Below, one piece after another: positions 1 through 64,000 of a DNA stretch of 64,000 nucleotides (position 1 is the stretch's first letter; every line of letters begins with the position of its first letter). The notes beneath the pieces were generated by a model. That model made no database searches. It had not been told where the DNA came from and saw only the letters and a list, made by a program, of their open reading frames with translations. Source of the DNA: an uncultured candidatus Porisulfidus sp. Its GTDB lineage: Bacteria > Pseudomonadota > Gammaproteobacteria > Poriferisulfidales > Poriferisulfidaceae. Where the stretch lies: positions 1,216,001 through 1,280,000 of the forward strand of contig OZ220480.1 in the NCBI GenBank assembly GCA_965116025.1, written 5' to 3'. Made by a program: the position numbers and the translations under genes.

Positions 1-967
1 TCTCGTGAATCGTTTTTCCCGCTTTTTCGCGGTGGTCTGCATACTTCCGGAAAGCCTTGAACTCGTCTCGCGCTTTCGTTTCCTTGCTGTTGCGTAGAGT
101 TAGCCAGTAGTTCAAATATACGTCGATTCGTGGCCTCCGTTGAACGCCTCTCCCCACTTCTTCACTCCACCAGGAATCATTATCGAACGGCCACAGTTGC
201 GTTATCGAGGCATCGTTCTCATCCTCCTCCCGAAAACCCGCGTCGTTCAAAATCTTGTTTTTCACCATGTCGGATTCAAGAAGTGGCGTGCCGCGCGCGT
301 TGAGCGCTTCGAATATGGCATGCTGATCGTCAGTGGCATCAAGATCGATCACGACGAGCTCAAGATTCATGCGCACCGCATTTTCCAGAGCCGATGCGGC
401 TTTGGCACGAAATTCGTCATCTCCAGAATATTTATCTAGCCACAATTCCACCTGCTTTTTGAAGAATTCGTGGGCTTGCACGATGCGGGCCTTCGCATGC
501 GTAGCTGAAGGAAGGTCGTTTCTCATCGCATGTTGAAACGCCTCTCTGTCCGCGATTGTCGGCCATACCTTGAAAGCGATTTCCGGTTTTCCATCGCGAA
601 ACTCATCTCGGTTCATGACGAGCGCCGTGAGGCGCCTAGCGGGGTCGGTATGCTCTCGCTTCTCAAGAACTTCTTGAATCGCGTCGATCAGCAGTTGCAG
701 AGTGATCAATCTCTGCTGTCCATCCACTACGATACGGCGCTCTATGGTACCTGCGGGATATGGTTTTTGTTGCAGGACGACTGCGCCCATGAAGTGGGGC
801 TTTTCTTGGTCACCACCCAGAATATTCTGCGCGAGGTTTTCCACATCGTCCCATAGCGGTTCCCATTGTTGTTCTTGCTCCCACACATAACGCCGCTGGA
901 AAGCGGGGATTTCGTACTGAACCGGTTGCGCGAACAAATGCTGAGGCAACCGAAGGTTGGTTTGCAT
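1..967 (-). CDS. DUF262 (GmrSD-type restriction/defence) domain protein, 3' end runs off the window
   Basis: Manual minus-strand translation from ATG 967: MQTNLRLPQHLFAQPVQYEIPAFQRRYVWEQ..HFMGAVVL..VVDGQQRLITL..IFEALNARGTPLLESDMVKN. These are the QRxYxW, DGQQR and FExLNxRG motifs of DUF262. Not in the ORF track because no stop lies in the window; lower GC than neighbours. Confidence 0.88.
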   Translation of the reverse strand, partial: MQTNLRLPQHLFAQPVQYEIPAFQRRYVWEQEQQWEPLWDDVENLAQNILGGDQEKPHFMGAVVLQQKPYPAGTIERRIVVDGQQRLITLQLLIDAIQEVLEKREHTDPARRLTALVMNRDEFRDGKPEIAFKVWPTIADREAFQHAMRNDLPSATHAKARIVQAHEFFKKQVELWLDKYSGDDEFRAKAASALENAVRMNLELVVIDLDATDDQHAIFEALNARGTPLLESDMVKNKILNDAGFREEDENDASITQLWPFDNDSWWSEEVGRGVQRRPRIDVYLNYWLTLRNSKETKARDEFKAFRKYADHREKAGKTIHE

Positions 968-989
968 AGCACGGAGACTGCCGTCTAGG

Positions 990-1304
990 CTACCGGAATA
1001 GGTCGCGAAGCCTCTCGCGCAGTTTTTTTCCGGGCTTGAAATATGGGACGTACCGCGTTCCCAGCATGACCGGGCCGCCCGTGCGGGGGTTGTTCGCCAA
1101 GCGTGGCCGGCGGGCGCGAACGCCGAAACTGCCGAAGCCGCGCAATTCCACCCGGTCGTTCCGCGCCAAGCTTTCGGATATCTGGCGGAAAACCAGTTTG
1201 ACCGCCATCTCCACTTCGCGCGGGGTCAGATGCTTCTGTCGGGCCGCGACTCGCTCGATCAGCTGGCTACGGCTGATCTGGGTGGCGTTTTCTCGCTTGG
1301 GCAT
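990..1304 (-). CDS. ihfB: Integration host factor beta subunit
   Basis: RVELRGFGSF and YVPYFKPGKKLRER HU/IHF motifs; directly downstream of rpsA. Confidence 0.9.
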   Translation of the reverse strand: MPKRENATQISRSQLIERVAARQKHLTPREVEMAVKLVFRQISESLARNDRVELRGFGSFGVRARRPRLANNPRTGGPVMLGTRYVPYFKPGKKLRERLRDLFR

Positions 1305-1314
1305 GATCGCGCGA

Positions 1315-3000
1315 TCAGGATCCGGAATCTTTGCGACCGACCAGTTTGTCGCGCAGGATGCCGCCGAGCGACTTGCTGATCTTGGGGGTGGCTTCCTGAT
1401 ATTCCCTGACCGCCTGCTTCTCCTCCGCTTGGTCCTTGGCGCGGACCGAGAGGGTCAGATGGCGGCGCTTGCGGTCGAACGACAGGATCACGGCCTCCAG
1501 GGTCTCGCCGATTTTGACGTGGGCGCGGGCATCGTCAACTTGCTGGTCGGAAAGCTCGGAGGCCATGATCGAGCCTGCGATATGCTCGGTCACCTCCACG
1601 GTGACGGAACGCGGCTCGACTTCGGTGACCGTGCAGGAGACGGTATGTCCTCGAGGGTGTTCGCGCAGCCATTCCTGCACCGGATCCTCCTCCAGCTGCT
1701 TGACACCGAGCGAGACCCGCTCGCGGCCGACATCGATGGACAGCACCTTGGCCTCGACCTCGTTGCCTTTGCGGTAGTCGCGTATGGCCGTCTCGCCGGG
1801 TTTGGTCCAGGACAGGTCGGACAGGTGAATCAGGCCATCGATACCGCCATCCAGGCCGATGAATATCCCGAAGTCGGTGATCGACTTGACGGCTCCGGTC
1901 ACCCGGGAGCCTTTCTTGTACATGGCGGCGAAGGCCTCCCAAGGATTGGCGACGCACTGCTTCATGCCGAGCGAGATGCGGTGGCGCTCCATGTCGATCT
2001 CCAGCACCATCACGTCGACGGTCTCGCCGAGCGTCACCACCCGGGACGGATTGGCGTTGCGCGAGGCCCAGTCCATTTCCGAGGCGTGCACCAGGCCCTC
2101 AATGCCGTCCTCGACCTCCACGAAGCAACCGTAGTCGGTGATGCTGGTCACCGTGCCCGAGACCTTGCGGCCGGTCTCATAACGGTCCGCGATGTTCTCC
2201 CAAGGGTCTTCCGTCAGCTGCTTGATGCCGAGCGAGATCCGCCCGCTTTCCTGGTCGTAGCTCAGGATCTTCACGTCGATCTCTTGACCGACCTCCACCA
2301 CGTCGGACGGGTGCTTGATACGCTTCCACGCCATGTCGGTGATGTGCAGCAGTCCGTCGACGCCGCCGAGGTCCAGGAAAGCTCCGTATTCGGTCAGGTT
2401 CTTGACTGTGCCGCGCGCCACGCCGCTCTCGGTCAGTTTCTGCAGGATCGCGTCGCGCTCGGCGCTGTGCTCGGTCTTGAGCACCGCCCGGCGGGACACG
2501 ACGACGTTGTCGCGGCGCCGATCAATCTTGATGATCTTGAACTCCAGCTCGCGGTTCTCCAGATAGGCCGTGTCGCGCACGGGACGGATGTCGACCAGCG
2601 AGCCTGGCAGGAAGGCCCGGATCGAGTTGAGGCTGATGGTGAAGCCGCCCTTGATCTTGCTGACGATGGTGCCGGTGACGTTGGTGTTCTCCTCGTAGGC
2701 TTTCTCCAGCTCGTTCCAGATCCGGATGCGTTTGGCGCGCTCGCGCGACATGCGGGTCTCGCCGCTGCCGTCCTCGATCGCGTCCAGGGAGACCTCGACG
2801 GTGTCGCCGATCTTGATCTCCAGCTGTCCATCGGCGTCGGTGAATTGCTCGGCCGGTATGAAGCACTCGGACTTCAGTCCGGCGCTGACGACCACCGCGT
2901 CCGAGCGGATGTCCACCACGGTGCCGTCGATGATCGAGCCAGCCCGCATTTGCAGTTGGGAAATGTTCTCCTCAAGAAGTTCCGCGAAGGATTCGCTCAT
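1315..3000 (-). CDS. rpsA: 30S ribosomal protein S1
   Basis: [11 protein letters not shown] start, repeated S1 domains ([21 protein letters not shown]). Confidence 0.98.
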
Positions 3001-3698
3001 GTGTGGATGCCTTTGTTCGGTTGGGTTAATGTTCCGGGCAGGCAGGCCCGGGCCTTCGCGTGAACCTCCTGGATCGTGGACTCGCCGGTGTCGATCAGGA
3101 TGGCGTCGGGAGCCTGAACCAGAGGCGACGCGCCCCGTCGCGCGTCCTGGATGTCGCGCTGGCTCAGCTCCTTTATCAGCGCGCCGATTTTAGCATTGAT
3201 CCCCATTTCCTCCAATTGCCGCCTGCGCCGCCGCGCCCGGATCTCCAGCGCGGCGGTCAGGTGGAACTTCGGGCGCGCGTCCGGGAACACCGCGCTACCC
3301 ATGTCCCGGCCGTCGGCCACCAGCCCGGGCGGGCGTCGCGCCGCGCGCTGGCGCTCCAGAAGGGCCTCGCGCACTTGCGGGTGCGAGGCGGCTCGCGATG
3401 CGGCGCGACCGACTTCCGGCTCCCGGACGCGGGACGTGACATCGACCCCGTCGAGCAGGAGGCGGATCGACTCCGGGCTGGTCCGGGTCTCGATTCGCGC
3501 CGCGCGGGCGACCGCGCCACAGGCGGCGGCATCGTCCAGATCCGCGTCGCGCTCCAGGATGGCCAGCCCGACGGCGCGGTATAGAGCTCCAGAATCCAAA
3601 TAATGCCAGCCCAGCTCGGCCGCGAGGTTGCGGGCCAGCGTGCCCTTGCCGGAGCCGGCGGTTCCGTCGACCGCGATGACGGGGACGGATTCAGGCAT
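2997..3698 (-). CDS. cmk: Cytidylate kinase
   Basis: [14 protein letters not shown]-loop, [19 protein letters not shown]. Confidence 0.96.
3187..3215 (-). promoter_or_regulatory. Putative sigma70 promoter for rpsA inside cmk
   Basis: Minus strand TTGGAG-17 nt-TAAAAT with extended TGn, in an AT-rich patch within GC-rich cmk. Confidence 0.55.
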
Positions 3699-4989
3699 CG
3701 CGCAGGCGCATTCCGGCCTGGCGGGCGAGGTCCGGAAATCCGGGGAAGGACGTCGCGACCCACTGGGCGTCGCGGACGCGGACCGGCCCGGACGCCGCCA
3801 GCGAGGCGATCGCGAAAGCCATGGCGACGCGGTGATCCCGGTGGCTCTGGACGGCGCCGCCGCTCAGGGCGCCTCCGGAGATCCGGACGAAATCCTCGCC
3901 CGTCTCCACCGTCGCGCCCAGCGTGGCCAGTCCTTCCGCCATGGCGGCGACCCGGTCGCTCTCCTTGACCCGCAGTTCCCCGATTCCGGTGAACGTGGTG
4001 GTCCCGCGCGCGCAGGCGGCGGCGACGCACAGAATCGGAAACTCGTCGATCGCGTTGGCGATCAGCTCGGGGCCGACGTCAATGCCGGCCAGCGCGCCGC
4101 CGCGCGCGTGGATGTCGGCGACCGGCTCCCGACCGACCGAGTCGCGGGGGGAAAGGCGCAGGGCGGCGCCCATTCGCTCGAGAACTCTCAGGACCCCGTC
4201 GCGCCGCGGGTTGACGCCGACCCCGCGCAGGCGCAGCTCGCGTCCCGGCGCGATCAGCGCGCCGACGAGAAAGAAGGCGGCGGCCGACAGGTCGCGCGGG
4301 ATGACGATGTCGGCTCCGCGCGGGGCCTGCCCTCCCTGGACGCGGACGCGGGCTCCGTCCACCTCGCAATCCACGCCGAACAGCGGAAGCATGCGCTCGG
4401 TATGGTCTCTCGACGGCGTCGCCTCCGTCAGGCAAGTGGATCCTTGGGCTTGGAGCCCGGCGAGCAGCAAGGCGGACTTGACCTGCGCGCTCGCGACGGG
4501 GGTCTCGAGCGTGACTCCCCGCAAAGGGCCGCCGTCGATCCGGACCGGGGGGCGGCCATGATCGGTCTGGACGCGCGCGCCCATTTTCCGCAGAGGCGCG
4601 GCGACTCGCTCCATGGGTCTTCGCGACAGCGAGGCGTCTCCGGTAAGCGTGGAGGAGAACGGCCGCGCGGCCAGCAGGCCGCACAGCAACCGCATGGACG
4701 TGCCGGAGTTCCCGAGGTCCAAGGGGCCCTTGGGTGGTTTCACGCCTTCGGCGCCTTGGCCTTGGACGGTCCAGTTTCCTGGGGACGTTTGGTGGAGGTC
4801 CACGCCCAGTTGGGCGAGGGCTCGCGCGGTCGCCTGGCAGTCCTCGCTGTCGAGCGCGCCGCGCAAGCGGCTCTCGCCCTTGGCCAAGGCGGAGATCAGG
4901 AGGGCGCGGTGGCTGATGGACTTGTCGCCAGGCAACGCGAGGTCTCCGTGGACCTGGCCTCCTGGTTCCAGCAGCCAGTCGTCACTCAC
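3691..4989 (-). CDS. aroA: EPSP synthase
   Basis: PGDKSISHRA, LGNSGTSMRL, ASAQVKSA, ELRVKESDR, DHRVAMAF; GTG start at 4989 inferred. Confidence 0.96.
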   Translation of the reverse strand: MSDDWLLEPGGQVHGDLALPGDKSISHRALLISALAKGESRLRGALDSEDCQATARALAQLGVDLHQTSPGNWTVQGQGAEGVKPPKGPLDLGNSGTSMRLLCGLLAARPFSSTLTGDASLSRRPMERVAAPLRKMGARVQTDHGRPPVRIDGGPLRGVTLETPVASAQVKSALLLAGLQAQGSTCLTEATPSRDHTERMLPLFGVDCEVDGARVRVQGGQAPRGADIVIPRDLSAAAFFLVGALIAPGRELRLRGVGVNPRRDGVLRVLERMGAALRLSPRDSVGREPVADIHARGGALAGIDVGPELIANAIDEFPILCVAAACARGTTTFTGIGELRVKESDRVAAMAEGLATLGATVETGEDFVRISGGALSGGAVQSHRDHRVAMAFAIASLAASGPVRVRDAQWVATSFPGFPDLARQAGMRLRDA

Positions 4990-5851
4990 GCTCGTTCGGG
5001 CGCAGGGCGTCCCGGGTGCGCTTCGCGGCCGCGAACGCGTCGCGCAACGCGTCGGAGCGGTCATCGCGCAGCGCCGCGGCCAGCTCGCCGACGCGCTTCT
5101 CGAACCGTTCCAGGATGGGCGTCAGGTGCGCGCGGTTGGAGCGGCAGATGTCCAGCCAAAGATCGGGGTTGCTGGAGGCGATCCGGGTGAAGTCGAGCAG
5201 GCCGCCCGCGGCGTAGCGCTTCAGATCCTCGGCTGGCAGTCGCGCGCCCAAAACGTCCATCAGGGCGTACGCCAGCATATGCGGCAGGTGGCTGATGCCG
5301 GCGAACAGCGCGTCGTGCGCGTCCGCGCTCATGCGTTCGACGCGCGCGTCCAGTCGCTCCCACATCCAGCGAATTCTCTCGACCTTCTCGGGGTCGGCGT
5401 TGCCGGCCGGCGTCAGGACCACGCGCCGGCCCCGAAACAGGTCGCCGCGCGCGAGCCGCGCTCCGCTCTTCTCCGTGCCGGCGATCGGGTGGCCGGGCAC
5501 GAACCAGGGGGGAACCTCTCCGCGGGCCCGCTCCAGAGCGCGCAGCGGCGGTCGCTTGACGCTGCCGACGTCGGTGACCGTCTGGCGCCCGGAGACGCGC
5601 GGCGCCAAACGGCGGCAAAGGTCGGCGATGGCGGCGGGCGGCGTGGCCAGCACGATCAGCTCGGCCTTCTCGGCCGCGGCTTCGGGCGTGGAGTGCGCGA
5701 CGTCGATCAGGTCGAGCTCGCGCGCCAGCTCCAGCGCCGCCGGATCGGAATCGTGGCCATGAATGACGCGCGCGGCGCCAGCGGCGCGCAGGCCGGCCGC
5801 CATGGAGCCGCCGATGTGCCCGATCCCGATGAACGCGAGGGACGCGCTCAC
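4982..5851 (-). CDS. tyrA: Prephenate/cyclohexadienyl dehydrogenase
   Basis: GIGHIGGS Rossmann motif, TDVGSVK, GHPIAGTEKSG, SHLPH, DFTRIASS; GTG start inferred. Confidence 0.92.
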   Translation of the reverse strand: MSASLAFIGIGHIGGSMAAGLRAAGAARVIHGHDSDPAALELARELDLIDVAHSTPEAAAEKAELIVLATPPAAIADLCRRLAPRVSGRQTVTDVGSVKRPPLRALERARGEVPPWFVPGHPIAGTEKSGARLARGDLFRGRRVVLTPAGNADPEKVERIRWMWERLDARVERMSADAHDALFAGISHLPHMLAYALMDVLGARLPAEDLKRYAAGGLLDFTRIASSNPDLWLDICRSNRAHLTPILERFEKRVGELAAALRDDRSDALRDAFAAAKRTRDALRPNERE

Positions 5852-6969
5852 GATTCCCGCCACGCGCGCAACGCGTCGATCAGGGCGCAGGTCTCCGCGG
5901 GGGTTCCGATAGTGAAGCGCAACCAGTTCGGGAGCTCGTACTCCGGCAGCGCGCGCGCCAGGATCCCGCGTTCTCTCAAATGGGCCGCGACCGCCGCGGC
6001 CTGGTCTTCGAAGTCCAGGGTCAGGAAGTTGGCGCGCGCGCCCAGCGCGCGCAGGCCCAGCGCGCGGGCCGCCTCGCGCAACCGCCGCATGCCTTGGGCG
6101 TTGACGGCTCGGCTGCGCGCCACGTGCTCCTCGTCCCCGACGGCGGCCAGCGCCGCGCGTTGGGCCAGGACGTTGACGTTGAACGGCTGGCGCGCCCGGT
6201 TGAGCATCGCGACGACCTCCGGGTGGGCCAGGGCGTAGCCGATCCGCAGTCCGGCCAGCCCGAAGATCTTGGAGAACGTTCGGGTCACGATCACCTGCGG
6301 GTATTCCAGAAAACGTCCGGCCGCGGGAATCGGGTCGCGGTATTCGGCGTACGCCTCGTCCAGCACCACCACGATCCGTGGCGGCAGAGCCTCGATCAGC
6401 GCCCGAATCTCGTCGTCCGCGAGCGTGGTTCCGGTCGGGTTGTTCGGGTTGGCGAGGAAGACCACGGCGGTGGTCTCGTCCACGAGTTCGAGCAGGGTGT
6501 CGGGGTCGTGCCCCAGCGGACGCTCGTACTCGATCGGATGGGGCGCCGCCACCCGCGTCGCGGCGCCGGCCGCGCGCGCGATCAGCGGGTAGACCACGAA
6601 GGCGTGCCGCGCGAACGCGGCGCTGCGGCCCTCCTCCAGATAGACGCGCGCGACCAGGTCCAGCAAGTCGGAGGAGCCGTTGCCGAGGAGCAGGTGGTCG
6701 ACGGAGCAGTCGTGGCGCGCGCCGAGCGCCTCGCGCAGCGCGTGTCCGTCGTTGTCCGGGTAGCGGGATAGGTCGGGCGGCTCGGCCAGCGCGGCCAGCG
6801 CCCGCGGGGACGGGCCGAGCGGGTTCTCGTTGGAGGCCAGCCGGCAGACTCTCTCGCCCGCGACGCTCGGCCGCGCGCCCGGCGCGTAGGGGGCCAGCTC
6901 TCGCACGCAGGGGCGGGCGGCCGCGGTGATCTGCCGCAATGCCGCGGAGGCGGGAGCGGGGCGGGTCAT
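5848..6969 (-). CDS. hisC: Histidinol-phosphate/aromatic aminotransferase
   Basis: LASNENPLG, ANPNNPTG, DEAYAEY, RTFSKIFGLAGLRIGY. Confidence 0.93.
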   Translation of the reverse strand: MTRPAPASAALRQITAAARPCVRELAPYAPGARPSVAGERVCRLASNENPLGPSPRALAALAEPPDLSRYPDNDGHALREALGARHDCSVDHLLLGNGSSDLLDLVARVYLEEGRSAAFARHAFVVYPLIARAAGAATRVAAPHPIEYERPLGHDPDTLLELVDETTAVVFLANPNNPTGTTLADDEIRALIEALPPRIVVVLDEAYAEYRDPIPAAGRFLEYPQVIVTRTFSKIFGLAGLRIGYALAHPEVVAMLNRARQPFNVNVLAQRAALAAVGDEEHVARSRAVNAQGMRRLREAARALGLRALGARANFLTLDFEDQAAAVAAHLRERGILARALPEYELPNWLRFTIGTPAETCALIDALRAWRES

Positions 6970-6973
6970 GCGG

Positions 6974-8047
6974 TCAGCCCGACGCGCGGGGGTAGGAGCC
7001 CAGGATCTTGCAGAACGCGGCGGCCTCGTCGAGACGCTCCAAGGCCCGCGCCACCTCGGGATCTCGCCGGTGGCCACGGATGTCCAGAAAGAACACGTAC
7101 TCCCAGTTTCGGGTCCGCGTGGGGCGCGACTCGATTCGGGTGAGATCGATGCTGGATTCGGCCAGCGGGCGCAACAGCTCGAGCAACGCGCCGGGCCGGT
7201 TGCGCGCCGACGCCAGCACGCTGGTCTTGTCCTCGCCGGACGGCTCCGGGTCGCGTGCGCCGAGCACCAGAAACCGGGTTCGGTTGTTCGGGTGATCCTC
7301 GATGTTGGAGGCCAGGACGCGCAGCCCGTACCGCTCCGCGGCGGCGCGCGGGGCGATGGCCGCGGATTCGGGATGGCGCGCGGCGTGGCGGGCGGCCGCG
7401 GCGTTGCTCGCGGCGCTGACGCGATCCAGGTCCGGCAACTCCCGGTCCAGCCATCGTCGGCACTGGGCCAGGGCTTGCGGGTGCGCGCGCACGGCGCGCA
7501 GGGCCGCGCGGTCCGCGCCGTGGGCCAGTAGATGGTGGTGGACCGCTAGCTCGACCTCGCCGCAAATCTTGAGCGGCGACTCGATGAGCAGGTCCAGCGC
7601 GCGGGCGACCACGCCGTCGCTGGAGTTCTCGACCGGCACCACGCCATGCTCGGAGCGTCCGCTTTCCACGTCCCGGAACACCCCGGCGATGTCGTCGCGC
7701 GGCGCGACCCGCGCGGCGTGGCCGAAGTGGCGCAGGGCGGCCTGGTGGGTGAACGTCCCCTCCGGCCCGAGGTAGGCGACGCGGGTTGGGCGCTCCAGCG
7801 CCAGGCAGGCCGACATGATCTCGCGGAACAGGCGCGCCATTCCGTCATCCGACAGGGGTCCGGGGTTGGCCGCGCGGATTCGGCGCAGCACTTGGGCCTC
7901 GCGCGCCGGGTCGTAGAACGGGCCGTTGGTCTCTTTGGCGCGCGCGGTCTCCAGCGCCAGCGCGGCGCGGCGGCTGATCCGCTCCATGATCTCGTCGTCC
8001 AGCGCGTCGATACGCCGTCGAGTCGATTCCAGATCGAGCTTCCTCAT
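6974..8047 (-). CDS. pheA: Chorismate mutase/prephenate dehydratase
   Basis: RRRIDALD, FREIMSACLALE, AYLGPEGTFT, PVENS, NRTRFLVL, IESRP. Confidence 0.95.
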   Translation of the reverse strand: MRKLDLESTRRRIDALDDEIMERISRRAALALETARAKETNGPFYDPAREAQVLRRIRAANPGPLSDDGMARLFREIMSACLALERPTRVAYLGPEGTFTHQAALRHFGHAARVAPRDDIAGVFRDVESGRSEHGVVPVENSSDGVVARALDLLIESPLKICGEVELAVHHHLLAHGADRAALRAVRAHPQALAQCRRWLDRELPDLDRVSAASNAAAARHAARHPESAAIAPRAAAERYGLRVLASNIEDHPNNRTRFLVLGARDPEPSGEDKTSVLASARNRPGALLELLRPLAESSIDLTRIESRPTRTRNWEYVFFLDIRGHRRDPEVARALERLDEAAAFCKILGSYPRASG

Positions 8048-9120
8048 GTCCCGCGCTCGAACTCCCGCATGAACTCGACCAAGGCTTCCGCCCCCGCTAT
8101 CGGCATCGCATTGTACAGGCTCGCGCGCACGCCGCCGGTCGCCTCGTGCCCGCGCAGGCCGAGCAGGCCGGCGGCCTCGGCCTCTCGCAGGAATCGGGAC
8201 TCGAGCCTCTCCTCCGTCAGGCGGAAGCAGACGTTCATGCGCGAGCGCGCTCGTTGGGCGACGCGATTCACGTACAACGCGCTCGCGTCGACGCACTCAT
8301 ACACGAGGCGCGCCCGCGCCCGCGCTCGCCGGGCCATCTCCTCCAGCCCTCCCCGCTCCCGGATCCAGCGCAGCATCAGCGCGCTGACGTACCAGGGATA
8401 GATGGGCGGCGTATGGTAGAGGCAGCCAGCGCGGAGCTGGGCCACGTACGATAGCCCCGGGCCCAGCCCGGTCTCCTCGCGGAGCAGGTCGCGCCGAACG
8501 ACCAGGGCGGTGAGGCCGGCCGTGCCGAAGTTCTTCTGGCTGCCGGCGTAGCACAGCGCGTACGGACGGATGTCGAACGGCTCGCTCAGAAAATCCGACG
8601 TGCGGTCGCAGACCAGCGGGCAGCGCGCGCGGGGAGGCGGCGTCGACAGGCCGGTCAGCGTCTCGTTGGAGACGTAGTGCAGCGCGGCCAGACCCTCCGT
8701 GTCGGCCTCCTTGACGTCGGGGTGGTCGGTCGGGTCCGGGGAGGTCGGCAGGACGCGGACGTCGCGGATATTTCGCGCCTCCTTGATGGCTTGGCGCGAC
8801 CAGAAGCCGGTGTCGAGCAGGCCGATCCGGTCGCCCGGGGCGGTCAGATTCCGTGGCCATAGGGAATAATGCGTTCGGGCGCCGCCGTTCAGGAACAGCG
8901 TGGCGTACTCGTCCGGGAGCGCGAGCAGCGCGCGAAGGTCGGCCTCCGATCGTTCCGCGATGGCGCCGAATTCCGCGCCGCGGTGGCCCAGTTCCAGGAT
9001 GGAGCGTCCGCGCGGAGGAAAGGAGCGGACCGCGGCGGCCGCCTCGGCGACGACTTCCGGTGGCAGCTGGGCGGGCCCGGGCGCGTAGTTGTAACGCGCC
9101 GGGGCGGCCTCAGTGGACAA
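8044..9120 (-). CDS. serC: Phosphoserine aminotransferase
   Basis: [39 protein letters not shown]. Confidence 0.93.
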
Positions 9121-11692
9121 CCGGCTCGTCCTCCTCGTCCCCGTCGTCCAGTGGCTCGACGCAGACGACCCGAGTCAGCGATTCGTCCGCGCGCGGCTCG
9201 ATGAGCCGGACTCCTTGGGTGCGGCGTCCGATCACCGAGATCTCGTCGATGCGGGTGCGCACCAGCGTGCCGCCGTCGGTGATCAGCAGGACCTCTCGGT
9301 CGGGCTCCACCTCCACGGCCGCGATCACCCGCCCGTTGCGCTCGGAGGAGCGGATGGCGATCACGCCCTTGCCGCCCCGGCCCTTGCGCGGGAATTCGCC
9401 CAGCGCGGTGCGCTTGCCGTAGCCGTTTTGGGTGGCGATCAGCAGCTGCCGCTCGTCTCGCGCCTCGGGATCGAGGACCGCCAGGCCGATCACGGCCGCG
9501 CCGGGTTCCAGGCGGATGCCGCGCACGCCGATCGACTCGCGGCCCGTGGGCCGCACCGCGCTCTCGGAGAAGCGCGCCGCTTTCCCGTTGTCGCTGACCA
9601 GCAGGATGTCGCGGTCGCCATCGGACAGGGCGGCGCCGACCAGCCGGTCGTCGCCGCGCAGGCGCGCGGCGATGATGCCGCAGCGCAGGGGGCGAGAAAA
9701 CGCGGACAGCCGGACTTTCTTGACGATGCCGTCGCGGGTGGCCAGGACCACGTGGCGGTCGTCGCGGAACTCGCGCACCGGCATGATCACGCTGACCTTC
9801 TCGTCCGGCCGCAAGGGGAGCAGGTTGACGATCGGCCGCCCGCGCGCGGAGCGCGAGCCTTGCGGGAACTGGTAGACCTTGAGCCAGTAGACCCGGCCGA
9901 GGCTGGTGAAGCACAGGACCGTGTCGTGGCTGCTGGCGACGAACATCTGCTCGATGAAGTCCTCCTCCTTGGTCGACGCGGCGGCCTTCCCGCGTCCGCC
10001 ACGGCGCTGCGCCCGGTACGCGCCCGGCGACTGCGACTTCGCGTAGCCCTGCCCCGAGAGGGTGACCACCCGATCCTCCACCGGGATGAGGTCCTCGTCC
10101 TCGATGTCGTAGTCGATGTTCTCGATCTCGGTGCGCCGCGGGTCCGCGTACCGCTCGCCGATGGCGACCAGCTCGTCGCGAATCACCCGCATCAGCCGAT
10201 CCGGATCGGACAGGACGCCGAACAGCTCGGCGATGAGGTCGAGGACTTCCTGGTAGTCGGCGCGGATCTTCTCTTGCTCCAGGCCGGTGAGCCGATGCAG
10301 CCGCAACTCCAGGATGGCCTGCGCCTGGGCTTCGGACAGGCGGTAGCCGTCCTCCGCGAGCCCGCACTCTTTCGGCAATCCTTCGGGACGGGAGGCCGCG
10401 GCTCCTTGCCGTTCCAGCAGTCGCGCCACGCTTCCGGGCGGCCACGCTCGCCCCATCAGCCCGGCCCGGGCGGTGGCGGCGTCCGGCGAGGCCTTGATCA
10501 GCGCGATGACCTCGTCGATGTTAGCCAGCGCGACGGCGAATCCCTCCAGGCGATGCGCGCGCGCGCGCGCCTCGCGCAAGTCGAACAAGGTGCGGCGGGT
10601 CACGACCTCGCGGCGGTGGCGCAGGAACGCCTCCAGCACGTCGCGGAGCGTGACGATCTCCGGCTGCCCGTCGATCAGGGCCACCATGTTCACGCCGAAC
10701 GACAGGCGCATCCGCGTATGCTGGTACAGGTTGTTGAGGACGACCTCGGCGACCGCGCCCTTGCGCAGCTCGATCACGACGCGCATCCCGTCCTTGTCCG
10801 ATTCGTCGCGCAGGGTGCGGACGCCCTCAAGGCGCTTGTCGCGCACCAGCGTCGCGATGTGCTCGATCAGCCGGGCCTTGTTGACCTGGTAGGGCAGCTC
10901 GGTGACGATGATTCGCTCGCCTCCCTTCGCGTCCTCCTCGATTTCGGCGCGGGCGCGGATCATGATCCGGCCCCGTCCGGTGGCGTAGGCGGCGCGGACG
11001 CCGCCACGGCTGATCAGCCCCGCGGTCGGGAAGTCCGGCCCTGGAAGAGCCTCCATCAGGCCGTCCAGGTCGATCTCGGGGTCGTCGATCAGCGCGACGC
11101 AGGCGCGCATCGTCTCGCCAAGGTTGTGCGGGGGGATATTGGTCGCCATGCCGACCGCGATCCCGGCCGCGCCGTTGACCAGCAAGTTCGGGACGCGGGT
11201 CGGCAGCACGACGGGCTCGCGCTCGTTGCCGTCGTAGTTGGGCTGGAAGTCCACCGTCTCCCGGTCGAGATCGGAGAGCACCTCGTGCGCGATGCGCGCC
11301 AGGCGCACCTCGGTGTAGCGCATCGCCGCCGGAGAGTCCCCGTCCACGGACCCGAAGTTGCCTTGGCCGTCGACCAGCATGTGCCGCATCGAGAACGGCT
11401 GCGCCATGCGCACCATGGTGTCGTACGCCGCGCTGTCGCCGTGCGGATGATACTTGCCGATCACGTCGCCGACCACGCGCGCCGACTTCTTGTACGGCTT
11501 GTCCCAGTGGTTCTTGAGCTCGTTCATGGCGTACAGCACCCGGCGATGCACCGGCTTGAGGCCGTCGCGGACGTCGGGAAGGGCGCGGCCCACGATCACG
11601 CTCATCGCGTAGTCGAGATACGACTGGCGCATCTCGTCCTCGATCGTGACGGGCAGAATCTCGGAGGATCGGGAAAGGTCTGGGTCGCTCAT
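9110..11692 (-). CDS. gyrA: DNA gyrase subunit A
   Basis: [41 protein letters not shown], GyrA box QRRGGRG. Confidence 0.98.
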
Positions 11693-11865
11693 TGACTATG
11701 AGGAGGGTCGGCGGGCGAGAGCGCGGGCGAGTGGAAAATTGCTCGCGCGCATTCTACCAGAGCCCGCGCTTTCCCGCGTCCGGAGGGCCGCCTTGGAACG
11801 CGCGCGGAAGAGCCGGCAAGAGAGCGATGAATGGCGATCTGGCCGTCGCCGAGAGCGTGGTCGCG

Positions 11866-11942
11866 TGGTGGCTATGGGTGGACTCGAACCACCGACCTTG
11901 GCATTATGAGTGCCACGCTCTAACCAGCTGAGCTACATAGCC
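11866..11942 (-). tRNA. tRNA-Met(CAT), elongator type
   Basis: GGCTATGTAGCTCAGCTGGTTAGAGC..CTCATAA..GGTTCGAGTCC..ATAGCCACCA; 77 nt, encoded CCA, paired G1:C72. Confidence 0.93.
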
Positions 11943-11952
11943 AGACGCGCGC

Positions 11953-11958
11953 ATTATA
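11953..11958 (-). promoter_or_regulatory. Putative -10 box (TATAAT) of the tRNA-Met promoter
   Basis: Perfect TATAAT followed by a GC-rich discriminator just upstream of the tRNA; overlaps the PPTase stop codon. Confidence 0.5.
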
Positions 11959-12616
11959 AGGGGGGACGAGCGGCGCGCGGCTCGACATGGCGGGCGAGCG
12001 CGACGATTCGCGAGCCGGCGACGACCGAGACCCGCGCGCGGAGGCCGTTCTCCAGGAGCGCCTCTCCAGAGTCCAGGCGGACCTCGATGTCCTGGAAGCC
12101 GACGCGCCGCCCCGCGCTCGCGCGGAGCGCCTTGTAGACCGCCTCCTTGGCGCAGAACAGAACGCGGCTTCCCAAAAGGCGGGAGTCGTATCTGGCGCGC
12201 TCGCCGGGGGTCGCGACCGCGTTGATCAACTTGGGGGGAAGAGGCTCCGCCGGCTCGACGTCGATGCCGATCGAGACGTCGCCGGAGGAGGGCAGGACGG
12301 CGGCGACGGCGAACCGACGGTCGTGCGCCAGGGATCCGGCGAAGCCGTCCGGCCATTGGGGCGCGCCGCTCGCCAGCCGGGGCAATTCCGCGGCGGGCCG
12401 CCCCAACCGCGCGAGCAAGCTCCGCGCCGCGATCCGCGCCGCGCCGCTCTGCCTGCGGATCTTCAGAGTCGCGCGCTCGATCCCCGCGCGTTCGGATGGC
12501 AGCAGCGCGTCCTCATCCCCGGGCGTGATGATGCGATAGCCCAGCAACAGCCCCGGCGCCCGCAACGCGCGCAAGTCGCGCTCCATCCCGGGATCGGTCG
12601 CGTCGGTCTCCGCCAT
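11954..12616 (-). CDS. 4'-phosphopantetheinyl transferase (EntD/Sfp-like)
   Basis: GAPQWPDGFAGSLAH, IGIDVE, LFCAKEAVYKA; ATG 12616 overlaps the upstream stop (TGATG). Confidence 0.88.
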   Translation of the reverse strand: MAETDATDPGMERDLRALRAPGLLLGYRIITPGDEDALLPSERAGIERATLKIRRQSGAARIAARSLLARLGRPAAELPRLASGAPQWPDGFAGSLAHDRRFAVAAVLPSSGDVSIGIDVEPAEPLPPKLINAVATPGERARYDSRLLGSRVLFCAKEAVYKALRASAGRRVGFQDIEVRLDSGEALLENGLRARVSVVAGSRIVALARHVEPRAARPPL

Positions 12617-13275
12617 CAGCGTCCGGCCTCCGCGGGCGAGGTCCCGTAAATCCGGTCCATGCCCTTGAGGAATTCCGCCTCCCCGCCATGACCGGGATGT
12701 CGCGTCGCTTGGCATCGCAGGCCAAATCCGTCCAGCGCCTCCTCGGCGTCTCTGCCGATCGCCACGAGACGCCGGGGCTGGAGCAGGTCCAGCAGAGCGG
12801 GGAGAACGTCCCGGCAGGCCTGGCGCTCGGCGCGGGTGTGGCGCCGGTTGGAAAGGATCTCTCCGGGCCGGAATGGATGCAGGGGAAAGACGTTCCAGAA
12901 GAAGACGCGCCAGGGGATCCGGGAGCGGGCTTTCCAGACCGCGGCGGAGGTCCGCTCCGCGACGGGCGGCCCCATGGTGGCGCGCCGCAGGACGATCCCG
13001 CCATAGTCCCGCGCGAGGAGCGGGAGGCGCTCCTCGTCGGTCAGAGGCAATCCGGCGCGGCGCCCGCCCCGATGGCCGAGGTCCCGGGCGATCCAGAGGG
13101 AATCCACGGGCGCGCGCGTCGCCGCCTCCATCAAGGCGCGCAGGTTGGCGCGCCGCCGCGCGACGGCGTCGGCGCGGTCGCGCGCGGGACAACGCTCGCC
13201 GTACGGGTTGAAAACTCCGTCCAGGCGGATCCGGCTCAGCGCCTGGACGAGAGAGCGGGGAGTCATGGAGGCCAT
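12616..13275 (-). CDS. Uracil-DNA glycosylase-like family protein
   Basis: VFNPY, RDLGHRGGRRAGLPLTDE, WNVFPLHP, SNRRH, RHPGHGG; start at 13275 or 13266. Confidence 0.8.
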   Translation of the reverse strand: MASMTPRSLVQALSRIRLDGVFNPYGERCPARDRADAVARRRANLRALMEAATRAPVDSLWIARDLGHRGGRRAGLPLTDEERLPLLARDYGGIVLRRATMGPPVAERTSAAVWKARSRIPWRVFFWNVFPLHPFRPGEILSNRRHTRAERQACRDVLPALLDLLQPRRLVAIGRDAEEALDGFGLRCQATRHPGHGGEAEFLKGMDRIYGTSPAEAGR

Positions 13276-13506
13276 TAAAGCGCTCGCCGCCTTTCCGCTC
13301 GCGTCCCGCGCTCGTGGAGCCAAGCCGGGACCGACTTGATTTCTTGATGATTCAAACGTTTAAGATTCGCGTTCCTAGGTTGTGCTAGGCTATGAAACAT
13401 GCTCACGCCCCTCCGACGACGGAATAGACGAGGCGGCTCATGATCATTCGTTCGCCCACGGTCGGGATATGAATAAGGCGACTCGACCGGGCTAAGCAGG
13501 AGCGTT

Positions 13507-14019
13507 ATGCTTGAGACAGCGATCCAACTCGTCGCCGCGATGGCGATCACGGGGTTCCTTTGGAACCTTCACCGAGACTCGGACAGACTCCACCGAGACA
13601 TGGCGGAGTTTCGCGAGGATGTCAACCAAGGCATCGCGGGCCTTCGCCAAGAGACCGGTCGGGACATGGCCGACCTTCGCAGGGAGATGGCCGAGCATCG
13701 CCGAGCGATGGACCAGGACATGGTTGGCCTCCGCAAGGAGATGGCGGAGCATCGCCAGGCGATGGATCAGGACATGGCCGGCCTCCGCAAGGAGATGGCC
13801 GAGCACCGCCAGGCGATGGACCAGGACATGGCCGGCCTCCGCAAGGATATGACTGATCATCGCCTGGAGACCAGCCGGGATATCGCCAGCCTTCGCGAGG
13901 ACGCGACTAGCCATCGCTTGGAGACCGGCCGGGATATGGCCGACCTTCGCGAGCGGATGGTGCGGGTGGAAAGCTTGCTGGAAGATATCGCCGGGCGTCC
14001 TCGGGAATCGCGATCCTGA
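13507..14019 (+). CDS. Membrane-anchored coiled-coil protein with 18-aa repeats
   Basis: AGGAG RBS, hydrophobic N-terminus, repeated DMAGLRKEMAEHRQAMDQ. Confidence 0.75.
   Translation: MLETAIQLVAAMAITGFLWNLHRDSDRLHRDMAEFREDVNQGIAGLRQETGRDMADLRREMAEHRRAMDQDMVGLRKEMAEHRQAMDQDMAGLRKEMAEHRQAMDQDMAGLRKDMTDHRLETSRDIASLREDATSHRLETGRDMADLRERMVRVESLLEDIAGRPRESRS
13663..13950 (+). repeat. 54-bp intragenic tandem repeat, about 5 units, central ones near-identical
   Basis: Unit GACATGGCCGGCCTCCGCAAGGAGATGGCCGAGCACCGCCAGGCGATGGACCAG and degenerate copies. Confidence 0.88.
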
Positions 14020-14125
14020 TCCGGCGGCCCGCGTGGGCGGGCGCGGCCTCGAAATTCCGCCGGGGCACGCGCGCCTGTACTATACTTGATTGGCTAGGTT
14101 CGCTAGCCGTCTGCGGGAGCGCGTG

Positions 14126-17100
14126 ATGTCGACGAGTCGGATGCCGGAGGGCAGCTTGCATCGTCCCGAGTTCGAGCGGGACGGGTGCGGTTTTGGCCTG
14201 ATCGCGCACATGGATGGCGAGGCCAGTCACGATCTCGTGCGGACCGCGATTCGCGCTCTGGAGCGAATGACCCACCGTGGCGCCATCGCCGCCGACGGCA
14301 AAACCGGCGACGGTTGCGGCCTGCTGCTCAAGATCTCTCCCCGGTTCTTCCGCGCCGTCGCGAAGCGCGCCGATATTGATTTGGGCGCGGACAACGCGCT
14401 GGGCATGGTGTTCCTGAGCCGCGACGAGGCCCGCGCGAAAGCGGGAAGGGAAGCTCTCGAGAAGAGTCTGGTCGAGCGAGGATTCCGGCCACGGGGCTGG
14501 CGGGTGGTGCCCGTGGATCCGGATGCGCTCGGAGAGCAGGCCCGCGCGTCGATGCCGCGCGTCGAGCAGCTGTTCGTCGATCTGCGCGGCGGGGATCCCC
14601 AGCACAGCGACGCGCCTTTGCTGCTGGCGCGCCGGAACGCGGAGGAGGCGATGAAGGAGGATCCGGATTTCTACGTCTGCAGCCTGTCTCCCCACGTGGT
14701 CAGTTACAAGGGCCTGATGATGCCGGAGTGGTTGCCACGGTTCTACGCCGACCTGAACGACCCGGAGCTGGCGTCCTCGATCTGCGTTTTCCACCAGCGA
14801 TTCTCCACCAACACGTCCCCGCGGTGGGCCTTGGCCCAACCGTTCCGCTATCTGGCGCACAACGGAGAGATCAACACCATCCGGGGGAATCGAAACTGGG
14901 CCGAGGCCCGGGCGCATACGTTCAGCAGCGAGAGCCTGCCGGGCCTGGAGCGGCTGCGGCCGTTGGTCTCCGCGGAGGGATCGGATTCCTGCTCCCTGGA
15001 CAACATGCTGGAGATTCTGCACGCTGGTGGGATCGATATCTTTCGGGCGATGCGGCTGCTGATTCCGCCCGCTTGGCAGAACGCGGTGGGCATGGACACG
15101 GATCTGCGGGCGTTCTACGAATACAGCTCCATGCACATGGAGCCGTGGGACGGCCCGGCCGGGATCGTGCTGACCGACGGTCGCTACGCGGCTTGCGTCC
15201 TGGACCGCAACGGGCTGCGCCCGGCCCGCTACGTGATCACCCGGGACCGGCGCGTCATGCTGGCTTCCGAGATCGGGGTGCACGATTTCGCGGACGCCGA
15301 CGTTGTGGAGAAGGGGCGGCTGGGTCCTGGCGAGATGCTGGCCGTCGACACCCGCACGGGCGAGCTGCTGACCTCCCAGAAGATCGACCGCATCAACAGC
15401 GTCCGGAATCCTTATTGGCAGTGGTTGCGCGCGGGGTCCCGCCAGGTGCGGTCCCTGACCAGCCATCGGGTGCCGGAGTGGAAGGCGCTTCCGGTCGCGG
15501 ACCTGCGACATTACGAGAAGATGTTCGATATCAGCCACGAGGAGCGCGAGCAGGCGTTGCGCGCGCTGGCCGATCTGGGACAGGAGGCGGTCGGATCGAT
15601 GGGGGACGACACGCCCTTGCCGGTGATGTCCAGCCGGGTCCGATCGCTCTACGACTACTTCCGGCAGCAGTTCGCGCAGGTCACCAACCCCGCCATCGAC
15701 TCGCTGCGCGAGAAGGTCGTGATGTCGCTGGAGACCTGCTTCGGCCCTGAGCTGAATCTGTTCGACGAGACGATGAGCCATGCTACGCGACTGGTGTCGG
15801 AATCGCCCGTGCTGCCGCACAAGAAGTTCGAGCATTTGAAAGCGATCGACGATCCTGGTTATCGGCCTCTTCGCGTCGACCTGAACCACGACGAGAGCCG
15901 CGATCTGGAGGAAGTGGTCCGCGAGATCGCGGAGCGGGCGGTGCGGGGGGTTCGGGACGGGGCCGCGCTCGTCATCCTGTCCGACCGCGATCTCGCTCCC
16001 GGCAAGATTCCGGCGCACGCGCTTCTGGCGACGGGCGCCGTGCACCACGCGCTGATCCGCGAGGGCTTGCGCTGCCGGGCCAACATCGTCGTCGACACGG
16101 GCACCGCGCGCGACCCGCACCATTTCGCGGCGCTGATCGGCTACGGCGCGACCGCGGTCCATCCGTATCTCGCGTTGCAGTCGCTGTTCGACATGGCGCG
16201 CCAGGGCGAGATCGCCAAGGACGCGTTCTCCGTGGTCGAGCGCAACTATTGCCGTGGCATCGACAAGGGATTGCTCAAGATCTGCTCCAAGATGGGAATC
16301 TCGGCGATCACCAGCTACCGGGGCGCGCAACTGTTCGAGATCGTGGGCCTGGCCAGCGAGGTGGTGGACCTTTGCTTCGTGGGGTCGGTCAGCCGCGTCG
16401 AGGGCGCGGGCTTCGAGGATCTGGTCGCTGGGCAGAGACGGCTCGCGGCCCGCGCTTGGAGCCGGCGGGGGTTGCGGCAGGGGGGCTTGCTGAAATACGT
16501 GCATGGCGAGGAATACCACGCGTTCCACCCGGATGTCGTGCATGCCCTGCAGGCCGCCGCGCGCAGCGGCGCGATGGAGGACTACCGAACGTTTCGGGAT
16601 CTGGTGAACCGCCGCGAGCCGATGGCGTTGCGCGACTTGTTGCGATTGCGCGAGGGCGTCGAGCCGATTCCGATTGAGGAGGTGGAGTCGGTGGAGGAGA
16701 TCACCCCGCGTTTCGACTCGGCTGGCATGTCGCTCGGCGCGCTGTCGCCCGACGCCCACGAGACCTTGGCGACGGCCATGAACCGCTTGGGCGCGCGCTC
16801 TAATTCCGGCGAGGGCGGCGAGGACGCGGCGCGCTACGGAACCGATCGGACTTCCCGGATCAAGCAGGTGGCCTCCGGGCGCTTCGGCGTCACGCCGGAG
16901 TACCTGGTCAACGCCGAGGTTCTGCAGATCAAGATCGCCCAAGGAGCCAAGCCAGGCGAGGGCGGGCAGTTGCCGGGCCGCAAGGTGAACGATCTGATCG
17001 CTCGGTTGCGACACTGCGATCCGGGCGTGACCTTGATCTCCCCGCCGCCGCACCACGACATCTATTCGATCGAGGACCTGGCCCAGCTGATCTTCGACCT

Positions 17101-18586
17101 CAAGCAGGTCAACCCGCGGGCCTTGGTGTCGGTGAAGCTGGTCGCCTCCGCTGGCGTCGGCACCATCGCCGCCGGAGTGGCCAAGGCGTACGCGGACCTG
17201 ATCACGATTTCCGGTTACGACGGCGGGACTGGAGCTAGCCCCCTGACCAGCATCAAGTACGCTGGCGGACCGTGGGAGATGGGCGTCAGCGAGGCGCAGG
17301 TGGCCCTGCGCGCCAACCGGCTGCGCGACAAGATCCGCCTGCAGGCCGACGGCGGCCTCAAGACCGGGCTGGACGTGATCAAGGCGGCCATTCTGGGCGC
17401 GGAAAGTTTCGGCTTCGGCACCGCCCCCATGATCGCCATGGGCTGCAAATATCTGCGGATCTGTCATCTCAACAACTGCGCCACCGGCGTCGCCACCCAG
17501 AACTTGGTCCTGCGGCGAGACCATTTCGTCGGTGAGGCGGATATGGTGGTCAACTACTTCACGTTGGTCGCCCAGGAAGTCCGGGAATGGATGGCGGCGC
17601 TGGGCGCGCGGCGCCTGGTCGACTTGATCGGACGCTCGGATCTGCTCGAGATTAGCCCCGGCGTCACGGACCGGCAGCGCGGCTTGCGGTTGGAGCCGTT
17701 GCTGTCCGACGGAGGAGTCCCGGCCGACGTGCCGCGCTACTGCCAAGTCGAAAGCAACCCTTCCTTCGACCGAGGAGAACTGGCTGAGCGGATGGCGCGG
17801 GAAGCCCGCCCGGTGATCGAGAGCATGGCGGGCGGCGAGTTTCGGTACCAGATCGACAACACCAATCGCTCGATCGGCGCGCGGGTGTCGGGAGAGATCG
17901 CGCGACGCCATGGCGACCGCGGGATGCGCGCCGCGCCGCTGGTGGTGCGCCTGACCGGCACGGCGGGGCAAAGCCTCGGGGCCTGGAACGCGGACGGGCT
18001 GCACCTCCACCTGCAGGGCGACGCCAACGACTATGTCGGCAAGGGCATGGCTGGCGGAAAGCTGACGTTGCGACCAGACCCGGATCTGGCGCTTCCGACG
18101 CATCGGACGCCTATCATGGGGAACACTTGTCTGTACGGAGCCACAGGGGGCAAGCTGTTCGCCGCCGGCGCCGCCGGGGAGCGCTTCGCCATCCGCAACT
18201 CGGGCGCCGTGGCCGTGGTCGAGGGCGTCGGCGACCACGGTTGCGAGTACATGACGGGAGGCGCGGTCGTCATTCTGGGCGAGACCGGGATCAATTTCGG
18301 CGCCGGCATGACCGGCGGCTTCGCGCTGGTGCTCGATGAGCGCGAAGACTTTCCCCAACGCGGCAATGGCGAGATGATCGAATGGCGACCCTTGAGCTCC
18401 GAGGAGTGCGGGGATTACGTCCAGTACCTTCGTGGAATGCTGATGGAGCATAGCGGCGAGACCGGCAGCGCGCGGGCGCGGGGGATCCTGGAGCGGCTGG
18501 AGGACTGGTTGCCGAGGTTCTGGCTCGTGGCGCCGAAGGAGGCCCGGCTCGACGCCTTGCTGGACGGGTACCGGGAGGCGGCCTGA
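14126..18586 (+). CDS. gltB: Glutamate synthase large subunit
   Basis: Propeptide then [72 protein letters not shown]. Confidence 0.98.
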
Positions 18587-18612
18587 TCCGGGCCCCGGTC
18601 CCGCGCGACGCC

Positions 18613-20379
18613 ATGGCCGGACGCATCCCACCCGAGTTCCTCCAGCAACTGCTGGCCCGGACCGATCTGGCCGAGGTGATCGGCCGCTACGTCACGCTCG
18701 AGAAGGCCGGGGCGGAGTTCAAGGCCTGTTGCCCGTTTCACAACGAGAAGACTCCCTCGTTCACGGTCAGCCCGCGCAAGGGCTTCTACCACTGCTTCGG
18801 TTGCGGCGCGCACGGAACCGCGATCTCGTTTTTGATGGAGCATGCCCGATACTCGTTTCACGACGCGGTCGAAGAGCTGGCTCAGCGGGCCGGGATGCAG
18901 GTCCCGCGCGCGGGCGGGAGCGCCGCGCCGCGCCAAGATCTGGATCCTCTGTACGAATGCATGGAAGCCGCGTGCGAGTTTTACGAGCGAACCTTGGCCG
19001 AGTCCGGGCCGGCGCGGGCGTACGCCCGCGAGCGCGGGCTTTCGGACGAGATCCTCAAGGAGTACCGAATCGGCTTCGCGCCCCCGGGGTTCGAGGGAAT
19101 CGGGAAGGGCCTGTCGAAGCGGTTCTCTCCCGAGCTGCTGCTGCGGGCGGGCTTGCTGGCGGAGAAGAACGGGCGGGCTTACGACAAATTCCGCAACCGC
19201 CTGATGTTCCCGATCCGGGACGGGCGCGGGCGAACGCTCGGATTCGGTGGGCGGATCATCGACCCCGAGGACAAGCCGAAATACATGAACTCGCCGGAGA
19301 CTCCGCTGTTCCACAAGAAGCGCGTCCTGTACGGCGCGCATGAGCTGCAGCGACGGCGCGGAAATCCCCGGCATCTGATTCTGACGGAAGGATACATGGA
19401 CGTGGTCAGTCTGGCGCAGGCGGGGGCCCGCAACGCCCTCGCCACCCTGGGCACCGCCACGACCGAGGACCATGTCCGCCAGTTGGGCCGTTTCTGCCGC
19501 GCGTTCGTGTTCTGCTTCGACGGCGACCGGGCGGGCCAGGCCGCGGCCTGGCGCGCGTTAGAGAATCTGCTGCCGGTTTTGCGCGAGGGCGACGAGGCTC
19601 GCTTCGCGCATTTTCCGGAAGGGGAAGACCCGGACAGTTACGTCCGCGCCCACGGGATCGCTGGCTGGAAGATCTTCATTCGGAAGTCCATTCCGTTGGA
19701 GGATTATTTTTTCGCGCACTTGGAGCGAGACCTGAACCTGGACATGGCTTCCGGAAAAGCGGCGTTGGTCGCGCGCGCGCAACCGTTGCTGGAGAAGATC
19801 GGCGCGCCGGTCTTTCGCGACTTGTTGATCCAGAAATTATGCGAGACGACCGGGTTGCGGGAAGCTCAACTTCGCGTGAAGTCGGGAGTCGAGGCGCGGC
19901 CAGCCGCCCGAAGGCGCCGCCGGGTCTCGCCCGGCCGACCGTCAGCGGCGCGGGTGATGGTGCGCCTGTTGCTGGAGTACCCCGCGCTGGCCCGTCTTTC
20001 CTTGCCGCCCGAGGATCTAAGGCTGATCCCGGAGCCGGGGTTCGATCTGATCGCCATGATTGTGGAACTGGTGCACCGAAACCCCGAGATCACCGCCGCG
20101 GGGATCATCGAATCGTTCCATGGTCAGGACACGGAGCGGCACCTGATGAGCCTGATGGAGTGGATCCCGGCGGTATTGTCTGGCGTGAGGGAAGAGAATG
20201 ACATCTGGGATGATTTTGAGAGAGGCATGCGCAAGTTTCGGAAGAAATGCCTCAGGATGAAAATCAACTTTCTGATGGCTAGGCAGGTTGAGAAGGGGGA
20301 TCTGAGCGAGGAGGAAAAGGAGGTGTTGCGGGGGTTGCGCGAGGAGCTCAAGGCGATTCCGCCGGAGCTGGTCGCGTAG
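18613..20379 (+). CDS. dnaG: DNA primase
   Basis: CPFHNEKTPSF zinc finger, KYMNSPETPLF, EGYMDV, CFDGDRAG, EDPDS. Confidence 0.97.
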   Translation: MAGRIPPEFLQQLLARTDLAEVIGRYVTLEKAGAEFKACCPFHNEKTPSFTVSPRKGFYHCFGCGAHGTAISFLMEHARYSFHDAVEELAQRAGMQVPRAGGSAAPRQDLDPLYECMEAACEFYERTLAESGPARAYARERGLSDEILKEYRIGFAPPGFEGIGKGLSKRFSPELLLRAGLLAEKNGRAYDKFRNRLMFPIRDGRGRTLGFGGRIIDPEDKPKYMNSPETPLFHKKRVLYGAHELQRRRGNPRHLILTEGYMDVVSLAQAGARNALATLGTATTEDHVRQLGRFCRAFVFCFDGDRAGQAAAWRALENLLPVLREGDEARFAHFPEGEDPDSYVRAHGIAGWKIFIRKSIPLEDYFFAHLERDLNLDMASGKAALVARAQPLLEKIGAPVFRDLLIQKLCETTGLREAQLRVKSGVEARPAARRRRRVSPGRPSAARVMVRLLLEYPALARLSLPPEDLRLIPEPGFDLIAMIVELVHRNPEITAAGIIESFHGQDTERHLMSLMEWIPAVLSGVREENDIWDDFERGMRKFRKKCLRMKINFLMARQVEKGDLSEEEKEVLRGLREELKAIPPELVA

Positions 20380-20472
20380 ATTGTCCGCGTGAGCTCTCGC
20401 GGTTAGCGGTGGCGAGTCGCTCGTGAACGCGGGGAAGATCTAGATGGCGCCAGTCGGATAGGTGAACCGCGG

Positions 20473-20502
20473 CGCGGCCCCGGCTTGAGGGCCGGGGCCG
20501 CG
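20473..20502 (-). terminator. 12-bp GC-rich hairpin 3' of autotransporter 1
   Basis: CGCGGCCCCGGC-6 nt-GCCGGGGCCGCG between convergent dnaG and AT1; no clear U tail. Confidence 0.6.
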
Positions 20503-20514
20503 ATCACACGTCGA

Positions 20515-23500
20515 TCAGAAGCGAACCTTCAGCAGGACGCTCGCGCCGTAATCATGATTGTCGCCGTCCGACGCCGCGTAGTGAGCGTCCCCCGAGAGCG
20601 TCGACTCTCCCTTCTCATCCAAGACCATCACGCCCCCAACGCCCAATCGCGCCCAAGTCGACTCCACCTCCGAGCGAAGCCGCGACCCCGACGCCATGAC
20701 CTTCCGGCTCTCCGAGAACTCGCGCTCCACGTCCAATGAGGCGTACGTCTGGCCATTCTCCAGCAGCGCCCCAACCCGCGCCCGCACGCTGTCCTCCGAG
20801 CGGAACGACACCCGACCGCTCCCAGTGACACCCGACACGTCGTCAAAGCCGTCGATGTCCACCCAAGTCCACGTCAGTCCCCCGCGCGGAACCAGCGCGA
20901 AGCCGTCCCTCTCCATCCGCCTGCCGACCTCCACGCCGATCGCGTGACCCTCTCCATCCAACCCGGACGCCACCATCCCCCGAGTCTCCGAGCTCAGGTC
21001 GACATCCTCGAACCGCGTGTACGAGAGCTCCCCGTCCGCGTACCAGCCGTCCTCGCCCCGCCAAGTCGCCGAGGCGCCCACGCCCACGCCCGAGACCTCG
21101 ATCTTCCCGCCGCGCGCGACGTCCGCCTCGCCGTCCCGGTAATGCGCGCTCACGCCCAGCGTCACGCCCGGCAGATCCGTGGGAACGGCGAAGCCCGTCT
21201 CCACGCCCCAGCGCTCGAAGTCCCAGGATAGCGCGCGACCCGCATCGTCCATCTCGGTCGTGGATATATCCGCTTCCCGCTCGCCGTCGCTCGCCAAAAC
21301 CCGCGCCCACGCGCCCCCGCCATCTCGCGTCGCCGACAGCCGCGCCTGACGACCGTCGGAGCCGCTCATCTCCAGCAGCACCGACGGCAGCGCCTCGTAC
21401 ACCCGAGCCCGGGCGTGGTACGTCCGGCTGATTTCCCTCTCCACGCCCGCCTTGAACTGGTGCCCTCCCGTGATCGACCTCAGCGTGACCATCCGCTCGA
21501 ACACCGCGTCATACACCCCATGCGTCCCCGTCTTACCGGACGTCGCCTTCACCGCGTCCCCCACAGCGATCGCCTTCGTCATGCCCGCCGTCGACTCGCG
21601 CTGGAAGACGTTCGGCGTTTTATCGCCACTATTCAGGAATTTCCCCGTGATGAACGCGACCTGCCCATGCGCGTTCTCCTTCAGGGTGACATGCAGCGCC
21701 TTGTCCGCCCTCACCGCGGTCCCCGACGTCGCGCCGATCTCCGCCTTCGGCCCGATCACCAGCGTCCCGCCGTTCACCATCCGAACGCCGGCGTGCTCGC
21801 CGGCGCCGCCCATCACCTTGCCGTTGATGGTGACCGTCTGGTCGTAGTGACCCTTCCGGGCGTGGTCGGACGCGAACGTCCGCATGCCTTTGACATGCAC
21901 TCCGTCCTTCTTGGCTCGGATCGTCGCCATCTCCCCCACCGTGACGCTGATCTTCCCGGCTTTCGGCGCGTCCTCGTCCTCGTAGGCGGTGGCGGTCTCC
22001 GCGTAGACCCCATACCCATCCGCCGTGATCGCTCCGCCTGAAACATCGATCATGATCGGGATGATCGTCTCAATGTCCGGTATCTCCTCCGCGTCGTTCA
22101 AGTCTCTCACATAGGCGAGAATCCCGTCGCCCTTCGACGTGATGTCCGCCTTCGACTCGATCTCGATCTTCCCGATCTTGGCCTCGTAGGTGGAGGGGGC
22201 TTGAGAGTCGGCCGCCGTCTCGTCGGAAGCCGCCTGGGGCTCCGAGCCCCCATGAATGGCGAGAATGCCGGCGGTCCGGGGCTTCAGGTCCGCCAGCTCC
22301 GTCTTGTGATCCTCCGTGAGCGAGAAGAAGGCGTTAGGCTGGTCGCCCGCGACGATCTCTCCCGCCAGATGCTTCGCGACCACGTCGCCCTGACTGATAT
22401 GCAAAGCGAGGATCCCCGAGCCTTTCGCGTGGATGAAACCCTCGTTGGTGACCATGAGATCAATCTCGTTAGTCGCGTCTTCGGTCTCGACGAACACGCC
22501 GTTCTCGCCGACCGGCGTCTCCGCGGTCCCGATCCGCGCGCCGGACTCGATGTCCACTCGGGTCGTTCCCTCATCGACTTGGTTGCGAACGTACACGCCA
22601 TGGCCGCCAGCCTGAGCGATCACGCCCGCCAGGTCGATTTCGATATCGCCGCCCGCATGATTGGAATAAACATGGATCCCGTGAAGATCCTCCGCCTCCG
22701 TCTTGATCGTTCCCCCGGTCACCTTGACCGTGACCGGAACCACCGAATCGTCGTCCCCTCTCGTGTCGATATAAATGCCATTACTGCGGACGTCAATGTC
22801 GCCGCTCGAGACGATGGCGATCTCGCTGCTCGGAGACGCGGCGGTGCCCATGGTCGAATCCTGATGGAACACGTAAATGCCATGAAAATTGTAGTAATCG
22901 ATATCGCCGTCATACAGCGTGGCCTCTCCGCTCGGGGTGAGCGTTCGCGCGTACAAAGGCCGCTGCCTCAGGCTCCGGATCGTCCCGTGGTTCGTGACGC
23001 GGATGTCCCCTCCCTCTCCACTATTGGACTGATCGACTAAAATCCCCTTACTGGTCACGCTGCCCTTCGCCGTCTCGACGGCGACGTCTCCAGACCCCGC
23101 GTGGTACACGTAGATTCCTCGGTAATACCCGTAGATCTCGCCCCGGTTCACGATCAACATGTCGCCCTCGGCGGACGCGTCTCTGTAATACGCCCACACC
23201 CCATAACGCCCCACCGGAATCTCCTCGGTGCCGATCCGCGCATCAGCCTCGATCGCGATCTCGATCTTGTCCGTTCTCGAGTCCGAGCCGGCTCCGTCGT
23301 TCTCGACGACGATCCCGTAGTTTCTGCTGCCCCGCCGATACTGGGGAGCGATGAAGGTCGCGCTATACTGTTGGCCACCAGAAGAGTACGTGCCCGCCGT
23401 CGTCGTCCACCCCGCCTCGTTCACGATCCTCGCCTTGCCTTCTAGATTGACCGTCAGCTCCCCGCGACCGACCACGGCGATCCCGGAATTTCGGCCTCGG

Positions 23501-23881
23501 GTAAGATCGCTGGGAGAGGTGCCGGGATTCTTGGGAGGAAGGAACGACTTGATGGTCGTCATCTCCCCGGAAGGCCTCACGGTCAGCGCCAGACCGCCCG
23601 TCTGACCCGTGTACTCGATGGGATTGGCATCGGCGTTATTAGTCCCGCCGTAGGTCGCGGCATCGCAGGTGACTGTTTTGGCGGCGCTGACGGCGCCGCA
23701 CTCGTCCGCCTCGGCGGAATGCGGAATCAGCGGAATGGAGAGAACGGCCGTCAAACCGGCCAGAACGGTCAGGAAACGAGGGCTATGCCCCCCCCCCCCC
23801 CCCCCCCCCTATGAGGGAAGACGACGAGGCGCCGCGAAACGCGGCGCGAATGGCATTGGAAGCGGAAAGGATCTTCTTCAT
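20515..23881 (-). CDS. Autotransporter 1 (type Va), frameshifted at a G22 tract (phase OFF as assembled)
   Basis: ATG 23881 gives MKKILSASNAIRAAFRGASSSSLIGGGGGGGA*; removing one G joins it to HSPRFLTVLAGLTAVLSIPLIPHSAEA-DEC (signal peptide) and ORF 20515..23754; Gly/Ile/Val-rich passenger; barrel ending DYGASVLLKVRF. Confidence 0.87.
23788..23809 (-). repeat. Poly-G homopolymer (G22 on the coding strand)
   Basis: 22 consecutive C on the + strand. Confidence 0.95.
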
Positions 23882-23914
23882 TTTGGTTCTTATCTTGAGG
23901 TTCAAGCGAGCGCG

Positions 23915-23920
23915 ATTATA
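23915..23920 (-). promoter_or_regulatory. Putative -10 box of autotransporter 1
   Basis: TATAAT on the minus strand about 34 nt upstream of ATG 23881. Confidence 0.45.
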
Positions 23921-24252
23921 CAGCACGATCTTGCCGGCGCGCGTCATGCCGCAGGCGTGGACGCTCGCTTGCCCGGGTCCACGCCCAGATGGGCGATGGC
24001 GAGTTGACGTGGAGTCCTTTTCATAAGGGTCGTCCCGCTTTCGCGATGGGTTCGTCGTGCGCTCATCGTGCCCGCTCAAGGCCGAACAGGGAAGCGGGGC
24101 GAACCATCCCATCAACGATATCGTGGAGCGCGCTCCTTTCTTCCCGATCTCCGTAAATCGCGCATCTGTGAAACATCCACTGAAGAGGTATGGCGAATGG
24201 GGTAGAATGGATTTCCAACCCCGATAATAATCACAACTAAGGGGGTGATCCA

Positions 24253-26163
24253 ATGGAGGGAATCCTCGAGATCAGGGACGGGTGCAACACTCCGGAGCAG
24301 TTGCTTCGCAGCCTCGCCTTCGCTCGTTACCTGAAAATCTACAAGGAGGAGTTTTTGGCGGACCTTCTGCGTCGCGACCATAATCTCGATGAGGCCCAGC
24401 ACAAGGCGGAGCTGATTCGCGGCATCACGTTGCGGGACATCACCGAGGTTCTGGACTCCAGTCATTTCTCGCCCGAGGCCCTGGAGCGCGCCCGCGCGGT
24501 CGTCAAGTTTCTGGACGGCGGCTTCCACCACTTCCGCAACGCGAGCTACTCGCGCTTGGTGCGGCTGCAGAACGAGGTGGTCAGCTCGGGCACGGAAAGC
24601 CAGAGCACGATCAAGGACAAGGTCACGGAGAAGGCCGCCCAGTTGAACGACCTGATTCTGGATACGCGTCGCCGGTTGCTGTCTCAGGTGGGGCTGGGCT
24701 ATGGCGTGCGCCGCACGCCGGGCATGGACGCCTCCCCGAACGTGACGGCCGGCGAGATTTCTGGCCACTACTGCAACATCCCCGCCACGTACAGCGTCCT
24801 GTGCCATGTTCCCCTGACCATGGCGGCGGATATCCGCACGGGCGTGGACTACCGCACGCCGGCCAACCGGCGCGCCTATCCGTTTTTCGAGCTGGACCAT
24901 AACCCGTTGCATCTGGAGCGTTTCGACCCGGATGCCTGGGTATCGGTCCCGTTGCGGGTCGGGCGCTGGCTGATCGTCGCGTACATTCACAAGTCGCGCG
25001 GCTGCATCGAGATGGAGCCGGGATTGCTGAACCTGTTTCCTTTCGCTGGCGTCGAGCGTGATTTTCCGGCGATGCGCCCCGACGGGCTGTTCTTCTTCGG
25101 GGATCCGAACGGGACGTTCGGTGAGGATCTTGGCTACTACTGGGACGAGGACGACCAGTTGCTGATCGGCCTGGTCCCGCAACACGACGAATACAAGTAT
25201 TTCGGCTATTGCAAAAAACCGATTCTGACCCTGCACAACGTGCTCGCGATTCGCGCTGGCGACGTTCCGTTGCACTGCGGATGCACCCGCTACATCGTGG
25301 GCTTCGAGGGCGACGATCCGTACGTTTCGGAAATGCTGATCAAGGCGGACGACATGGGGCGGGTCGTGCTGGAGCGCGCCAATGGCGCGGCGTTTCGCCG
25401 GCCGATCTTCTACGGCACCGAGATCGGGGCGTTCGCGTGTCTGGACGGTTTCAGCGAGCAGGCGAAGCTGGCCATGGAAGGCCGGGAAGTTGGCTACAAC
25501 AACCATATGGGCTCGAACGCGCGGCAGGTCGTGCCGGTGGCCGAGGAGTCCGAGGTGGCGCTGGGCAGCGACCTAGACGTGTTGCTGTATATGAACAACT
25601 TCGACATCAAGGAAGAGGGCGAATCCTGCATCGATGTCGATATTCCGGTGTCCGAGGCGATCCGGCATTTTCGGAAAGGCGAGCGGGTCGCCGCGGGCAG
25701 CACCCAGACGCACCGTGGCAAGAAGGAGGCCAGCTACTGGGCCAACCCGTTCCCGACGCTGATGAGCAACGAGGGCGACGTGCTGCACCCCGATCTATAC
25801 GAACGTTTCAGCGAGACCGAGGCGTCATTCATGAAGGATGTCGAGGAGCTGGTGGAGCGCGGAGAGATGTATCTGGGTGTGGCCTACAGCCAGTTGATGG
25901 CCGGAGTCTACGAGAAGGTCGAGGACGAGGATGTCGCGCGATGTGGCTTCCGCGACCGCGAGGAGATTGAGCAGGTCGCGCCGGAGCGCCTCGCGCGCGA
26001 GCTGATCCAGATGGTCAAGCGGATCGCGGCGCGGAAGCGCGACCGTTTGGGTGGCGAGGCCAAGGAAATCGACGTGACGGTGGCTTTGGTCGGCGACAGC
26101 CGCACCGGCAAGTCGGAGACCGCGGAGAAGCTGGAAGGCGTTCTTGGGCTGACGCTGATCTGA
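24253..26163 (+). CDS. PEP-carboxykinase-like/HPr-kinase-fold P-loop protein with C-terminal Walker A
   Basis: RBS AAGGGGGTGA; YFGYCKKPILTLHN..PLH, ADDMG, YGTEIGAF, NAR, LYMNNF, SYWANPF; GDSRTGKS near the C-terminus. Confidence 0.72.
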   Translation: MEGILEIRDGCNTPEQLLRSLAFARYLKIYKEEFLADLLRRDHNLDEAQHKAELIRGITLRDITEVLDSSHFSPEALERARAVVKFLDGGFHHFRNASYSRLVRLQNEVVSSGTESQSTIKDKVTEKAAQLNDLILDTRRRLLSQVGLGYGVRRTPGMDASPNVTAGEISGHYCNIPATYSVLCHVPLTMAADIRTGVDYRTPANRRAYPFFELDHNPLHLERFDPDAWVSVPLRVGRWLIVAYIHKSRGCIEMEPGLLNLFPFAGVERDFPAMRPDGLFFFGDPNGTFGEDLGYYWDEDDQLLIGLVPQHDEYKYFGYCKKPILTLHNVLAIRAGDVPLHCGCTRYIVGFEGDDPYVSEMLIKADDMGRVVLERANGAAFRRPIFYGTEIGAFACLDGFSEQAKLAMEGREVGYNNHMGSNARQVVPVAEESEVALGSDLDVLLYMNNFDIKEEGESCIDVDIPVSEAIRHFRKGERVAAGSTQTHRGKKEASYWANPFPTLMSNEGDVLHPDLYERFSETEASFMKDVEELVERGEMYLGVAYSQLMAGVYEKVEDEDVARCGFRDREEIEQVAPERLARELIQMVKRIAARKRDRLGGEAKEIDVTVALVGDSRTGKSETAEKLEGVLGLTLI

Positions 26164-26230
26164 TTGGCCTTCCCGAAATACTCGCGCGGTCCGGCGAGAG
26201 AGGCTCTAGAGCCCGCGAAAGCCGGGGGCG

Positions 26231-28987
26231 CTACATCCGCTCGATGCGCTCGCGCTGTTCCAGAAGCTGCGTTCGCGCGGTTTCCAGCTCCTCCAGCCGG
26301 TCTCGCTCTTTTCGCACGATCTCCTCTGGGGCTCGCGCGAGGAATCGCTCGTTGTCCAGTTTGCCGCGGGCCGCTCCGAGGGATCGCTCCAACTTTTTCA
26401 GTTCCCGACCAAGCCGGGCCAGCTCGGCCTCGCGGTCGATGAGGCCAGCCAGCGGGATCAGTAGTCGCATGCTTCCGACCAGCGCCGTGGCGGCTTCCGG
26501 CGCCGTCTCGCCGGGCTCCATCCAGCAAATCGACTCCGGGCGCGCGAGACTCTGGACCCAGTCCCGGGTCGCTTCAAGGCGCGCTTGGTCCCGTGCCGTC
26601 CAGTTCTCCAGAAGCACGGGCACCGGCCGTCCCGGGGCGATATCCATCTCCGCGCGGATCCGGCGAATTCCGCCGATGATCTCCCTCAGCCAGCGCATCG
26701 TCTCGAACGTCTCGGGGTCCTCATCGGCGCCGCGCGCGTCGGGCCAGCGGCGAGTCAGAAGCATATCGTCCCCGTCGTTTTCGCGGCGCGGGAGCTGGCG
26801 GTGCAACTCTTCGGTGATGAACGGCATGAACGGGTGCAGCAGGCGCAGGATCCGGTCGAACGTCGCGAGCAGAACGCGCAGGGTGGACTGCGCGGCGCCG
26901 TCCGGCGAGTCCTCGTTGAGAGTCGCCTTCGCGAGTTCCAGATACCAGTCGCAGAAGTCGCGCCACACGAAATCGTACAGCGTTTTCGCGGCCAAGTCGA
27001 AGCGATAGGATTCGAGGCGCTCGGTGACTTCCCGGGCGACTTGCCGGGAGCGGGCGGCGATCCAGCGGTCGACCAGGCTCGGCTCGGCCATGGGCGCGGA
27101 TTCGTCCAGCCGGTCGGCGCGCGTCCGCGCGAAACGCGCCGCGTTCCAGATTTTGTTGCAGAAATTCCGATAGCCCAGCACGCGTGGCAACTCGAAGCGC
27201 ACGTCGCGGCCAAGCGTCGCCTGGGTAGCGAAGCAAAAGCGCAGCGCGTCGGTCCCGCACGTCGGAAATCCTTCCGGAAACTCCTGGCTGGTCGCCCGCT
27301 CGATCGGGCGCGCTCGCCTAGGGTCCATCAGGTCGGCGACGCGCTTGCGGACCAGCTCTTCCGGCCCGATCCCGTCGATGACGTCAATCGGGTCGATGGT
27401 GTTGCCTTTCGACTTCGACATCTTCTGTCCGCGCGCGTCGCGCACCAGGCCGTGCACGTAAACGGCTCGGAACGGGACCTCGTCCAAGAAGTGCAGGCCC
27501 ATCATGATCATGCGGGCCACCCAGAAGAAGATGATGTCGAATCCCGTGACCAGCGCGTCGGTCGGATAGAAACGCTCCAAAGCCGGATCCTTTCCAGGCC
27601 AGCCGAGCGTCGAGAACGGCCACAAAGCCGAGGAGAACCAGGTGTCCAGCACGTCCTCGTCCTGGCGCAACGGCGCGTCGGGCGGGAGCCCGTGCTTTTC
27701 CCGAACTTCTCGCTCGCTTCGCCCCACGAGCGGCGCGTCATCGGCTCCGTACCAGGCGGGAATTCGGTGTCCCCACCACAACTGACGACTGACGCACCAG
27801 TCCTCGATGCGGTCCATCCACTCATAGTAGGTCTTGCTCCAGTTCTCGGGAACGAAGCGGACGCGGCCATCGCGGACCGCGGCCACGGCCCGGTCAGCCA
27901 GCGGGCGGACGCGGACGAACCACTGATCGGTCAGATAGGGCTCGACCACGGCGCCGCTTCGATCCCCGCGCGGAATGGTCAGGGCGTGCTCTTCCACGCC
28001 CGCTAGCAACCCTCGCGCATCGAGATCCTCCAGGACTCTCTCTCTCGCGCGCTCGCGGCTAAGTCCTCGGTACGCCTCGGGCGCCTCCTCTCCGATCCGC
28101 GCGTCGTCAGTGAGAATGTTGATCCTCGGAAGGTCGTGCCGCAGTCCGACTTGGTAGTCGTTGAAATCGTGCGCCGGCGTGATCTTCACGCACCCGGTGC
28201 CGAACTCCGGATCCACGCGCTCGTCCGCCACGACCGGGATCTCCCGCTCCGCCAGCGGCAGGAGCGCGGAACGCCCGATCCACTTTCGATAGCGGGGATC
28301 GCCGGGATGGACCGCCACCGCGGTGTCGCCCAGCATGGTTTCCGGGCGGGTGGTGGCGACCTCCAGCATCTCTTCGGAGCCGATGATCGGGTAACGCAGG
28401 CGCCACAGTCGTCCTCGCTCCTCCGAGGCGACCACCTCAAGGTCCGACAGGGCGGTGCGCAACGCCGGGTCCCAGTTGACCAGTCGCTCGCCACGGTAGA
28501 CCAGTCCTCGCTCGTGCAGTCGCACGAACGCCTCGCGCACCGCCTCGGACATGCCCCGGTCCATGGTGAATCGTTCGCGCGACCAGTCGACCGAGGCTCC
28601 CATTCGGCGGAGCTGCCGGGTGATGTTTCCTCCAGATTCGCGCTTCCAGGCCCAGACCTCCTCGACGAAGGCGTCCCGACCGAGGTCCCGACGCGTCCGC
28701 CCCTCGCGCTCCAGCTTGCGCTCGACCACCATCTGGGTGGCGATGCCGGCGTGGTCGGTCCCAGGTTGCCACAGGACGGCCTGACCCCGCATCCTCCGCC
28801 AGCGAGTCAGGATGTCCATCAGGGTGTCCTGGAACGCGTGCCCCATGTGCAGGGTTCCGGTCACGTTCGGGGGCGGGATCATGATGCAGAAGGGCTCGCC
28901 TTCCGCTCCCGGCGCGAAGGAGCCGCTCTCTTCCCAGCGTCGCCGCCAGAAAGCCTCGATTCGTTCGGGGTCGTAGCTTTTGTCCAT
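26231..28987 (-). CDS. valS: Valine--tRNA ligase
   Basis: [28 protein letters not shown]-terminal coiled coil. Confidence 0.98.
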
Positions 28988-29022
28988 GCGCGGAACCGCC
29001 CGGGGGCGGGGCCGTGGTCGCG

Positions 29023-29439
29023 TTACTGGACGATCTCGTGGAGATCCGGCTCTACGCCGCTCTCCCGATATTGGCGGTAGCGCGCGCGACCGTGGCTCTT
29101 GGTGTCGTCGTCGGGCCCGACCACCTCGGCGACCCGGGCGAACGATTCGGGGTCGTTCGGCATGTCGTTGGCCAGATTGATCAGCACGTCACGCTCTTGG
29201 GGCAACCATTCGTCATGGATGGTGACCTTGACGAGCGGGCTGGAGCTCTGGCCAAGACTGTGCGGCAGGAAGCTCTGGTCGCGGAAGGTCCACATTTTCG
29301 CGTCCAGGGACTCGGCGGCCCGCATGTCCGGGACCCGGACATGCACCCGGTGTCCGCGCTCCACGGCCTTCTCCGCGATTTGGCAGGCGACCCGCTCGCG
29401 GTCGCCGCGCTTGATGACGTAGAAGTGGACGTGATCCAC
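29023..29439 (-). CDS. holC: DNA polymerase III chi subunit
   Basis: [30 protein letters not shown]; pepA-holC-valS synteny. Confidence 0.92.
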
Positions 29440-29441
29440 GG

Positions 29442-30932
29442 CTAGGAACGCGCGTCACGCATCAGGAAGTGCGTCAGCAGGGGCACGGGCCGGCCGGTCG
29501 CGCCCTTGCTCTGGCCCGTGTTCCAGGCGGTGCCGGCGATGTCGAGATGCGCCCATGGCGTGTCGCCGACGAAGCGCGACAGAAAGCAGGCGGCGGTGGT
29601 GGCCCCCGCGTAGCGCTTCCCGATGTTGGCGATATCGGCGAAGTTGCTGTCGAGCTCGGACTGGTAGTCGTCCCACAGCGGCAACGGCCACGCTCGGTCC
29701 CAGCTTTCCCGCCCGGCGGCCATAAGCGCGCGCTCCAGCGGCGCGTGCGAGGTGAACAGCCCGGACGCATGCTTGCCGAGCGCGTGCAGGCAGGCGCCGG
29801 TCAGGGTGGCGACATCGATTATCAGGCGCGGCTTGAAGCTCAGGGCGTAGTGGAGCGCGTCGCACAGGATGAGCCGGCCTTCGGCATCCGTGTTCAGGAT
29901 CTCCACGGTCTGCCCGGACGCGGTGGTGACCACGTCGCCGGGCCGGGTCGCCCGGCCGCCGGGCATGTTCTCGGTGGCCGGCACGACGCCGACCAGACGT
30001 TGCGGCAAATCCAGCGCCGCCGCCGCCCGGAGCGCGCCGAGCACGCTGGCCGCGCCGCACATGTCGAATTTCATCTCATCCATCGCGGAACTGGGCTTGA
30101 TCGAGATCCCGCCCGTGTCGAACGTGACGCCCTTGCCGACCAAAGCGATCGGGGGCCGCTCGCGGTCCTTCCCGCGGTACTCGACGACGATCAGACGAGG
30201 TTCTTCCGCGCTGCCCTGCGCCACGGCCAGGAACGCGCCCATACCGCGCTTCTCCAGCTCGCCGCGCCCGAGCGCCCGGACGCGAAAGCGCTTGTCCTGA
30301 TTCGCCAGCGAACGGGCCTCGCGGGCTAGATAGGTCGGCGTGCAGAGGTTGGGCGGAAGGTCTCCGAGGAGCCGGGCCCAGGTCATTCCGGACGCGATCG
30401 CGACGCCTTGCCTCACCGCCTCGCGGACCTTGGCCTGGCCCGCCGCGGAAGAGAGAATCGAGACGGATTTCAGGGGGACGGCCGGAGGCTTGGCGGAAGG
30501 CTTGGTCTCCTGGAAGACGTAGGCCGCGTTCTCCAGCGCCATCGTGGCTTGGCGCGCGTTCCACCGCGCGTTCCTGCCGGCGACCCGGATCTCGCTGATG
30601 GCCAGCGCCGCGGTCTCGACCGGGTCCTTATGCAGGACCCGCGCGATCTGGCGCGCCGTCTTGAGGAAGTCGTTCTCCCCGACCGCGTCGCTCTTCCCGA
30701 AGCCGGCCAGCAGCATCCGCGCGGCCTTCAGCCCGGCGGGGCGATACAATGCGTGAAGCGTTCCCGCCTCGCCCGCGGCGCCCCGCATGGAGAGGAGGTC
30801 GCTGACCGCGCCGCCCGTCGCCCGGTCCACGGCCCGGGCGCTGGGGGTCATTTGGCCGTCCTCGTAGACGCCGACCACCAGGCAGTCGCAGGCGGTTTTC
30901 GCGGGCGGGGAAGTCGTGACGGAATATTTCAT
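29442..30932 (-). CDS. pepA: Leucyl aminopeptidase
   Basis: GKGVTFDTGGISIK, MKFDMCGA, NTDAEGRL, WAHLDIAG. Confidence 0.97.
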   Translation of the reverse strand: MKYSVTTSPPAKTACDCLVVGVYEDGQMTPSARAVDRATGGAVSDLLSMRGAAGEAGTLHALYRPAGLKAARMLLAGFGKSDAVGENDFLKTARQIARVLHKDPVETAALAISEIRVAGRNARWNARQATMALENAAYVFQETKPSAKPPAVPLKSVSILSSAAGQAKVREAVRQGVAIASGMTWARLLGDLPPNLCTPTYLAREARSLANQDKRFRVRALGRGELEKRGMGAFLAVAQGSAEEPRLIVVEYRGKDRERPPIALVGKGVTFDTGGISIKPSSAMDEMKFDMCGAASVLGALRAAAALDLPQRLVGVVPATENMPGGRATRPGDVVTTASGQTVEILNTDAEGRLILCDALHYALSFKPRLIIDVATLTGACLHALGKHASGLFTSHAPLERALMAAGRESWDRAWPLPLWDDYQSELDSNFADIANIGKRYAGATTAACFLSRFVGDTPWAHLDIAGTAWNTGQSKGATGRPVPLLTHFLMRDARS

Positions 30933-30954
30933 GAGGAGAATCTGGAGATTGCGG

Positions 30955-32052
30955 GTGACGAATCCAGATTTTATCAAACCCCGGCTGTCGATCCTGGACC
31001 GCTACCTGACGCGCGAGATCCTGCGGGCCGCGCTCGCGGTCACCGTGGCGTTGCTGCTGCTGATCGCGAGCAAGCTGCTCATGCAGCAGCTGGGCTACCT
31101 GATGGAGGGCAAGTTCTCCTCCGGCATCGTCCACGAGCTGCTGGCCAACAAGCTCCTCGCGTACTTCGCGCACATGCTGCCGCTGCTGATGCTTCTGTCG
31201 TCCGTTCTCGCGCTCGGGCGCATGCATCGGGACTCCGAGATGACGGCCCTGCGCTCCTGCGGCTATTCCGAGGCGCGTCTGTTGCTTCCCATGGCGATGG
31301 TCGGAGTCCCGCTGGCCGTCGCGCTGGCGGCGATGAGTCTCTACGTCACGCCCCGGTTGTCGCTTGAGGCGGAACTGGCGCACCATCAGGCGCGCTTGCG
31401 GGCGGGGGTCGACCTGATGCGGGAAGGAAGGTTCATGCAGACTCGGGACGGCCGTTGGGCGCTGTACGCGAGCCGCGCGGACGGGGAGGTCGCGGAAGAC
31501 GTGTTCTTCGCCAGCTATGAGGCCGAATCGAGGCGGGTCCATATCCAGACCGCCGCTCGAGCGAGACGGATCCTGGATGGCGAGGACGGCGTCGCCACGC
31601 TGGAATTCGAGGATGGACGATGGCACAGCGGATGGCCGGGAGACGCGGACTTCCAGACCATGACGTTCGATCGACACCGATTGCGGATCGATCTGGCTCC
31701 GCCCTCGGAGATATGGACGAACCCTCGGTACATGACTCCCGAACGGTTACGGGCGGACGGATCCCCGGCGGCGCGGGCGGAACTGCAGTGGCGATGGTCC
31801 GGGCCGGTCTCGCTGTTGCTGATGATGGCGCTGGCCGTCCCTCTGTCGAGAAGCTCGCCGCGCGAGGGAAAATACGCGCGCGCCGCCTACGCCATAGCGA
31901 TCTATCTGGTCTACGCGCAGTTCCAGTTGCTGGCGACCAGCCAGACGCGGGGAGGCAACTGGCCAGACTGGGCGGGCGTGTGGTGGGCGCACGCGCTGAT
32001 GGCGCTCGGCGTCGTTCTGGCGTACCGCCGGACGTGGAGGGGACGGGCGTGA
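30955..32052 (+). CDS. lptF: LPS export permease LptF
   Basis: ILDRYLTREI, GRMHRDSEMTAL, AELQWR; divergent from pepA; start uncertain. Confidence 0.9.
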   Translation: MTNPDFIKPRLSILDRYLTREILRAALAVTVALLLLIASKLLMQQLGYLMEGKFSSGIVHELLANKLLAYFAHMLPLLMLLSSVLALGRMHRDSEMTALRSCGYSEARLLLPMAMVGVPLAVALAAMSLYVTPRLSLEAELAHHQARLRAGVDLMREGRFMQTRDGRWALYASRADGEVAEDVFFASYEAESRRVHIQTAARARRILDGEDGVATLEFEDGRWHSGWPGDADFQTMTFDRHRLRIDLAPPSEIWTNPRYMTPERLRADGSPAARAELQWRWSGPVSLLLMMALAVPLSRSSPREGKYARAAYAIAIYLVYAQFQLLATSQTRGGNWPDWAGVWWAHALMALGVVLAYRRTWRGRA

Positions 32053-33155
32053 GCGTTTTCGCCCGCTACCTGATCCGTCGCGTGCTGACCGGAATCGCTT
32101 TGGTCGCTCTGGTGGCGGTGGCGATCCTCACCTTGGTGGATTTCATCGACGAGGTCCGTCGGGTGCGGCCGGGAGGCTATTCCTTCGTGGACGCGTTGCG
32201 CGTGATCGCGCTGACCACGCCGCAACGCGCCTATGAGGCGTTGCCGGTCTCGGTGTTCATCGGTAGCCTGCTGAGTCTCGGGCAGCTGGTCGCGGACAAC
32301 GAGATGACGGCGCTGCGAGCGGCCGGGATCGGGATCTGGTGGCTGTCCGGGCGATTGCTCGGGGTGGGGCTGGTCTTGGCGCTGGCGACCATTTTCGTGG
32401 GCGAGAAAATCGCGCCGCGAGGGATGGAGCTGGCGTCGGATATCCGCCGCGCGCCGCCGGAGGGGGCATCGGGCGGAGAGGTCCGGGGCCTGTGGATCCG
32501 CAAGGGCGACCACTACATCCATCTGCTGCGCGGCGCCCGTCGCGACCACCTGCTCGACGTGCTGGCGTATCGGCTGGACGCGAATGGGGCTCTGGAGCGT
32601 GGCCTGCATGCGAAAAGCGCGCAGTTCACGGACCGGGGCTGGCTTCTCCGCGACGTGCGGGAGAGCGTGATTCATCCAGATGGCGGCATCACGAGCGAGC
32701 GTCACGCCGAGCGAATCGACGCGATCCTGCCGGACGCCAGCGTGCTTGACGCGATGCTGGTTCCCGCCGAGGAAATGCCGATGGTGCGCCTGGATCGCTA
32801 TCTGCGCTATTTCGACGGCGGAGAGACCGATCTGCAGGCCTACCGCTTCGCCTGGTGGCAACGTCTCTCCACGCCGCTCTCCTGCATGGTGGTTTTGCTG
32901 CTGACGATCTCGTTCACGTTCACCCAACCGCGCGGCGGGGGGCTTGGCCAGCGCGTTTTCATCGGCGTGGTCAGCGGCATCGGCATCTATCTGTTCAATC
33001 GCGTGGGCGGGCATTTCGGGATGCTGGCCGGCCTGCCTCCCGGGTTGGCCGCGTTCCTGCCGCTGATCCTTCTCTCTCTGCTCGGTTTGGGGGTCCTGGT
33101 GGCGGGGCAGACGAGGGCGCGCCGGATTATCGGCGGCAAACTTCGGGCGCGCTGA
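32049..33155 (+). CDS. lptG: LPS export permease LptG
   Basis: GTG start overlapping the lptF stop; ARYLIRRVL, NEMTALRAAG, GLWIRKG. Confidence 0.9.
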   Translation: MSVFARYLIRRVLTGIALVALVAVAILTLVDFIDEVRRVRPGGYSFVDALRVIALTTPQRAYEALPVSVFIGSLLSLGQLVADNEMTALRAAGIGIWWLSGRLLGVGLVLALATIFVGEKIAPRGMELASDIRRAPPEGASGGEVRGLWIRKGDHYIHLLRGARRDHLLDVLAYRLDANGALERGLHAKSAQFTDRGWLLRDVRESVIHPDGGITSERHAERIDAILPDASVLDAMLVPAEEMPMVRLDRYLRYFDGGETDLQAYRFAWWQRLSTPLSCMVVLLLTISFTFTQPRGGGLGQRVFIGVVSGIGIYLFNRVGGHFGMLAGLPPGLAAFLPLILLSLLGLGVLVAGQTRARRIIGGKLRAR

Positions 33156-33167
33156 TTCGCTTCCCGG

Positions 33168-33620
33168 TCACCCTGCCGGCACCAGGCGGGTGGCGCTCCA
33201 ATGGTCGTGCCAGCACAGCCGGCCGGGATCGAGCAGTCCCCACAGAAAACCCAGGCCAAGGCAAGCCCAAGATAGCGCCGAGCCGACTCCTCGGACGAGC
33301 GCGGCGCGCCAGCCGATTCTCCGTCCGTCCCGCGTCTCGACGCGCACCCGCCACGCGCGCATGCCCAGCGTCGCTCCGCGCCCGCGCCAGGAAAGCACGA
33401 AATAGGCCAGCCCGACGGCCAGCAAATACGCTTGATACGCTAGATGCTCCGGGGAGCCGGACGTGGATAGATCCAGCGTCGCGAAGGGGAGGCTGGCGGC
33501 CCACCAGATGGCGATCAGCGCCAAGGCGTCGTAGGCGATGCAGCCGAGACGCCTTGGAAAGCCGATGGTCCTCGCGTCCGGATCGGAGGGCGAGGGTGGC
33601 GGAGAGTCTTTCTTTCTCAA
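33168..33620 (-). CDS. RDD family membrane protein
   Basis: RRLGCIAYD, GATLGMRAWRVRV, WHDHWSAT. Confidence 0.88.
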   Translation of the reverse strand: MRKKDSPPPSPSDPDARTIGFPRRLGCIAYDALALIAIWWAASLPFATLDLSTSGSPEHLAYQAYLLAVGLAYFVLSWRGRGATLGMRAWRVRVETRDGRRIGWRAALVRGVGSALSWACLGLGFLWGLLDPGRLCWHDHWSATRLVPAG

Positions 33621-33705
33621 TGTCGCGAGGCGGGCGGCGACCGGTCACTGGAGACGGAGACAGACTCTACCCGAAATCCCCTGTACACTAGCCCGCGGGG
33701 AATCG

Positions 33706-33912
33706 ATGCGCATGAGCACGGAAATGGAGAGGAGAGAAGCGGGCGCCTCGAGCTCGCTTGATCAGATGAGGATGTTTTCCGATGATCAGGCCGCGGCGAG
33801 TTTCCTCAAGGATCCGTGCGGGGTGCCGAGCGAGGCTCCATCGGTCAGGCCAAGCAGCTTTCGCTCGATCATGGTTGGCAAGTGGAGACCGTGCGAGAGC
33901 CGGCTGCTATGA
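33706..33912 (+). other. Small ORF, possibly a degraded transposase N-terminus, coupled to the methyltransferase
   Basis: MRMSTEMERREAGASSSLDQMRMFSDDQAAASFL; its TGA overlaps the MTase ATG (ATGA). Confidence 0.3.
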
Positions 33913-35132
33913 GCGTCAAGAATCGCACCATCTTCACGGGCGACTGCCTCGAGATCATGCGGGGCATGGCGGACGAGTGCGTCGACTTGATCTATCTGGA
34001 TCCACCGTTCAATAGCAACGCCAACTACGCCGCTCCGATCGGAAGCGAGGCGGCGGGCGCGGAATTCAAGGATACCTGGGGGCTGTCGGATATCGACCTC
34101 GCATGGTGGGGCGAGATTGAGGAAGGCTATCCCGCGCTATACAAGTTGCTCGCCGCCGCGCGCGAGACGCATTCCAAATCCATGATGGCGTACTTGATTT
34201 ACATGGCTGTGCGGGTCATTGAAATGAAACGGTTGCTGAAAGTCACTGGAAGCATCTATCTGCATTGCGACCAAACGGCCGGACATTACCTGAAACTCAT
34301 GTTAGACGCGATTTTCGGGAAGGCCAATTTCAGGAACGAGATCGTCTGGTGGTATCGCAGGTGGCCAGCGAAGCAAAAGAATTTCCAACGAATGCATGAC
34401 ACGATTTTTCGCTACTCGAATACAGGCGAGTGGGTTTGGAATCAGTTGTACGACGATCTCTCCGAATCGAGTCGGAAGATGTGGAAAGGAAAAGCGCGGG
34501 TTGATGTCACCAATGCGGAAGGGCGTAGGCATAGCGTAACCGGCGAGCAAGAATCTAAAGGCGTCCCAATGCGTGACGTTTGGGAGATCGCCGTTGTCCA
34601 TCCTGGTTCCAAGCAGAGCACTGGCTACCCCACGCAAAAACCCCTTGACCTGCTCCGCCGCATCGTCCAGGCGTCAAGCGACGAAGGCGACATGGTGCTG
34701 GATCCATTTTGCGGGTGCGCGACCGCTTGCGTGGCGGCGGAAGTTGAGCACCGTCAGTGGATAGGGATCGATGTCAGCGAAAAGGCTTACGAACTGGTGA
34801 AGGCGCGCTTGAAGCGCGAGGTCAATATTGGCAAGGGCGCGATGTTCGGCAAGGCGATCCACCGCACGGATATCCCGACCGACCGCGCTGGCAAGCGCTC
34901 CAAGGACATCAAGCACATGCTGTACGGACGGCAGGAAGGAGTGTGCGCAGGTTGCTTGCTATGGTTCCCGTTCCGAAACATGACGCTGGATCACAAGATC
35001 CCGCTCGCGAAGGGTGGCGCGGACACGGACGAAAACCTGCAGCTGCTCTGCGGAGCGTGCAATTCGAAGAAGGGTGGCCGCCCGATGGAAGAGCTGATCG
35101 CCGCGTTGACGGCGGAGGGAACGCGGCGGTAA
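33909..35132 (+). CDS. Beta-class N6/N4 DNA methyltransferase fused to a C-terminal HNH nuclease domain
   Basis: IYLDPPFNSN, YPTQKPLDLL, VLDPFCGC; then CAGC..TLDHKIPLAKGGADTDENLQLLCGACNSKKG. Confidence 0.9.
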   Translation: MSVKNRTIFTGDCLEIMRGMADECVDLIYLDPPFNSNANYAAPIGSEAAGAEFKDTWGLSDIDLAWWGEIEEGYPALYKLLAAARETHSKSMMAYLIYMAVRVIEMKRLLKVTGSIYLHCDQTAGHYLKLMLDAIFGKANFRNEIVWWYRRWPAKQKNFQRMHDTIFRYSNTGEWVWNQLYDDLSESSRKMWKGKARVDVTNAEGRRHSVTGEQESKGVPMRDVWEIAVVHPGSKQSTGYPTQKPLDLLRRIVQASSDEGDMVLDPFCGCATACVAAEVEHRQWIGIDVSEKAYELVKARLKREVNIGKGAMFGKAIHRTDIPTDRAGKRSKDIKHMLYGRQEGVCAGCLLWFPFRNMTLDHKIPLAKGGADTDENLQLLCGACNSKKGGRPMEELIAALTAEGTRR

Positions 35133-35222
35133 TTCCTCCTCCGGGCTCCTCGTCCTCTCCTTGGAAGAGTCTCGCGCCGTCGCGGAGTTCCCGATTCGGT
35201 CCTCTGGGGTATACTTGCCCGA

Positions 35223-36119
35223 ATGATGTCCGATGCCGACGCGATCGACGCGTTTCTCGACAGCAGTTGGGCGGAGCAGGGGCTTGCCCACGCCACGATG
35301 AAGGCGTATCGCTCTGATCTTTCAGGGTTTTCTAGTTGGTTGCGCGATCAGGGCGGGGACCTGCGCGGCGCGGGCGGCGACGATATCCAGATGTACTTGG
35401 CCGCCCGGCTCCAGAAAGGCGCGCGCGCCACCAGCGTGGCCCGAGTCCTCTCGGCGATCCGGCTGTTCTATCGCTACGCGAAGCGACATGCCTTGCGCGC
35501 CGACGATCCATGCGCTCGGGTCATCGCCCCGAAGCCGTCCCAATATCTTCCGGCCGTGTTGAGCGAGCAGGAAATCGAGACCTTGCTGGCCGCGCCGGAC
35601 GTGGGCGAGCCCAGGGGCTTGCGAGACCGCGCCATGCTCGAGCTGCTCTACGCTTGCGGGCTCCGGGTCAGCGAGCTCGTCTCTCTCAAGCGGGGCCAGA
35701 TCAACATGGAGAGCGGGGTTCTGCGACTGGTGGGGAAGGGCGGAAAGGAAAGGCTGGCGCCATTCGGCGAATGCGCGTCCGACTGGCTGGCCCGCTATCT
35801 CCGGGACTCCCGGCCCCGACTGCTGAAGGGGCGCTCGCGAACGGAAGATTTCTTCGTCACTCGGCAGGGTCGGGCGATGAGCCGCCAGGCGTTCTGGCAG
35901 ACGCTTCGCCGGATGGCCCGAAAGTCTGGAATTGGCAAGCCCTTGACCCCGCACACGTTGCGGCATACGTTCGCGACGCACCTTCTGAACAATGGCGCGG
36001 ACCTGCGGTCCGTGCAGATGCTGCTGGGCCACAGCGACCTGGCCACGACCCAGATCTACACCCATGTCGCGCAGGACAGGCTCAAGCGCATGCATCGCGT
36101 CCATCATCCTCGTGGCTAG
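35223..36119 (+). CDS. xerD: Tyrosine recombinase XerD
   Basis: RDRAMLELLYACGLRVSEL, GKGGKER, HTLRHTFATHLL, LGHSDLATTQIYTHV; xerD-dsbC synteny. Confidence 0.95.
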   Translation: MMSDADAIDAFLDSSWAEQGLAHATMKAYRSDLSGFSSWLRDQGGDLRGAGGDDIQMYLAARLQKGARATSVARVLSAIRLFYRYAKRHALRADDPCARVIAPKPSQYLPAVLSEQEIETLLAAPDVGEPRGLRDRAMLELLYACGLRVSELVSLKRGQINMESGVLRLVGKGGKERLAPFGECASDWLARYLRDSRPRLLKGRSRTEDFFVTRQGRAMSRQAFWQTLRRMARKSGIGKPLTPHTLRHTFATHLLNNGADLRSVQMLLGHSDLATTQIYTHVAQDRLKRMHRVHHPRG

Positions 36120-36822
36120 GCTCGTTCTTCTGCTTGGCGCATGCCTGCTCGCGGTCGCGGCTTCCGCCGAAATGAGCGAGACGCAGCTTCGCGAGCGATT
36201 GCGGGAGTTGAACCCGGACCTTGCTCCCGACCGGATTCGTCCCGCCCCGGTGGCGGGTTTGCGCGAGGTTCTGTACGGGGGCCACGTCCTCTATATCACG
36301 ACCGACGGCAAGCATCTGTTCTCGGGCGGCGAGCTGATTGATCTGGACCGACGGATCAGCCTGACCGAGGTCTCCCGGTCCGCGGCCCGAGCGGAGCTGC
36401 TGGAAGCCTACGGCGCGGACAAGATGCTGGTCTTTCCAGCGACCGCTCCGCCGCGCCACGCCATCGTCGTGGTGACGGACATCGACTGTCCGTACTGCCA
36501 GAAATTCCATGAGCACATGAGGGAGCTCAACGCCGCGGGCGTGGAGGTCCGATATCTTCTGTATCCGCGGGCGGGCGTGGAGAGCGGCAGTTACGAGAAA
36601 TCCGTCAGCGTATGGTGCGCTTTGGACCGCCGGGACGCGTTGACCCGCGCCAAGCTCCAGGAGCCGATTCCGCCGAGGGCTTGCGCCAACCCGGTCGTCG
36701 AGCACATGGATCTGGTGGACAAGATCGGCGTCAGCTCGACGCCTTCCATATTTCTGCCGGATGGCGCGCTGGTTCGAGGCTACCGCCCGCCGGCGGAGCT
36801 TCTGGCGCTGTTGCTCGACTGA
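36112..36822 (+). CDS. dsbC: Disulfide isomerase DsbC
   Basis: Signal peptide, TDIDCPYC, SVWCA, GVSSTP. Confidence 0.92.
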   Translation: MARLVLLLGACLLAVAASAEMSETQLRERLRELNPDLAPDRIRPAPVAGLREVLYGGHVLYITTDGKHLFSGGELIDLDRRISLTEVSRSAARAELLEAYGADKMLVFPATAPPRHAIVVVTDIDCPYCQKFHEHMRELNAAGVEVRYLLYPRAGVESGSYEKSVSVWCALDRRDALTRAKLQEPIPPRACANPVVEHMDLVDKIGVSSTPSIFLPDGALVRGYRPPAELLALLLD

Positions 36823-36832
36823 TCCTTGGCGG

Positions 36833-39800
36833 TCAGGCGGACATCTCGCGCAACTGGCGCGCGCGCGTGAACAGCAGGGAGCAGCGAGTCGAGCGGTCCG
36901 GATAGACGAGGCGGATGAAGCGGGCGTACTCGCTCATCTGCGTGGCGTAGCGTTCAGCGATCTCGTTGAGCCGCTTCGGGTCTTCCGTGGCGTGCGACTT
37001 GAAATCGATAATCCATGCTTGGTCCGGCGAGATCAGCAGCCGGTCGATGACGCCATAGCCCTCGCCCGCCTCGGTGTCGCAAAGCACCGGAACTTCCGTG
37101 TAGACGCGGGTTCGCCCGTCGGGTCGGAAAATCGAGTCGAGCGTCGGGTCGCCGACCAGTCGGCGGGCCTCGTCCAGGCAGCCTTGGATCTCGGGATCTT
37201 CTGGCGGGCGACCAAGCCCGCGCGCCAGATTCTCGATCCGGTCTGGACCAGGCTCCCCGGTTTCCAGCGTCTCGATCAGGGCATGAATGAGGACGCCGCG
37301 CTTCAGCGCGCCCGGTCGCGCGTTCCCACTCTCTTGGTCCTCCGGGCGTTCTGACGTACGGGTCGCGCTCGGTGGCATGGTCCCGGCGTCCGGGAGCTTC
37401 AGGGGCTCGTCTAATCCGGCGTGGTTGGGCTCGGGCGTGGCCGGGGGGGTGACGGGGTCGGCGGCCCGCGGCGCCGGCCCTAGCGCCAGACCATCGGTAT
37501 CATCGTCCCCGATGAAGAGACCGAGCGTCGTCTCCCGCAGTTCCTGGTGGAGCTCCTCGTGCTGGCAGAGAATCAGCATCTGCCGAGCGCGGGTGAACGC
37601 GACGTAGGCGCGGTTGATCTCCTCCTCTTTCCTTTTTCGGCGCGCTTCTTCCAGACATTCCCGCGAATGGGAATCCATGTCCTCCTTGCGGGGACGGAAC
37701 AGAAAGCGGCGTGGGCGATCTTGGTCGGCGGGCCAGTCGATCAGGAGCTCGCCAAGCCGGCCTTGCTCCCGGGGCTTGTCGAGGTCCACGTACACGACGA
37801 TCGGCGCTTCCAGCCCCTTGGCCGCGTGCACGGTCAGGATCTGGACGCGATCATCCTGATCGCTCGACTTGAGGCTGACGAGGTCGGGCGCGTCGTAGCC
37901 CTCGATGTGGCCGCGGCGCATCTCCTCGATGAAGTGGACGAAGGCCGCTGTGCTCGGGTAGCGCCCGCTGTCGAACTCCAAAGTCAACTCTATGAAGCGG
38001 GTCAGGTTGCTGACCGCCCGCTCGCCGCGCTCGCCCGGCCAGGCGCCTTGGTAGCGGCGCAAGGCATCCGTCTCGAAGTACACGCGATCCAGCAGGTCAT
38101 GGGTGGGAATGCGCCCGACCAGGGCGCGCCACTCCTGAAAACTTTCCGCCGCGCGGCGCAACGGATGCTCGGGATCTTTCCGCGCGGCCAGGGCCTCCAG
38201 TCGGTCGCGCCAGAGTCCCGAGTCCGTTCTCGTCTCCGCCAGCTCCATCAGCTCCTCGTCCGTCACGCCGTACAGGGGAGAGCGCAGGACCTGCGCCAAA
38301 CTCAGGTCGTCGGCCGGGCGGACCAGGAACTGCAGCAGGGCCTGCATGTCCCGCACCTCCAGATGCTGGAGCAGGGTCTGCCGGGATTGCCGCGCGAAGG
38401 GGATCTCGCGCCGGGCCAGGGCATGCTCGATCTGCGGGACATGGGTGCGACGGTCCACCAGTATCATGCAGTCGCGGAACTGGGCGGCTCGGGGACCCGC
38501 GCCCGGATCCTCGATTCTGGTTCGCTCCTCCACGATTCTCTGGATTCGCTCGGCGATCCGGTCGGCCGTCCGCTCCAGATGGGTGGACTGGGCGCCCGGG
38601 CGTGGCTGGGTCAGGGGGTCGCGCAACGGCTCGCTCGGGTCGGGGGGAACTGGTCGGGCCCGCGGCTTCTTCTCGACCGGCGGCAGCAGCTCGACCCGTC
38701 CCCAGAGATCCTTCTGGAGCGCGTCGTGCGTCGTGAAGCCCGGCAGGGGAAAGACGCCGCCCGCCTGAAACGTGGCGTTGACGAAGTCGATGAGGACGGG
38801 GGCGGAGCGGCGGGACGAGTCCATGGAAATGGGGCCGCCCGCCCGGAGGCGGGACTGGAGGTACGCGCTGGCCTCTTTCTGGATCTCCGGGTTGGCGCGG
38901 CGCCATTGGTAGATGGACTGCTTGGTATCGCCGACGATGAAGGCGGAGCCGTCGCCGGTCTCCTCCAGCGCGTCCAGAAAAACCCGAAGCGTCTGCCAGG
39001 AAAGGGAGTCGGTGTCCTGAAACTCGTCGACCAGGACGTGCCGAAAGCTCTGCCCGAGCTTGTACCGCACCCATTCGACTCCGCCATCCATCAGGCGGTT
39101 CGAGAACCATAGCAGGTCGTCGAAGTCCAGATAGCCCTGGTCCCGCTTGAGGCGCTGGTAGTGGTCGGCCAGCCGCCCGACGAGAGCGTACCAGTGTCCA
39201 TTGATCTCGCGGGACTTCCGGCGCAGCAGCCGGTCCAGGGCGGCGTGGATTTGGGGAGGTATTATGGAGAGAAGCTCCATGAGCTCGTCGATATCTTGGC
39301 CAAGACGTTGCTGGACCTTCTCGGCGGTTGGCCAAAGCGACGAGCGAAGCTCGCCCTCGCCCGGGTCGTGCAGCGCGTCGCTTAGCTGGCGGACCCGCTC
39401 CAGGCTCTCCGGCCCCTCGCGTTCCAGGGCGGCGACCAGTTTAGCGGCGGCCTTGGCTTGGTGGGAGCGGTTAGTCTTCCCGCTTTTTTCGAGAAGGCTC
39501 GCGAGCCGCCGGATGTCCGTCTCCAGATCGGCGATTCGGACTGGCGGCTCCTCGTCCGGGCCGAAGACGTCGTCGCGCAGATGCGCGCGGAGCTGGGCCA
39601 GACCCCGCTCGCCCGCGAAGGCGCGCCATTCCAGGATATGCTCCCGAAACTCCTCCAGGGCGCGTCGCAGCTCCGACAGGCTCGGGTATTCCGCGATGAT
39701 GGCGTTCATGGATGCCGCCAGCTCGCCATCGGGGTCGCGGCGGGCCTCCTCGAACAGAAGGTCCTCGGCCGCCTGATGCAGGCGGGCGGACTGCTCTCTT

Positions 39801-40219
39801 TGCGGGATCGAGAATCCGGCCGGGGCGCCCGCCTCGAGGGGGAAGCGCCGCAACAGCTCCTGGAAGAAGGAGTGGAAGGTCGCGACGCGGACGCCCGGGT
39901 CGGAGAACTGCGCGGTCTCGAACAAGGCGCGAGCGCGGGCTAGATTCTCTTCCGGGGAGGCGACGCCGATTCTCGCCAGCTCTTCCGCCAGCGCGCCGTC
40001 GTCCAAGGACAGCCACTTCTCCAGTCGCTCGACCAGACGCTGCTGGATTTCGGTCGCTGCCTTGCGGGTGAAGGTGATGGCCAGGATGGAATCGGGCTCG
40101 GCGCCGCCCAGTAGCAGGCGCAACAGACGGGCCACCAGCAACCAGGTCTTCCCGGTTCCGGCCGAGGCGAAGACGGCGACGCTTCTCGCCGGGTCAGCGG
40201 GGGCCAGCGGGTCGGTCAT
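36833..40219 (-). CDS. addA: AddA/RecB-like helicase-nuclease
   Basis: ASAGTGKT, AITFTRKAA, VDEFQDT, VGDTKQSIYQWR, TVHAAKGLE, YVAFTRAR, C-terminal GVIDRL..IIDFKS nuclease. Confidence 0.88.
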   Translation of the reverse strand: MTDPLAPADPARSVAVFASAGTGKTWLLVARLLRLLLGGAEPDSILAITFTRKAATEIQQRLVERLEKWLSLDDGALAEELARIGVASPEENLARARALFETAQFSDPGVRVATFHSFFQELLRRFPLEAGAPAGFSIPQREQSARLHQAAEDLLFEEARRDPDGELAASMNAIIAEYPSLSELRRALEEFREHILEWRAFAGERGLAQLRAHLRDDVFGPDEEPPVRIADLETDIRRLASLLEKSGKTNRSHQAKAAAKLVAALEREGPESLERVRQLSDALHDPGEGELRSSLWPTAEKVQQRLGQDIDELMELLSIIPPQIHAALDRLLRRKSREINGHWYALVGRLADHYQRLKRDQGYLDFDDLLWFSNRLMDGGVEWVRYKLGQSFRHVLVDEFQDTDSLSWQTLRVFLDALEETGDGSAFIVGDTKQSIYQWRRANPEIQKEASAYLQSRLRAGGPISMDSSRRSAPVLIDFVNATFQAGGVFPLPGFTTHDALQKDLWGRVELLPPVEKKPRARPVPPDPSEPLRDPLTQPRPGAQSTHLERTADRIAERIQRIVEERTRIEDPGAGPRAAQFRDCMILVDRRTHVPQIEHALARREIPFARQSRQTLLQHLEVRDMQALLQFLVRPADDLSLAQVLRSPLYGVTDEELMELAETRTDSGLWRDRLEALAARKDPEHPLRRAAESFQEWRALVGRIPTHDLLDRVYFETDALRRYQGAWPGERGERAVSNLTRFIELTLEFDSGRYPSTAAFVHFIEEMRRGHIEGYDAPDLVSLKSSDQDDRVQILTVHAAKGLEAPIVVYVDLDKPREQGRLGELLIDWPADQDRPRRFLFRPRKEDMDSHSRECLEEARRKRKEEEINRAYVAFTRARQMLILCQHEELHQELRETTLGLFIGDDDTDGLALGPAPRAADPVTPPATPEPNHAGLDEPLKLPDAGTMPPSATRTSERPEDQESGNARPGALKRGVLIHALIETLETGEPGPDRIENLARGLGRPPEDPEIQGCLDEARRLVGDPTLDSIFRPDGRTRVYTEVPVLCDTEAGEGYGVIDRLLISPDQAWIIDFKSHATEDPKRLNEIAERYATQMSEYARFIRLVYPDRSTRCSLLFTRARQLREMSA

Positions 40220-40251
40220 GCGGCGCGGGCGAGGCCCGGGGTCGGTCGGGA

Positions 40252-40337
40252 TGGTGCCGATGGCCGGACTCGAACCGGCACGGCTTTCGCCACTGCCCCC
40301 TCAAGACAGCGTGTCTACCAAATTCCACCACATCGGC
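40252..40337 (-). tRNA. tRNA-Leu(GAG)
   Basis: GCCGATGTGGTGGAATTTGGTAGACACGCTGTCTTGAGGGGGCAG..GGTTCGAGTCC..GGCACCA; long variable arm; secG-linked. Confidence 0.95.
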
Positions 40338-40374
40338 ATCCGTCCGCCATGACCCTGGAACGCGGCCGCCGGGA

Positions 40375-40743
40375 CTACTCGGGAATCTCCGCCGCTGGAC
40401 CCGTTTTCGTTTCCGTTTCCATGGCGGCCGGCAACTCTATCGTTTCCGTCTCGGGGAGAGCGGGCTCGATCGCTGGCTCGACGATCCTTCCCATGATGCT
40501 CTCCTCCGGCGGCATGGTCTTCACGACCCACGCCAGCGCCAGGCAGTTGGCGAAGAACAGGGCGACCACGACGGCGGTGGCCCGGCTGAGGAAGGTCGCG
40601 CTTCCGCGCGCGCCGAAGACGGAGCCGGAGGCGCCTCCGCCGAACGCGGCGCCGGTGTCGGCGCCCCGGCCGTGCTGCAACAGCACCAAGGCGATGATGC
40701 TCAGCGACAGCAGCAACGCGGTAACTACGAGAAGGGTATGCAT
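40375..40743 (-). CDS. secG: Preprotein translocase SecG
   Basis: VLLQHGRGADTGAAFGGGASGSVFG. Confidence 0.96.
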   Translation of the reverse strand: MHTLLVVTALLLSLSIIALVLLQHGRGADTGAAFGGGASGSVFGARGSATFLSRATAVVVALFFANCLALAWVVKTMPPEESIMGRIVEPAIEPALPETETIELPAAMETETKTGPAAEIPE

Positions 40744-40747
40744 GGGT

Positions 40748-41521
40748 CTATTTTCGCACGGCCCGGCAAATGCCCAGGAATTCGTCAGCGGACAGGGACG
40801 CGCCGCCGACCAGGCCGCCGTCGATGTCCGGCATGGCGAATAGGTCGGGGGCGTTGCGCGTGTTGACGCTGCCGCCGTACAGCAAAACGGTGTCCCGCGC
40901 CGCGGACCCGATTTCCCGTTCCAGTCGCGCGCGGATGGCGGCGTGGGCCTCTTGCGCCAGGTCCGGGGTGGCGGCGACGCCGGAACCGATGGCCCAGACC
41001 GGCTCGTAGGCGATCATCACGCGCGGGAACGCTTCAGGAATCTCCCGAACCGCCTCCAGCTGCCGGTGGAGCGCGTCCAGAGTCCGGCCCGCCTCGCGCT
41101 CCTCCCAGGTCTCCCCGACGCACAGGATGGTCTGGATGTCTCCCGGGGCGTCCGCCAGCGCTGGCGGATTCAGGAGCGCGAGCTTCCGCTGGATCATCTC
41201 GTCGGACTCGCCGTACGCGTGACGGCGCTCGGAATGTCCGATGAGGACGTGCGAGCACCCGAGATCGGCCAGCATGGCGGCGGACACCTCGCCGGTGCAG
41301 GCGCCGTCGGGCTGGTCGCAGACGTTTTGGGCCCCGACCCCCACCGCTCCTCCCTTGGTTCGCTCAAGAACGTCGGGCAGGTGGACGAATGGGGGAAAGA
41401 TCAGGATCTTCCGGTCGACGAGGTCTTCGGCTCCGCGCGCGACGGCGTGGGCTAGAGCCCGAGCGGAATCTCGCGTGCCGTGCATCTTCCAGTTGCCGGC
41501 GATGACGGTTGGGCGGGTCAT
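40748..41521 (-). CDS. tpiA: Triosephosphate isomerase
   Basis: AGNWKM, IGHSERR, AYEPVWAIG, LYGGSV, LVGGASL. Confidence 0.97.
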   Translation of the reverse strand: MTRPTVIAGNWKMHGTRDSARALAHAVARGAEDLVDRKILIFPPFVHLPDVLERTKGGAVGVGAQNVCDQPDGACTGEVSAAMLADLGCSHVLIGHSERRHAYGESDEMIQRKLALLNPPALADAPGDIQTILCVGETWEEREAGRTLDALHRQLEAVREIPEAFPRVMIAYEPVWAIGSGVAATPDLAQEAHAAIRARLEREIGSAARDTVLLYGGSVNTRNAPDLFAMPDIDGGLVGGASLSADEFLGICRAVRK

Positions 41522-41573
41522 GAGGGAGGCCTGGCGAGACGCGGTGAGGACGCGGCGCGCATTATACGGGGCG

Positions 41574-42905
41574 TCAGACGCTCGCGGCGACCGAATCGGC
41601 GATGGATCGCGCCAAGGCCTCGACTCTGCCTTGGTCTTCTCCCTCGACCATGACGCGCAGTACGGGCTCCGTTCCCGAAGGGCGCAGAAGCACTCGGCCG
41701 CGCTCGCCGAGCTCCGCGCGCGCGTTCCGCAGGGCCGTGTCCGTGGCGGGACCGGGCTCATGGTCGCGCGGGCACCGCACGTTGATCATGGTTTGCGGAT
41801 ACTTTCGCAGGTCCGCGCGGATCCGGCACAGAGGCTGATCGAGCGCGCGCGCGGCCTCCAGCGCTTGCAGAGCCGCGACCATCGCGTCGCCCGCGCGGGC
41901 CCGGTCGCGGCAGACGATGTGCCCGGACGTCTCTCCGCCAATCCACCAGTCGAGGGCGAGCAGGCGCTCCTGGACGTAGCGGTCGCCGACCGCGGCGCGC
42001 TCGAACGGGATGTCCAGGGCGGCGAGCGCCCGCTCCAGGCCCAGGTTGCTCATTTGGGTGCCGACCACGCCGCCGCGCAGGGCGCCGCGGGCCTTCCGAG
42101 CGCGGGCGATGACGTACAGCAGATCGTCGCCGTCCGCGATCTCTCCCTCCTCGTCGACCATGATCAGGCGGTCGGCGTCGCCGTCCACGGCCAGGCCGAG
42201 GTCGGCGCCGTGGCGGCGCGTCTGGTCGCGCAGAAACTCCGGGCAAGTCGCGCCGCATCCGTCGTTGATGTTCGTTCCGTCGGGCTCGACCCCAACCGCC
42301 GTCACGCGCGCGCCCAACTCCTCGAACAACCTCGGAGCGATCCGATAGGCGGCTCCATGCGCGCAGTCGACCACGAGGCGCAGGCCATCCAGACGGAAGC
42401 CTTCGGGCACGGTTCTCTTGCAGAAATCGAGGTAGCGGCGTCCGGCGTCGCCGATCCGGCGGGCCTTGCCGGGAAGCGACCGGGGGTCGATCTCCATCGG
42501 CCGTTCCAGCTCCGCCTCGACGCGCCGCTCGACCTCGTCGGGCAGCTTGTCGCCGTTCGCGTCGAACAGCTTGATGCCGTTGTCGTGATGCGGGTTGTGC
42601 GAGGCGCTGATGACGATGCCGGCGCAGGCTCCGAGGTCCCGCGTCAACAGAGCGACGGCGGGGGTTGGTTGCGGACCTAGCAGCAGGACGTTGACGCCGG
42701 CCGCGGACAGTCCGGCCTCCAGCGCCGATTCGAACATGTAGCCCGAGCGGCGGGTGTCCTTGCCGATCAAGATCCGCGGCGCGGCGGTCTCGCGCCCGAG
42801 CGCGCGCCCGATGGCCCAGCCCAGACGGAGCACGAAGTCCGGGGTCATCGGAGGGATCCCGACCCGACCGCGGACGCCGTCGGTTCCGAAATAGGCGCGG
42901 GACAT
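41574..42905 (-). CDS. glmM: Phosphoglucosamine mutase
   Basis: FGTDGVRG, ISASHNP, DGDADR, RPSGTEP. Confidence 0.97.
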   Translation of the reverse strand: MSRAYFGTDGVRGRVGIPPMTPDFVLRLGWAIGRALGRETAAPRILIGKDTRRSGYMFESALEAGLSAAGVNVLLLGPQPTPAVALLTRDLGACAGIVISASHNPHHDNGIKLFDANGDKLPDEVERRVEAELERPMEIDPRSLPGKARRIGDAGRRYLDFCKRTVPEGFRLDGLRLVVDCAHGAAYRIAPRLFEELGARVTAVGVEPDGTNINDGCGATCPEFLRDQTRRHGADLGLAVDGDADRLIMVDEEGEIADGDDLLYVIARARKARGALRGGVVGTQMSNLGLERALAALDIPFERAAVGDRYVQERLLALDWWIGGETSGHIVCRDRARAGDAMVAALQALEAARALDQPLCRIRADLRKYPQTMINVRCPRDHEPGPATDTALRNARAELGERGRVLLRPSGTEPVLRVMVEGEDQGRVEALARSIADSVAASV

Positions 42906-42927
42906 GCGCGGGAGAGCCGCGACGGGA

Positions 42928-44865
42928 TCAGTGCTGCTCGGCGGCGCCGCCGATCGGGGAATCCGAGTCGCTCTTCTTCTCTGGGGGTTCCGTGGGGGTC
43001 GAGGACGCGCCGGGGTCGCTGTCCGGCGGGGTGTCCTCCCAGTCCTGAGGCGGGCGGACCGGCTGGCCCGCCATGATGTCGTCGATCTGCTCGCCGTCGA
43101 TGGTCTCGTACTTGATCAGGGCGTCGGCCATGCTATGCAATTTGTCGAGATTTTCGGTCAGAATCTCGCGCGCGCGCCGGTAGTTCTGGTCTATGATCCG
43201 GCGCACCTCCTCATCGATCGCCCGGGCGGTTCGGTCGGACATGGTCTTGTGCTGGGTCACGGAGTGCCCGAGGAACACCTCGCCGGCCTCCTCGCTGTAG
43301 GCCAGCGGCCCCAGCTTCTCGGACAGTCCCCATTTGGTGACCATGCTGCGGGCCAGCTCGGTGGCGCGCTCGATGTCGTTCTGCGCTCCGGTGGTGACCT
43401 TCTCCTCGCCGAAGATGATCTCCTCGGCCATGCGCCCGCCATACAGGGTGCAGATCTGGCTTTCGATGCGCTGCCGGGTGTTGCTGTAGCGGTCGTCCTC
43501 AGGCAGAAACATGGTCACGCCGAGGGCCCGCCCGCGCGGGATGATGGTGACCTTGTGCACCGGGTCGTGCTCGGGGACGGCGCGCCCGATGATCGCGTGG
43601 CCGGACTCGTGGTAGGCGGTCAGGCGCTTCTCCTCCTCGCTCATCACCATGGAGCGGCGCTCCGAGCCCATCATGATCTTGTCCTTGGCGTGCTCGAAGT
43701 CCTGCATGTCCACTTCTTTCTTGTTGTGGCGCGCCGCGTACAGGGCCGCCTCGTTAACCAGGTTCGCGAGATCGGCGCCGGAGAACCCCGGGGTTCCGCG
43801 GGCGATCACCTTCACCTTGACGTTCGATGTGGTCGGCACTTTGGCCATATGCACCTGGAGGATCTGCCCGCGTCCCCGAATGTCCGGCAACGGCACGACC
43901 ACTTGGCGATCGAAGCGCCCGGGGCGGAGCAGGGCCGGGTCCAGCACGTCGGGGCGGTTCGTGGCGGCGATGACGATAGTGCCCTCGTTGCCTTCGAAGC
44001 CGTCCATCTCCACCAGCAACTGGTTGAGCGTTTGCTCCCGCTCGTCGTGGCCGCCGCCGAGCCCGGCGCCGCGGTGGCGACCGACCGCGTCGATCTCGTC
44101 GATGAAGATGATGCTCGGTCCGTGCTTCTTGGCCTGGGTGAACATGTCGCGCACGCGCGACGCGCCGACCCCGACGAACATCTCGACGAAGTCGGAGCCG
44201 GAGATGCTGAAGAACGGCACCTTGGCCTCGCCGGCGATCGCCTTGGCCAGCAGGGTCTTGCCGGTCCCCGGCGAGCCGACCATCAGCACGCCGCGCGGGA
44301 TCTTGCCGCCGAGCTTCTGGAACTTCTCGGGGTCGCGCAGGAAGTCGACCAGCTCCTTGACCTCCTCCTTGGCCTCCTCGATGCCCGCGACGTCCTTGAA
44401 CGTGACCTTGTTCTCGTCCTCGGACATCAGGCGCGCCCGGCTCTTGCCGAACGACAGCGCGCCGCGACCTTGTCCGCCGCCCTGCATCTGCCGCATGAAG
44501 AAGATCCATACCCCGATCAGGAGCAGGAGCGGGAACCAGTGGATCAGGATCTCAAGAAAAAGCGATGGCTTCTCGCGCGGAATGCCGGTGACCTCGACGT
44601 TGTTCGCCAGCAGGTCGTCCATCAGCCTGGGATCCTGCAGGGCGGTAGTGGCGAACTCGCGGCCGTCAAGGAGCTCGCCGGTGATGGAGCGCTCGTCCGG
44701 ATCGATGTTGACGGAGCGGACCTGTCCAGACTTGACGCTGGCGATGAATTCGGAGTAGGCCAGCGAGGACGGCTTCTGCGAGACCGGAGCGAGGTTGTTG
44801 AACACCGACATGAGGACCGCGGCGATCGCGATCCACAGAATCAGGTTCTTCATCATGTTGCTCAT
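42928..44865 (-). CDS. ftsH: ATP-dependent zinc metalloprotease FtsH
   Basis: [33 protein letters not shown]. Confidence 0.98.
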
Positions 44866-45031
44866 GCGCGCGCGCTCCGCGAGTCCAAGTCCGCCCAAGC
44901 GCTAGGATAGCAGATACCGCGCGCGGCGGCGAGGCTCGCGCCCCTCATAATAACGGATATGGGGGAGAGGGCGAGGAGTTCCAAGCCTGCCGCGAGCTTC
45001 CGCGAGATTTGGGAGCGCGCCGGCGTGGGTT

Positions 45032-45037
45032 TATAAT
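45032..45037 (+). promoter_or_regulatory. Putative -10 box of autotransporter 2
   Basis: TATAAT upstream of the AGGAGG RBS and ATG 45085. Confidence 0.45.
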
Positions 45038-45084
45038 GCCCGTCTATCTGAACGCTAGGACCTATCCCGTATAGGAGGAGAATA

Positions 45085-48000
45085 ATGACCAAGAACCTTT
45101 CCGTTTTCGAGATTCGCGCCGCGCTTCGCGTCGCCTCGTCGTCTTCCCGCCTAGGGGGGGGGGGGGGGGGGGCATAGCCTCCGTTTCCTGACCGTTCTGG
45201 CCGGATTCACGGCCTTTCTCGCGGTTCCGCACTCCGCCGTCGCGGTGAACGAGTGCGGCGCTACCAGCCCGGTCACCTGCGGCGACGCGAGCTACGGCGG
45301 CAGCAGCGCCACTCCCACTCCCATCGAGTACACGGGTGAGACGGGGGGCCTGACGCTGACCGTGAGGCCTTCGGGAGAGATGACGACCATCAAGTCGTTC
45401 CTTCCTCCCGAGAATCCCGCCACCTCTCCCACCGATATCACCCAGGGCCGGAATTCCGGGATCGCCGTGATCGGCGCCGGGGCGCTGACGGTCCATCTGG
45501 AAAGCAAGGTGCGGATCGTGAACGAGGCCGGTGGGTGGGCTTCGCCCGTCCAGGCCACGTATACCACTGCTGGGCTCAGAGGGACCTTCATTGATCCCGA
45601 GTATGCTCGGGGTAGCAGAAACTACGGGATCTATGTCGGGAACGACCAAGCCGGCGACGCCAACAGAGCGGACAAGATCGAGATCGTGGTCGGGACCGAG
45701 ACAATGATCGGCGCTGATGACGCGCCCGTGGGGCTTTATGGCGTGATGGCGGAATACAGCCAAGATTCCGCTGATGGCGACGTGTCCATCGTGAACCGGG
45801 GCGAGATCTACGGGTACTACCGGGGAATCCACGTGCTTCATAAAGGCTCTGGAGACATCGCCGTCGAGACGGCGAAGGGCAGCGTGACCAGCAAGGGAAT
45901 CAATGTCCGCAACAGATCCGGGAAAGCGGGCGACATCACCATCACGAACCACGGGACGCTCACGAGCCTGAGGCAGTGGCCTCGCTACGCGAGCGCGATC
46001 TCGAGCGGGGTGGCCACGCTCCTTGATAATGACACGATTTTAGCTAGCGGCAACGACTTCACCCAAGACGGCATAAACGTCAACCATGAGGTCACGACCG
46101 CGCCGGCTTCCGGCGAGGATTCCAGCAGCGTGATCACGATCACCTCGAGCGGCGACATCACCGCCCTCAAGCATGCCATGGCCATCAGCACGTGGGGGAG
46201 CGACGATGCTTCGATCGTTCCGGTGATGATCGACGTGACGGGGGGCGTCCTCACGGCGGGCGATCGGAAAAAGACGCGTTATGGAGATGGGGTTTACGTT
46301 TATTCCGTCTACCACAAAGGCGGGCTCATCAAGGTGGACTTCGCCGGTGAGGTCGCCTGGACGGGGAGCGACGGGAAGGGGATCTACGTCTACCGATTCA
46401 GTTCGCCCGATCCCGATCCCGACGACCCGGTCAATCGGGACGTCGAGGTGACGCTGAAATCCGGCGCGCGGATTGGCGTGGACGGGGATGAGCCGACCAT
46501 AGCCAGGCACGGCGTCGAGATTAAGCAGGTCACCAGCGGGGGGACGATAAAGGTAGGCATCTCCGAGGGGGCGAGGATCGGGACCACGGAGACTCCGGTC
46601 GGCGGGTACGGCGCGTTCGCCCAGACCCTCAACTCTGATGACGGGAACGACATGACGATCACCAACGAGGGCTTCGTTCACGCGAGAGGCTCCGGACTGG
46701 TCGCTTGGAACTATGGCTGGGGAAACGCGGTGGTGAAGCACTTGGCGGGTAAGATCGTCGCGGGCGACGCGCCCAACCCGTTCGACGATCTGTTGGATGA
46801 TCACAAGACGGAGCTGGCGGACCTGAAGCCGCGGACGGCCGGCGTCTTCGCTTTCCACGGAGGCTCGAGACCCAAGACGCGCGATGGCGAGACGTTCGAC
46901 GGCAACGACCCCTCCACCTACGATGCCGAGATCGGGGAGATCGAGATCGAGTCGAAAGCGGACATCACGTCGAAGGGGGACGGGATTCTGGCCTACGTGA
47001 AGGACATGCAGGACACTCCGGGGCAGAGTCACGGCGCCGAGATGATCATCCCGATCACGATCAACGCGTCGGGCGGGATGATCACGGCGGACGGGCATGG
47101 GGTGCACGCGGAGACCGCCACCGTCTACGAGGACGAGGACGCGCCGAAAGCCGGGAAGATCAAGGTCACGGTGGGGGAGATGGCGACGATCCGAGCCAAG
47201 AAGGACGGCGTTCACGTCAAGGGCAAGCGGACGTTCGCCGCCAGCCACGCCCGGGCGGGGCAATACGACCAGACGGTCACGATCAACGGCAAGGTGTTGG
47301 GTGGCGACGGAGATTACGCCGGCGTTCGGATGGTGAAGGGCGGAACGCTGGTGGTCGGGCCGAAGGCGAAGGTGGAGGCTGCATCTGGAACCGCGGTGAA
47401 GTCGGACGGGGGGCTGACCATCACCATGAAGAAGGACGCGGTCGGACGCATTGGCTACGTCAAGGGGAAGATGCTCAACAGCGGAACGACGACTTTCGCG
47501 GGGGTGAAGGTGGACGGGGAATACATGCTCAGCCCGGGTCTCGAGACGCGCGGCGTGTACGACGTCTCCAGGGTCACCCTGAAGACGATCGAGGGCGGGC
47601 ACCAGTTCGAGGAATCGGGGCGGGCGTACCATGATCGGGCTCGAGTGTACGAGGCGTTGCCGTCGGTGCTGCTGGAGATGAGCGCTCCGGGCGGTCGTCA
47701 GGCGCGGCTGTCGGCGACGCGTGACGGCGGAGGGGTTTGGGCGCGAGTCATGGCGAGCGATGGCGAGCGCGAGGCGGAGACGTCCACGACGGCGATGGAC
47801 ACGACCGGACATGATTTGTCTTGGGACTTCGAGCGCTGGGGCGTGGAGACGGGCATCGTCGTTCCCACGGACCTGCCGGGCGTGACGCTGGGCGCGAGCG
47901 CGCATTACCGGGATGGCGAGGCGGACGTCAAGCGTGGCGGGAAGATCGATGTCTCGGGCGTGGGCGTCGGGGCTTCGGCGACTTGGCGAGGAGAGGACGG

Positions 48001-48532
48001 CTGGCACGCGGACGGGGAGCTCTCGTACACGCGTTTCGAGGACATTGACTTAAGTTCGGATGCGCGCGGGATGGTGGCGTCCGGTCTGGACGGAGACGGC
48101 CACGCGATCGGCGTGGAGGTCGGCAAGCGAATGGAGATGGACGGCATGACGGTGATCCCTCGTGGTGGGTTGACCTGGTCGTCGGTGGACATTGATGGCT
48201 TCGCCGACGTGTCGGGCGTTATGGGCAGCGGTCGGGTGGAGTCCAGTTCGGAGGACAGCCTCAAGGCGCGGGTCGGGGCGTTGCTGGAGAACGGCCAGAC
48301 GTACGCCTCATTGGACGTGGAGCATGAGCTCTCGGAGGATCGGGAGGTCATGGCGTCGGGAGAGCGCCTGCGCTCGGAGGCGGAATCGACGTGGGCGCGT
48401 TTGGGCGTCGGGGGCGTGATGGTCCTGGACGCGAAGGGGGAGTCGACGCTATCGGCGGACGCGCACTACGCGGCGTCGGGTGGCGATAATCACGATTATG
48501 GCGCGAGCGTCCTGCTGAAGGTTCGCTTCTGA
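45085..48532 (+). CDS. Autotransporter 2 (paralog of AT1), frameshifted at a G19 tract (phase OFF as assembled)
   Basis: AGGAGG RBS, ATG 45085 gives MTKNLSVFEIRAALRVASSSSRLGGGGGGA*; removing one G joins it to HSLRFLTVLAGFTAFLAVPHSAVA-VNEC and ORF 45245..48532; ends DYGASVLLKVRF. Confidence 0.88.
45154..45172 (+). repeat. Poly-G homopolymer (G19)
   Basis: 19 consecutive G. Confidence 0.95.
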
Positions 48533-48544
48533 TCGGCAAGTGAT

Positions 48545-48575
48545 CGCGGCCCCGGCGTTTCAAGCCGGGGCCGCG
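48545..48575 (+). terminator. 12-bp GC-rich hairpin 3' of autotransporter 2
   Basis: CGCGGCCCCGGC-7 nt-GCCGGGGCCGCG, same stem as behind AT1. Confidence 0.6.
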
Positions 48576-48673
48576 TCAAAACCGGCGCGGCTCGCGAAAT
48601 AGTCGCCTCCGGGCGGCCAGCAAGCGGGCGCTCATATGGGCGAATCCTATAATCTCCCGCGGGAGACAGTCCG

Positions 48674-49399
48674 ATGAGTCCGTTCACCCTGTTCGTGTCC
48701 GACCTGCACCTCGATGCCGCCCGCCCGGCTCTGGTGCGGGAGTTCGTCCGATTCCTCCGAAGCGAGGCGCACCGGGCGGAGGCCCTGTATATTCTCGGCG
48801 ATCTGTTCGAGTTCTGGATTGGCGACGACGATCCGGTCGAAGGCCTGGACGAGGTCATCGACGCCTTGCGGGAGTTGCGCGCGCGGGGGGTCGCGGCGCG
48901 GTTCCAGCATGGAAACCGGGACTTTCTTCTAGGGGAGCGTTTCGCTCGACGCGCCGGGATCGAGATTCTGCCGGAGCGCCAAGTCATCGACCTGCATGGT
49001 CGGGCGACCTTGATCGAGCATGGCGATTTGCTGTGCACCGACGACCGGGCCTATCAGCGCTATCGCCGCCGCATTCGTCATCCGATCAGCCGAGCGTTGC
49101 TCAGCCGATTGCCGCGCTCGCTTCGACTGATGATGGGCCAGCGTTTGCGTCGAGCCAGCGCGGAGGCGGTGGCCGGAAAGCCACCGGAGATCATGGACGT
49201 GAGCGAGGCGACGGTCCGCGCGGTTCTGCGCTCGACCGGGACGCGCGCGATGATTCACGGTCATACGCACCGCCCCGCCGTTCACCGCTTCGACCTGGAC
49301 GGAAAGCCCGCCGTGCGGGCCGTGCTGGGGGACTGGTATGAGCGGGGCAGCTGGCTTGTGGCGGACCGCGACGGGTTCCATCCGCGCGAGGCGGCTTGA
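48674..49399 (+). CDS. lpxH: UDP-2,3-diacylglucosamine hydrolase
   Basis: FVSDLHL, ILGDLFEFWIGDD, HGNRDFLLG, HGDLLCTDD, HGHTHRP, VLGDW. Confidence 0.95.
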   Translation: MSPFTLFVSDLHLDAARPALVREFVRFLRSEAHRAEALYILGDLFEFWIGDDDPVEGLDEVIDALRELRARGVAARFQHGNRDFLLGERFARRAGIEILPERQVIDLHGRATLIEHGDLLCTDDRAYQRYRRRIRHPISRALLSRLPRSLRLMMGQRLRRASAEAVAGKPPEIMDVSEATVRAVLRSTGTRAMIHGHTHRPAVHRFDLDGKPAVRAVLGDWYERGSWLVADRDGFHPREAA

Positions 49400-49409
49400 G
49401 CGGGAGAGG

Positions 49410-50651
49410 TCAGCCAGCGCGGTCTCCGTCGTCCTTGAGCGCGAGAACCAGGTCCATGACGTTGGTGCCGGTCGGCCCGGTGGTGATGAGCGCGTCCACA
49501 GCGGCTAGGTAGCTTCCCGCGTCGGCGCGCGCGAGCGAGCTCCGGGCGTCCAGGCCGAGCGCGCTCCCGCGCTCTAGAGTCTTCCCGTCGACTTCCCCTC
49601 CGGCATCCTCGGTCGGGCCATCCGTGCCATCCGTGCCGCAGGCGAGCAAGCGAACGCCCTCGAAGCCGTCCAGCCGCGTCGCCGCCGCCAAGGCGAGGTG
49701 CTGGTTGCGTCCACCTCGCCCCGGGTTTTCGGGCAAGAGGACGGTGGTCTCGCCGCCCCAGACGTGCAGGCCCGCGGGCGTGTCGCTCCGCTTCAGTCGC
49801 TCGGCCAGCGCGATCCCGATTTTCTCCGCCTCTCCGTCCAGAAATTCCGGGTGCATGCGCGCGGTCAGTCCGAGCTCTTCGGCCCGTCGTGCCGCCGCTT
49901 CTTTCGCGTGGTCCAGAGTGGCGATGATATGGGAGCGCAGGTTTCGAAACGCCTCTGGGGGCGGCGTCGGCGCGCGTCCGGCTTTCTCGATTAACTTACG
50001 GGTCTCCTCGGACAGGGACGCGGGCAGGGTCTCGTCGGGCGCCGGGGTTAGCGGGCCGGACCCGATCACCGCGGGGTCGTCGCCGGGCACGTCCGAGATC
50101 ATCAGGGCGCAGGTCTGGCGCCCTTCCAGATAATGAGCGAGGCGGCCACCCTTGACGAGGGACACGGCGCGGCGCGCCGCGTTCATCTCGGTAATGGTCA
50201 GTCCCTCAGCCAGCATTCGCTCGGTGATCTCGCTCAAGCCGCGCAGGTCCAGGTTGGGCGCCAACGCTTCGACCAGGCTGGATGCGCCGCCCGAGATCAG
50301 CGCGAGAAAGCGGGCGTCCGCCGGCGCCTCGCCCAGAAAATCCAGCAGTCCGCGGCCAGCCCGGAGGCTCGCCTCTCCGGGAACCGGATGGTCCGACTCG
50401 ACGCGCTCGATCTGCGGGAACCCTTTCAACTCGTCACCCAGGTGGCCGCGCTTGGTGATGACCAGGCCGCGCCGGGGCGCTGGCCGGACGCGCAACGCCC
50501 CGAGCGTCATCGCCGAGGCCGCCTTTCCGAACGCGATCAGATGGTCGTACTCGACTTCCCGGTGACTCTCGAGCCATCGGGCCACGGCCTTGGCCCCGCT
50601 CACCCGGGCTAAAGCGGCTTCCAGAACGTCGCGGAGCGGGTGAGCGCTCAT
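49410..50651 (-). CDS. Glycerate 2-kinase (MOFRL family)
   Basis: GKAA, DHPVP, ISGGASSL, SDVPGDD, GGETTV, GRGGRNQ, TDGTDGPT, TGPTGTNVMD. Confidence 0.92.
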   Translation of the reverse strand: MSAHPLRDVLEAALARVSGAKAVARWLESHREVEYDHLIAFGKAASAMTLGALRVRPAPRRGLVITKRGHLGDELKGFPQIERVESDHPVPGEASLRAGRGLLDFLGEAPADARFLALISGGASSLVEALAPNLDLRGLSEITERMLAEGLTITEMNAARRAVSLVKGGRLAHYLEGRQTCALMISDVPGDDPAVIGSGPLTPAPDETLPASLSEETRKLIEKAGRAPTPPPEAFRNLRSHIIATLDHAKEAAARRAEELGLTARMHPEFLDGEAEKIGIALAERLKRSDTPAGLHVWGGETTVLLPENPGRGGRNQHLALAAATRLDGFEGVRLLACGTDGTDGPTEDAGGEVDGKTLERGSALGLDARSSLARADAGSYLAAVDALITTGPTGTNVMDLVLALKDDGDRAG

Positions 50652-51220
50652 GGCAGGATCAGCACCATGGTGCCGACGGAGACCTGATCGAATAGCTCGA
50701 CCACGTCGTCTCCTCGCATGCGCACGCAACCGATCGAGGCGGGCTGGCCGATCAACCCTTCCTCGTGAGTCCCGTGTATATAGATGTAACGGCGGTAGGA
50801 GTCCGTGCTCCCGCCTTGGTTGACGCCAGGCTCGAGTCCGTCCAGCCACAGGATCCGGGTCGTGACGCGATCCAGTCCGGTCGCGCGCGGCTTGGTCTCG
50901 ACTTCGGCCCGCTCCGCTTGCGCGATCCGGCCTCGGAAGATGGTGTGCAGGGCGGAGCCGTCGCCGATACGCTCCGCGATCCGGTGCGCTCCGGGTGGCG
51001 TCTTTCCGCTACCTTCCTGTCCCCCGACGCCGTGGCGGGAAGTCGAGACGGGCCAGGACTGGCGCGGCCGGCCTTCTCCGAGCAGGTGCAGGGATTGCCT
51101 TGGAACGCTGATCAGGCACATCGGGGGGTAGGGACACCGCGGGAAGCGCGCGCGCGCGGTGGCGGCCCGCGCCAGGTCTTCGGGCGTGGGGAAGGCTTCG
51201 GGAGATGGGCCCGGACGCAC
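50648..51220 (-). CDS. L,D-transpeptidase (YkuD family)
   Basis: VSTS, KTPPG, YIYIHGT..GQPASIGCVRM. Confidence 0.9.
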   Translation of the reverse strand: MRPGPSPEAFPTPEDLARAATARARFPRCPYPPMCLISVPRQSLHLLGEGRPRQSWPVSTSRHGVGGQEGSGKTPPGAHRIAERIGDGSALHTIFRGRIAQAERAEVETKPRATGLDRVTTRILWLDGLEPGVNQGGSTDSYRRYIYIHGTHEEGLIGQPASIGCVRMRGDDVVELFDQVSVGTMVLILP

Positions 51221-51224
51221 GGAA

Positions 51225-52718
51225 TCAGGCGGCCTGATTCCGGGATCCAGAGACGCGGGGGGCGGTCTTGGCGTGGCGGCGCTGGGCCAGCTCGTCGAGA
51301 TATCCGTCCGGCATGCCGGTCACGTAGTCGCCGGTGAACACGGAGCAGTCGAAGTCTCGCAGATCCGGGTTTCCGTCCTGAACGGCGGCGATGAGGTCCG
51401 CTAGATCTTGGTAGATCAAGCGGTCGGCGCCGATGGCCTCGCACACTTCCGGGATATCGCGGTCGTGCGCGATCAGCTCCTCGCAGCTGGGCATGTCGAT
51501 GCCGTAGACGTTGGGATGGCGGATGGGTGGCGAGGCGGAGCAGAAATAGACCTTTCGGGCTCCGGCGTCCCGCGCCATCCGCACGATCTCGCGCGAGGTC
51601 GTGCCGCGCACGATAGAGTCGTCGACCAGCAGCACGTTGGCTCCTTCGTATTCGTTGCGGATCGGATTGAGCTTGCGCCGCACGGACTGGCGGCGGACTC
51701 GCGCCTCGGGCATGATGAACGTGCGCCCGATGTAGCGATTCTTGATGAAGCCCTCGCGGTAGGGTCGGTTCAGTCGGTAGGCCATCTCCAGCGCCGCGGT
51801 GCGGCTGGTGTCGGGGATCGGGATGACCACGTCGATATCGTGGTCCGGCCATTCGCGCAGGATCTTGTTCGCCAGGCGCTTGCCCATGCGCATTCGCGAG
51901 CGTTGCACCGACACCCCGTTCATCACCGAGTCCGGTCGAGCGAAGTAGACGTACTCGAAGATGCACGGCGAGCGGGTCTCGCGGCCGCAGATCTCGCTAT
52001 GCACGGATCCGTCCAAGCCGATGAGCAGGGCCTCGCCCGGCTCAAGCTCGCGCTCCAGGGTGAAGCCCAGCATGTCCATCGCCACGCTCTCCGACGCGAC
52101 GATGCGCTCCGGTCCCTCTCCAGTGTCTCGAACGCCGTACGCCAGCGGGCGGATCCCGTGCGGGTCACGGAACGCCAGCACGCCCCAGTCCGCGATCAGG
52201 CATACCGCCGCGTACGCGCCGACGCAACGCTGGTTGACTCCGCGCACGGCCTGGAACAGTTCCCGGGGGTCGCGCGCGTCGGACTCGGGGCGCGCCAGCA
52301 GCTCGTGCGCGAGGACATTGAGCAGGATCTCGGAGTCGGACTCGGTGTTGATGTGGCGCCGGTCCTCGCGGAACAGCTCCCGGCGCAACGCCTCGGCGTT
52401 CACCAGGTTTCCGTTGTGTCCGAGCGCGATGCCGTATGGAGAGTTGACGTACAGAGGTTGGGCCTCCTCGGACTTCTCGGTGCCGGCGGTGGGGTAGCGC
52501 AGGTGACCGATGCCGGCCTCGCCGCGCAGGCGCGCCAGTCGCTTGCCGCGAAACACGTCGCGCACCAGGCCATTGCCCCGCACCTGGTGCAATCGTCCCT
52601 CGCGGTCGCAGGTGGTCAGTCCTGCCGCGTCCTGCCCCCGGTGCTGCAGCACGTTCAGCCCCTCGTGCAGGTCCTGCGCGACGGGTCCACGCCCCACGAT
52701 GCCGATCAAGCCGCACAC
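51225..52718 (-). CDS. purF: Amidophosphoribosyltransferase
   Basis: GTG start then CGLIG, LQHRGQDAAG, CIFEYVYFARPDS, LVDDSIVRGTT. Confidence 0.97.
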   Translation of the reverse strand: MCGLIGIVGRGPVAQDLHEGLNVLQHRGQDAAGLTTCDREGRLHQVRGNGLVRDVFRGKRLARLRGEAGIGHLRYPTAGTEKSEEAQPLYVNSPYGIALGHNGNLVNAEALRRELFREDRRHINTESDSEILLNVLAHELLARPESDARDPRELFQAVRGVNQRCVGAYAAVCLIADWGVLAFRDPHGIRPLAYGVRDTGEGPERIVASESVAMDMLGFTLERELEPGEALLIGLDGSVHSEICGRETRSPCIFEYVYFARPDSVMNGVSVQRSRMRMGKRLANKILREWPDHDIDVVIPIPDTSRTAALEMAYRLNRPYREGFIKNRYIGRTFIMPEARVRRQSVRRKLNPIRNEYEGANVLLVDDSIVRGTTSREIVRMARDAGARKVYFCSASPPIRHPNVYGIDMPSCEELIAHDRDIPEVCEAIGADRLIYQDLADLIAAVQDGNPDLRDFDCSVFTGDYVTGMPDGYLDELAQRRHAKTAPRVSGSRNQAA

Positions 52719-52723
52719 GACCG

Positions 52724-53413
52724 CTACTCGGGGAATTCCTCCAGCGCTTCGGGAACCAGCTCGAGATCCTCTTCCGAAACGCCTTCCATCAGGGTTTCGG
52801 TCATCTCCTCGTCGGGAAGCGTCTCCGTGATGGTCTCGGAGAGATCCTCGACCAGCTCCTCGGCGCGTGGGTAGTGGAAGTGGCCGCGCCAATGCTCGGG
52901 CATCCAGTCGATGGTCATCTCGGCGGCCTCCACGAAGTGGGGGGTTAGCCGCGATTCCCGCCAGAACCCGGCCTCGCTTACGGAGGGAAGGGTGCCGACG
53001 ATCAGCGTCAGGGCCAGCACCAGGACCCAGCCGCGAAACAGTCCGAATAGCAACCCCATGACCCGATCGCCTCGCCGCAGAACGTTGCTATCCCTTTCCT
53101 TGACCCTTCGGGTGAACATCCGGTGCAGCTGCGACACCGCGACGAAGGTGAGCAGGAACAGAATGACCCCGGAGATCGGGGCGTGGAACTCGGTCAGGCC
53201 GTAGGAGCGCTCGCCCAGGGTGATTTCGTTGAACATCTCGGGCACGAACCGCGTCCCGAATTCGGCGAACTGGATGGCGACGAAAAGGCCCGCCGCCCAA
53301 GCCAGGATGGTGACGAACTCCTCGGCGAAGCCGCGCGACCAGCTCAGAACGCCGGAAGCCAGCACGATCAGCGCGATCGTCAGGTCCAGCATGGTGGCGC
53401 CGAAACTCGTCAT
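52724..53413 (-). CDS. cvpA: CvpA family membrane protein
   Basis: RGFAEE, DRVMGLLFGLFRG, WRESRL; dedD-cvpA-purF synteny. Confidence 0.9.
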   Translation of the reverse strand: MTSFGATMLDLTIALIVLASGVLSWSRGFAEEFVTILAWAAGLFVAIQFAEFGTRFVPEMFNEITLGERSYGLTEFHAPISGVILFLLTFVAVSQLHRMFTRRVKERDSNVLRRGDRVMGLLFGLFRGWVLVLALTLIVGTLPSVSEAGFWRESRLTPHFVEAAEMTIDWMPEHWRGHFHYPRAEELVEDLSETITETLPDEEMTETLMEGVSEEDLELVPEALEEFPE

Positions 53414-53889
53414 GGTCGCCGGACGACCCAGCCCTCTTCCGCGTTCGTGAGGCTTTTCTTGGCCTTGATTCCCTCCAGCGCGTATTCGGCCTCCCGCTGG
53501 CTATAGTAGGGGCCGACCCAAACGCGCTGGTCCGTCTTTCCGTCGGCGGATTGGTCGGCGAACAGATTCGTGGGGTAGCCCGCTTCGCGCATGGCGTCGC
53601 GGATCTTGGAGGCCCCGCTCGCGTTGCGAAACCGGCCGACCTGGACGTACCATTTCTCTCTTGGTTCCAGGGAGAGAGGCTCTTGGACGCCAGGCCCCGG
53701 AGCGACGTGGGCATCCGGGTCGATCGGGAGCGCCTCGTAGGTGAACGTCAGCTCTTTCGGGTCCGCGACCTCCGGCAGGGGCTGGACCAGATCGGGGCGA
53801 CGCGTGTCCAGAAGCATGGGTATCACGAGCACCCCGAGGAAAATCAACAAAATGGCGCCGAGGAGCCGTTGTTTGAGTGCAATTTCCAA
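53410..53889 (-). CDS. dedD: SPOR-domain cell division protein (DedD-like)
   Basis: LKQRLLGAILL..IPMLLD, WYVQVGRF, RVWVGPY. Confidence 0.85.
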   Translation of the reverse strand: MEIALKQRLLGAILLIFLGVLVIPMLLDTRRPDLVQPLPEVADPKELTFTYEALPIDPDAHVAPGPGVQEPLSLEPREKWYVQVGRFRNASGASKIRDAMREAGYPTNLFADQSADGKTDQRVWVGPYYSQREAEYALEGIKAKKSLTNAEEGWVVRRP

Positions 53890-53973
53890 TGTCAGGATCG
53901 CGCCGCGCCCGCCCGCGCCATTATAGCGTCAAGCCGCGCGCTTCCAGGCGAGAAATCCACGTTCGCGCCATCG

Positions 53974-55269
53974 CTACCGAGCTGGAAAGGCCAAGGACTC
54001 GGGCTCCAGCTCGTCCGGGTGGCGCAACAGGATCTCCCCAACCGCGAACACTGAGCCGAACGCCACCACGGTTCCGTCCCGTCCGGCTCTCGCGGTGGCT
54101 TCCTGGTAGGCCCGCGTGACGGAGGAATGAGTCTGGACATTGGACAAATTGCCGGCTTCCGCGAGCACGCGCAGGGTTCGCAGGGGCATCGCCCGGGGCG
54201 ATTCCACCTCGCACAGGTGCCAGCTCTGGACCAGCGGCGCCAGCGGGGCGAGCATGTTCGCCACGTCCTTCTCTCGCGCCGCGGAGAATACCGCGCGCAG
54301 AGGGCGCCCGGCGCGGTAGCGGCGGAGGTTGCGAGCCAAATTGACGGCGCCTTCCGGATTGTGCGCGATGTCCAGCACGGTGTCCACTGGCTCGTCCAGA
54401 ATCTGGAAGCGACCGGTCAAGCGGACGTTCTCGAGCGCGGCGCGAACGGTTTCTGGATCGATCTCGCCCAAATGCCCCAGCACGGTTAGCGCGCTGGCGG
54501 CGTTGTTTAGCTGCACCCTTCCGGGTAGCTGGCGCGGAATTGGCAGATCCAGGGCCATTCCGTCGCGATGGCGGTATCGCCACCGCGACGGGCTCAGGGG
54601 CAGCGCGAGAAAATCCTGTCCGATGCGTTGCAGCGGGGCGCCCAGGCGGCGCGCCTGATCGGCCAGACTGAGCGGGGGATCCGGCTCTCCGCACACGACC
54701 TGCCGCCCGGGCCGCATGATCCCGGCTTTCTCGCGGCCGATCGATTCCCGGGTCTGGCCCAACCATTCGGCGTGGTCGATGCTGATGCTGGTGATCAGGG
54801 CGACGTCGGCGTCCCACAGGTTGACCGCGTCCATCCGCCCGCCGAGGCCGACCTCGAGGATCGCGTAGTCTAGGCCTCGCTCGCGGAAGATCGCCATCAT
54901 GGCTAGGGTGCCGTACTCGAAGAACGACAGGCTGGTGTCGCCGCGGGCCCGTTCGACCCGCTCGAAGGCGGCGCACAGCGTCTCGTCGTCGACCTCCTTC
55001 CCGTCGACGCGGACGCGCTCGTTGTAGCGGAGGAAGTGCGGCGAGGTGTAGGCGCCGACCCGCCCGCGCGGACGCAGCATGGCTTCCAGCAAGGCGACGC
55101 TGGAGCCTTTTCCGTTGGTGCCGGCGACGGTGATGATCTTGAATTCTGGCGCCTCGAGCAGGTTCATGCGCCGGGCCACCACCCGGATGCGCTCCAGCCC
55201 CAGGTCGATGCCGCTGCTGTGCAGGCGCTGCTGCCAGTCGATCCATTCGGACAGGGAGGAGAATCGCAT
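53974..55269 (-). CDS. folC: Dihydrofolate/folylpolyglutamate synthase
   Basis: VAGTNGKGS, YTSPH, LEVGLGGRMDAVN, DIAHNP. Confidence 0.96.
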   Translation of the reverse strand: MRFSSLSEWIDWQQRLHSSGIDLGLERIRVVARRMNLLEAPEFKIITVAGTNGKGSSVALLEAMLRPRGRVGAYTSPHFLRYNERVRVDGKEVDDETLCAAFERVERARGDTSLSFFEYGTLAMMAIFRERGLDYAILEVGLGGRMDAVNLWDADVALITSISIDHAEWLGQTRESIGREKAGIMRPGRQVVCGEPDPPLSLADQARRLGAPLQRIGQDFLALPLSPSRWRYRHRDGMALDLPIPRQLPGRVQLNNAASALTVLGHLGEIDPETVRAALENVRLTGRFQILDEPVDTVLDIAHNPEGAVNLARNLRRYRAGRPLRAVFSAAREKDVANMLAPLAPLVQSWHLCEVESPRAMPLRTLRVLAEAGNLSNVQTHSSVTRAYQEATARAGRDGTVVAFGSVFAVGEILLRHPDELEPESLAFPAR

Positions 55270-55275
55270 CGGCGA

Positions 55276-56148
55276 CTATTCGGCCCGCGGCCGGGCCGGG
55301 AGTTTCGTCATCAGCGCCAGCAGGTCGGCGATGACGTCGCGCATCTCGTGGCGGTGCACCAGCATGTCGATGGCTCCATGCTCCAACAGGAACTCGCTGC
55401 GCTGGAAGCCTTCCGGAAGGGTCTCGCGCACGGTCTGCTCGATCACGCGCGGCCCGGCGAAGCCGATCAGCGCGCCCGGTTCCGCGATCTGGATGTCGCC
55501 GAGCATGCCGAGCGAGGCGGAGACCCCGCCCATGGTCGGGTCGGTCAGCACCGAGATGTAGGGCAGGTTTCGCTTGCGCATCCGCGCCAGCGCGGCCGCG
55601 GTCTTGGACATCTGGAACAGGGACGTCAGGGCCTCCTGCATGCGCGCGCCGCCGCTGGCGGAGAAGCACACCAAGGGAACGCGCCGCCGCGCGCAGACCG
55701 CGGCCGCGCGCGCGAACTTCTCGCCCACGACCGAGCCCATGGAGCCGCCCATGAAGCCGAATTCGAAAGCCGCGCAGACCAGCGGCTGGCCGTGCAGCTT
55801 CCCTTGCATGATGATCAGCGCGTCCTTCTCCTTCGTCGCCTTCTGCGCTTGGCTGATGCGGTCCCGGTAGCGCTTGCTGTCCCGAAACCGCAGAAAGTCC
55901 CGGGGCGCGAGTTCCGAGAGCAGCTCCTCGCGCGGCGTCTCGTCGAGGAACATGCCGAGCCGCTCGCGGGCCGACACGCGCATGTGACTCTGGCACTTCG
56001 GGCACACATGAAGGTTCCGCTCCAGCTCGGACCGATACAGCGGGGCGCCGCAGCTCGGACATTTGATCCACAAGCCTTGGGGAACCTTCCGGGAGTTGCC
56101 GCTCTCGATCCGGATTTGCGGCGGCACCAGACGCTTGTACCAGCTCAC
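55276..56148 (-). CDS. accD: Acetyl-CoA carboxylase carboxyltransferase beta
   Basis: WIKCPSC..CPKC zinc finger, [20 protein letters not shown]. Confidence 0.97.
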
Positions 56149-56956
56149 GTCGCGCTCCCCGCCGCGCGCGCCGCGTCCATGGCGCCGCGCAGCTCCCGCA
56201 TCAGCCCAGTCGCGGCGGCGCAGGGGTCCGCGGCCGCCGCGACGCGCTCCACCAGCGCGCTGCCGACGACGACCGCGTCGGCGATTTCCGCGGCGCGGGC
56301 CGCGGTGGCCGCGTCCTTGATGCCGAAGCCGATGCCGACGGGCAGGGAGGTCTCGGCTCGGACGCGCGCGACGCGCCGCGCCGCGTCTTCCATGTCCAGG
56401 CGGTCCGCGCCGGTCGTCCCGCGCAACGACACGTAGTACAGAAATCCGCTCGCCTGATCGCGGATCTTCCGCGCTCGCTCCTCGCTGGTAGTGGGGGCGA
56501 TCAGGAATATCTCGTCCAGTCCGTGAGCGGCCAGGGCCTGGCGCAGCGCGGGCGCCTCTTCTGGAGGCAGGTCGACCACCAGCGCGCCGTCGATGCCGGC
56601 GCGGGCGGCCTCGCGCGCGAAGACGTCCGCGCCCATGGCCGAGATGGGGTTGGCGTAGCCCATCAGGATCAATGGCGTCCGCGCGTCCTCGGCGCGGAAC
56701 TCGGTAGCCATGTCGAGGACGTCGCGCAGGCGGACGCGATGCGCCAGCGCTCGCGCGCAGGCGGCCTGGATCACGGGCCCGTCGGCCATCGGGTCCGTGA
56801 ACGGGACCCCGATCTCGATGAGATCGGCGCCGGCGCGCGTCAGCGCGCGCAACAGTGGCACGGTGGCGGCGGGCTCCGGGTCGCCCGCGGTCAGGTAGGG
56901 GATCAGGGCGGCGCGTCCTTCCGCGCGCAGCTCGGCGAAGCGCTGGGCGACGCGGC

Positions 56957-56960
<4 letters not shown>
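56145..56960 (-). CDS. trpA: Tryptophan synthase alpha
   Basis: [39 protein letters not shown]. Confidence 0.96.
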
Positions 56961-58160
<1,200 letters not shown>

Positions 58161-58174
<14 letters not shown>

Positions 58175-58790
58175 GGCTCACCTCTCGCAGAAACGCTTCA
58201 ACCTTGTCGGGATCCTTGCGTCCGGGGCGGGTCTCGACGCCGCTGCTGACGTCCACGCCCCAAGGCCGGACCGTCCGGATCGCCTCGCCGACGTTGTCTG
58301 GCGTCAGTCCGCCCGCCAGGATCAGCGGGCGCGGGTCCTCGGGGCGAACCCGCGTCCAGTCGAAGGTCTCGCCCTGGCCCCCGGCCTCTCCGGCCGCGTG
58401 GCCGTCCAGCAGGAAGCCGCGCGCCGCGCGGTAGCGCCGCGGGTAGTCGGCCAAGGCGTTGGGCTCGCTCATCGGCACGGTCTTGATCCAGCGCCCCGGA
58501 AACCGCGCGCACAGTTCCGGATCCTCTTGGCCATGGTACTGCAGGCCGTCGACCGGTGCCCGGTCGATCAGATCGTCCAGGAACTCCGGGTCGGGATTGA
58601 GCACGACCGCGTAGGCGTTGACGAACGGCGGCAGGGCATCGATGATGGCGCGCGCGGCGTCGATGCTGACGTCGCGCGGGCTAGGGGGATGGAACACCAA
58701 GCCGATGGCGTCGGCCCCGGCCGCGGCGGCGAGGCGGGCGTCGTCCGGGTTCGTGACGCCGCAGATTTTGACGCGAACGCGCGGGGTCAT
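58161..58790 (-). CDS. trpF: Phosphoribosylanthranilate isomerase
   Basis: [24 protein letters not shown]. Confidence 0.95.
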
Positions 58791-59584
58791 GAAGAGCTCG
58801 GGCTGTAATGGGGGGTCCAAAGAGGCGGTGGGATCGCGCATTCCGGGGGATAGTGTACGCGCGTCAGGTACAGTCCGTCCGGCGGGGCGGTGACGCCGCC
58901 GGCCGCGCGGTCGCGCAGCGCGAGCAGCTCGCCCGGCCATTCCAGGGAGCGCTTGCCGATTCCGACCTCCATCAGGCAGCCCGCCAGGATGCGCACCATG
59001 TGGTGCAGGAAGCCATCGGCCTCCGCGTCGATGTGGACGAACGGGCCATGGGTGGTGACCTCCAGCCGGTGAAGGGTGCGCCGGGGGTGGCGCGCCTGGC
59101 ATTCCGCGGCGCGGAAGCTGGTGAAATCGCGCTCGCCTGGCAGGGTCCAGGCCGCTTGGCGCATCCGGTCGGCGTCCAAAGTCTCGGGCGCCCGGGCGAC
59201 CTTGCCGGCGAGCAGACCGGCGGAGGCGGCGTCGCGGCGCAGAAAGATATAGCGATAGCGCCGGCGGACCGCCGAATGGCGCGCGTGGAAATCGTCCGCG
59301 ACCTCCCGCGCCCAGGAGACGCTGACTCCGGGAGGCAGATGCGAGCCGGCGCCGCGCTGCCAAGCGCGCGCGGGGCGAATCGCGGATGTGTCGAAGTGGA
59401 TGACCTGGCCGGTCGCGTGAACCTTGGCGTCGGTGCGTCCGGCGGCGACGGCTTGGACCGGGTGGTCGGCGACCCGGGACAGCGCGCGCTCGATCGCGTC
59501 CTGCGCGCTTGGGGCGTGGCTCTGGCGTTGCCAGCCGTGGAAGAGGGCGCCATCGTACTCGAGACCGCAGGCTAGTCGGGGCAT
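58787..59584 (-). CDS. truA: tRNA pseudouridine synthase A
   Basis: YDGALFHGWQ, AGRTDAKVHA, FLHHMVR, GLYL. Confidence 0.96.
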   Translation of the reverse strand: MPRLACGLEYDGALFHGWQRQSHAPSAQDAIERALSRVADHPVQAVAAGRTDAKVHATGQVIHFDTSAIRPARAWQRGAGSHLPPGVSVSWAREVADDFHARHSAVRRRYRYIFLRRDAASAGLLAGKVARAPETLDADRMRQAAWTLPGERDFTSFRAAECQARHPRRTLHRLEVTTHGPFVHIDAEADGFLHHMVRILAGCLMEVGIGKRSLEWPGELLALRDRAAGGVTAPPDGLYLTRVHYPPECAIPPPLWTPHYSPSSS

Positions 59585-59587
59585 GGA

Positions 59588-60868
59588 TCAGGACGAGGAG
59601 ATCCGGCGTTCCAGCTTCTTCGCCTCCTCGCGCTCTCGTCTCGTTCCTTCCGCGCGGACCAGCCGGAGCAGGGAGCGCGCTTCCTCGCGCTGGTTCGTCT
59701 CGACTCGCGCGTACGCCAGGTCCAGCGCGGAACTGGCGCGGCGGGCGGGGTCCGGGATGTCGCCCACGCTTTGGCGAATGATCCGGTCGTGGCGGGCGCG
59801 GCGCAGGACGAGCGCGAGCAGGTAGGCCAAGAGCAGAAGGCCGGTGGCGGCGAGAATCCCGGGCCACGGCGGCGCGAGAGGCGCGGCCGCGCGGTCCGGC
59901 GAGCTGGGCGCCCCGACGGCCAGCGACGCCAGCCCTTCGCTCTCGATCTCCATCATGGCGGGTGGCGTCTCGCGTTCATCGGTTCGGGCTCGTTCGGTCT
60001 CGCCTTCTTCCATCGGAGCGGAGGGCGGCTCGGACGCGGCGGCGTCCGCCACCGTCTCCGTCGCGGAAAACTCGTCCGGCGCGGCTCGCGTCGGCTTGGG
60101 CGCTGGCGGAGAGGGCGGTTCCAGCTTCGCCGTCGCGGAATCGGCCGGCTCCTCGATAGGCATGAGCCGCAATCGCCGTTCTCGCAGGGTTGGACTCTCG
60201 GGTGGGATCGTACCGTCCTGGCGCCATTTCCTCCACCACTCGTTCTGGAAACGGACTTCGTCGATCATCCACTGGCGGGAAAGCTCCAGAAGCGCGACCT
60301 CGGTCGGGCTCGGGATATACAGCTCGGCGCCCGCGCGCACCAGGTTGATGTTGTCGTGGATGAAGGCGTGCCGGTTATGCAACTGGATCGCCAGCATCAG
60401 AGCGTAGGGATCGACTTTCTGGCCGCGGGCGCTGTCCAGCGCGATCTCGAGCAGCGTGTCCCCCCGGACCACCTCGCGCGTCGCGCCGGCGGGGACGCAG
60501 GATGGAAGATTCAGAGTGTAGAACACGGGAAGCTCGTGACCCTCGCTGATAACCAGCACCAGATCGCTGGGGTGGGGCGGGAGCGGCTCCTCGCCGCGGA
60601 TCCGGACTCGCTCCTCGCCATCGTTCCGAATTCGCTCCAGTTTCGCCGACCCGACCCAAGGGGGATAGGCTTTCCCGATCTTCCGATAGGTCGGTGGGGA
60701 CGCGATCTCCACGCGCGCCCGCTCTGGATCGATGGCGGGTTCCGTGGCCACGCGCAGCGTGAGCAGGGCGGAGCAGTCCGGCTCGAAGTGGATATCCGGC
60801 TCGCCGACCTCCAGGGCCTGGGCCGGAGCGATCAGCGCGACGGCGAGAAGCGCGAGCCGCGCGATCAT
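59588..60868 (-). CDS. fimV: FimV-like protein (LysM domain, TM helix, C-terminal FimV motif), shortened
   Basis: Signal peptide, VVRGDTLLEIA..NRHAFIHDNINLVRAG, ALDLAYA..EEARSLL; asd-fimV-truA synteny. Confidence 0.8.
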   Translation of the reverse strand: MIARLALLAVALIAPAQALEVGEPDIHFEPDCSALLTLRVATEPAIDPERARVEIASPPTYRKIGKAYPPWVGSAKLERIRNDGEERVRIRGEEPLPPHPSDLVLVISEGHELPVFYTLNLPSCVPAGATREVVRGDTLLEIALDSARGQKVDPYALMLAIQLHNRHAFIHDNINLVRAGAELYIPSPTEVALLELSRQWMIDEVRFQNEWWRKWRQDGTIPPESPTLRERRLRLMPIEEPADSATAKLEPPSPPAPKPTRAAPDEFSATETVADAAASEPPSAPMEEGETERARTDERETPPAMMEIESEGLASLAVGAPSSPDRAAAPLAPPWPGILAATGLLLLAYLLALVLRRARHDRIIRQSVGDIPDPARRASSALDLAYARVETNQREEARSLLRLVRAEGTRREREEAKKLERRISSS

Positions 60869-61887
60869 GGCCCGAACCGCTCCAGCCATCGCTCGGCGAT
60901 CTGGATGCTGTTGGTCGCGGCGCCCTTGCGCAGGTTGTCGCTGACGATCCAGAGGTCCAGTCCGCGCGGGTGGGACAAGTCCTGGCGGACGCGCCCGACG
61001 AACACCTCGTCGCGGCCGGCCGCCTCCGTCACCGCCGTGGGATAGCCGCCGTCCGCCATCTCGTCCACGACCACCACCCCGGGGGCGTCTTCCAACAACG
61101 CGCGCGCGGTCCGCGCGTCCAACGGCTCGCGGGTTTCCAGGTGCACGGCTTCGGAATGGCCGCGGTACACCGGCACGCGGACCGTGGTCGGGTTCACGCC
61201 AATGCTCTCGTCCTCCAGGATTTTCCGGGTCTCCCAGACCATTTTCATCTCCTCGCGGGTGTAGCCGTTTTCTTGGAAGCGGTCGATCTGCGGCAGGACG
61301 TTGAACGCGATCGGGCGCGGGTAGACCTCGCCGGGACTCTCGCGACCGTCGAGCGAGTCCGCCGTTTGCTGGTGAAGCTCTCGGATCGCGGCCTGCCCGG
61401 TGCCGGAGACCGCCTGGTACGTCGCGACGTTGACGCGCGCGACGCCGGCGGCGTCGTGCAGGGGCTTGAGCGCCACCACCATCTGGATGGTCGAGCAGTT
61501 GGGGTTGGCGATGATGCCACGGGCGCGCCAGTCGGCGATGCGTTCCAGGTTGCACTCCGGCACCACCAGCGGGACATCCGGCTCGTAGCGAAAGCAGGAC
61601 GTGTTGTCGACCACCAAGCAGCCGGCCTCGGCGGCGCGCGGCGCGAACTGGCGCGAGGGCTCGGAGCCCGCGGAGAACAGGGCGATCCGCGCCTGCCGAA
61701 AATCGAATTCCTCCAGCGCTTGGACCTCGATTTCCCGTCCGCGAAATGGCAGGCGCTGGCCCCGCGAGCGCTGGCTCGCCACCAGGTGCAGGGCGCCGAG
61801 CGGAAAGTCGCGCTCTTCCAGGACCCGGCGCATCACGTCGCCCACGGCGCCGGTGGCGCCGACGATCACCACGTCCGGGCCGCTCAT
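60865..61887 (-). CDS. asd: Aspartate-semialdehyde dehydrogenase
   Basis: [31 protein letters not shown]. Confidence 0.97.
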
Positions 61888-62966
61888 GGGCGCAGGCGCG
61901 CCTCCAGCGCGCGGGCCACCGCGTCTCCCATCCGCGCGGCGCCGACGGTCGCGCCGCCGTCCGCGAGGTCGGCGGTCCGGAGGCCTTGCCGCAAGACGTC
62001 GCGCGCGGCCTCCTCCACCGCGTCGGCGGCGTCGGCGCGGCGAAGGGAATGGCGCAGCATCATGCCGACCGACAGAATCATGGCGAGCGGGTTGGCTCGC
62101 CCGGTTCCGGCCAGCTCTGGCGCCGAGCCGTGCACTGGCTCATAAAGGCCCTGTCCCTTCTCGTTGAGCGAGGCCGAGGGCAGCAGGCCGATCGAGCCGG
62201 TCAGTTGCGCGGCGACGTCGGACAGGATGTCGCCGAACAGGTTGCCGGTGACGATCACGTCGAACTGGGCGGGGCGGGCGACGAGCTGCATGGCGGCGTT
62301 GTCCACGTAGAGGTGCGACAGCTCGATGTCCGGATAGTCGCGCGCGACCTCGCCGACCACCGCGCGCCACAGCTCGGAGACCTCAAGGACGTTGGCCTTG
62401 TCCACGGAGCAGACCCGCTTGCGCCGACTCCGCGCGGCCTCGAAGGCGACGCGCGCGACGCGCGCGATCTCGTCCTCGTCGTAGATCATGGTGTTCACGC
62501 CCCGCCGGCGGCCGTTTCGCTCGTCCAGCGAGCGCGGCTCGCCGAAGTAGAGCCCGCCGGTGAGCTCGCGCGCGATCAGAAGATCCATTCCCTCCAGCCG
62601 GTCAGGCTTGAGACTCGACGCATGCGCCATGCCCGGCATCAGCGTCGCGGGACGCAGGTTCGCGTACAGGCCGAGCTCCTTGCGCAACCGGAGCAGGCCG
62701 GTCTCGGGGCGCAGCGACCGGTTCGGCGTGTCGTGGCGCGGCGAGCCGACCGCCGCCAGCAGCACGGCGTCGGCGGCGCGGGCGGCGCGCAGGGTCTCGG
62801 GCGGCAGGGGATCACCCTCGGCGTCGACGGCCGCGCCCCCGATCAGCCCCTCTTCGATCTCCAGCGCGAGGCCGCCGTGGCGGACGAGACAATCTAGCGT
62901 CTTGCGCGCCTCGGCCATGATTTCCGGGCCGATGCCGTCGCCGGGCAGAAGCAGGACGCGCGACAT
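61884..62966 (-). CDS. leuB: 3-isopropylmalate dehydrogenase
   Basis: [36 protein letters not shown]. Confidence 0.97.
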
Positions 62967-63619
62967 CACGGGCCTCCGAAACGGTTGAACAGCCAAGGCG
63001 CGCGCGCGCGCCGCGCCGCCTCGAATTTCCGGATCCGGTCCACGTGGCGCAGGGTCAGCGCGATGTCGTCGAGGCCCTCGACGAGACATCGCTTTCGTTG
63101 CGGATCGATGCGAAACGTCCAGCTCGCGCCGGAATCGTCCACCACCGTCTGCTCCGGCAGGTCGATCTCCAGCCGATAGCCCTCGGTTCGCTCGATCCGT
63201 CCGAGAATCTCCCGCGTGACGTTCTCTGGAAGACGGATGGTCAGCAGGCCGTTCTTGGCGGCGTTGGTGTCGAAGATATCGGCGAAGCTCGGCGCGATGA
63301 TGGCCCGGAAGCCGGCGTCCAGGAGCGCCCAGACCGCATGCTCGCGCGAGGAGCCGCAGCCGAAGTTGGCGCCGGTGACCAGGATGGACGCGTCCTGGTA
63401 GCGGTGCCGGTTCAGCACGAAATCCGGGTTTTGGGGGCGCTTGGCATGGTCGCTCTCCAGGTCGCCGGGCGCCAGGTAGCGCCAGCTGTCGAACAGATTC
63501 GGGCCGAAGCCGTCGCGCCGAACCGATTTCAGATATTGCTTGGGAATGATCACGTCGGTGTCGACGTTGTCGCGGTCGAGCGGCGCGGCGGTCCCGCGAT
63601 GGTCCGTGAACGGTATCAC
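62966..63619 (-). CDS. leuD: 3-isopropylmalate dehydratase small subunit
   Basis: [30 protein letters not shown]. Confidence 0.96.
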
Positions 63620-64000
63620 GCCAGTATCTCCCGCGCGTCGACGAAATGTCCGGCGCAAGCCGCCGCCGCGGCCATCGCCGGGCTGACCAGGTGAGTGCGT
63701 CCCCCTTCGCCTTGGCGTCCCTCGAAGTTGCGGTTGGAGGTGGAGGCGCAGCGCTCTCCGGGCTCCAGTCGATCAGAGTTCATGGCGAGGCACATCGAGC
63801 AGCCGGGCTCCCGCCATTCGAACCCTGCTTCCATGAAGATCCGGTCCAGTCCTTCCGATTCGGCCTGCGCCTTGACGCGCCCGGAGCCGGGGACGACCAG
63901 CGCCTGACGGACGCGGTCCGCCCGGCGGCGTCCGCGGACGACCGTGGCCGCTTCCCGCAGATCCTCGATTCGGGCGTTGGTGCAGGAGCCGATGAAGACC
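63616..64000 (-). CDS. leuC: 3-isopropylmalate dehydratase large subunit, 3' part
   Basis: [36 protein letters not shown]. Confidence 0.96.

Follow-up and report, generated by a model that had tools for sequence, protein, structure and literature searches.

The gene and its product

Within the analyzed window, which comprises the whole stretch of 64,000 nucleotides, we studied a single ORF that codes for a protein of 636 amino acids. Its start codon is supported by homologues of the protein, which begin with the same MExILEIRDGC. The intergenic region upstream of the ORF had no Rfam match. A scan of the protein against Pfam and NCBIfam at E values up to 1 returned no family, and the best Pfam match of the C-terminal tail alone was AAA_6 with an E value of 0.21. 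The features of the gene and of its product are listed in Table 1.

The motifs YFGYCKK (316-322), PLH (339-341), ADDMG (365-369), GTEIGAF (388-394), NAR (422-424), YMNNF and SYWANPF follow each other along the chain, and 23 residues lie between H341 and A365. The sole [GA]xxxxGK[ST] pattern of the whole protein begins at residue 614. It is part of VTVALVGDSRTGKSETAE (residues 608-625, nt 26074-26127), and the Walker A sequence GDSRTGKS occupies residues 614-621 within the final 30 residues. This order of motifs with the only P-loop at the C-terminal end, including the nucleotide positions of the latter, had been described in the original prediction and was found as described.

Table 1. Coordinates of the features of the ORF and of the encoded protein in the window
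Feature	Position (nt)	Strand	Basis
Shine-Dalgarno-like AGGGGGTGA	24240..24248	+	Read from the sequence; spacing of 5 nt to the ATG at 24253
Whole ORF, 636 aa and stop codon; predicted PEPCK-fold protein with C-terminal P-loop	24253..26163	+	
N-terminal, mostly helical region, residues 1 to ~167	24253..24753	+	DSSP of the model; common to both forms
PEPCK-like core, residues ~168-598, comprising the N-domain and the nucleotide-binding domain without its own P-loop unit	24754..26046	+	VIA-align vs 1xkv_B
YFGYCKK (316-322), pairs with PEPCK YAGEmKK	25198..25218	+	hhalign vs 10 genuine PckA
PLHCG (339-343), pairs with PEPCK LPMHC; start of the His strand (E338-352)	25267..25281	+	hhalign, DSSP
FEGDDPY (351-357), hairpin turn closing the site of the removed strand-P-loop-helix	25303..25323	+	Alignment gap, profile, DSSP
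ADDMG (365-369), pairs with PEPCK GDDEH (kinase-2 / metal-binding Asp pair)	25345..25359	+	hhalign
GTEIGAF (388-394), pairs with PEPCK FEGGCYA	25414..25434	+	hhalign
NAR (422-424), pairs with PEPCK NTR	25516..25524	+	hhalign
Long C-terminal helix (569-598), leads into the tail	25957..26046	+	DSSP, cross-family alignment
Relocated unit (599-636): linker, strand 605-613, P-loop G614-S621, helix 620-631	26047..26160	+	Profile match, hhalign, DSSP

Relocation of the strand-P-loop-helix unit

Two forms of the protein were distinguished. Bacterial relatives of ~570-600 aa carry LP(L/I)HGA, a strand, GDSGAGKSE, a helix and DDMG in that order (here referred to as the internal form). Examples are P0134 as well as P0353 of Thermosulfuriphilus ammonigenes and P0354 of Thermosulfurimonas dismutans. 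Many of these relatives bear the NCBI name "phosphoenolpyruvate carboxykinase" (PEPCK), as seen among the close relatives of one example that were checked. The PEPCK-annotated family with GD[ST]GAGKSE between the His and DDMG motifs, to which the original prediction had referred, does exist in these ~570-aa relatives. The internal form and the 636-aa protein have the helical region at the N-terminus, the catalytic motifs and the C-terminal helix in common. However, in the internal form the unit is internal and the chain stops at the C-terminal helix, whereas in the protein studied here and its close family the unit forms the tail (C-terminal form). Additionally, the helical part near the C-terminus contains two insertions in the C-terminal form that the internal form lacks.

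The 636-aa protein matched a profile of 60 internal-form members with a full-sequence E value of 8.2e-71, and a phmmer search with the single protein retrieved internal-form relatives at E values of 1e-37 and weaker. The identity with these relatives was 21-27%. A cross-family alignment revealed a 26-column gap in the 636-aa protein opposite ASANVIIIGDSGAGKSETLEAFRIL of P0134 and a C-terminal extension of ~40 aa. The excision comprises ~34 profile positions, in whose place ~10 residues are found, resulting in a net gap of ~26 residues. A gap of about 30 aa had been expected between the His and ADDMG motifs; it is present at exactly the position of the unit, although its net size is smaller.

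Against the internal-form profile of 571 positions the protein matched in three pieces. Positions 15-341 were placed on residues 6-344 and positions 376-512 on residues 355-503, and positions 342-375 had no match at the internal site. A third match was out of order, with positions 351-372 placed on residues 607-628, so that the C-terminal 30 aa correspond to the missing segment as had been proposed. This non-collinear pattern was present in all seven members of the C-terminal form that were tested. The combination of the gap with a tail that fills the missing profile positions supports the reading of a segment swap.

The tail alone matched the internal-form profile with an E value of 1.4e-7 in a search of 8 sequences. 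Furthermore, a 32-position profile of the excised unit was searched against the 17,814 open frames of at least 60 aa in the protein's own genome. The tail was the top match (22.2 bits, E 2.6e-5), followed by a frame with 10.3 bits.

The strand-P-loop-helix unit is thus relocated in the sequence, and the relocation is conserved throughout the family. Homologous segments in a changed order were found by the alignment, the profile, hhalign and the genome-wide control. For the 636-aa protein as a whole the rearrangement is non-circular. Alternatively, one may view it as a circular permutation that is confined to the C-terminal block (the P-loop unit and the rest) of a longer chain.

Distribution of the two forms

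In total, 195 stored proteins of at least 500 aa were classified. A C-terminal loop only was present in 127 and an internal loop only in 60, and no protein carried both. The other eight were missed by the DDM regular expression; all of them were collinear with the internal form, which raises the number with internal layout to 68. A two-P-loop intermediate was not present among the 195 full-length sequences. At the level of genome loci, 79 of 80 had the C-terminal GDSRTGKSE and lacked the internal loop, and the remaining locus was cut by a contig end. Since the C-terminal loop is found throughout the close family, the relocation characterises a clade rather than one genome. That all homologues might carry the P-loop at the C-terminus had been named as an objection to a swap; this holds true for the close family but not for the wider family with its 68 internal layouts.

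The chance that the arrangement is an artefact, such as a local misassembly, a frameshift or a chimeric contig, is negligible. Independent sources yielded 127 proteins of this architecture and, across many different assemblies, all genome loci but the truncated one share it. The frame from 24253 to 26163 is open and alignable end to end with homologues. One contig of the public run X1 covers positions 24023-26400 with zero differences, indels or joints relative to the window; as X1 may be the source sample, this contig does not count as independent support. An assembly error, which the original prediction had considered as well, is, within the scope of these data, refuted by the family-wide occurrence of the rearrangement in independent assemblies.

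In a tree of both forms, 18 rows of the C-terminal form and 60 rows of the internal form were split by one branch with an SH-aLRT support of 100. The tree was calculated with LG+G4 in a quick search from an alignment that excluded the P-loop and tail columns; it is unrooted, and long branches meet at the split between the forms. One change of state suffices on this tree, and the sequences thereby argue strongly for a single origin of the C-terminal form. Since P-loops of the outgroups PEPCK and HPr kinase (HPrK) are internal, outgroup logic indicates that the C-terminal form is the derived one.

The catalytic motifs were conserved across both forms. In 117 sequences Y316, G318 and K321 were invariant and K322 nearly so. 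The same was true for P339, with H341 nearly invariant, for D366, D367 and M368, for G388, E390, G392 and F394, and for N422 and R424. Within the tail, G614, D615, S616, R617, G619, K620, S621 and E622 were invariant in 64 aligned members down to an identity of 40%, which speaks against a chance occurrence of the motif.

Predicted fold and nucleotide site

The AlphaFold2 model of the 636-aa protein had a mean pLDDT of 90.6 and a pTM of 0.90, and the model of the internal-form P0134 a pLDDT of 94.3. The best match of the 636-aa model was PEPCK both with Foldseek (E 2.7e-10, prob 1.00) and with VIA-align. In the latter, residues 174..594 of the model were superimposed on the Thermus thermophilus PEPCK 1xkv_B with a Z of 13.9 and an rmsd of 3.4 over 333 aligned residues, and P0134 on PEPCK with a Z of 18.9 and an rmsd of 3.4 over 353. 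A sequential aligner that skips the relocated unit would be expected to produce such a difference of ~20 aligned residues in favour of P0134. Identities in the structural alignments with PEPCK were 11-14%. The N-terminal helical region lies outside the structural match, as the aligned ranges begin at residues ~168-188.

Sequence profiles pointed to the same fold. The internal form aligned by hhalign with 10 genuine PckA proteins over 208 columns (Prob 86.7, E 4.4e-6), pairing YFGYxKK with YAGEmKK, LPIH with LPMH, GDSGAGKSE with GLSGTGKTT, DD with DD and NAR with NTR. For the C-terminal form, the body matched PckA with an E of 8.7e-4 and the tail matched separately on the PckA P-loop with an E of 0.003, residues 612-626 being placed there; these two matches are individually weak (Prob 23 and 10). 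Searches of PDB sequences with the single protein and with a profile gave generic P-loop matches and PEPCK 1j3b at E 0.036, none of them significant. Residues 292-396 alone scored 12.2 bits with PF01293, below the cut-off of 26.5. In the ESM Atlas, unnamed clusters and weak PEPCK, DUF4914 and HPrK leads were found. Altogether, models and profile comparisons firmly support a predicted PEPCK fold in which the PEPCK motifs are retained.

In the model, DSSP assigned a strand (E605-613) and a helix (H620-631) to the tail, with pLDDT values of 97/90/88. As residues 605-613 are called a strand, a sheet partner is required, and the tail would be positioned beside the DD motif (D366/D367). At the internal site, the two strands of the closure hairpin (E338-352 and E355-365) had pLDDT values of 95-97. 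The long helix H569-598 corresponds to H570-591, the last element of P0134. Complex predictions of the core (1-598) with ATP, Mg and the tail (599-636) scored 0.93, 0.94 and 0.93, but one control with an unrelated partner of 38 aa reached 0.74 as well, so that these scores count neither for nor against docking of the tail. In our view it is highly probable that the relocation is real and that the tail completes the nucleotide site.

The same rearrangement could also work in trans, with the tail inserting into the gap of a neighboring subunit to give a domain-swapped oligomer. The geometry permits swapping, since the unit is located at the chain end after the long helix and a linker of 6 residues. 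Oligomers are also formed by the related HPr kinase of the same topology group. However, PEPCKs are mostly monomers, and AlphaFold2 built the monomer confidently without a second chain (pTM 0.90, tail pLDDT 88-97). We consider the arrangement in trans to be unlikely.

A further explanation would be that the core is a pseudoenzyme that lost its P-loop. On this view GDSRTGKSE at the C-terminus was added later and is unrelated to the lost unit; it could derive from part of another P-loop gene or be a peptide serving some other function, and it would not restore a site of the PEPCK type. Within the superfamily, catalysis has indeed been lost in places, as P-loop and DD motifs are degenerate in five relatives of the internal form, and the weak Pfam result for the tail alone would fit as well. 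Against this, the tail matches precisely those profile positions that are absent from the core, and it beats every other P-loop of its own genome by 12 bits. All other catalytic residues are still invariant in the C-terminal form, as are the eight tail positions, and AlphaFold2 builds the tail as a sheet strand and a helix with high confidence. An unrelated addition to a pseudoenzyme is thus highly improbable.

Proposed arrangement and origin

The gene product is best explained as a predicted nucleotide-dependent phosphotransferase of PEPCK fold whose nucleotide site would be completed by its tail. In the presumed ancestral order, the unit of beta1, Walker A and alpha1 follows the strand with the His and precedes the DD strand, as kept by the ~570-aa relatives, PEPCK and HPr kinase. 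In the clade of the C-terminal form the unit would have been deleted from this site and the flanking strands joined by the tight hairpin FEGDDPY, while the unit now makes up the final 32 residues behind the C-terminal helix. Once the chain has folded, the strand of the tail would pair with the His strand along its free edge, which would restore beta1 / His strand / DD strand as the order of the sheet. In this position K620 and S621 would hold the beta/gamma-phosphates of the nucleotide and Mg beside D366/D367, H341 and K321/K322. Together with Y316, R207 and R424 these residues would represent the catalytic set of PEPCK.

The likeliest route of origin seems to be a duplication followed by losses. 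In a first step, part of the gene, namely the 3' block (the P-loop unit and the rest), would have been duplicated in tandem. The P-loop unit of the upstream copy and the remainder of the downstream copy would then have been lost, and this would have happened once.

The chemistry is most likely an ATP/NTP-dependent phosphoryl transfer to or from a carboxylic acid resembling PEP or oxaloacetate. To assign the substrate is much less certain than the relocation. A related small molecule has about an even chance of being the predicted substrate. A genuine interconversion of PEP and oxaloacetate is a doubtful but serious candidate, and the remainder falls to another catalysis or none.

Genome context

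For the analysis of the neighborhood, the ORFs of 80 loci were clustered and Pfam was applied to the flanking genes in 14 diverse loci and to recurrent clusters. The neighbors differed between genomes and included AcrB, GGDEF, GlmS, ValS, aspartokinase and response regulators. Synteny with gltB, dnaG and valS was restricted to close Porisulfidus-like relatives, and no operon partner emerged across the 80 loci.

Canonical PEPCK_ATP, PEPCK_GTP and PPDK_N were not found in the protein's own genome (99.4% complete), which carries two PEP carboxylases. A second carrier genome (G022) additionally has a canonical PckA. Because of this PckA and of the two PEP carboxylases, the 636-aa protein is not needed as the only link between PEP and oxaloacetate. 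PEPCK_ATP was present in one of seven carrier genomes compared to 15 of 41 genomes in the class sample, and PEPCK_GTP in none of six carriers. In both cases the set of carriers is too small and too closely related to speak for or against a complementary distribution with PEPCK.

A bolder proposal is that the tail acts as a detachable plug, so that the ATP site would exist only upon docking of the tail of its own or a neighboring chain. The family would then be a natural enzyme with a split active site, its activity being either gated or put together across subunits, and possibly an unrecognised oxaloacetate-to-PEP enzyme in sulfur-oxidising autotrophs without PckA, PEPCK-GTP and PPDK. We regard this combination as a long shot.

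Implications

An element of strand, P-loop, helix, strand and Asp is discussed in parts of PMC7758060 as an ancestral core of nucleotide-binding proteins. The protein family described here represents a natural, family-conserved case of this element taken apart, with Walker A ~250 residues downstream of its Asp partner and every catalytic residue kept despite the relocation. It is a rare kind of protein rewiring that is common to a whole bacterial family. As both sides are recognisable by sequence, it offers a clean test case for the rewiring of sheet topology without loss of function. Likewise it may serve as a test case for non-sequential structure aligners and for profile-based annotation, as Pfam and NCBIfam both miss the protein, and for the design of split enzymes and complementation. 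Furthermore, it draws attention to a widespread and unannotated enzyme of the PEPCK superfamily in sulfur-oxidising Gammaproteobacteria including sponge symbionts, which may matter for the central carbon metabolism of these bacteria.

Comparison with known systems

Our literature searches found no paper on this family or on a relocated P-loop in a PEPCK-like fold. One of the closest known systems is ATP-dependent PEPCK (PckA; PF01293; structures such as 1xkv, 2pc9, 1aq2, 6v2m), with which the 636-aa protein shares the predicted two-domain fold and the motifs YxGxxKK, LPxH, P-loop, DD and NxR. We take Y207, K212/K213, H232, K254/T255, D268/D269 and R333 to be the equivalents of the kept motifs in Escherichia coli PckA. 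Two differences are apparent: the P-loop is located at the C-terminus and not between the His and DD motifs, and an N-terminal helical region of ~165 aa is added.

The C-terminal domain of HPr kinase/phosphorylase (PF07475) belongs to the same ECOD topology group as the C-terminal domain of PEPCK and has a P-loop sheet of the same kind. Its P-loop wording, GDSxxGKSE, is very similar to the tail motif. However, HPr kinase is a small protein-kinase domain in which the strand, beta1, the P-loop, alpha1 and beta2 with DD are contiguous. Neither the 636-aa protein nor its tail matched PF07475, and the internal-form relatives reached at most 12.8 bits with a cut-off of 33.3.

According to passages of PMC7758060, HPr kinase is classed with the C-terminal domain of PEPCK. 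An antiparallel strand, which precedes beta1 in the sequence, is placed there between beta1 and the Asp-bearing beta2. Given this strand order, removal of beta1, loop and alpha1 would leave two adjacent antiparallel strands that can be joined by a hairpin.

Circularly permuted GTPases are P-loop NTPases as well in which, as outlined in excerpts of PMC2430557, Walker A (G1) comes after motifs that it normally precedes and the site is kept in three dimensions. The order is G4-G5-G1-G2-G3 in YlqF/YawG/YjeQ and G3-G4-G5-G1-G2 in cpRAS. These GTPases have a TRAFAC fold and the whole domain is permuted, whereas in the PEPCK-like 636-aa protein the permutation is limited to the block that starts with the P-loop unit and runs to the C-terminus.

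In non-circular permutations the same spatial elements are connected differently along the chain (PMC2096629, PMC2213659; PMC3863775 for the HK97-like fold). In the portions of these three reports that we draw on, such cases are presented as structural comparisons. In contrast, sequence profiles still recognise both sides of the rearrangement described here, in which the catalytic Walker A unit has moved.

The PEPCK-like gene and its product

The PEPCK-like ORF encodes a protein of 636 residues, here referred to as the subject protein, and AGGGGGTGA stands 5 nt 5' of its ATG. No family was found for the protein in Pfam and NCBIfam (E up to 1), nor did the PDB contain a match by sequence. The order of the motifs YFGYCKK, PLH, ADDMG, GTEIGAF and NAR was confirmed on this ORF. 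As described at the outset, only one Walker A was present, located near the C-terminus, and its nucleotide position agreed as well.

Features of the subject protein, of the internal-form comparison protein P0134 and of the surrounding window (E, strand; H, helix)
Feature	Subject protein (residues)	P0134 (residues)	Window (nt)	Strand	Remark
PEPCK-like ORF			24253-26163	+
N-terminal helical region	1 to ~167		24253-24753
YFGYCKK	316-322
PLH	339-341
ADDMG	365-369
GTEIGAF	388-394
NAR	422-424
GDSRTGKS	begins 614				single Walker A
VTVALVGDSRTGKSETAE			26074-26127	+	stretch with Walker A
His strand	E338-352	E351-362
P-loop strand	E605-613	E367-373			tail in subject protein
Helix after P-loop	H620-631	H380-390			tail in subject protein
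DD strand	E355-365 / E368-375	E395-411
Autotransporter gene			20515-23754	-	one flank of PEPCK-like gene
22-C run			23788-23809		poly-G on minus strand
Dispersed repeat			24000-24115		intergenic
valS			26231-28987	-	other flank, convergent
N6/N4 DNA methylase-HNH fusion			33816-35129	+
Phage-integrase/XerC-like recombinase			35223-36116	+

Two forms of the family

A word-indexed search, in which 8000 candidates were scored, identified 383 relatives of the subject protein (E <= 0.001). Those among the 120 matches listed were 614-678 aa long, covered 96-100% of the query and had protein names that were absent or "hypothetical"; the few organism names among them belonged to Gammaproteobacteria (Thiohalomonas denitrificans, Endothiovibrio diazotrophicus and a Solemya gill symbiont). 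Additionally, 175 stretches coding for a relative were found in one-genome-per-species contigs. The nearest named records (81-91% identity) were mostly titled Candidatus Porisulfidus, next to unnamed Gammaproteobacteria, Chromatiales and one Nitrospira-titled MAG. GDSRTGKSE at the C-terminus and no internal P-loop were found in 79 of the 80 loci kept, the remaining one ending at a contig edge. The residues G614, D615, S616, R617, G619, K620, S621 and E622 were invariant in 15 aligned members as well as in 64 members with identities down to 40%. Among 151 sampled genomes of the window's class ten had matches, nine full-length and one distant (29%).

One relative of this C-terminal form, P0122 (637 aa, 43% identical), contained 35 Trp in total. 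At 20 of these positions, seven or more of nine relatives have Gly, the P-loop glycines among them (VWDSRTWKSE); just two of the Trp fall on conserved Trp positions. The gene seems to stem from an organism in which TGA encodes Gly (code 25, Gracilibacteria/Absconditabacteria) and to have been called with TGA as Trp. If so, Proteobacteria may not be the only carriers of the C-terminal form.

When 1.84 billion representatives were searched exhaustively with phmmer, 238 matches were obtained, among them the 637-aa form and many proteins of 520-600 aa with ~30% identity. The latter often aligned in 2-3 stretches with breaks at query residues 343-356, and read LP(L/I)HGAxxxIxLKxxxxxNVIIIGDSGAGKSETLEAxRxLAxxxIxxxxIIFDDMG. 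Thus, the PEPCK-annotated family with GD[ST]GAGKSE between H and DDMG does exist. Its representative P0134 had at least 7291 close relatives, many titled "phosphoenolpyruvate carboxykinase" by NCBI, from Nitrospirae, KSB1, Calditrichia, Firmicutes, Magnetococcales, Thermosulfuriphilus and Thermosulfurimonas. Proteins of this internal form scored below threshold on PEPCK_ATP (14-21 bits, cut-off 26.5), DUF4914 and Hpr_kinase_C. An embedded internal-form module was also seen in the multidomain protein P0269 (2170 aa; residues ~1411-1665, GDSGAGKS at 1547).

We sorted 270 stored proteins by motif position and excluded 75 under 500 aa. In the 195 full-length sequences the Walker A was C-terminal only in 127, internal only in 60 and at both sites in none, while a DDM regular expression missed eight. 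A C-terminal P-loop is therefore not common to all homologs, which had been named as a possible objection. Each of the eight missed proteins shared the collinear order of the internal form; three had a Walker A, and in the other five P-loop and DD were degenerate. These five full-length proteins (P0198, P0238, P0240, P0249 and P0250; e.g. DDTGAGRS/FDGIG, GDSSSGKH, GDAESGGI) may be pseudoenzymes or members of the superfamily with altered chemistry.

Relocation of the Walker A unit

Thirteen proteins of the C-terminal form were aligned with 16 of the internal form (MAFFT L-INS-i). In this alignment the C-terminal form showed a gap between ...YIVGF-EG and DDPYVSEMLIKADDMG, exactly facing ASANVIIIGDSGAGKSETLEAFRIL of the internal form. 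The gap predicted between H and ADDMG was hence found at its site, but it measured 26 columns instead of about 30 residues. The final helix could be aligned in both forms; beyond it the C-terminal form alone ran on for ~40 residues (EIDVTVALVGDSRTGKSETAEKLEGVLGLTLI).

A 571-position profile made from the 60 internal-form proteins matched the subject protein in three separate segments: residues 6-344 corresponded to profile positions 15-341, residues 355-503 to positions 376-512 and residues 607-628 to positions 351-372, the last with an independent E of 1.5e-5. The C-terminal end thus matches the missing segment, as had been expected. All seven members of the C-terminal form that were tested showed the same pattern, and the tail by itself matched the profile with E 1.4e-7 (search of 8 sequences). 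That any P-loop would match was controlled for with a 32-position profile of the excised unit, searched against all 17,814 stop-to-stop frames (>=60 aa) of the 2.02-Mb genome to which the window belongs: the tail ranked first with 22.2 bits (E 2.6e-5), followed at 10.3 bits by the next frame.

On these data an assembly artefact is ruled out, because independent assemblies share the architecture. In addition, a 2815-nt contig of the public sequencing run X1 spans 24023-26400, free of differences, indels and joints. A second run, X2, covers this region in two contigs with six substitutions; either run may include the source sample. Taken together, the sequences argue strongly that the Walker A strand-loop-helix of this PEPCK-fold enzyme has really been relocated, and that the change is clade-wide.

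Predicted fold

The AlphaFold2 model of the subject protein, based on a 117-sequence alignment, had a mean pLDDT of 90.6 and a pTM of 0.90. PEPCKs headed both its Foldseek list (best E 2.7e-10) and its VIA-align list (1xkv_B, Z 13.9, rmsd 3.4, 333 aligned, model 174..594). The N-terminal helical region, family-specific and common to both forms, was outside every PEPCK structural alignment. P0134, modelled likewise (pLDDT 94.3, pTM 0.93), gave closer matches to these PEPCKs (2pc9_C, Z 18.9, rmsd 3.4, 353 aligned), a difference that would result if a sequential aligner had to skip a relocated unit of ~25 residues.

The secondary-structure strings of both proteins could be mapped one-to-one. In the subject model the His strand and the first part of the DD strand formed a tight hairpin (pLDDT 95-97), and over the tail elements the pLDDT per ten-residue block was 97, 90 and 88. 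Since DSSP reserves the code "E" for residues in a sheet ladder, the tail strand is paired with the body in the model. Spatial complementation of the nucleotide site by the tail is a well-motivated hypothesis.

ECOD classes HPr kinase with the PEPCK catalytic C-terminal domain, and an antiparallel strand lying upstream of beta1 in sequence is inserted there between beta1 and the Asp-bearing beta2, according to a passage in Longo et al. 2020 (PMC7758060). On that description the sheet order is thus beta1, upstream (His) strand, beta2-DD. Taking out beta1-loop-alpha1 would leave two neighbouring antiparallel strands with meeting ends, which a short hairpin such as FEGDDPY could join, and the His strand, its edge now free, could pair with a strand supplied from the C-terminus.

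Catalytic residues

Both forms were compared with ten genuine genes of PckA, the ATP-dependent PEPCK, from genomes of the window's class by profile-profile alignment. The internal form matched over 208 columns (probability 86.7%, E 4.4e-6), pairing DYFGYmKK/YAGEmKK, LPIHGA/LPMHCa, IIGDSGAGKSET/FFGLSGTGKTTL, IIFDD/LIGDD and NARVVIP/NTRaYP. The body of the C-terminal form matched over 184 columns (residues 314-518, E 8.7e-4) with the PckA P-loop opposite a gap; a separate alternative match placed residues 612-626 on this P-loop (template positions 230-244, E 0.003).

Residues invariant across both forms (117 sequences) were R207, Y316, G318, K321, D366, D367, G388, E390, G392, N422 and R424; K322 and H341 were almost invariant. 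The conserved residues presumably correspond to R65, Y207, K212/K213, H232, D268/D269 and R333 of E. coli PckA, the metal- and substrate-binding set. Judged from these retained motifs, the enzyme very probably works as a PEPCK does: with the help of a metal, a phosphoryl group would be transferred between a nucleotide and an enolate or carboxylate substrate.

Origin of the C-terminal form

A maximum likelihood tree (LG+G4, quick search) was calculated from 18 C-terminal-form and 60 internal-form proteins over 554 columns, with P-loop and tail columns removed. In this unrooted tree one branch (SH-aLRT 100, length about 1) put every C-terminal-form row on one side, the tool warning that long branches meet at this split. 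A single state change is therefore enough. Since PEPCK and HPr kinase have the P-loop unit in internal order, the internal form is regarded as ancestral.

If only the C-terminal block, which starts with the P-loop unit, is considered, its order changes from [P][rest] to [rest][P], and the block is thus circularly permuted. By the classical duplication route, the 3' block would be tandemly duplicated and the first P unit and the second "rest" then lost. This route therefore predicts a two-P-loop intermediate; by motif position, the 195 full-length sequences contained none.

Gene context and physiology

Farther upstream of the PEPCK-like gene dnaG and gltB are located. Across the 80 loci, no conserved neighbours were found outside the closest relatives. 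The 1079-aa autotransporter ORF is listed with a TTG start (23754), and the 22-C run is situated 34-55 nt upstream of it. So long a homopolymer, if in a promoter or 5' region, could be a slipped-strand phase-variation tract. The dispersed repeat (95-115 nt) upstream of the PEPCK-like gene has 10 copies in the genome with 85-100% identity and no match in Rfam; short contigs of much higher depth stack on it in public runs. The methylase gene, which carries a fused HNH endonuclease domain, is directly upstream of the recombinase gene, and GC content falls to 0.61 around 34-36 kb; both genes may form a small mobile or restriction-modification island.

The window's genome, one contig with 99.4% completeness, contained no match to PEPCK_ATP, PEPCK_GTP or PPDK_N. 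Two full-length PEP carboxylase genes are present on this contig at 903094-905832 (-) and 864097-866661 (+) (loci L081 and L082; 1013 and 750 bits, PF00311). The subject protein is therefore not the sole possible connection between PEP and oxaloacetate in this genome. PEPCK_ATP was found in 1 of 7 carriers tested versus 15 of 41 genomes of the class sample, and PEPCK_GTP in 0 of 6 carriers. These data are compatible with an oxaloacetate-to-PEP role of the subject protein, yet far from showing it.

Comparison with known systems

When compared with PckA, the subject protein fails the sequence-based membership tests of that family. In full-text literature searches, no paper was found that treats this family or describes a PEPCK-like fold whose P-loop has been relocated. 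Precedents are circularly permuted GTPases (PMC2430557) and, in general, non-cyclic permutations (PMC2096629, PMC2213659, PMC3863775). The kind of event is thus already known, and the relocation of the Walker A in a PEPCK fold is a new variant of it.

Follow-up and report, generated by a model that had tools for sequence, protein, structure and literature searches.

A G19 homopolymer that interrupts the signal-peptide coding region of AT2, an autotransporter gene in the analyzed window (64,000 nt of contig OZ220480.1), is quite likely a slipped-strand (simple-sequence-repeat) contingency switch. The same layout recurs in other autotransporter genes of this genome, and about 30 slippery runs probably switch the surface proteins of this sponge-symbiont bacterium on and off at random. 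The features of the AT2 locus, and the second such locus in the window, are as follows.

45009..45037, + strand: sigma-70-like promoter, TTGGGA-17-TATAAT (consensus scan, 10/12 matches)
45073..45080, + strand: Shine-Dalgarno sequence AGGAGGAG, 4 nt 5′ of the ATG (read from the sequence)
45085..45153, + strand: leader of 23 codons, MTKNLSVFEIRAALRVASSSSRL (translation), the positively charged N-terminal part of the signal peptide
45154..45172, + strand: G19 homopolymer, the proposed slippage site; a glycine run if in frame
45173..45244, + strand: remainder of the signal peptide, HSLRFLTVLAGFTAFLAVPHSAVA, in the long frame, with the hydrophobic core and an A-x-A site
45175..45177, + strand: TAG stop, which closes the leader frame with a tract of the present length (translation)
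45245..47734, + strand: passenger, a predicted right-handed parallel beta-helix (AlphaFold2 model and VIA-align)
47735..48532, + strand: autotransporter beta-barrel domain and stop codon (Pfam/TIGR; the protein ends ...KVRF)
20515..23881, − strand: AT1, a paralogue in the same window (ATG 23881, G22 at 23809–23788, 1,089-codon frame)

Read from the ATG at 45085, AT2 gives the sequence MTKNLSVFEIRAALRVASSSSRLGGGGGGA and then meets the TAG at 45175–45177. The long frame is one base off the leader frame; it is open from 45176 to 48532 (1,118 codons) and starts (H)SLRFLTVLAGFTAFLAVPHSAVA|VNECG, and in the open reading frame listing it appears as a 1,095 aa sequence that begins at a GTG at position 45245. 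The tract follows the 23-codon leader and precedes the hydrophobic core, a position where unit changes alter the frame, as in a contingency locus, and the two frames coincide only at multiples of three. The earlier note had described a strong ribosome binding site with an ATG at 45085 and a run of 19 G followed by a stop; both are found, and CATAGCC comes directly after the run. Its further statement that G18 restores the frame is arithmetically right, because the leader and long frames coincide at run lengths divisible by three. Judged by eye, a signal peptide is present only if leader and long frame are read as one, and the cleavage site was likewise called by eye from the A-x-A motif and the conserved ECG that comes after it. 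A Pfam scan of AT2 and AT1 listed no match to the ESPR family.

By its domains AT2 belongs to the classical (type Va) autotransporters: it has a PF03797 beta-barrel and a predicted beta-helix passenger. The C-terminal barrel domain, which in this class is a 12-stranded translocator, is found by PF03797 at residues 854–1085 (6.5e-28, above the 26-bit cut-off of the Pfam scan) and by TIGR01414 at residues 841–1118 (2.7e-25). In the AlphaFold2 model the mean pLDDT is 70–97 for most 10-residue blocks from residue ~95 to 768, with a few dips to 53–69, and the beta-barrel part is of low confidence (pLDDT 21–33). VIA-align places the model closest to the Vag8 autotransporter (Z 19.2, rmsd 3.9 Å over 387 residues), with UpaB (Z 16.0) and pertactin (Z 15.2) also matched; this points to a beta-helix passenger. 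A Foldseek search with the model had no PDB match at E ≤ 0.001; beta-helix proteins made up its weak rows. A profile of 21 paralogues gave no match to PDB sequences at E ≤ 0.01.

AT2 has 24 members in its paralogue family, counting itself, in a genome of 2.02 Mb. AT1 is 62% identical to AT2 (713/1153 columns) and the 20 paralogues aligned with AT2 are 61%–80% identical to it. In AT1, as in AT2, the leader and long frames are one base apart. The flanks of the AT2 tract are borne by AT1 as well, as the earlier note had claimed, and the genome search for TA-G(≥10)-CATAGCC that it proposed gives 19 exact matches; five further copies are variants, exact CATAGCC being kept in 19 of the 24. All 24 have a run of G16–G27 at the homologous site. 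With all members carrying the tract and dS between pairs at 0.17–0.64, the tract predates the AT1/AT2 duplication, a point the note had anticipated.

The features common to the family are the −10 box, the Shine-Dalgarno sequence, the leader, TA-Gn-CATAGCC and the hydrophobic core. The consensus of the 24 paralogues has a TAtAAT box equally far from the ATG (≥60–90% per column) and a purine-rich GG motif in the place of the Shine-Dalgarno sequence; in the 24-copy alignment the DNA upstream of the conserved promoter region displays no conservation. The leaders are homologous, 20–26 codons in length, and end in ASSSSR[ILV]. Four copies (G21, G21, G24 and A+G17) are in frame with their own leader, and one of them reads MRATLHFSDTVRAALRGASSSSRV-GGGGGGG-HSLRFLTVLAGFTAVLSIPLIPHPAEA|AATGNCG, i.e. 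a charged leader, seven glycines, a hydrophobic core and A-x-A. On the 3′ side of the tract the two wrong frames have stops after 0 and 5 codons in 20/24 copies and within 8 codons in 22/24; the exceptions are copies 545783 and 756392, each with one wrong frame that is open, for 40 and 86 codons.

The window has 23 overlapping G10 matches, all inside the AT1 and AT2 tracts, and 100 dinucleotide-preserving shuffles of the window gave a mean of 0.25 matches, none of them reaching 23. Across the genome G/C runs of 5, 6, 7 and 8 nt number 2327, 459, 62 and 9; there are none of 9–14 nt and 45 of 15–39 nt, the shortest long run being 15 nt. Thirty of these 45 runs, or two thirds, serve autotransporter genes (24 poly-G and 6 poly-C). 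The six with poly-C are fn3-rich autotransporters of 1,256–9,644 codons, in which a leader is followed by C18–C29 and then by a signal peptide. Only one of the 31 autotransporter genes lacks a run; going by their sequences the other 30 look switchable, and these thirty genes make up ~6.7% of the 2-Mb genome. The remaining 15 long runs are in or beside genes for a Type ISP restriction-modification enzyme, GmrSD, DUF499, a DNA methylase, an RTX protein and glycosyltransferases, which are typical contingency genes. Loss of mismatch repair was considered as the cause of the tracts and rejected: MutS (871-codon frame) and MutL (583-codon frame) are intact, therefore the tracts cannot be put down simply to such a loss.

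A comparable layout is present in congeners. In four genomes of the same genus, 5/5 distant autotransporters examined carry C12–C23 with a short ATG leader on the 5′ side and a signal peptide on the 3′ side; the signal peptides end A-x-A|..ECG, and the beta-domains display 31%–37% identity. G/C runs of at least 12 nt are found in 15/15 genomes of the genus. Sense-strand runs are poly-G in the 24-member family; those of the fn3 autotransporters and of the relatives are poly-C.

The proposed mode of action is that AT2 would be transcribed from the conserved TATAAT promoter and translated from the ATG at 45085. At a run length that is a multiple of three, a short glycine stretch would join the charged leader to the hydrophobic core; the precursor of ~1,140 residues would then be exported and its beta-helix passenger displayed by way of its own beta-barrel. 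At other lengths translation would meet the TAG right after the run, or a TGA five codons on, and there would be no exported protein. Polymerase slippage at replication would add or remove single G's and so flip the gene frequently between the two states, such that cells may differ in run length, in protein output and in the targets that their displayed passengers might bind. The 24 paralogues and the six fn3-type autotransporters with poly-C would be independent copies of this one layout. With many independent copies of the switch, a cell population should therefore display many combinations of surface proteins. The length variation itself is seen between paralogues only (G16–G27); even the closest of them differ, e.g. 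G23 versus G20 at a dS of 0.17.

In an alternative reading, transcriptional slippage or ribosomal frameshifting at the run lets every copy leak some in-frame product, so that the tract sets a low level of expression and not a heritable ON or OFF state. Polymerase slips on long homopolymers. The distribution of run lengths (15–39 nt with none of 9–14) is in keeping with such leakage, as is the finding that the consensus puts most copies out of frame and all are intact, including 5/5 in relatives. On the other side, the occurrence of both strand orientations fits slippage of DNA, though it is also compatible with slippage of RNA, and leaky expression is itself compatible with switching at the DNA level and not exclusive of it. 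As a replacement for the contingency switch, leaky expression is considered unlikely. A point that counts against the contingency switch is a shortage of in-frame copies, which fall below the random expectation of one in three. The count in this genome is 4/24 (binomial P 0.059), and with the five genes from relatives added it is 4/29 (P 0.016, with genes that are non-independent). Counter-selection of ON states, a bias in length calling, or expression that is independent of the DNA frame could each account for the shortage.

The frameshift in AT2 could also be an assembly artefact, the true run being in frame and stable. Long homopolymers are hard to size and prone to error, and the length of 19 is an assembly consensus, hence the OFF call for AT2 is uncertain. 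One search found two public runs with the AT2 locus, from one study, both stored as short-read contigs. In both runs the contig pieces end at 45155, 45161 or 45172 and restart at 45175, so that none bridges the tract, and a depth pile-up at 45108–45243 reflects only the many paralogues. In metagenome contigs the exact pattern of the leader end, G10, a gap and CATAGCC gave 0 stretches, as did a 23-base piece of the 3′ flank of the tract; an AT2-based search of genome contigs for related loci gave 28 pattern matches and 0 relatives. An error in sizing cannot create a tract, however, and miscounting would have to explain why 20/24 copies are out of frame, nine offset by +1 and eleven by +2, and why lengths spread from 16 to 27, as well as similar runs in 21 other genomes among 30 relatives searched. 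A miscount is accordingly very unlikely as the explanation.

The 20 out-of-frame copies and the small genome could instead suggest a pseudogene family on its way out of a reduced symbiont genome, with the frameshifts as first lesions. Against this, the downstream frames are open for 889–1,166 codons in 24/24 paralogues, without further stops or frameshifts, and dN/dS (NG86) is below 1 in 276/276 pairs (0.34–0.68, median 0.50), with an omega of 0.18 in the beta-domain. The lesion moreover is always at one engineered-looking site, where the promoter, Shine-Dalgarno sequence and leader are conserved. All 24 frames are open with only four of them in frame and dN/dS is below 1, which argues that selection has kept the tract-bearing genes intact while they diverged over a long time. 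The function-over-decay argument in the earlier note thus gains support, and decay is highly improbable.

Lastly, the G-run might act mainly as a promoter of conversion among the gene copies, a role that the pilE-associated G4 has in Neisseria, with frame switching secondary; none of the long runs in the genome is below 15 nt, a G-quadruplex could form from ~15 G's, and the median dS, 0.86 in the N-terminal passenger, is lower at the two ends of the genes, at 0.26 for the signal peptide and 0.34 for the beta-domain, which is what gene conversion of the ends would give, but sequence constraint can also lower dS at the ends, relatives and the fn3 autotransporters have poly-C as the sense strand, and runs are found in unrelated single-copy genes too, all of which leaves the proposal scarcely credible.

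Repeat-tract on/off switching is well known from pathogens, and the contingency switch proposed here for AT2 can be compared with several of these systems. The first is the PmpG group of Chlamydia, which consists of type V autotransporter paralogues, 2–12 per genome, in a small host-associated genome. In these genes poly-G of 8–19 bp and poly-C of 13–24 bp are variable, frameshifts occur at the tracts, and the autotransporter domain is without extra mutations; on/off phase variation is the reading of its authors (PMC6740158). The likeness lies in an expanded autotransporter family with poly-G/poly-C frameshift tracts. However, the Chlamydia tracts are mainly mid-gene, ~1,300 nt from the gene end (PMC6740158), whereas the tracts here lie between the start codon and the signal-peptide core. 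Chlamydia is an intracellular pathogen, and here there are 24 + 6 copies in a gammaproteobacterial sponge-symbiont lineage. AT2 and AT1 have no Pfam match to Chlam_PMP (E ≤ 0.01; PF03797 only) and no sequence relationship to the PmpG proteins beyond the beta-barrel. The chlamydial Pmp repeat motifs are GGA[ILV]/FxxN.

The Opa family of Neisseria gonorrhoeae comes closest in function to the 24 dispersed and putatively independently switchable copies. It has ~11 dispersed outer-membrane protein genes that are switched independently of each other, and a repeat within the leader-peptide coding sequence restores or breaks the frame, giving combinatorial surface variation (PMC3745409). The Opa repeat is the pentamer CTCTT (PMC3745409), in contrast to the homopolymer found here, and Opa proteins are small beta-barrels, unlike the autotransporters. 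The likeness is functional and does not reflect homology: the Opacity family (8-stranded barrel) has no Pfam match in AT2 or AT1, where PF03797 is the only one. Also in Neisseria, pilC carries poly-G in the signal-peptide region. NalP and MspA of Neisseria meningitidis are a parallel case of a switch, but are single genes with short tracts, without family expansion, and their passengers are protease-type (PMC3723659).

On the scale of the genome, a comparison can be made with Campylobacter jejuni NCTC11168, for which 29 poly-G/C contingency loci are given (PMC4965091). Both have a genome-wide set of poly-G/C tracts at surface-structure and restriction-modification genes in a small genome. The Campylobacter count takes tracts of at least 7 repeats (PMC4965091), whereas the 45 runs here are 15–39 nt with a gap at 9–14. 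Also unlike Campylobacter, 30/45 runs are at autotransporter genes and MutS/MutL are present. The runs here are much longer than the tracts of at least 7 repeats that Campylobacter counts start from, therefore their behaviour may differ from the textbook case.

To our knowledge, repeat-tract phase variation has been worked out almost entirely in human and animal pathogens, and a literature search (titles and abstract openings of the papers listed) found no description of repeat-mediated phase variation in sponge symbionts. A contingency switch of this type appears new for this sponge-symbiont lineage, whose nearest named relative is Ca. Porisulfidus, and is unusual in scale and tract length. 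The genome of this uncultured lineage has what would be a full phase-variation apparatus, Ca. Porisulfidus being a known sponge-symbiont genus. Its long poly-G/C tracts are found by the dozen in adhesin-like autotransporters, fn3-rich giants, restriction-modification and other defence genes, and glycosyltransferases. The 30 surface proteins, if individually switchable, are sequence-defined candidates for escaping a filter-feeding host and for coping with phages, and tract length per locus in long reads offers a simple read-out that can be followed across sponge individuals. There is also a consequence for annotation: such genes will as a routine be annotated as N-terminally truncated open reading frames or pseudogenes, with the effect that secreted proteins in these genomes are under-counted.

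A broader reading, possible though on balance doubtful, combines these elements: the thirty switchable autotransporters together would act as a stochastic, combinatorial surface coat that allows escape from phagocytosis and phages. The tracts are 15–39 nt and never 9–14, therefore switching would take place in DNA and RNA alike. If true, 2^30 on/off combinations would be possible in principle in an obligate sponge symbiont, a hyper-variable mode that goes further than classical phase variation. Counter-selection of any one displayed protein would then lie behind the excess of OFF copies, and the 15-nt floor would be a selected threshold (e.g. for polymerase slippage or a G-quadruplex) and not a mutational accident.

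Two minor features concern upstream frames in the paralogues. A short ATG frame inside the leader is apparently in frame in AT1 and two other copies; it was rejected as an alternative start, because the conserved TA and the first G of the run form a TAG at which it ends. Copy 1011129 has an upstream frame of 49 codons that would be in frame.

AT2 is an autotransporter gene of the window that displays a run of 19 G residues between its start codon and its long open reading frame. The features of its 5′ region are:

45009–45037, forward strand: sigma-70-like promoter TTGGGA-17-TATAAT, from a consensus scan
45073–45080, forward strand: Shine-Dalgarno sequence AGGAGGAG, upstream of the ATG at 45085
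45154–45172, forward strand: G19 run, then CATAGCC
45175–45177, forward strand: TAG stop codon ending the leader frame, by translation from ATG 45085

The earlier note had described the ATG at 45085 with a strong ribosome-binding site, the G19 run and the TAG at 45175–45177, and these are confirmed in the sequence. Translation from the ATG gives MTKNLSVFEIRAALRVASSSSRLGGGGGGA, which the TAG terminates. The long frame lies one base on from that of the leader (the codons from the ATG up to the run), is open at 45176–48532 (1,118 codons) and has the N-terminus (H)SLRFLTVLAGFTAFLAVPHSAVA/VNECG; ORF calling gives AT2 as a 1,095 aa open reading frame that starts with GTG at 45245. G or C runs of at least 10 nt are found just twice in the window, i.e. 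the AT2 G19 and a G22 (23809–23788, minus strand) in the paralogue AT1. Together the two tracts give 23 overlapping G10 matches, and 100 shuffles give a mean of 0.25.

The best-supported reading is that the AT2 run is a slipped-strand contingency switch, which we consider probable. Slippage at replication would add or remove single bases in the run. A run length that is a multiple of three would place leader and signal-peptide core in one frame, and with other lengths translation would end at once with no export of the protein.

The window's genome is one contig of 2,018,984 bp with 62.7% GC. By protein search of this genome and 30 relatives, AT2 belongs to a family of 24 genes confined to the window's genome, and all 24 have a G run at the same site (16–27 nt, median 22.5). 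The pattern TA-G(at least 10)-CATAGCC, which the earlier note had proposed as a genome-wide search, is present in 19 exact copies and five variants. Alignment of the 24 copies displays the following common elements in their 5′ regions:

TAtAAT box about 45 nt 5′ of the ATG, the DNA further upstream being unrelated
Shine-Dalgarno motif
leader of 20–26 codons ending ...IRAALR.ASSSSR[ILV]
G run between TA and CATAGCC
hydrophobic core FLTVLAG... after the run
A-x-A site, then a conserved ECG or GNCG

The conserved TA and the first G of the run form a TAG in one alternative upstream frame, therefore the run can be entered by the leader frame only. Past the run, 20 of the 24 copies have their wrong-frame stops at 0 and 5 codons; in 22 copies both wrong frames end within 8. 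Copies 545783 and 756392, named by the genome positions of their runs, have one wrong frame open for 40 and 86 codons, respectively. In these two copies (G000:C1:545783-545805 and 756392-756414 on the genome's single contig) CAATG or CATTG follows the run, which brings an ATG or TTG into frame with the ORF directly behind the run; initiation might occur at this codon, with the G run serving as ribosome-binding site, and would then not depend on tract length.

In the assembly four of the 24 copies are in frame with the homologous leader (G24, G21, G21 and A+G17). AT1 and AT2 are among nine copies with a +1 offset; the other eleven have +2. A paralogue that is naturally in frame encodes MRATLHFSDTVRAALRGASSSSRV-GGGGGGG-HSLRFLTVLAGFTAVLSIPLIPHPAEA/AATGNCG; because its translation has seven glycines at this site, it shows that the run, when in frame, would be a glycine linker within a long signal peptide. 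The in-frame copies are fewer than the one in three expected (4/24, binomial P = 0.059); when the five autotransporter genes of relatives are added the figure is 4/29 against about 10 expected at random, with a binomial P of 0.016 for genes that are not independent.

Slippage at the RNA level or on the ribosome, which would make all copies leaky, is an unlikely explanation; it is also compatible with DNA switching and so is no exclusive alternative. It is very unlikely that the AT2 run has been miscounted and is truly stable and in frame. The OFF state of AT2 is a call from the assembly consensus, and in the two public runs with the AT2 locus the stored contigs break at the tract. Two scans of metagenome contigs with the family's tract flanks gave no match. 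In both runs the summed contig depth over 45108–45243, which covers leader and signal peptide, is 20- to 100-fold that of the flanks; this fits a segment that occurs in many paralogues and perhaps also in numerous strain variants.

Since all 24 copies have the tract, it is older than the duplications. The downstream frames are open in every copy (889–1,166 codons), and Nei-Gojobori dN/dS is 0.34–0.68 (median 0.50) in all 276 pairs, with dS of 0.17–0.64. Across the family, the beta-domain has an omega of 0.18 and the passenger one of 0.5–0.6. Taken with the age of the tract, the open frames and dN/dS values indicate that the genes have been kept intact under selection together with it. This supports the earlier proposal that the tract predates the AT1/AT2 duplication and has been retained, i.e. 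function over decay, and extends it from two genes to 24. That the family consists of decaying pseudogenes is highly improbable given these same values.

Median pairwise dS among the 24 paralogues is 0.26 in the signal peptide, 0.34 in the beta-domain and 0.86 in the N-terminal passenger. The lower values at the gene ends suggest either mosaic evolution or that these ends undergo gene conversion, and they are the sole hint for a role of the G run in promoting recombination, the least credible of the alternatives.

The switch layout is not confined to the AT2 family. A PF03797 search of the whole genome gives 32 matches:

24 family genes
508081–510720, minus strand: one related 880-codon gene without a run, with an ordinary ATG
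six autotransporters rich in fn3 domains, 1,256–9,644 codons long
one fragment

In each fn3 gene a sense-strand poly-C (C18–C29) lies between a short ATG leader and the signal peptide, thus 30 of the genome's 31 autotransporter genes show the order leader, homopolymer, signal peptide. Acting as 30 independent switches, these genes would turn the population into a mosaic of surface types. By manual addition, the frames of the 24 family genes total 26,845 codons and those of the fn3 group 18,330, together about 6.7% of the genome. The six fn3 genes encode surface proteins with eukaryote-like domains, apparently under switch control. The largest (G000:C1:108730-137661, minus strand) is a 9,644-codon frame in which an autotransporter barrel is combined with numerous domains of the fn3, PKD and Calx-beta types; its C29 sits 65 nt into the open frame, and the five smaller ones share the layout. 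The gene at 508081–510720, the sole autotransporter gene without a homopolymer, has the signal peptide MKVSPVLYDAG...APPPVAA/TTCG and may be a constitutively expressed member.

Genome-wide, G/C runs of 5, 6, 7 and 8 nt number 2327, 459, 62 and 9; there are none of 9–14 nt and 45 of 15–39 nt, a bimodal spectrum. The longest is a C39 at 97045–97083. MutS and MutL are both present and intact. Fifteen of the 45 long runs are away from autotransporters, in or adjoining other genes:

G000:C1:7389-11555, minus strand: Type ISP restriction-modification enzyme, C15 at or near the 5′ end
G000:C1:770748-773795, minus strand: GmrSD, C20 at or near the 5′ end
G000:C1:1683653-1686295, forward strand: DUF499 protein, G29 at or near the 5′ end
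G000:C1:968233-969417, forward strand: PAPS-reductase-like protein, G22 at or near the 5′ end
G000:C1:604734-606305, minus strand: DNA methylase, G23 inside the open frame
others: RTX protein, glycosyltransferases, ABC exporter and a few with no assigned family

This is the usual gene mix of contingency loci. The five genes with coordinates are of defence type and are candidates for phase-variable defence, possibly with an epigenetic phasevarion.

Every one of the 15 same-genus genomes has runs of at least 12 G or C, as do 6 of 7 from a sister family; such runs are absent from all eight genomes of the two remaining families, the smallest of the set (0.9–1.2 Mb). Tract-by-tract counts in five genomes give 11–31 such runs per genome. 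Distant autotransporters (31–37% identity over the beta-domain) occur in 7 of the 15 same-genus genomes, one or two each at most. All five examined, from four of these genomes, have a run (C12, C13, C14, C14 and C23) that separates a short leader with ATG start from a signal peptide ending in A-x-A then ..ECG, and all five are out of frame in the assemblies. The layout therefore predates the 24-fold expansion, which is confined to the window's genome among those searched.

Among published systems the PmpG group of Chlamydia comes closest. It is an expanded autotransporter family with poly-G of 8–19 bp and poly-C of 13–24 bp of variable length, frameshifts at the tracts and a barrel domain without extra decay, from which the authors of the study infer phase variation (PMC6740158). 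The gonococcal Opa family is the closest functional analogue. NalP and MspA are single autotransporters with intragenic homopolymers (PMC3723659), and for C. jejuni NCTC11168 a study reports 29 poly-G/C loci, counting tracts from seven repeats upward (PMC4965091). Unlike these systems, the AT2 family has the tract within the signal peptide in every copy; copy number and host lineage also differ, the genome's tracts are 15–39 nt with none of 9–14, and one layout accommodates poly-G or poly-C on autotransporters of different types. The finding of the earlier note is real and was correctly interpreted, and the switch is mechanistically ordinary. What is above routine is scale and setting: within 2 Mb, this genome from a lineage of sponge symbionts has 45 very long tracts and shows the layout in 30 of its 31 autotransporter genes. 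Porisulfidus is counted among known sponge symbionts in one paper (PMC12988363) and serves as outgroup to SUP05 in a figure legend of another (PMC9123188). In literature searches, judged by titles and abstract openings, no paper among those listed described repeat-mediated phase variation in sponge symbionts.

A Pfam scan of both long frames gives the PF03797 beta-domain in AT2 (6.5e-28) and AT1 (3.2e-26), which are 62% identical, and no other family; TIGR01414 is found in AT2 at 2.7e-25. There are no Pmp or Opa matches, thus AT2 is by sequence not a member of those families and is alike in working only. A profile search of PDB sequences with the AT2 family gave no match. In an AlphaFold2 model made from an alignment of 21 paralogues the passenger is confident (mean pLDDT 70–97 in most 10-residue blocks, residues ~95–768) and the barrel is poorly modelled. 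Foldseek with this model found nothing at E ≤ 0.001. VIA-align of Foldseek's candidates gives the Bordetella autotransporter Vag8 (Z 19.2, rmsd 3.9 Å, 387 residues), UpaB (Z 16.0) and pertactin (Z 15.2), as well as phage tailspikes and pectate-lyase-like enzymes. From the model confidence and the Z scores, the AT2 passenger is predicted to be a right-handed parallel beta-helix, the usual fold in classical autotransporters.

AT2 is flanked by housekeeping genes, with tpiA, glmM and ftsH on one side and metallophosphoesterase, MOFRL glycerate kinase, purF and cvpA on the other; AT1 adjoins dnaG and gltB. Among named matches to the window's FtsH the best (89% identity) is in a MAG of an uncultured Candidatus Porisulfidus sp., whose locus (L055) keeps the window's gene order around ftsH. 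There the AT2 slot between the metallophosphoesterase gene and ftsH (L055:1897-4000) holds an AAA_15/AAA_21/DUF3696 ATPase gene and no tract. This slot between conserved housekeeping genes is thus variable.
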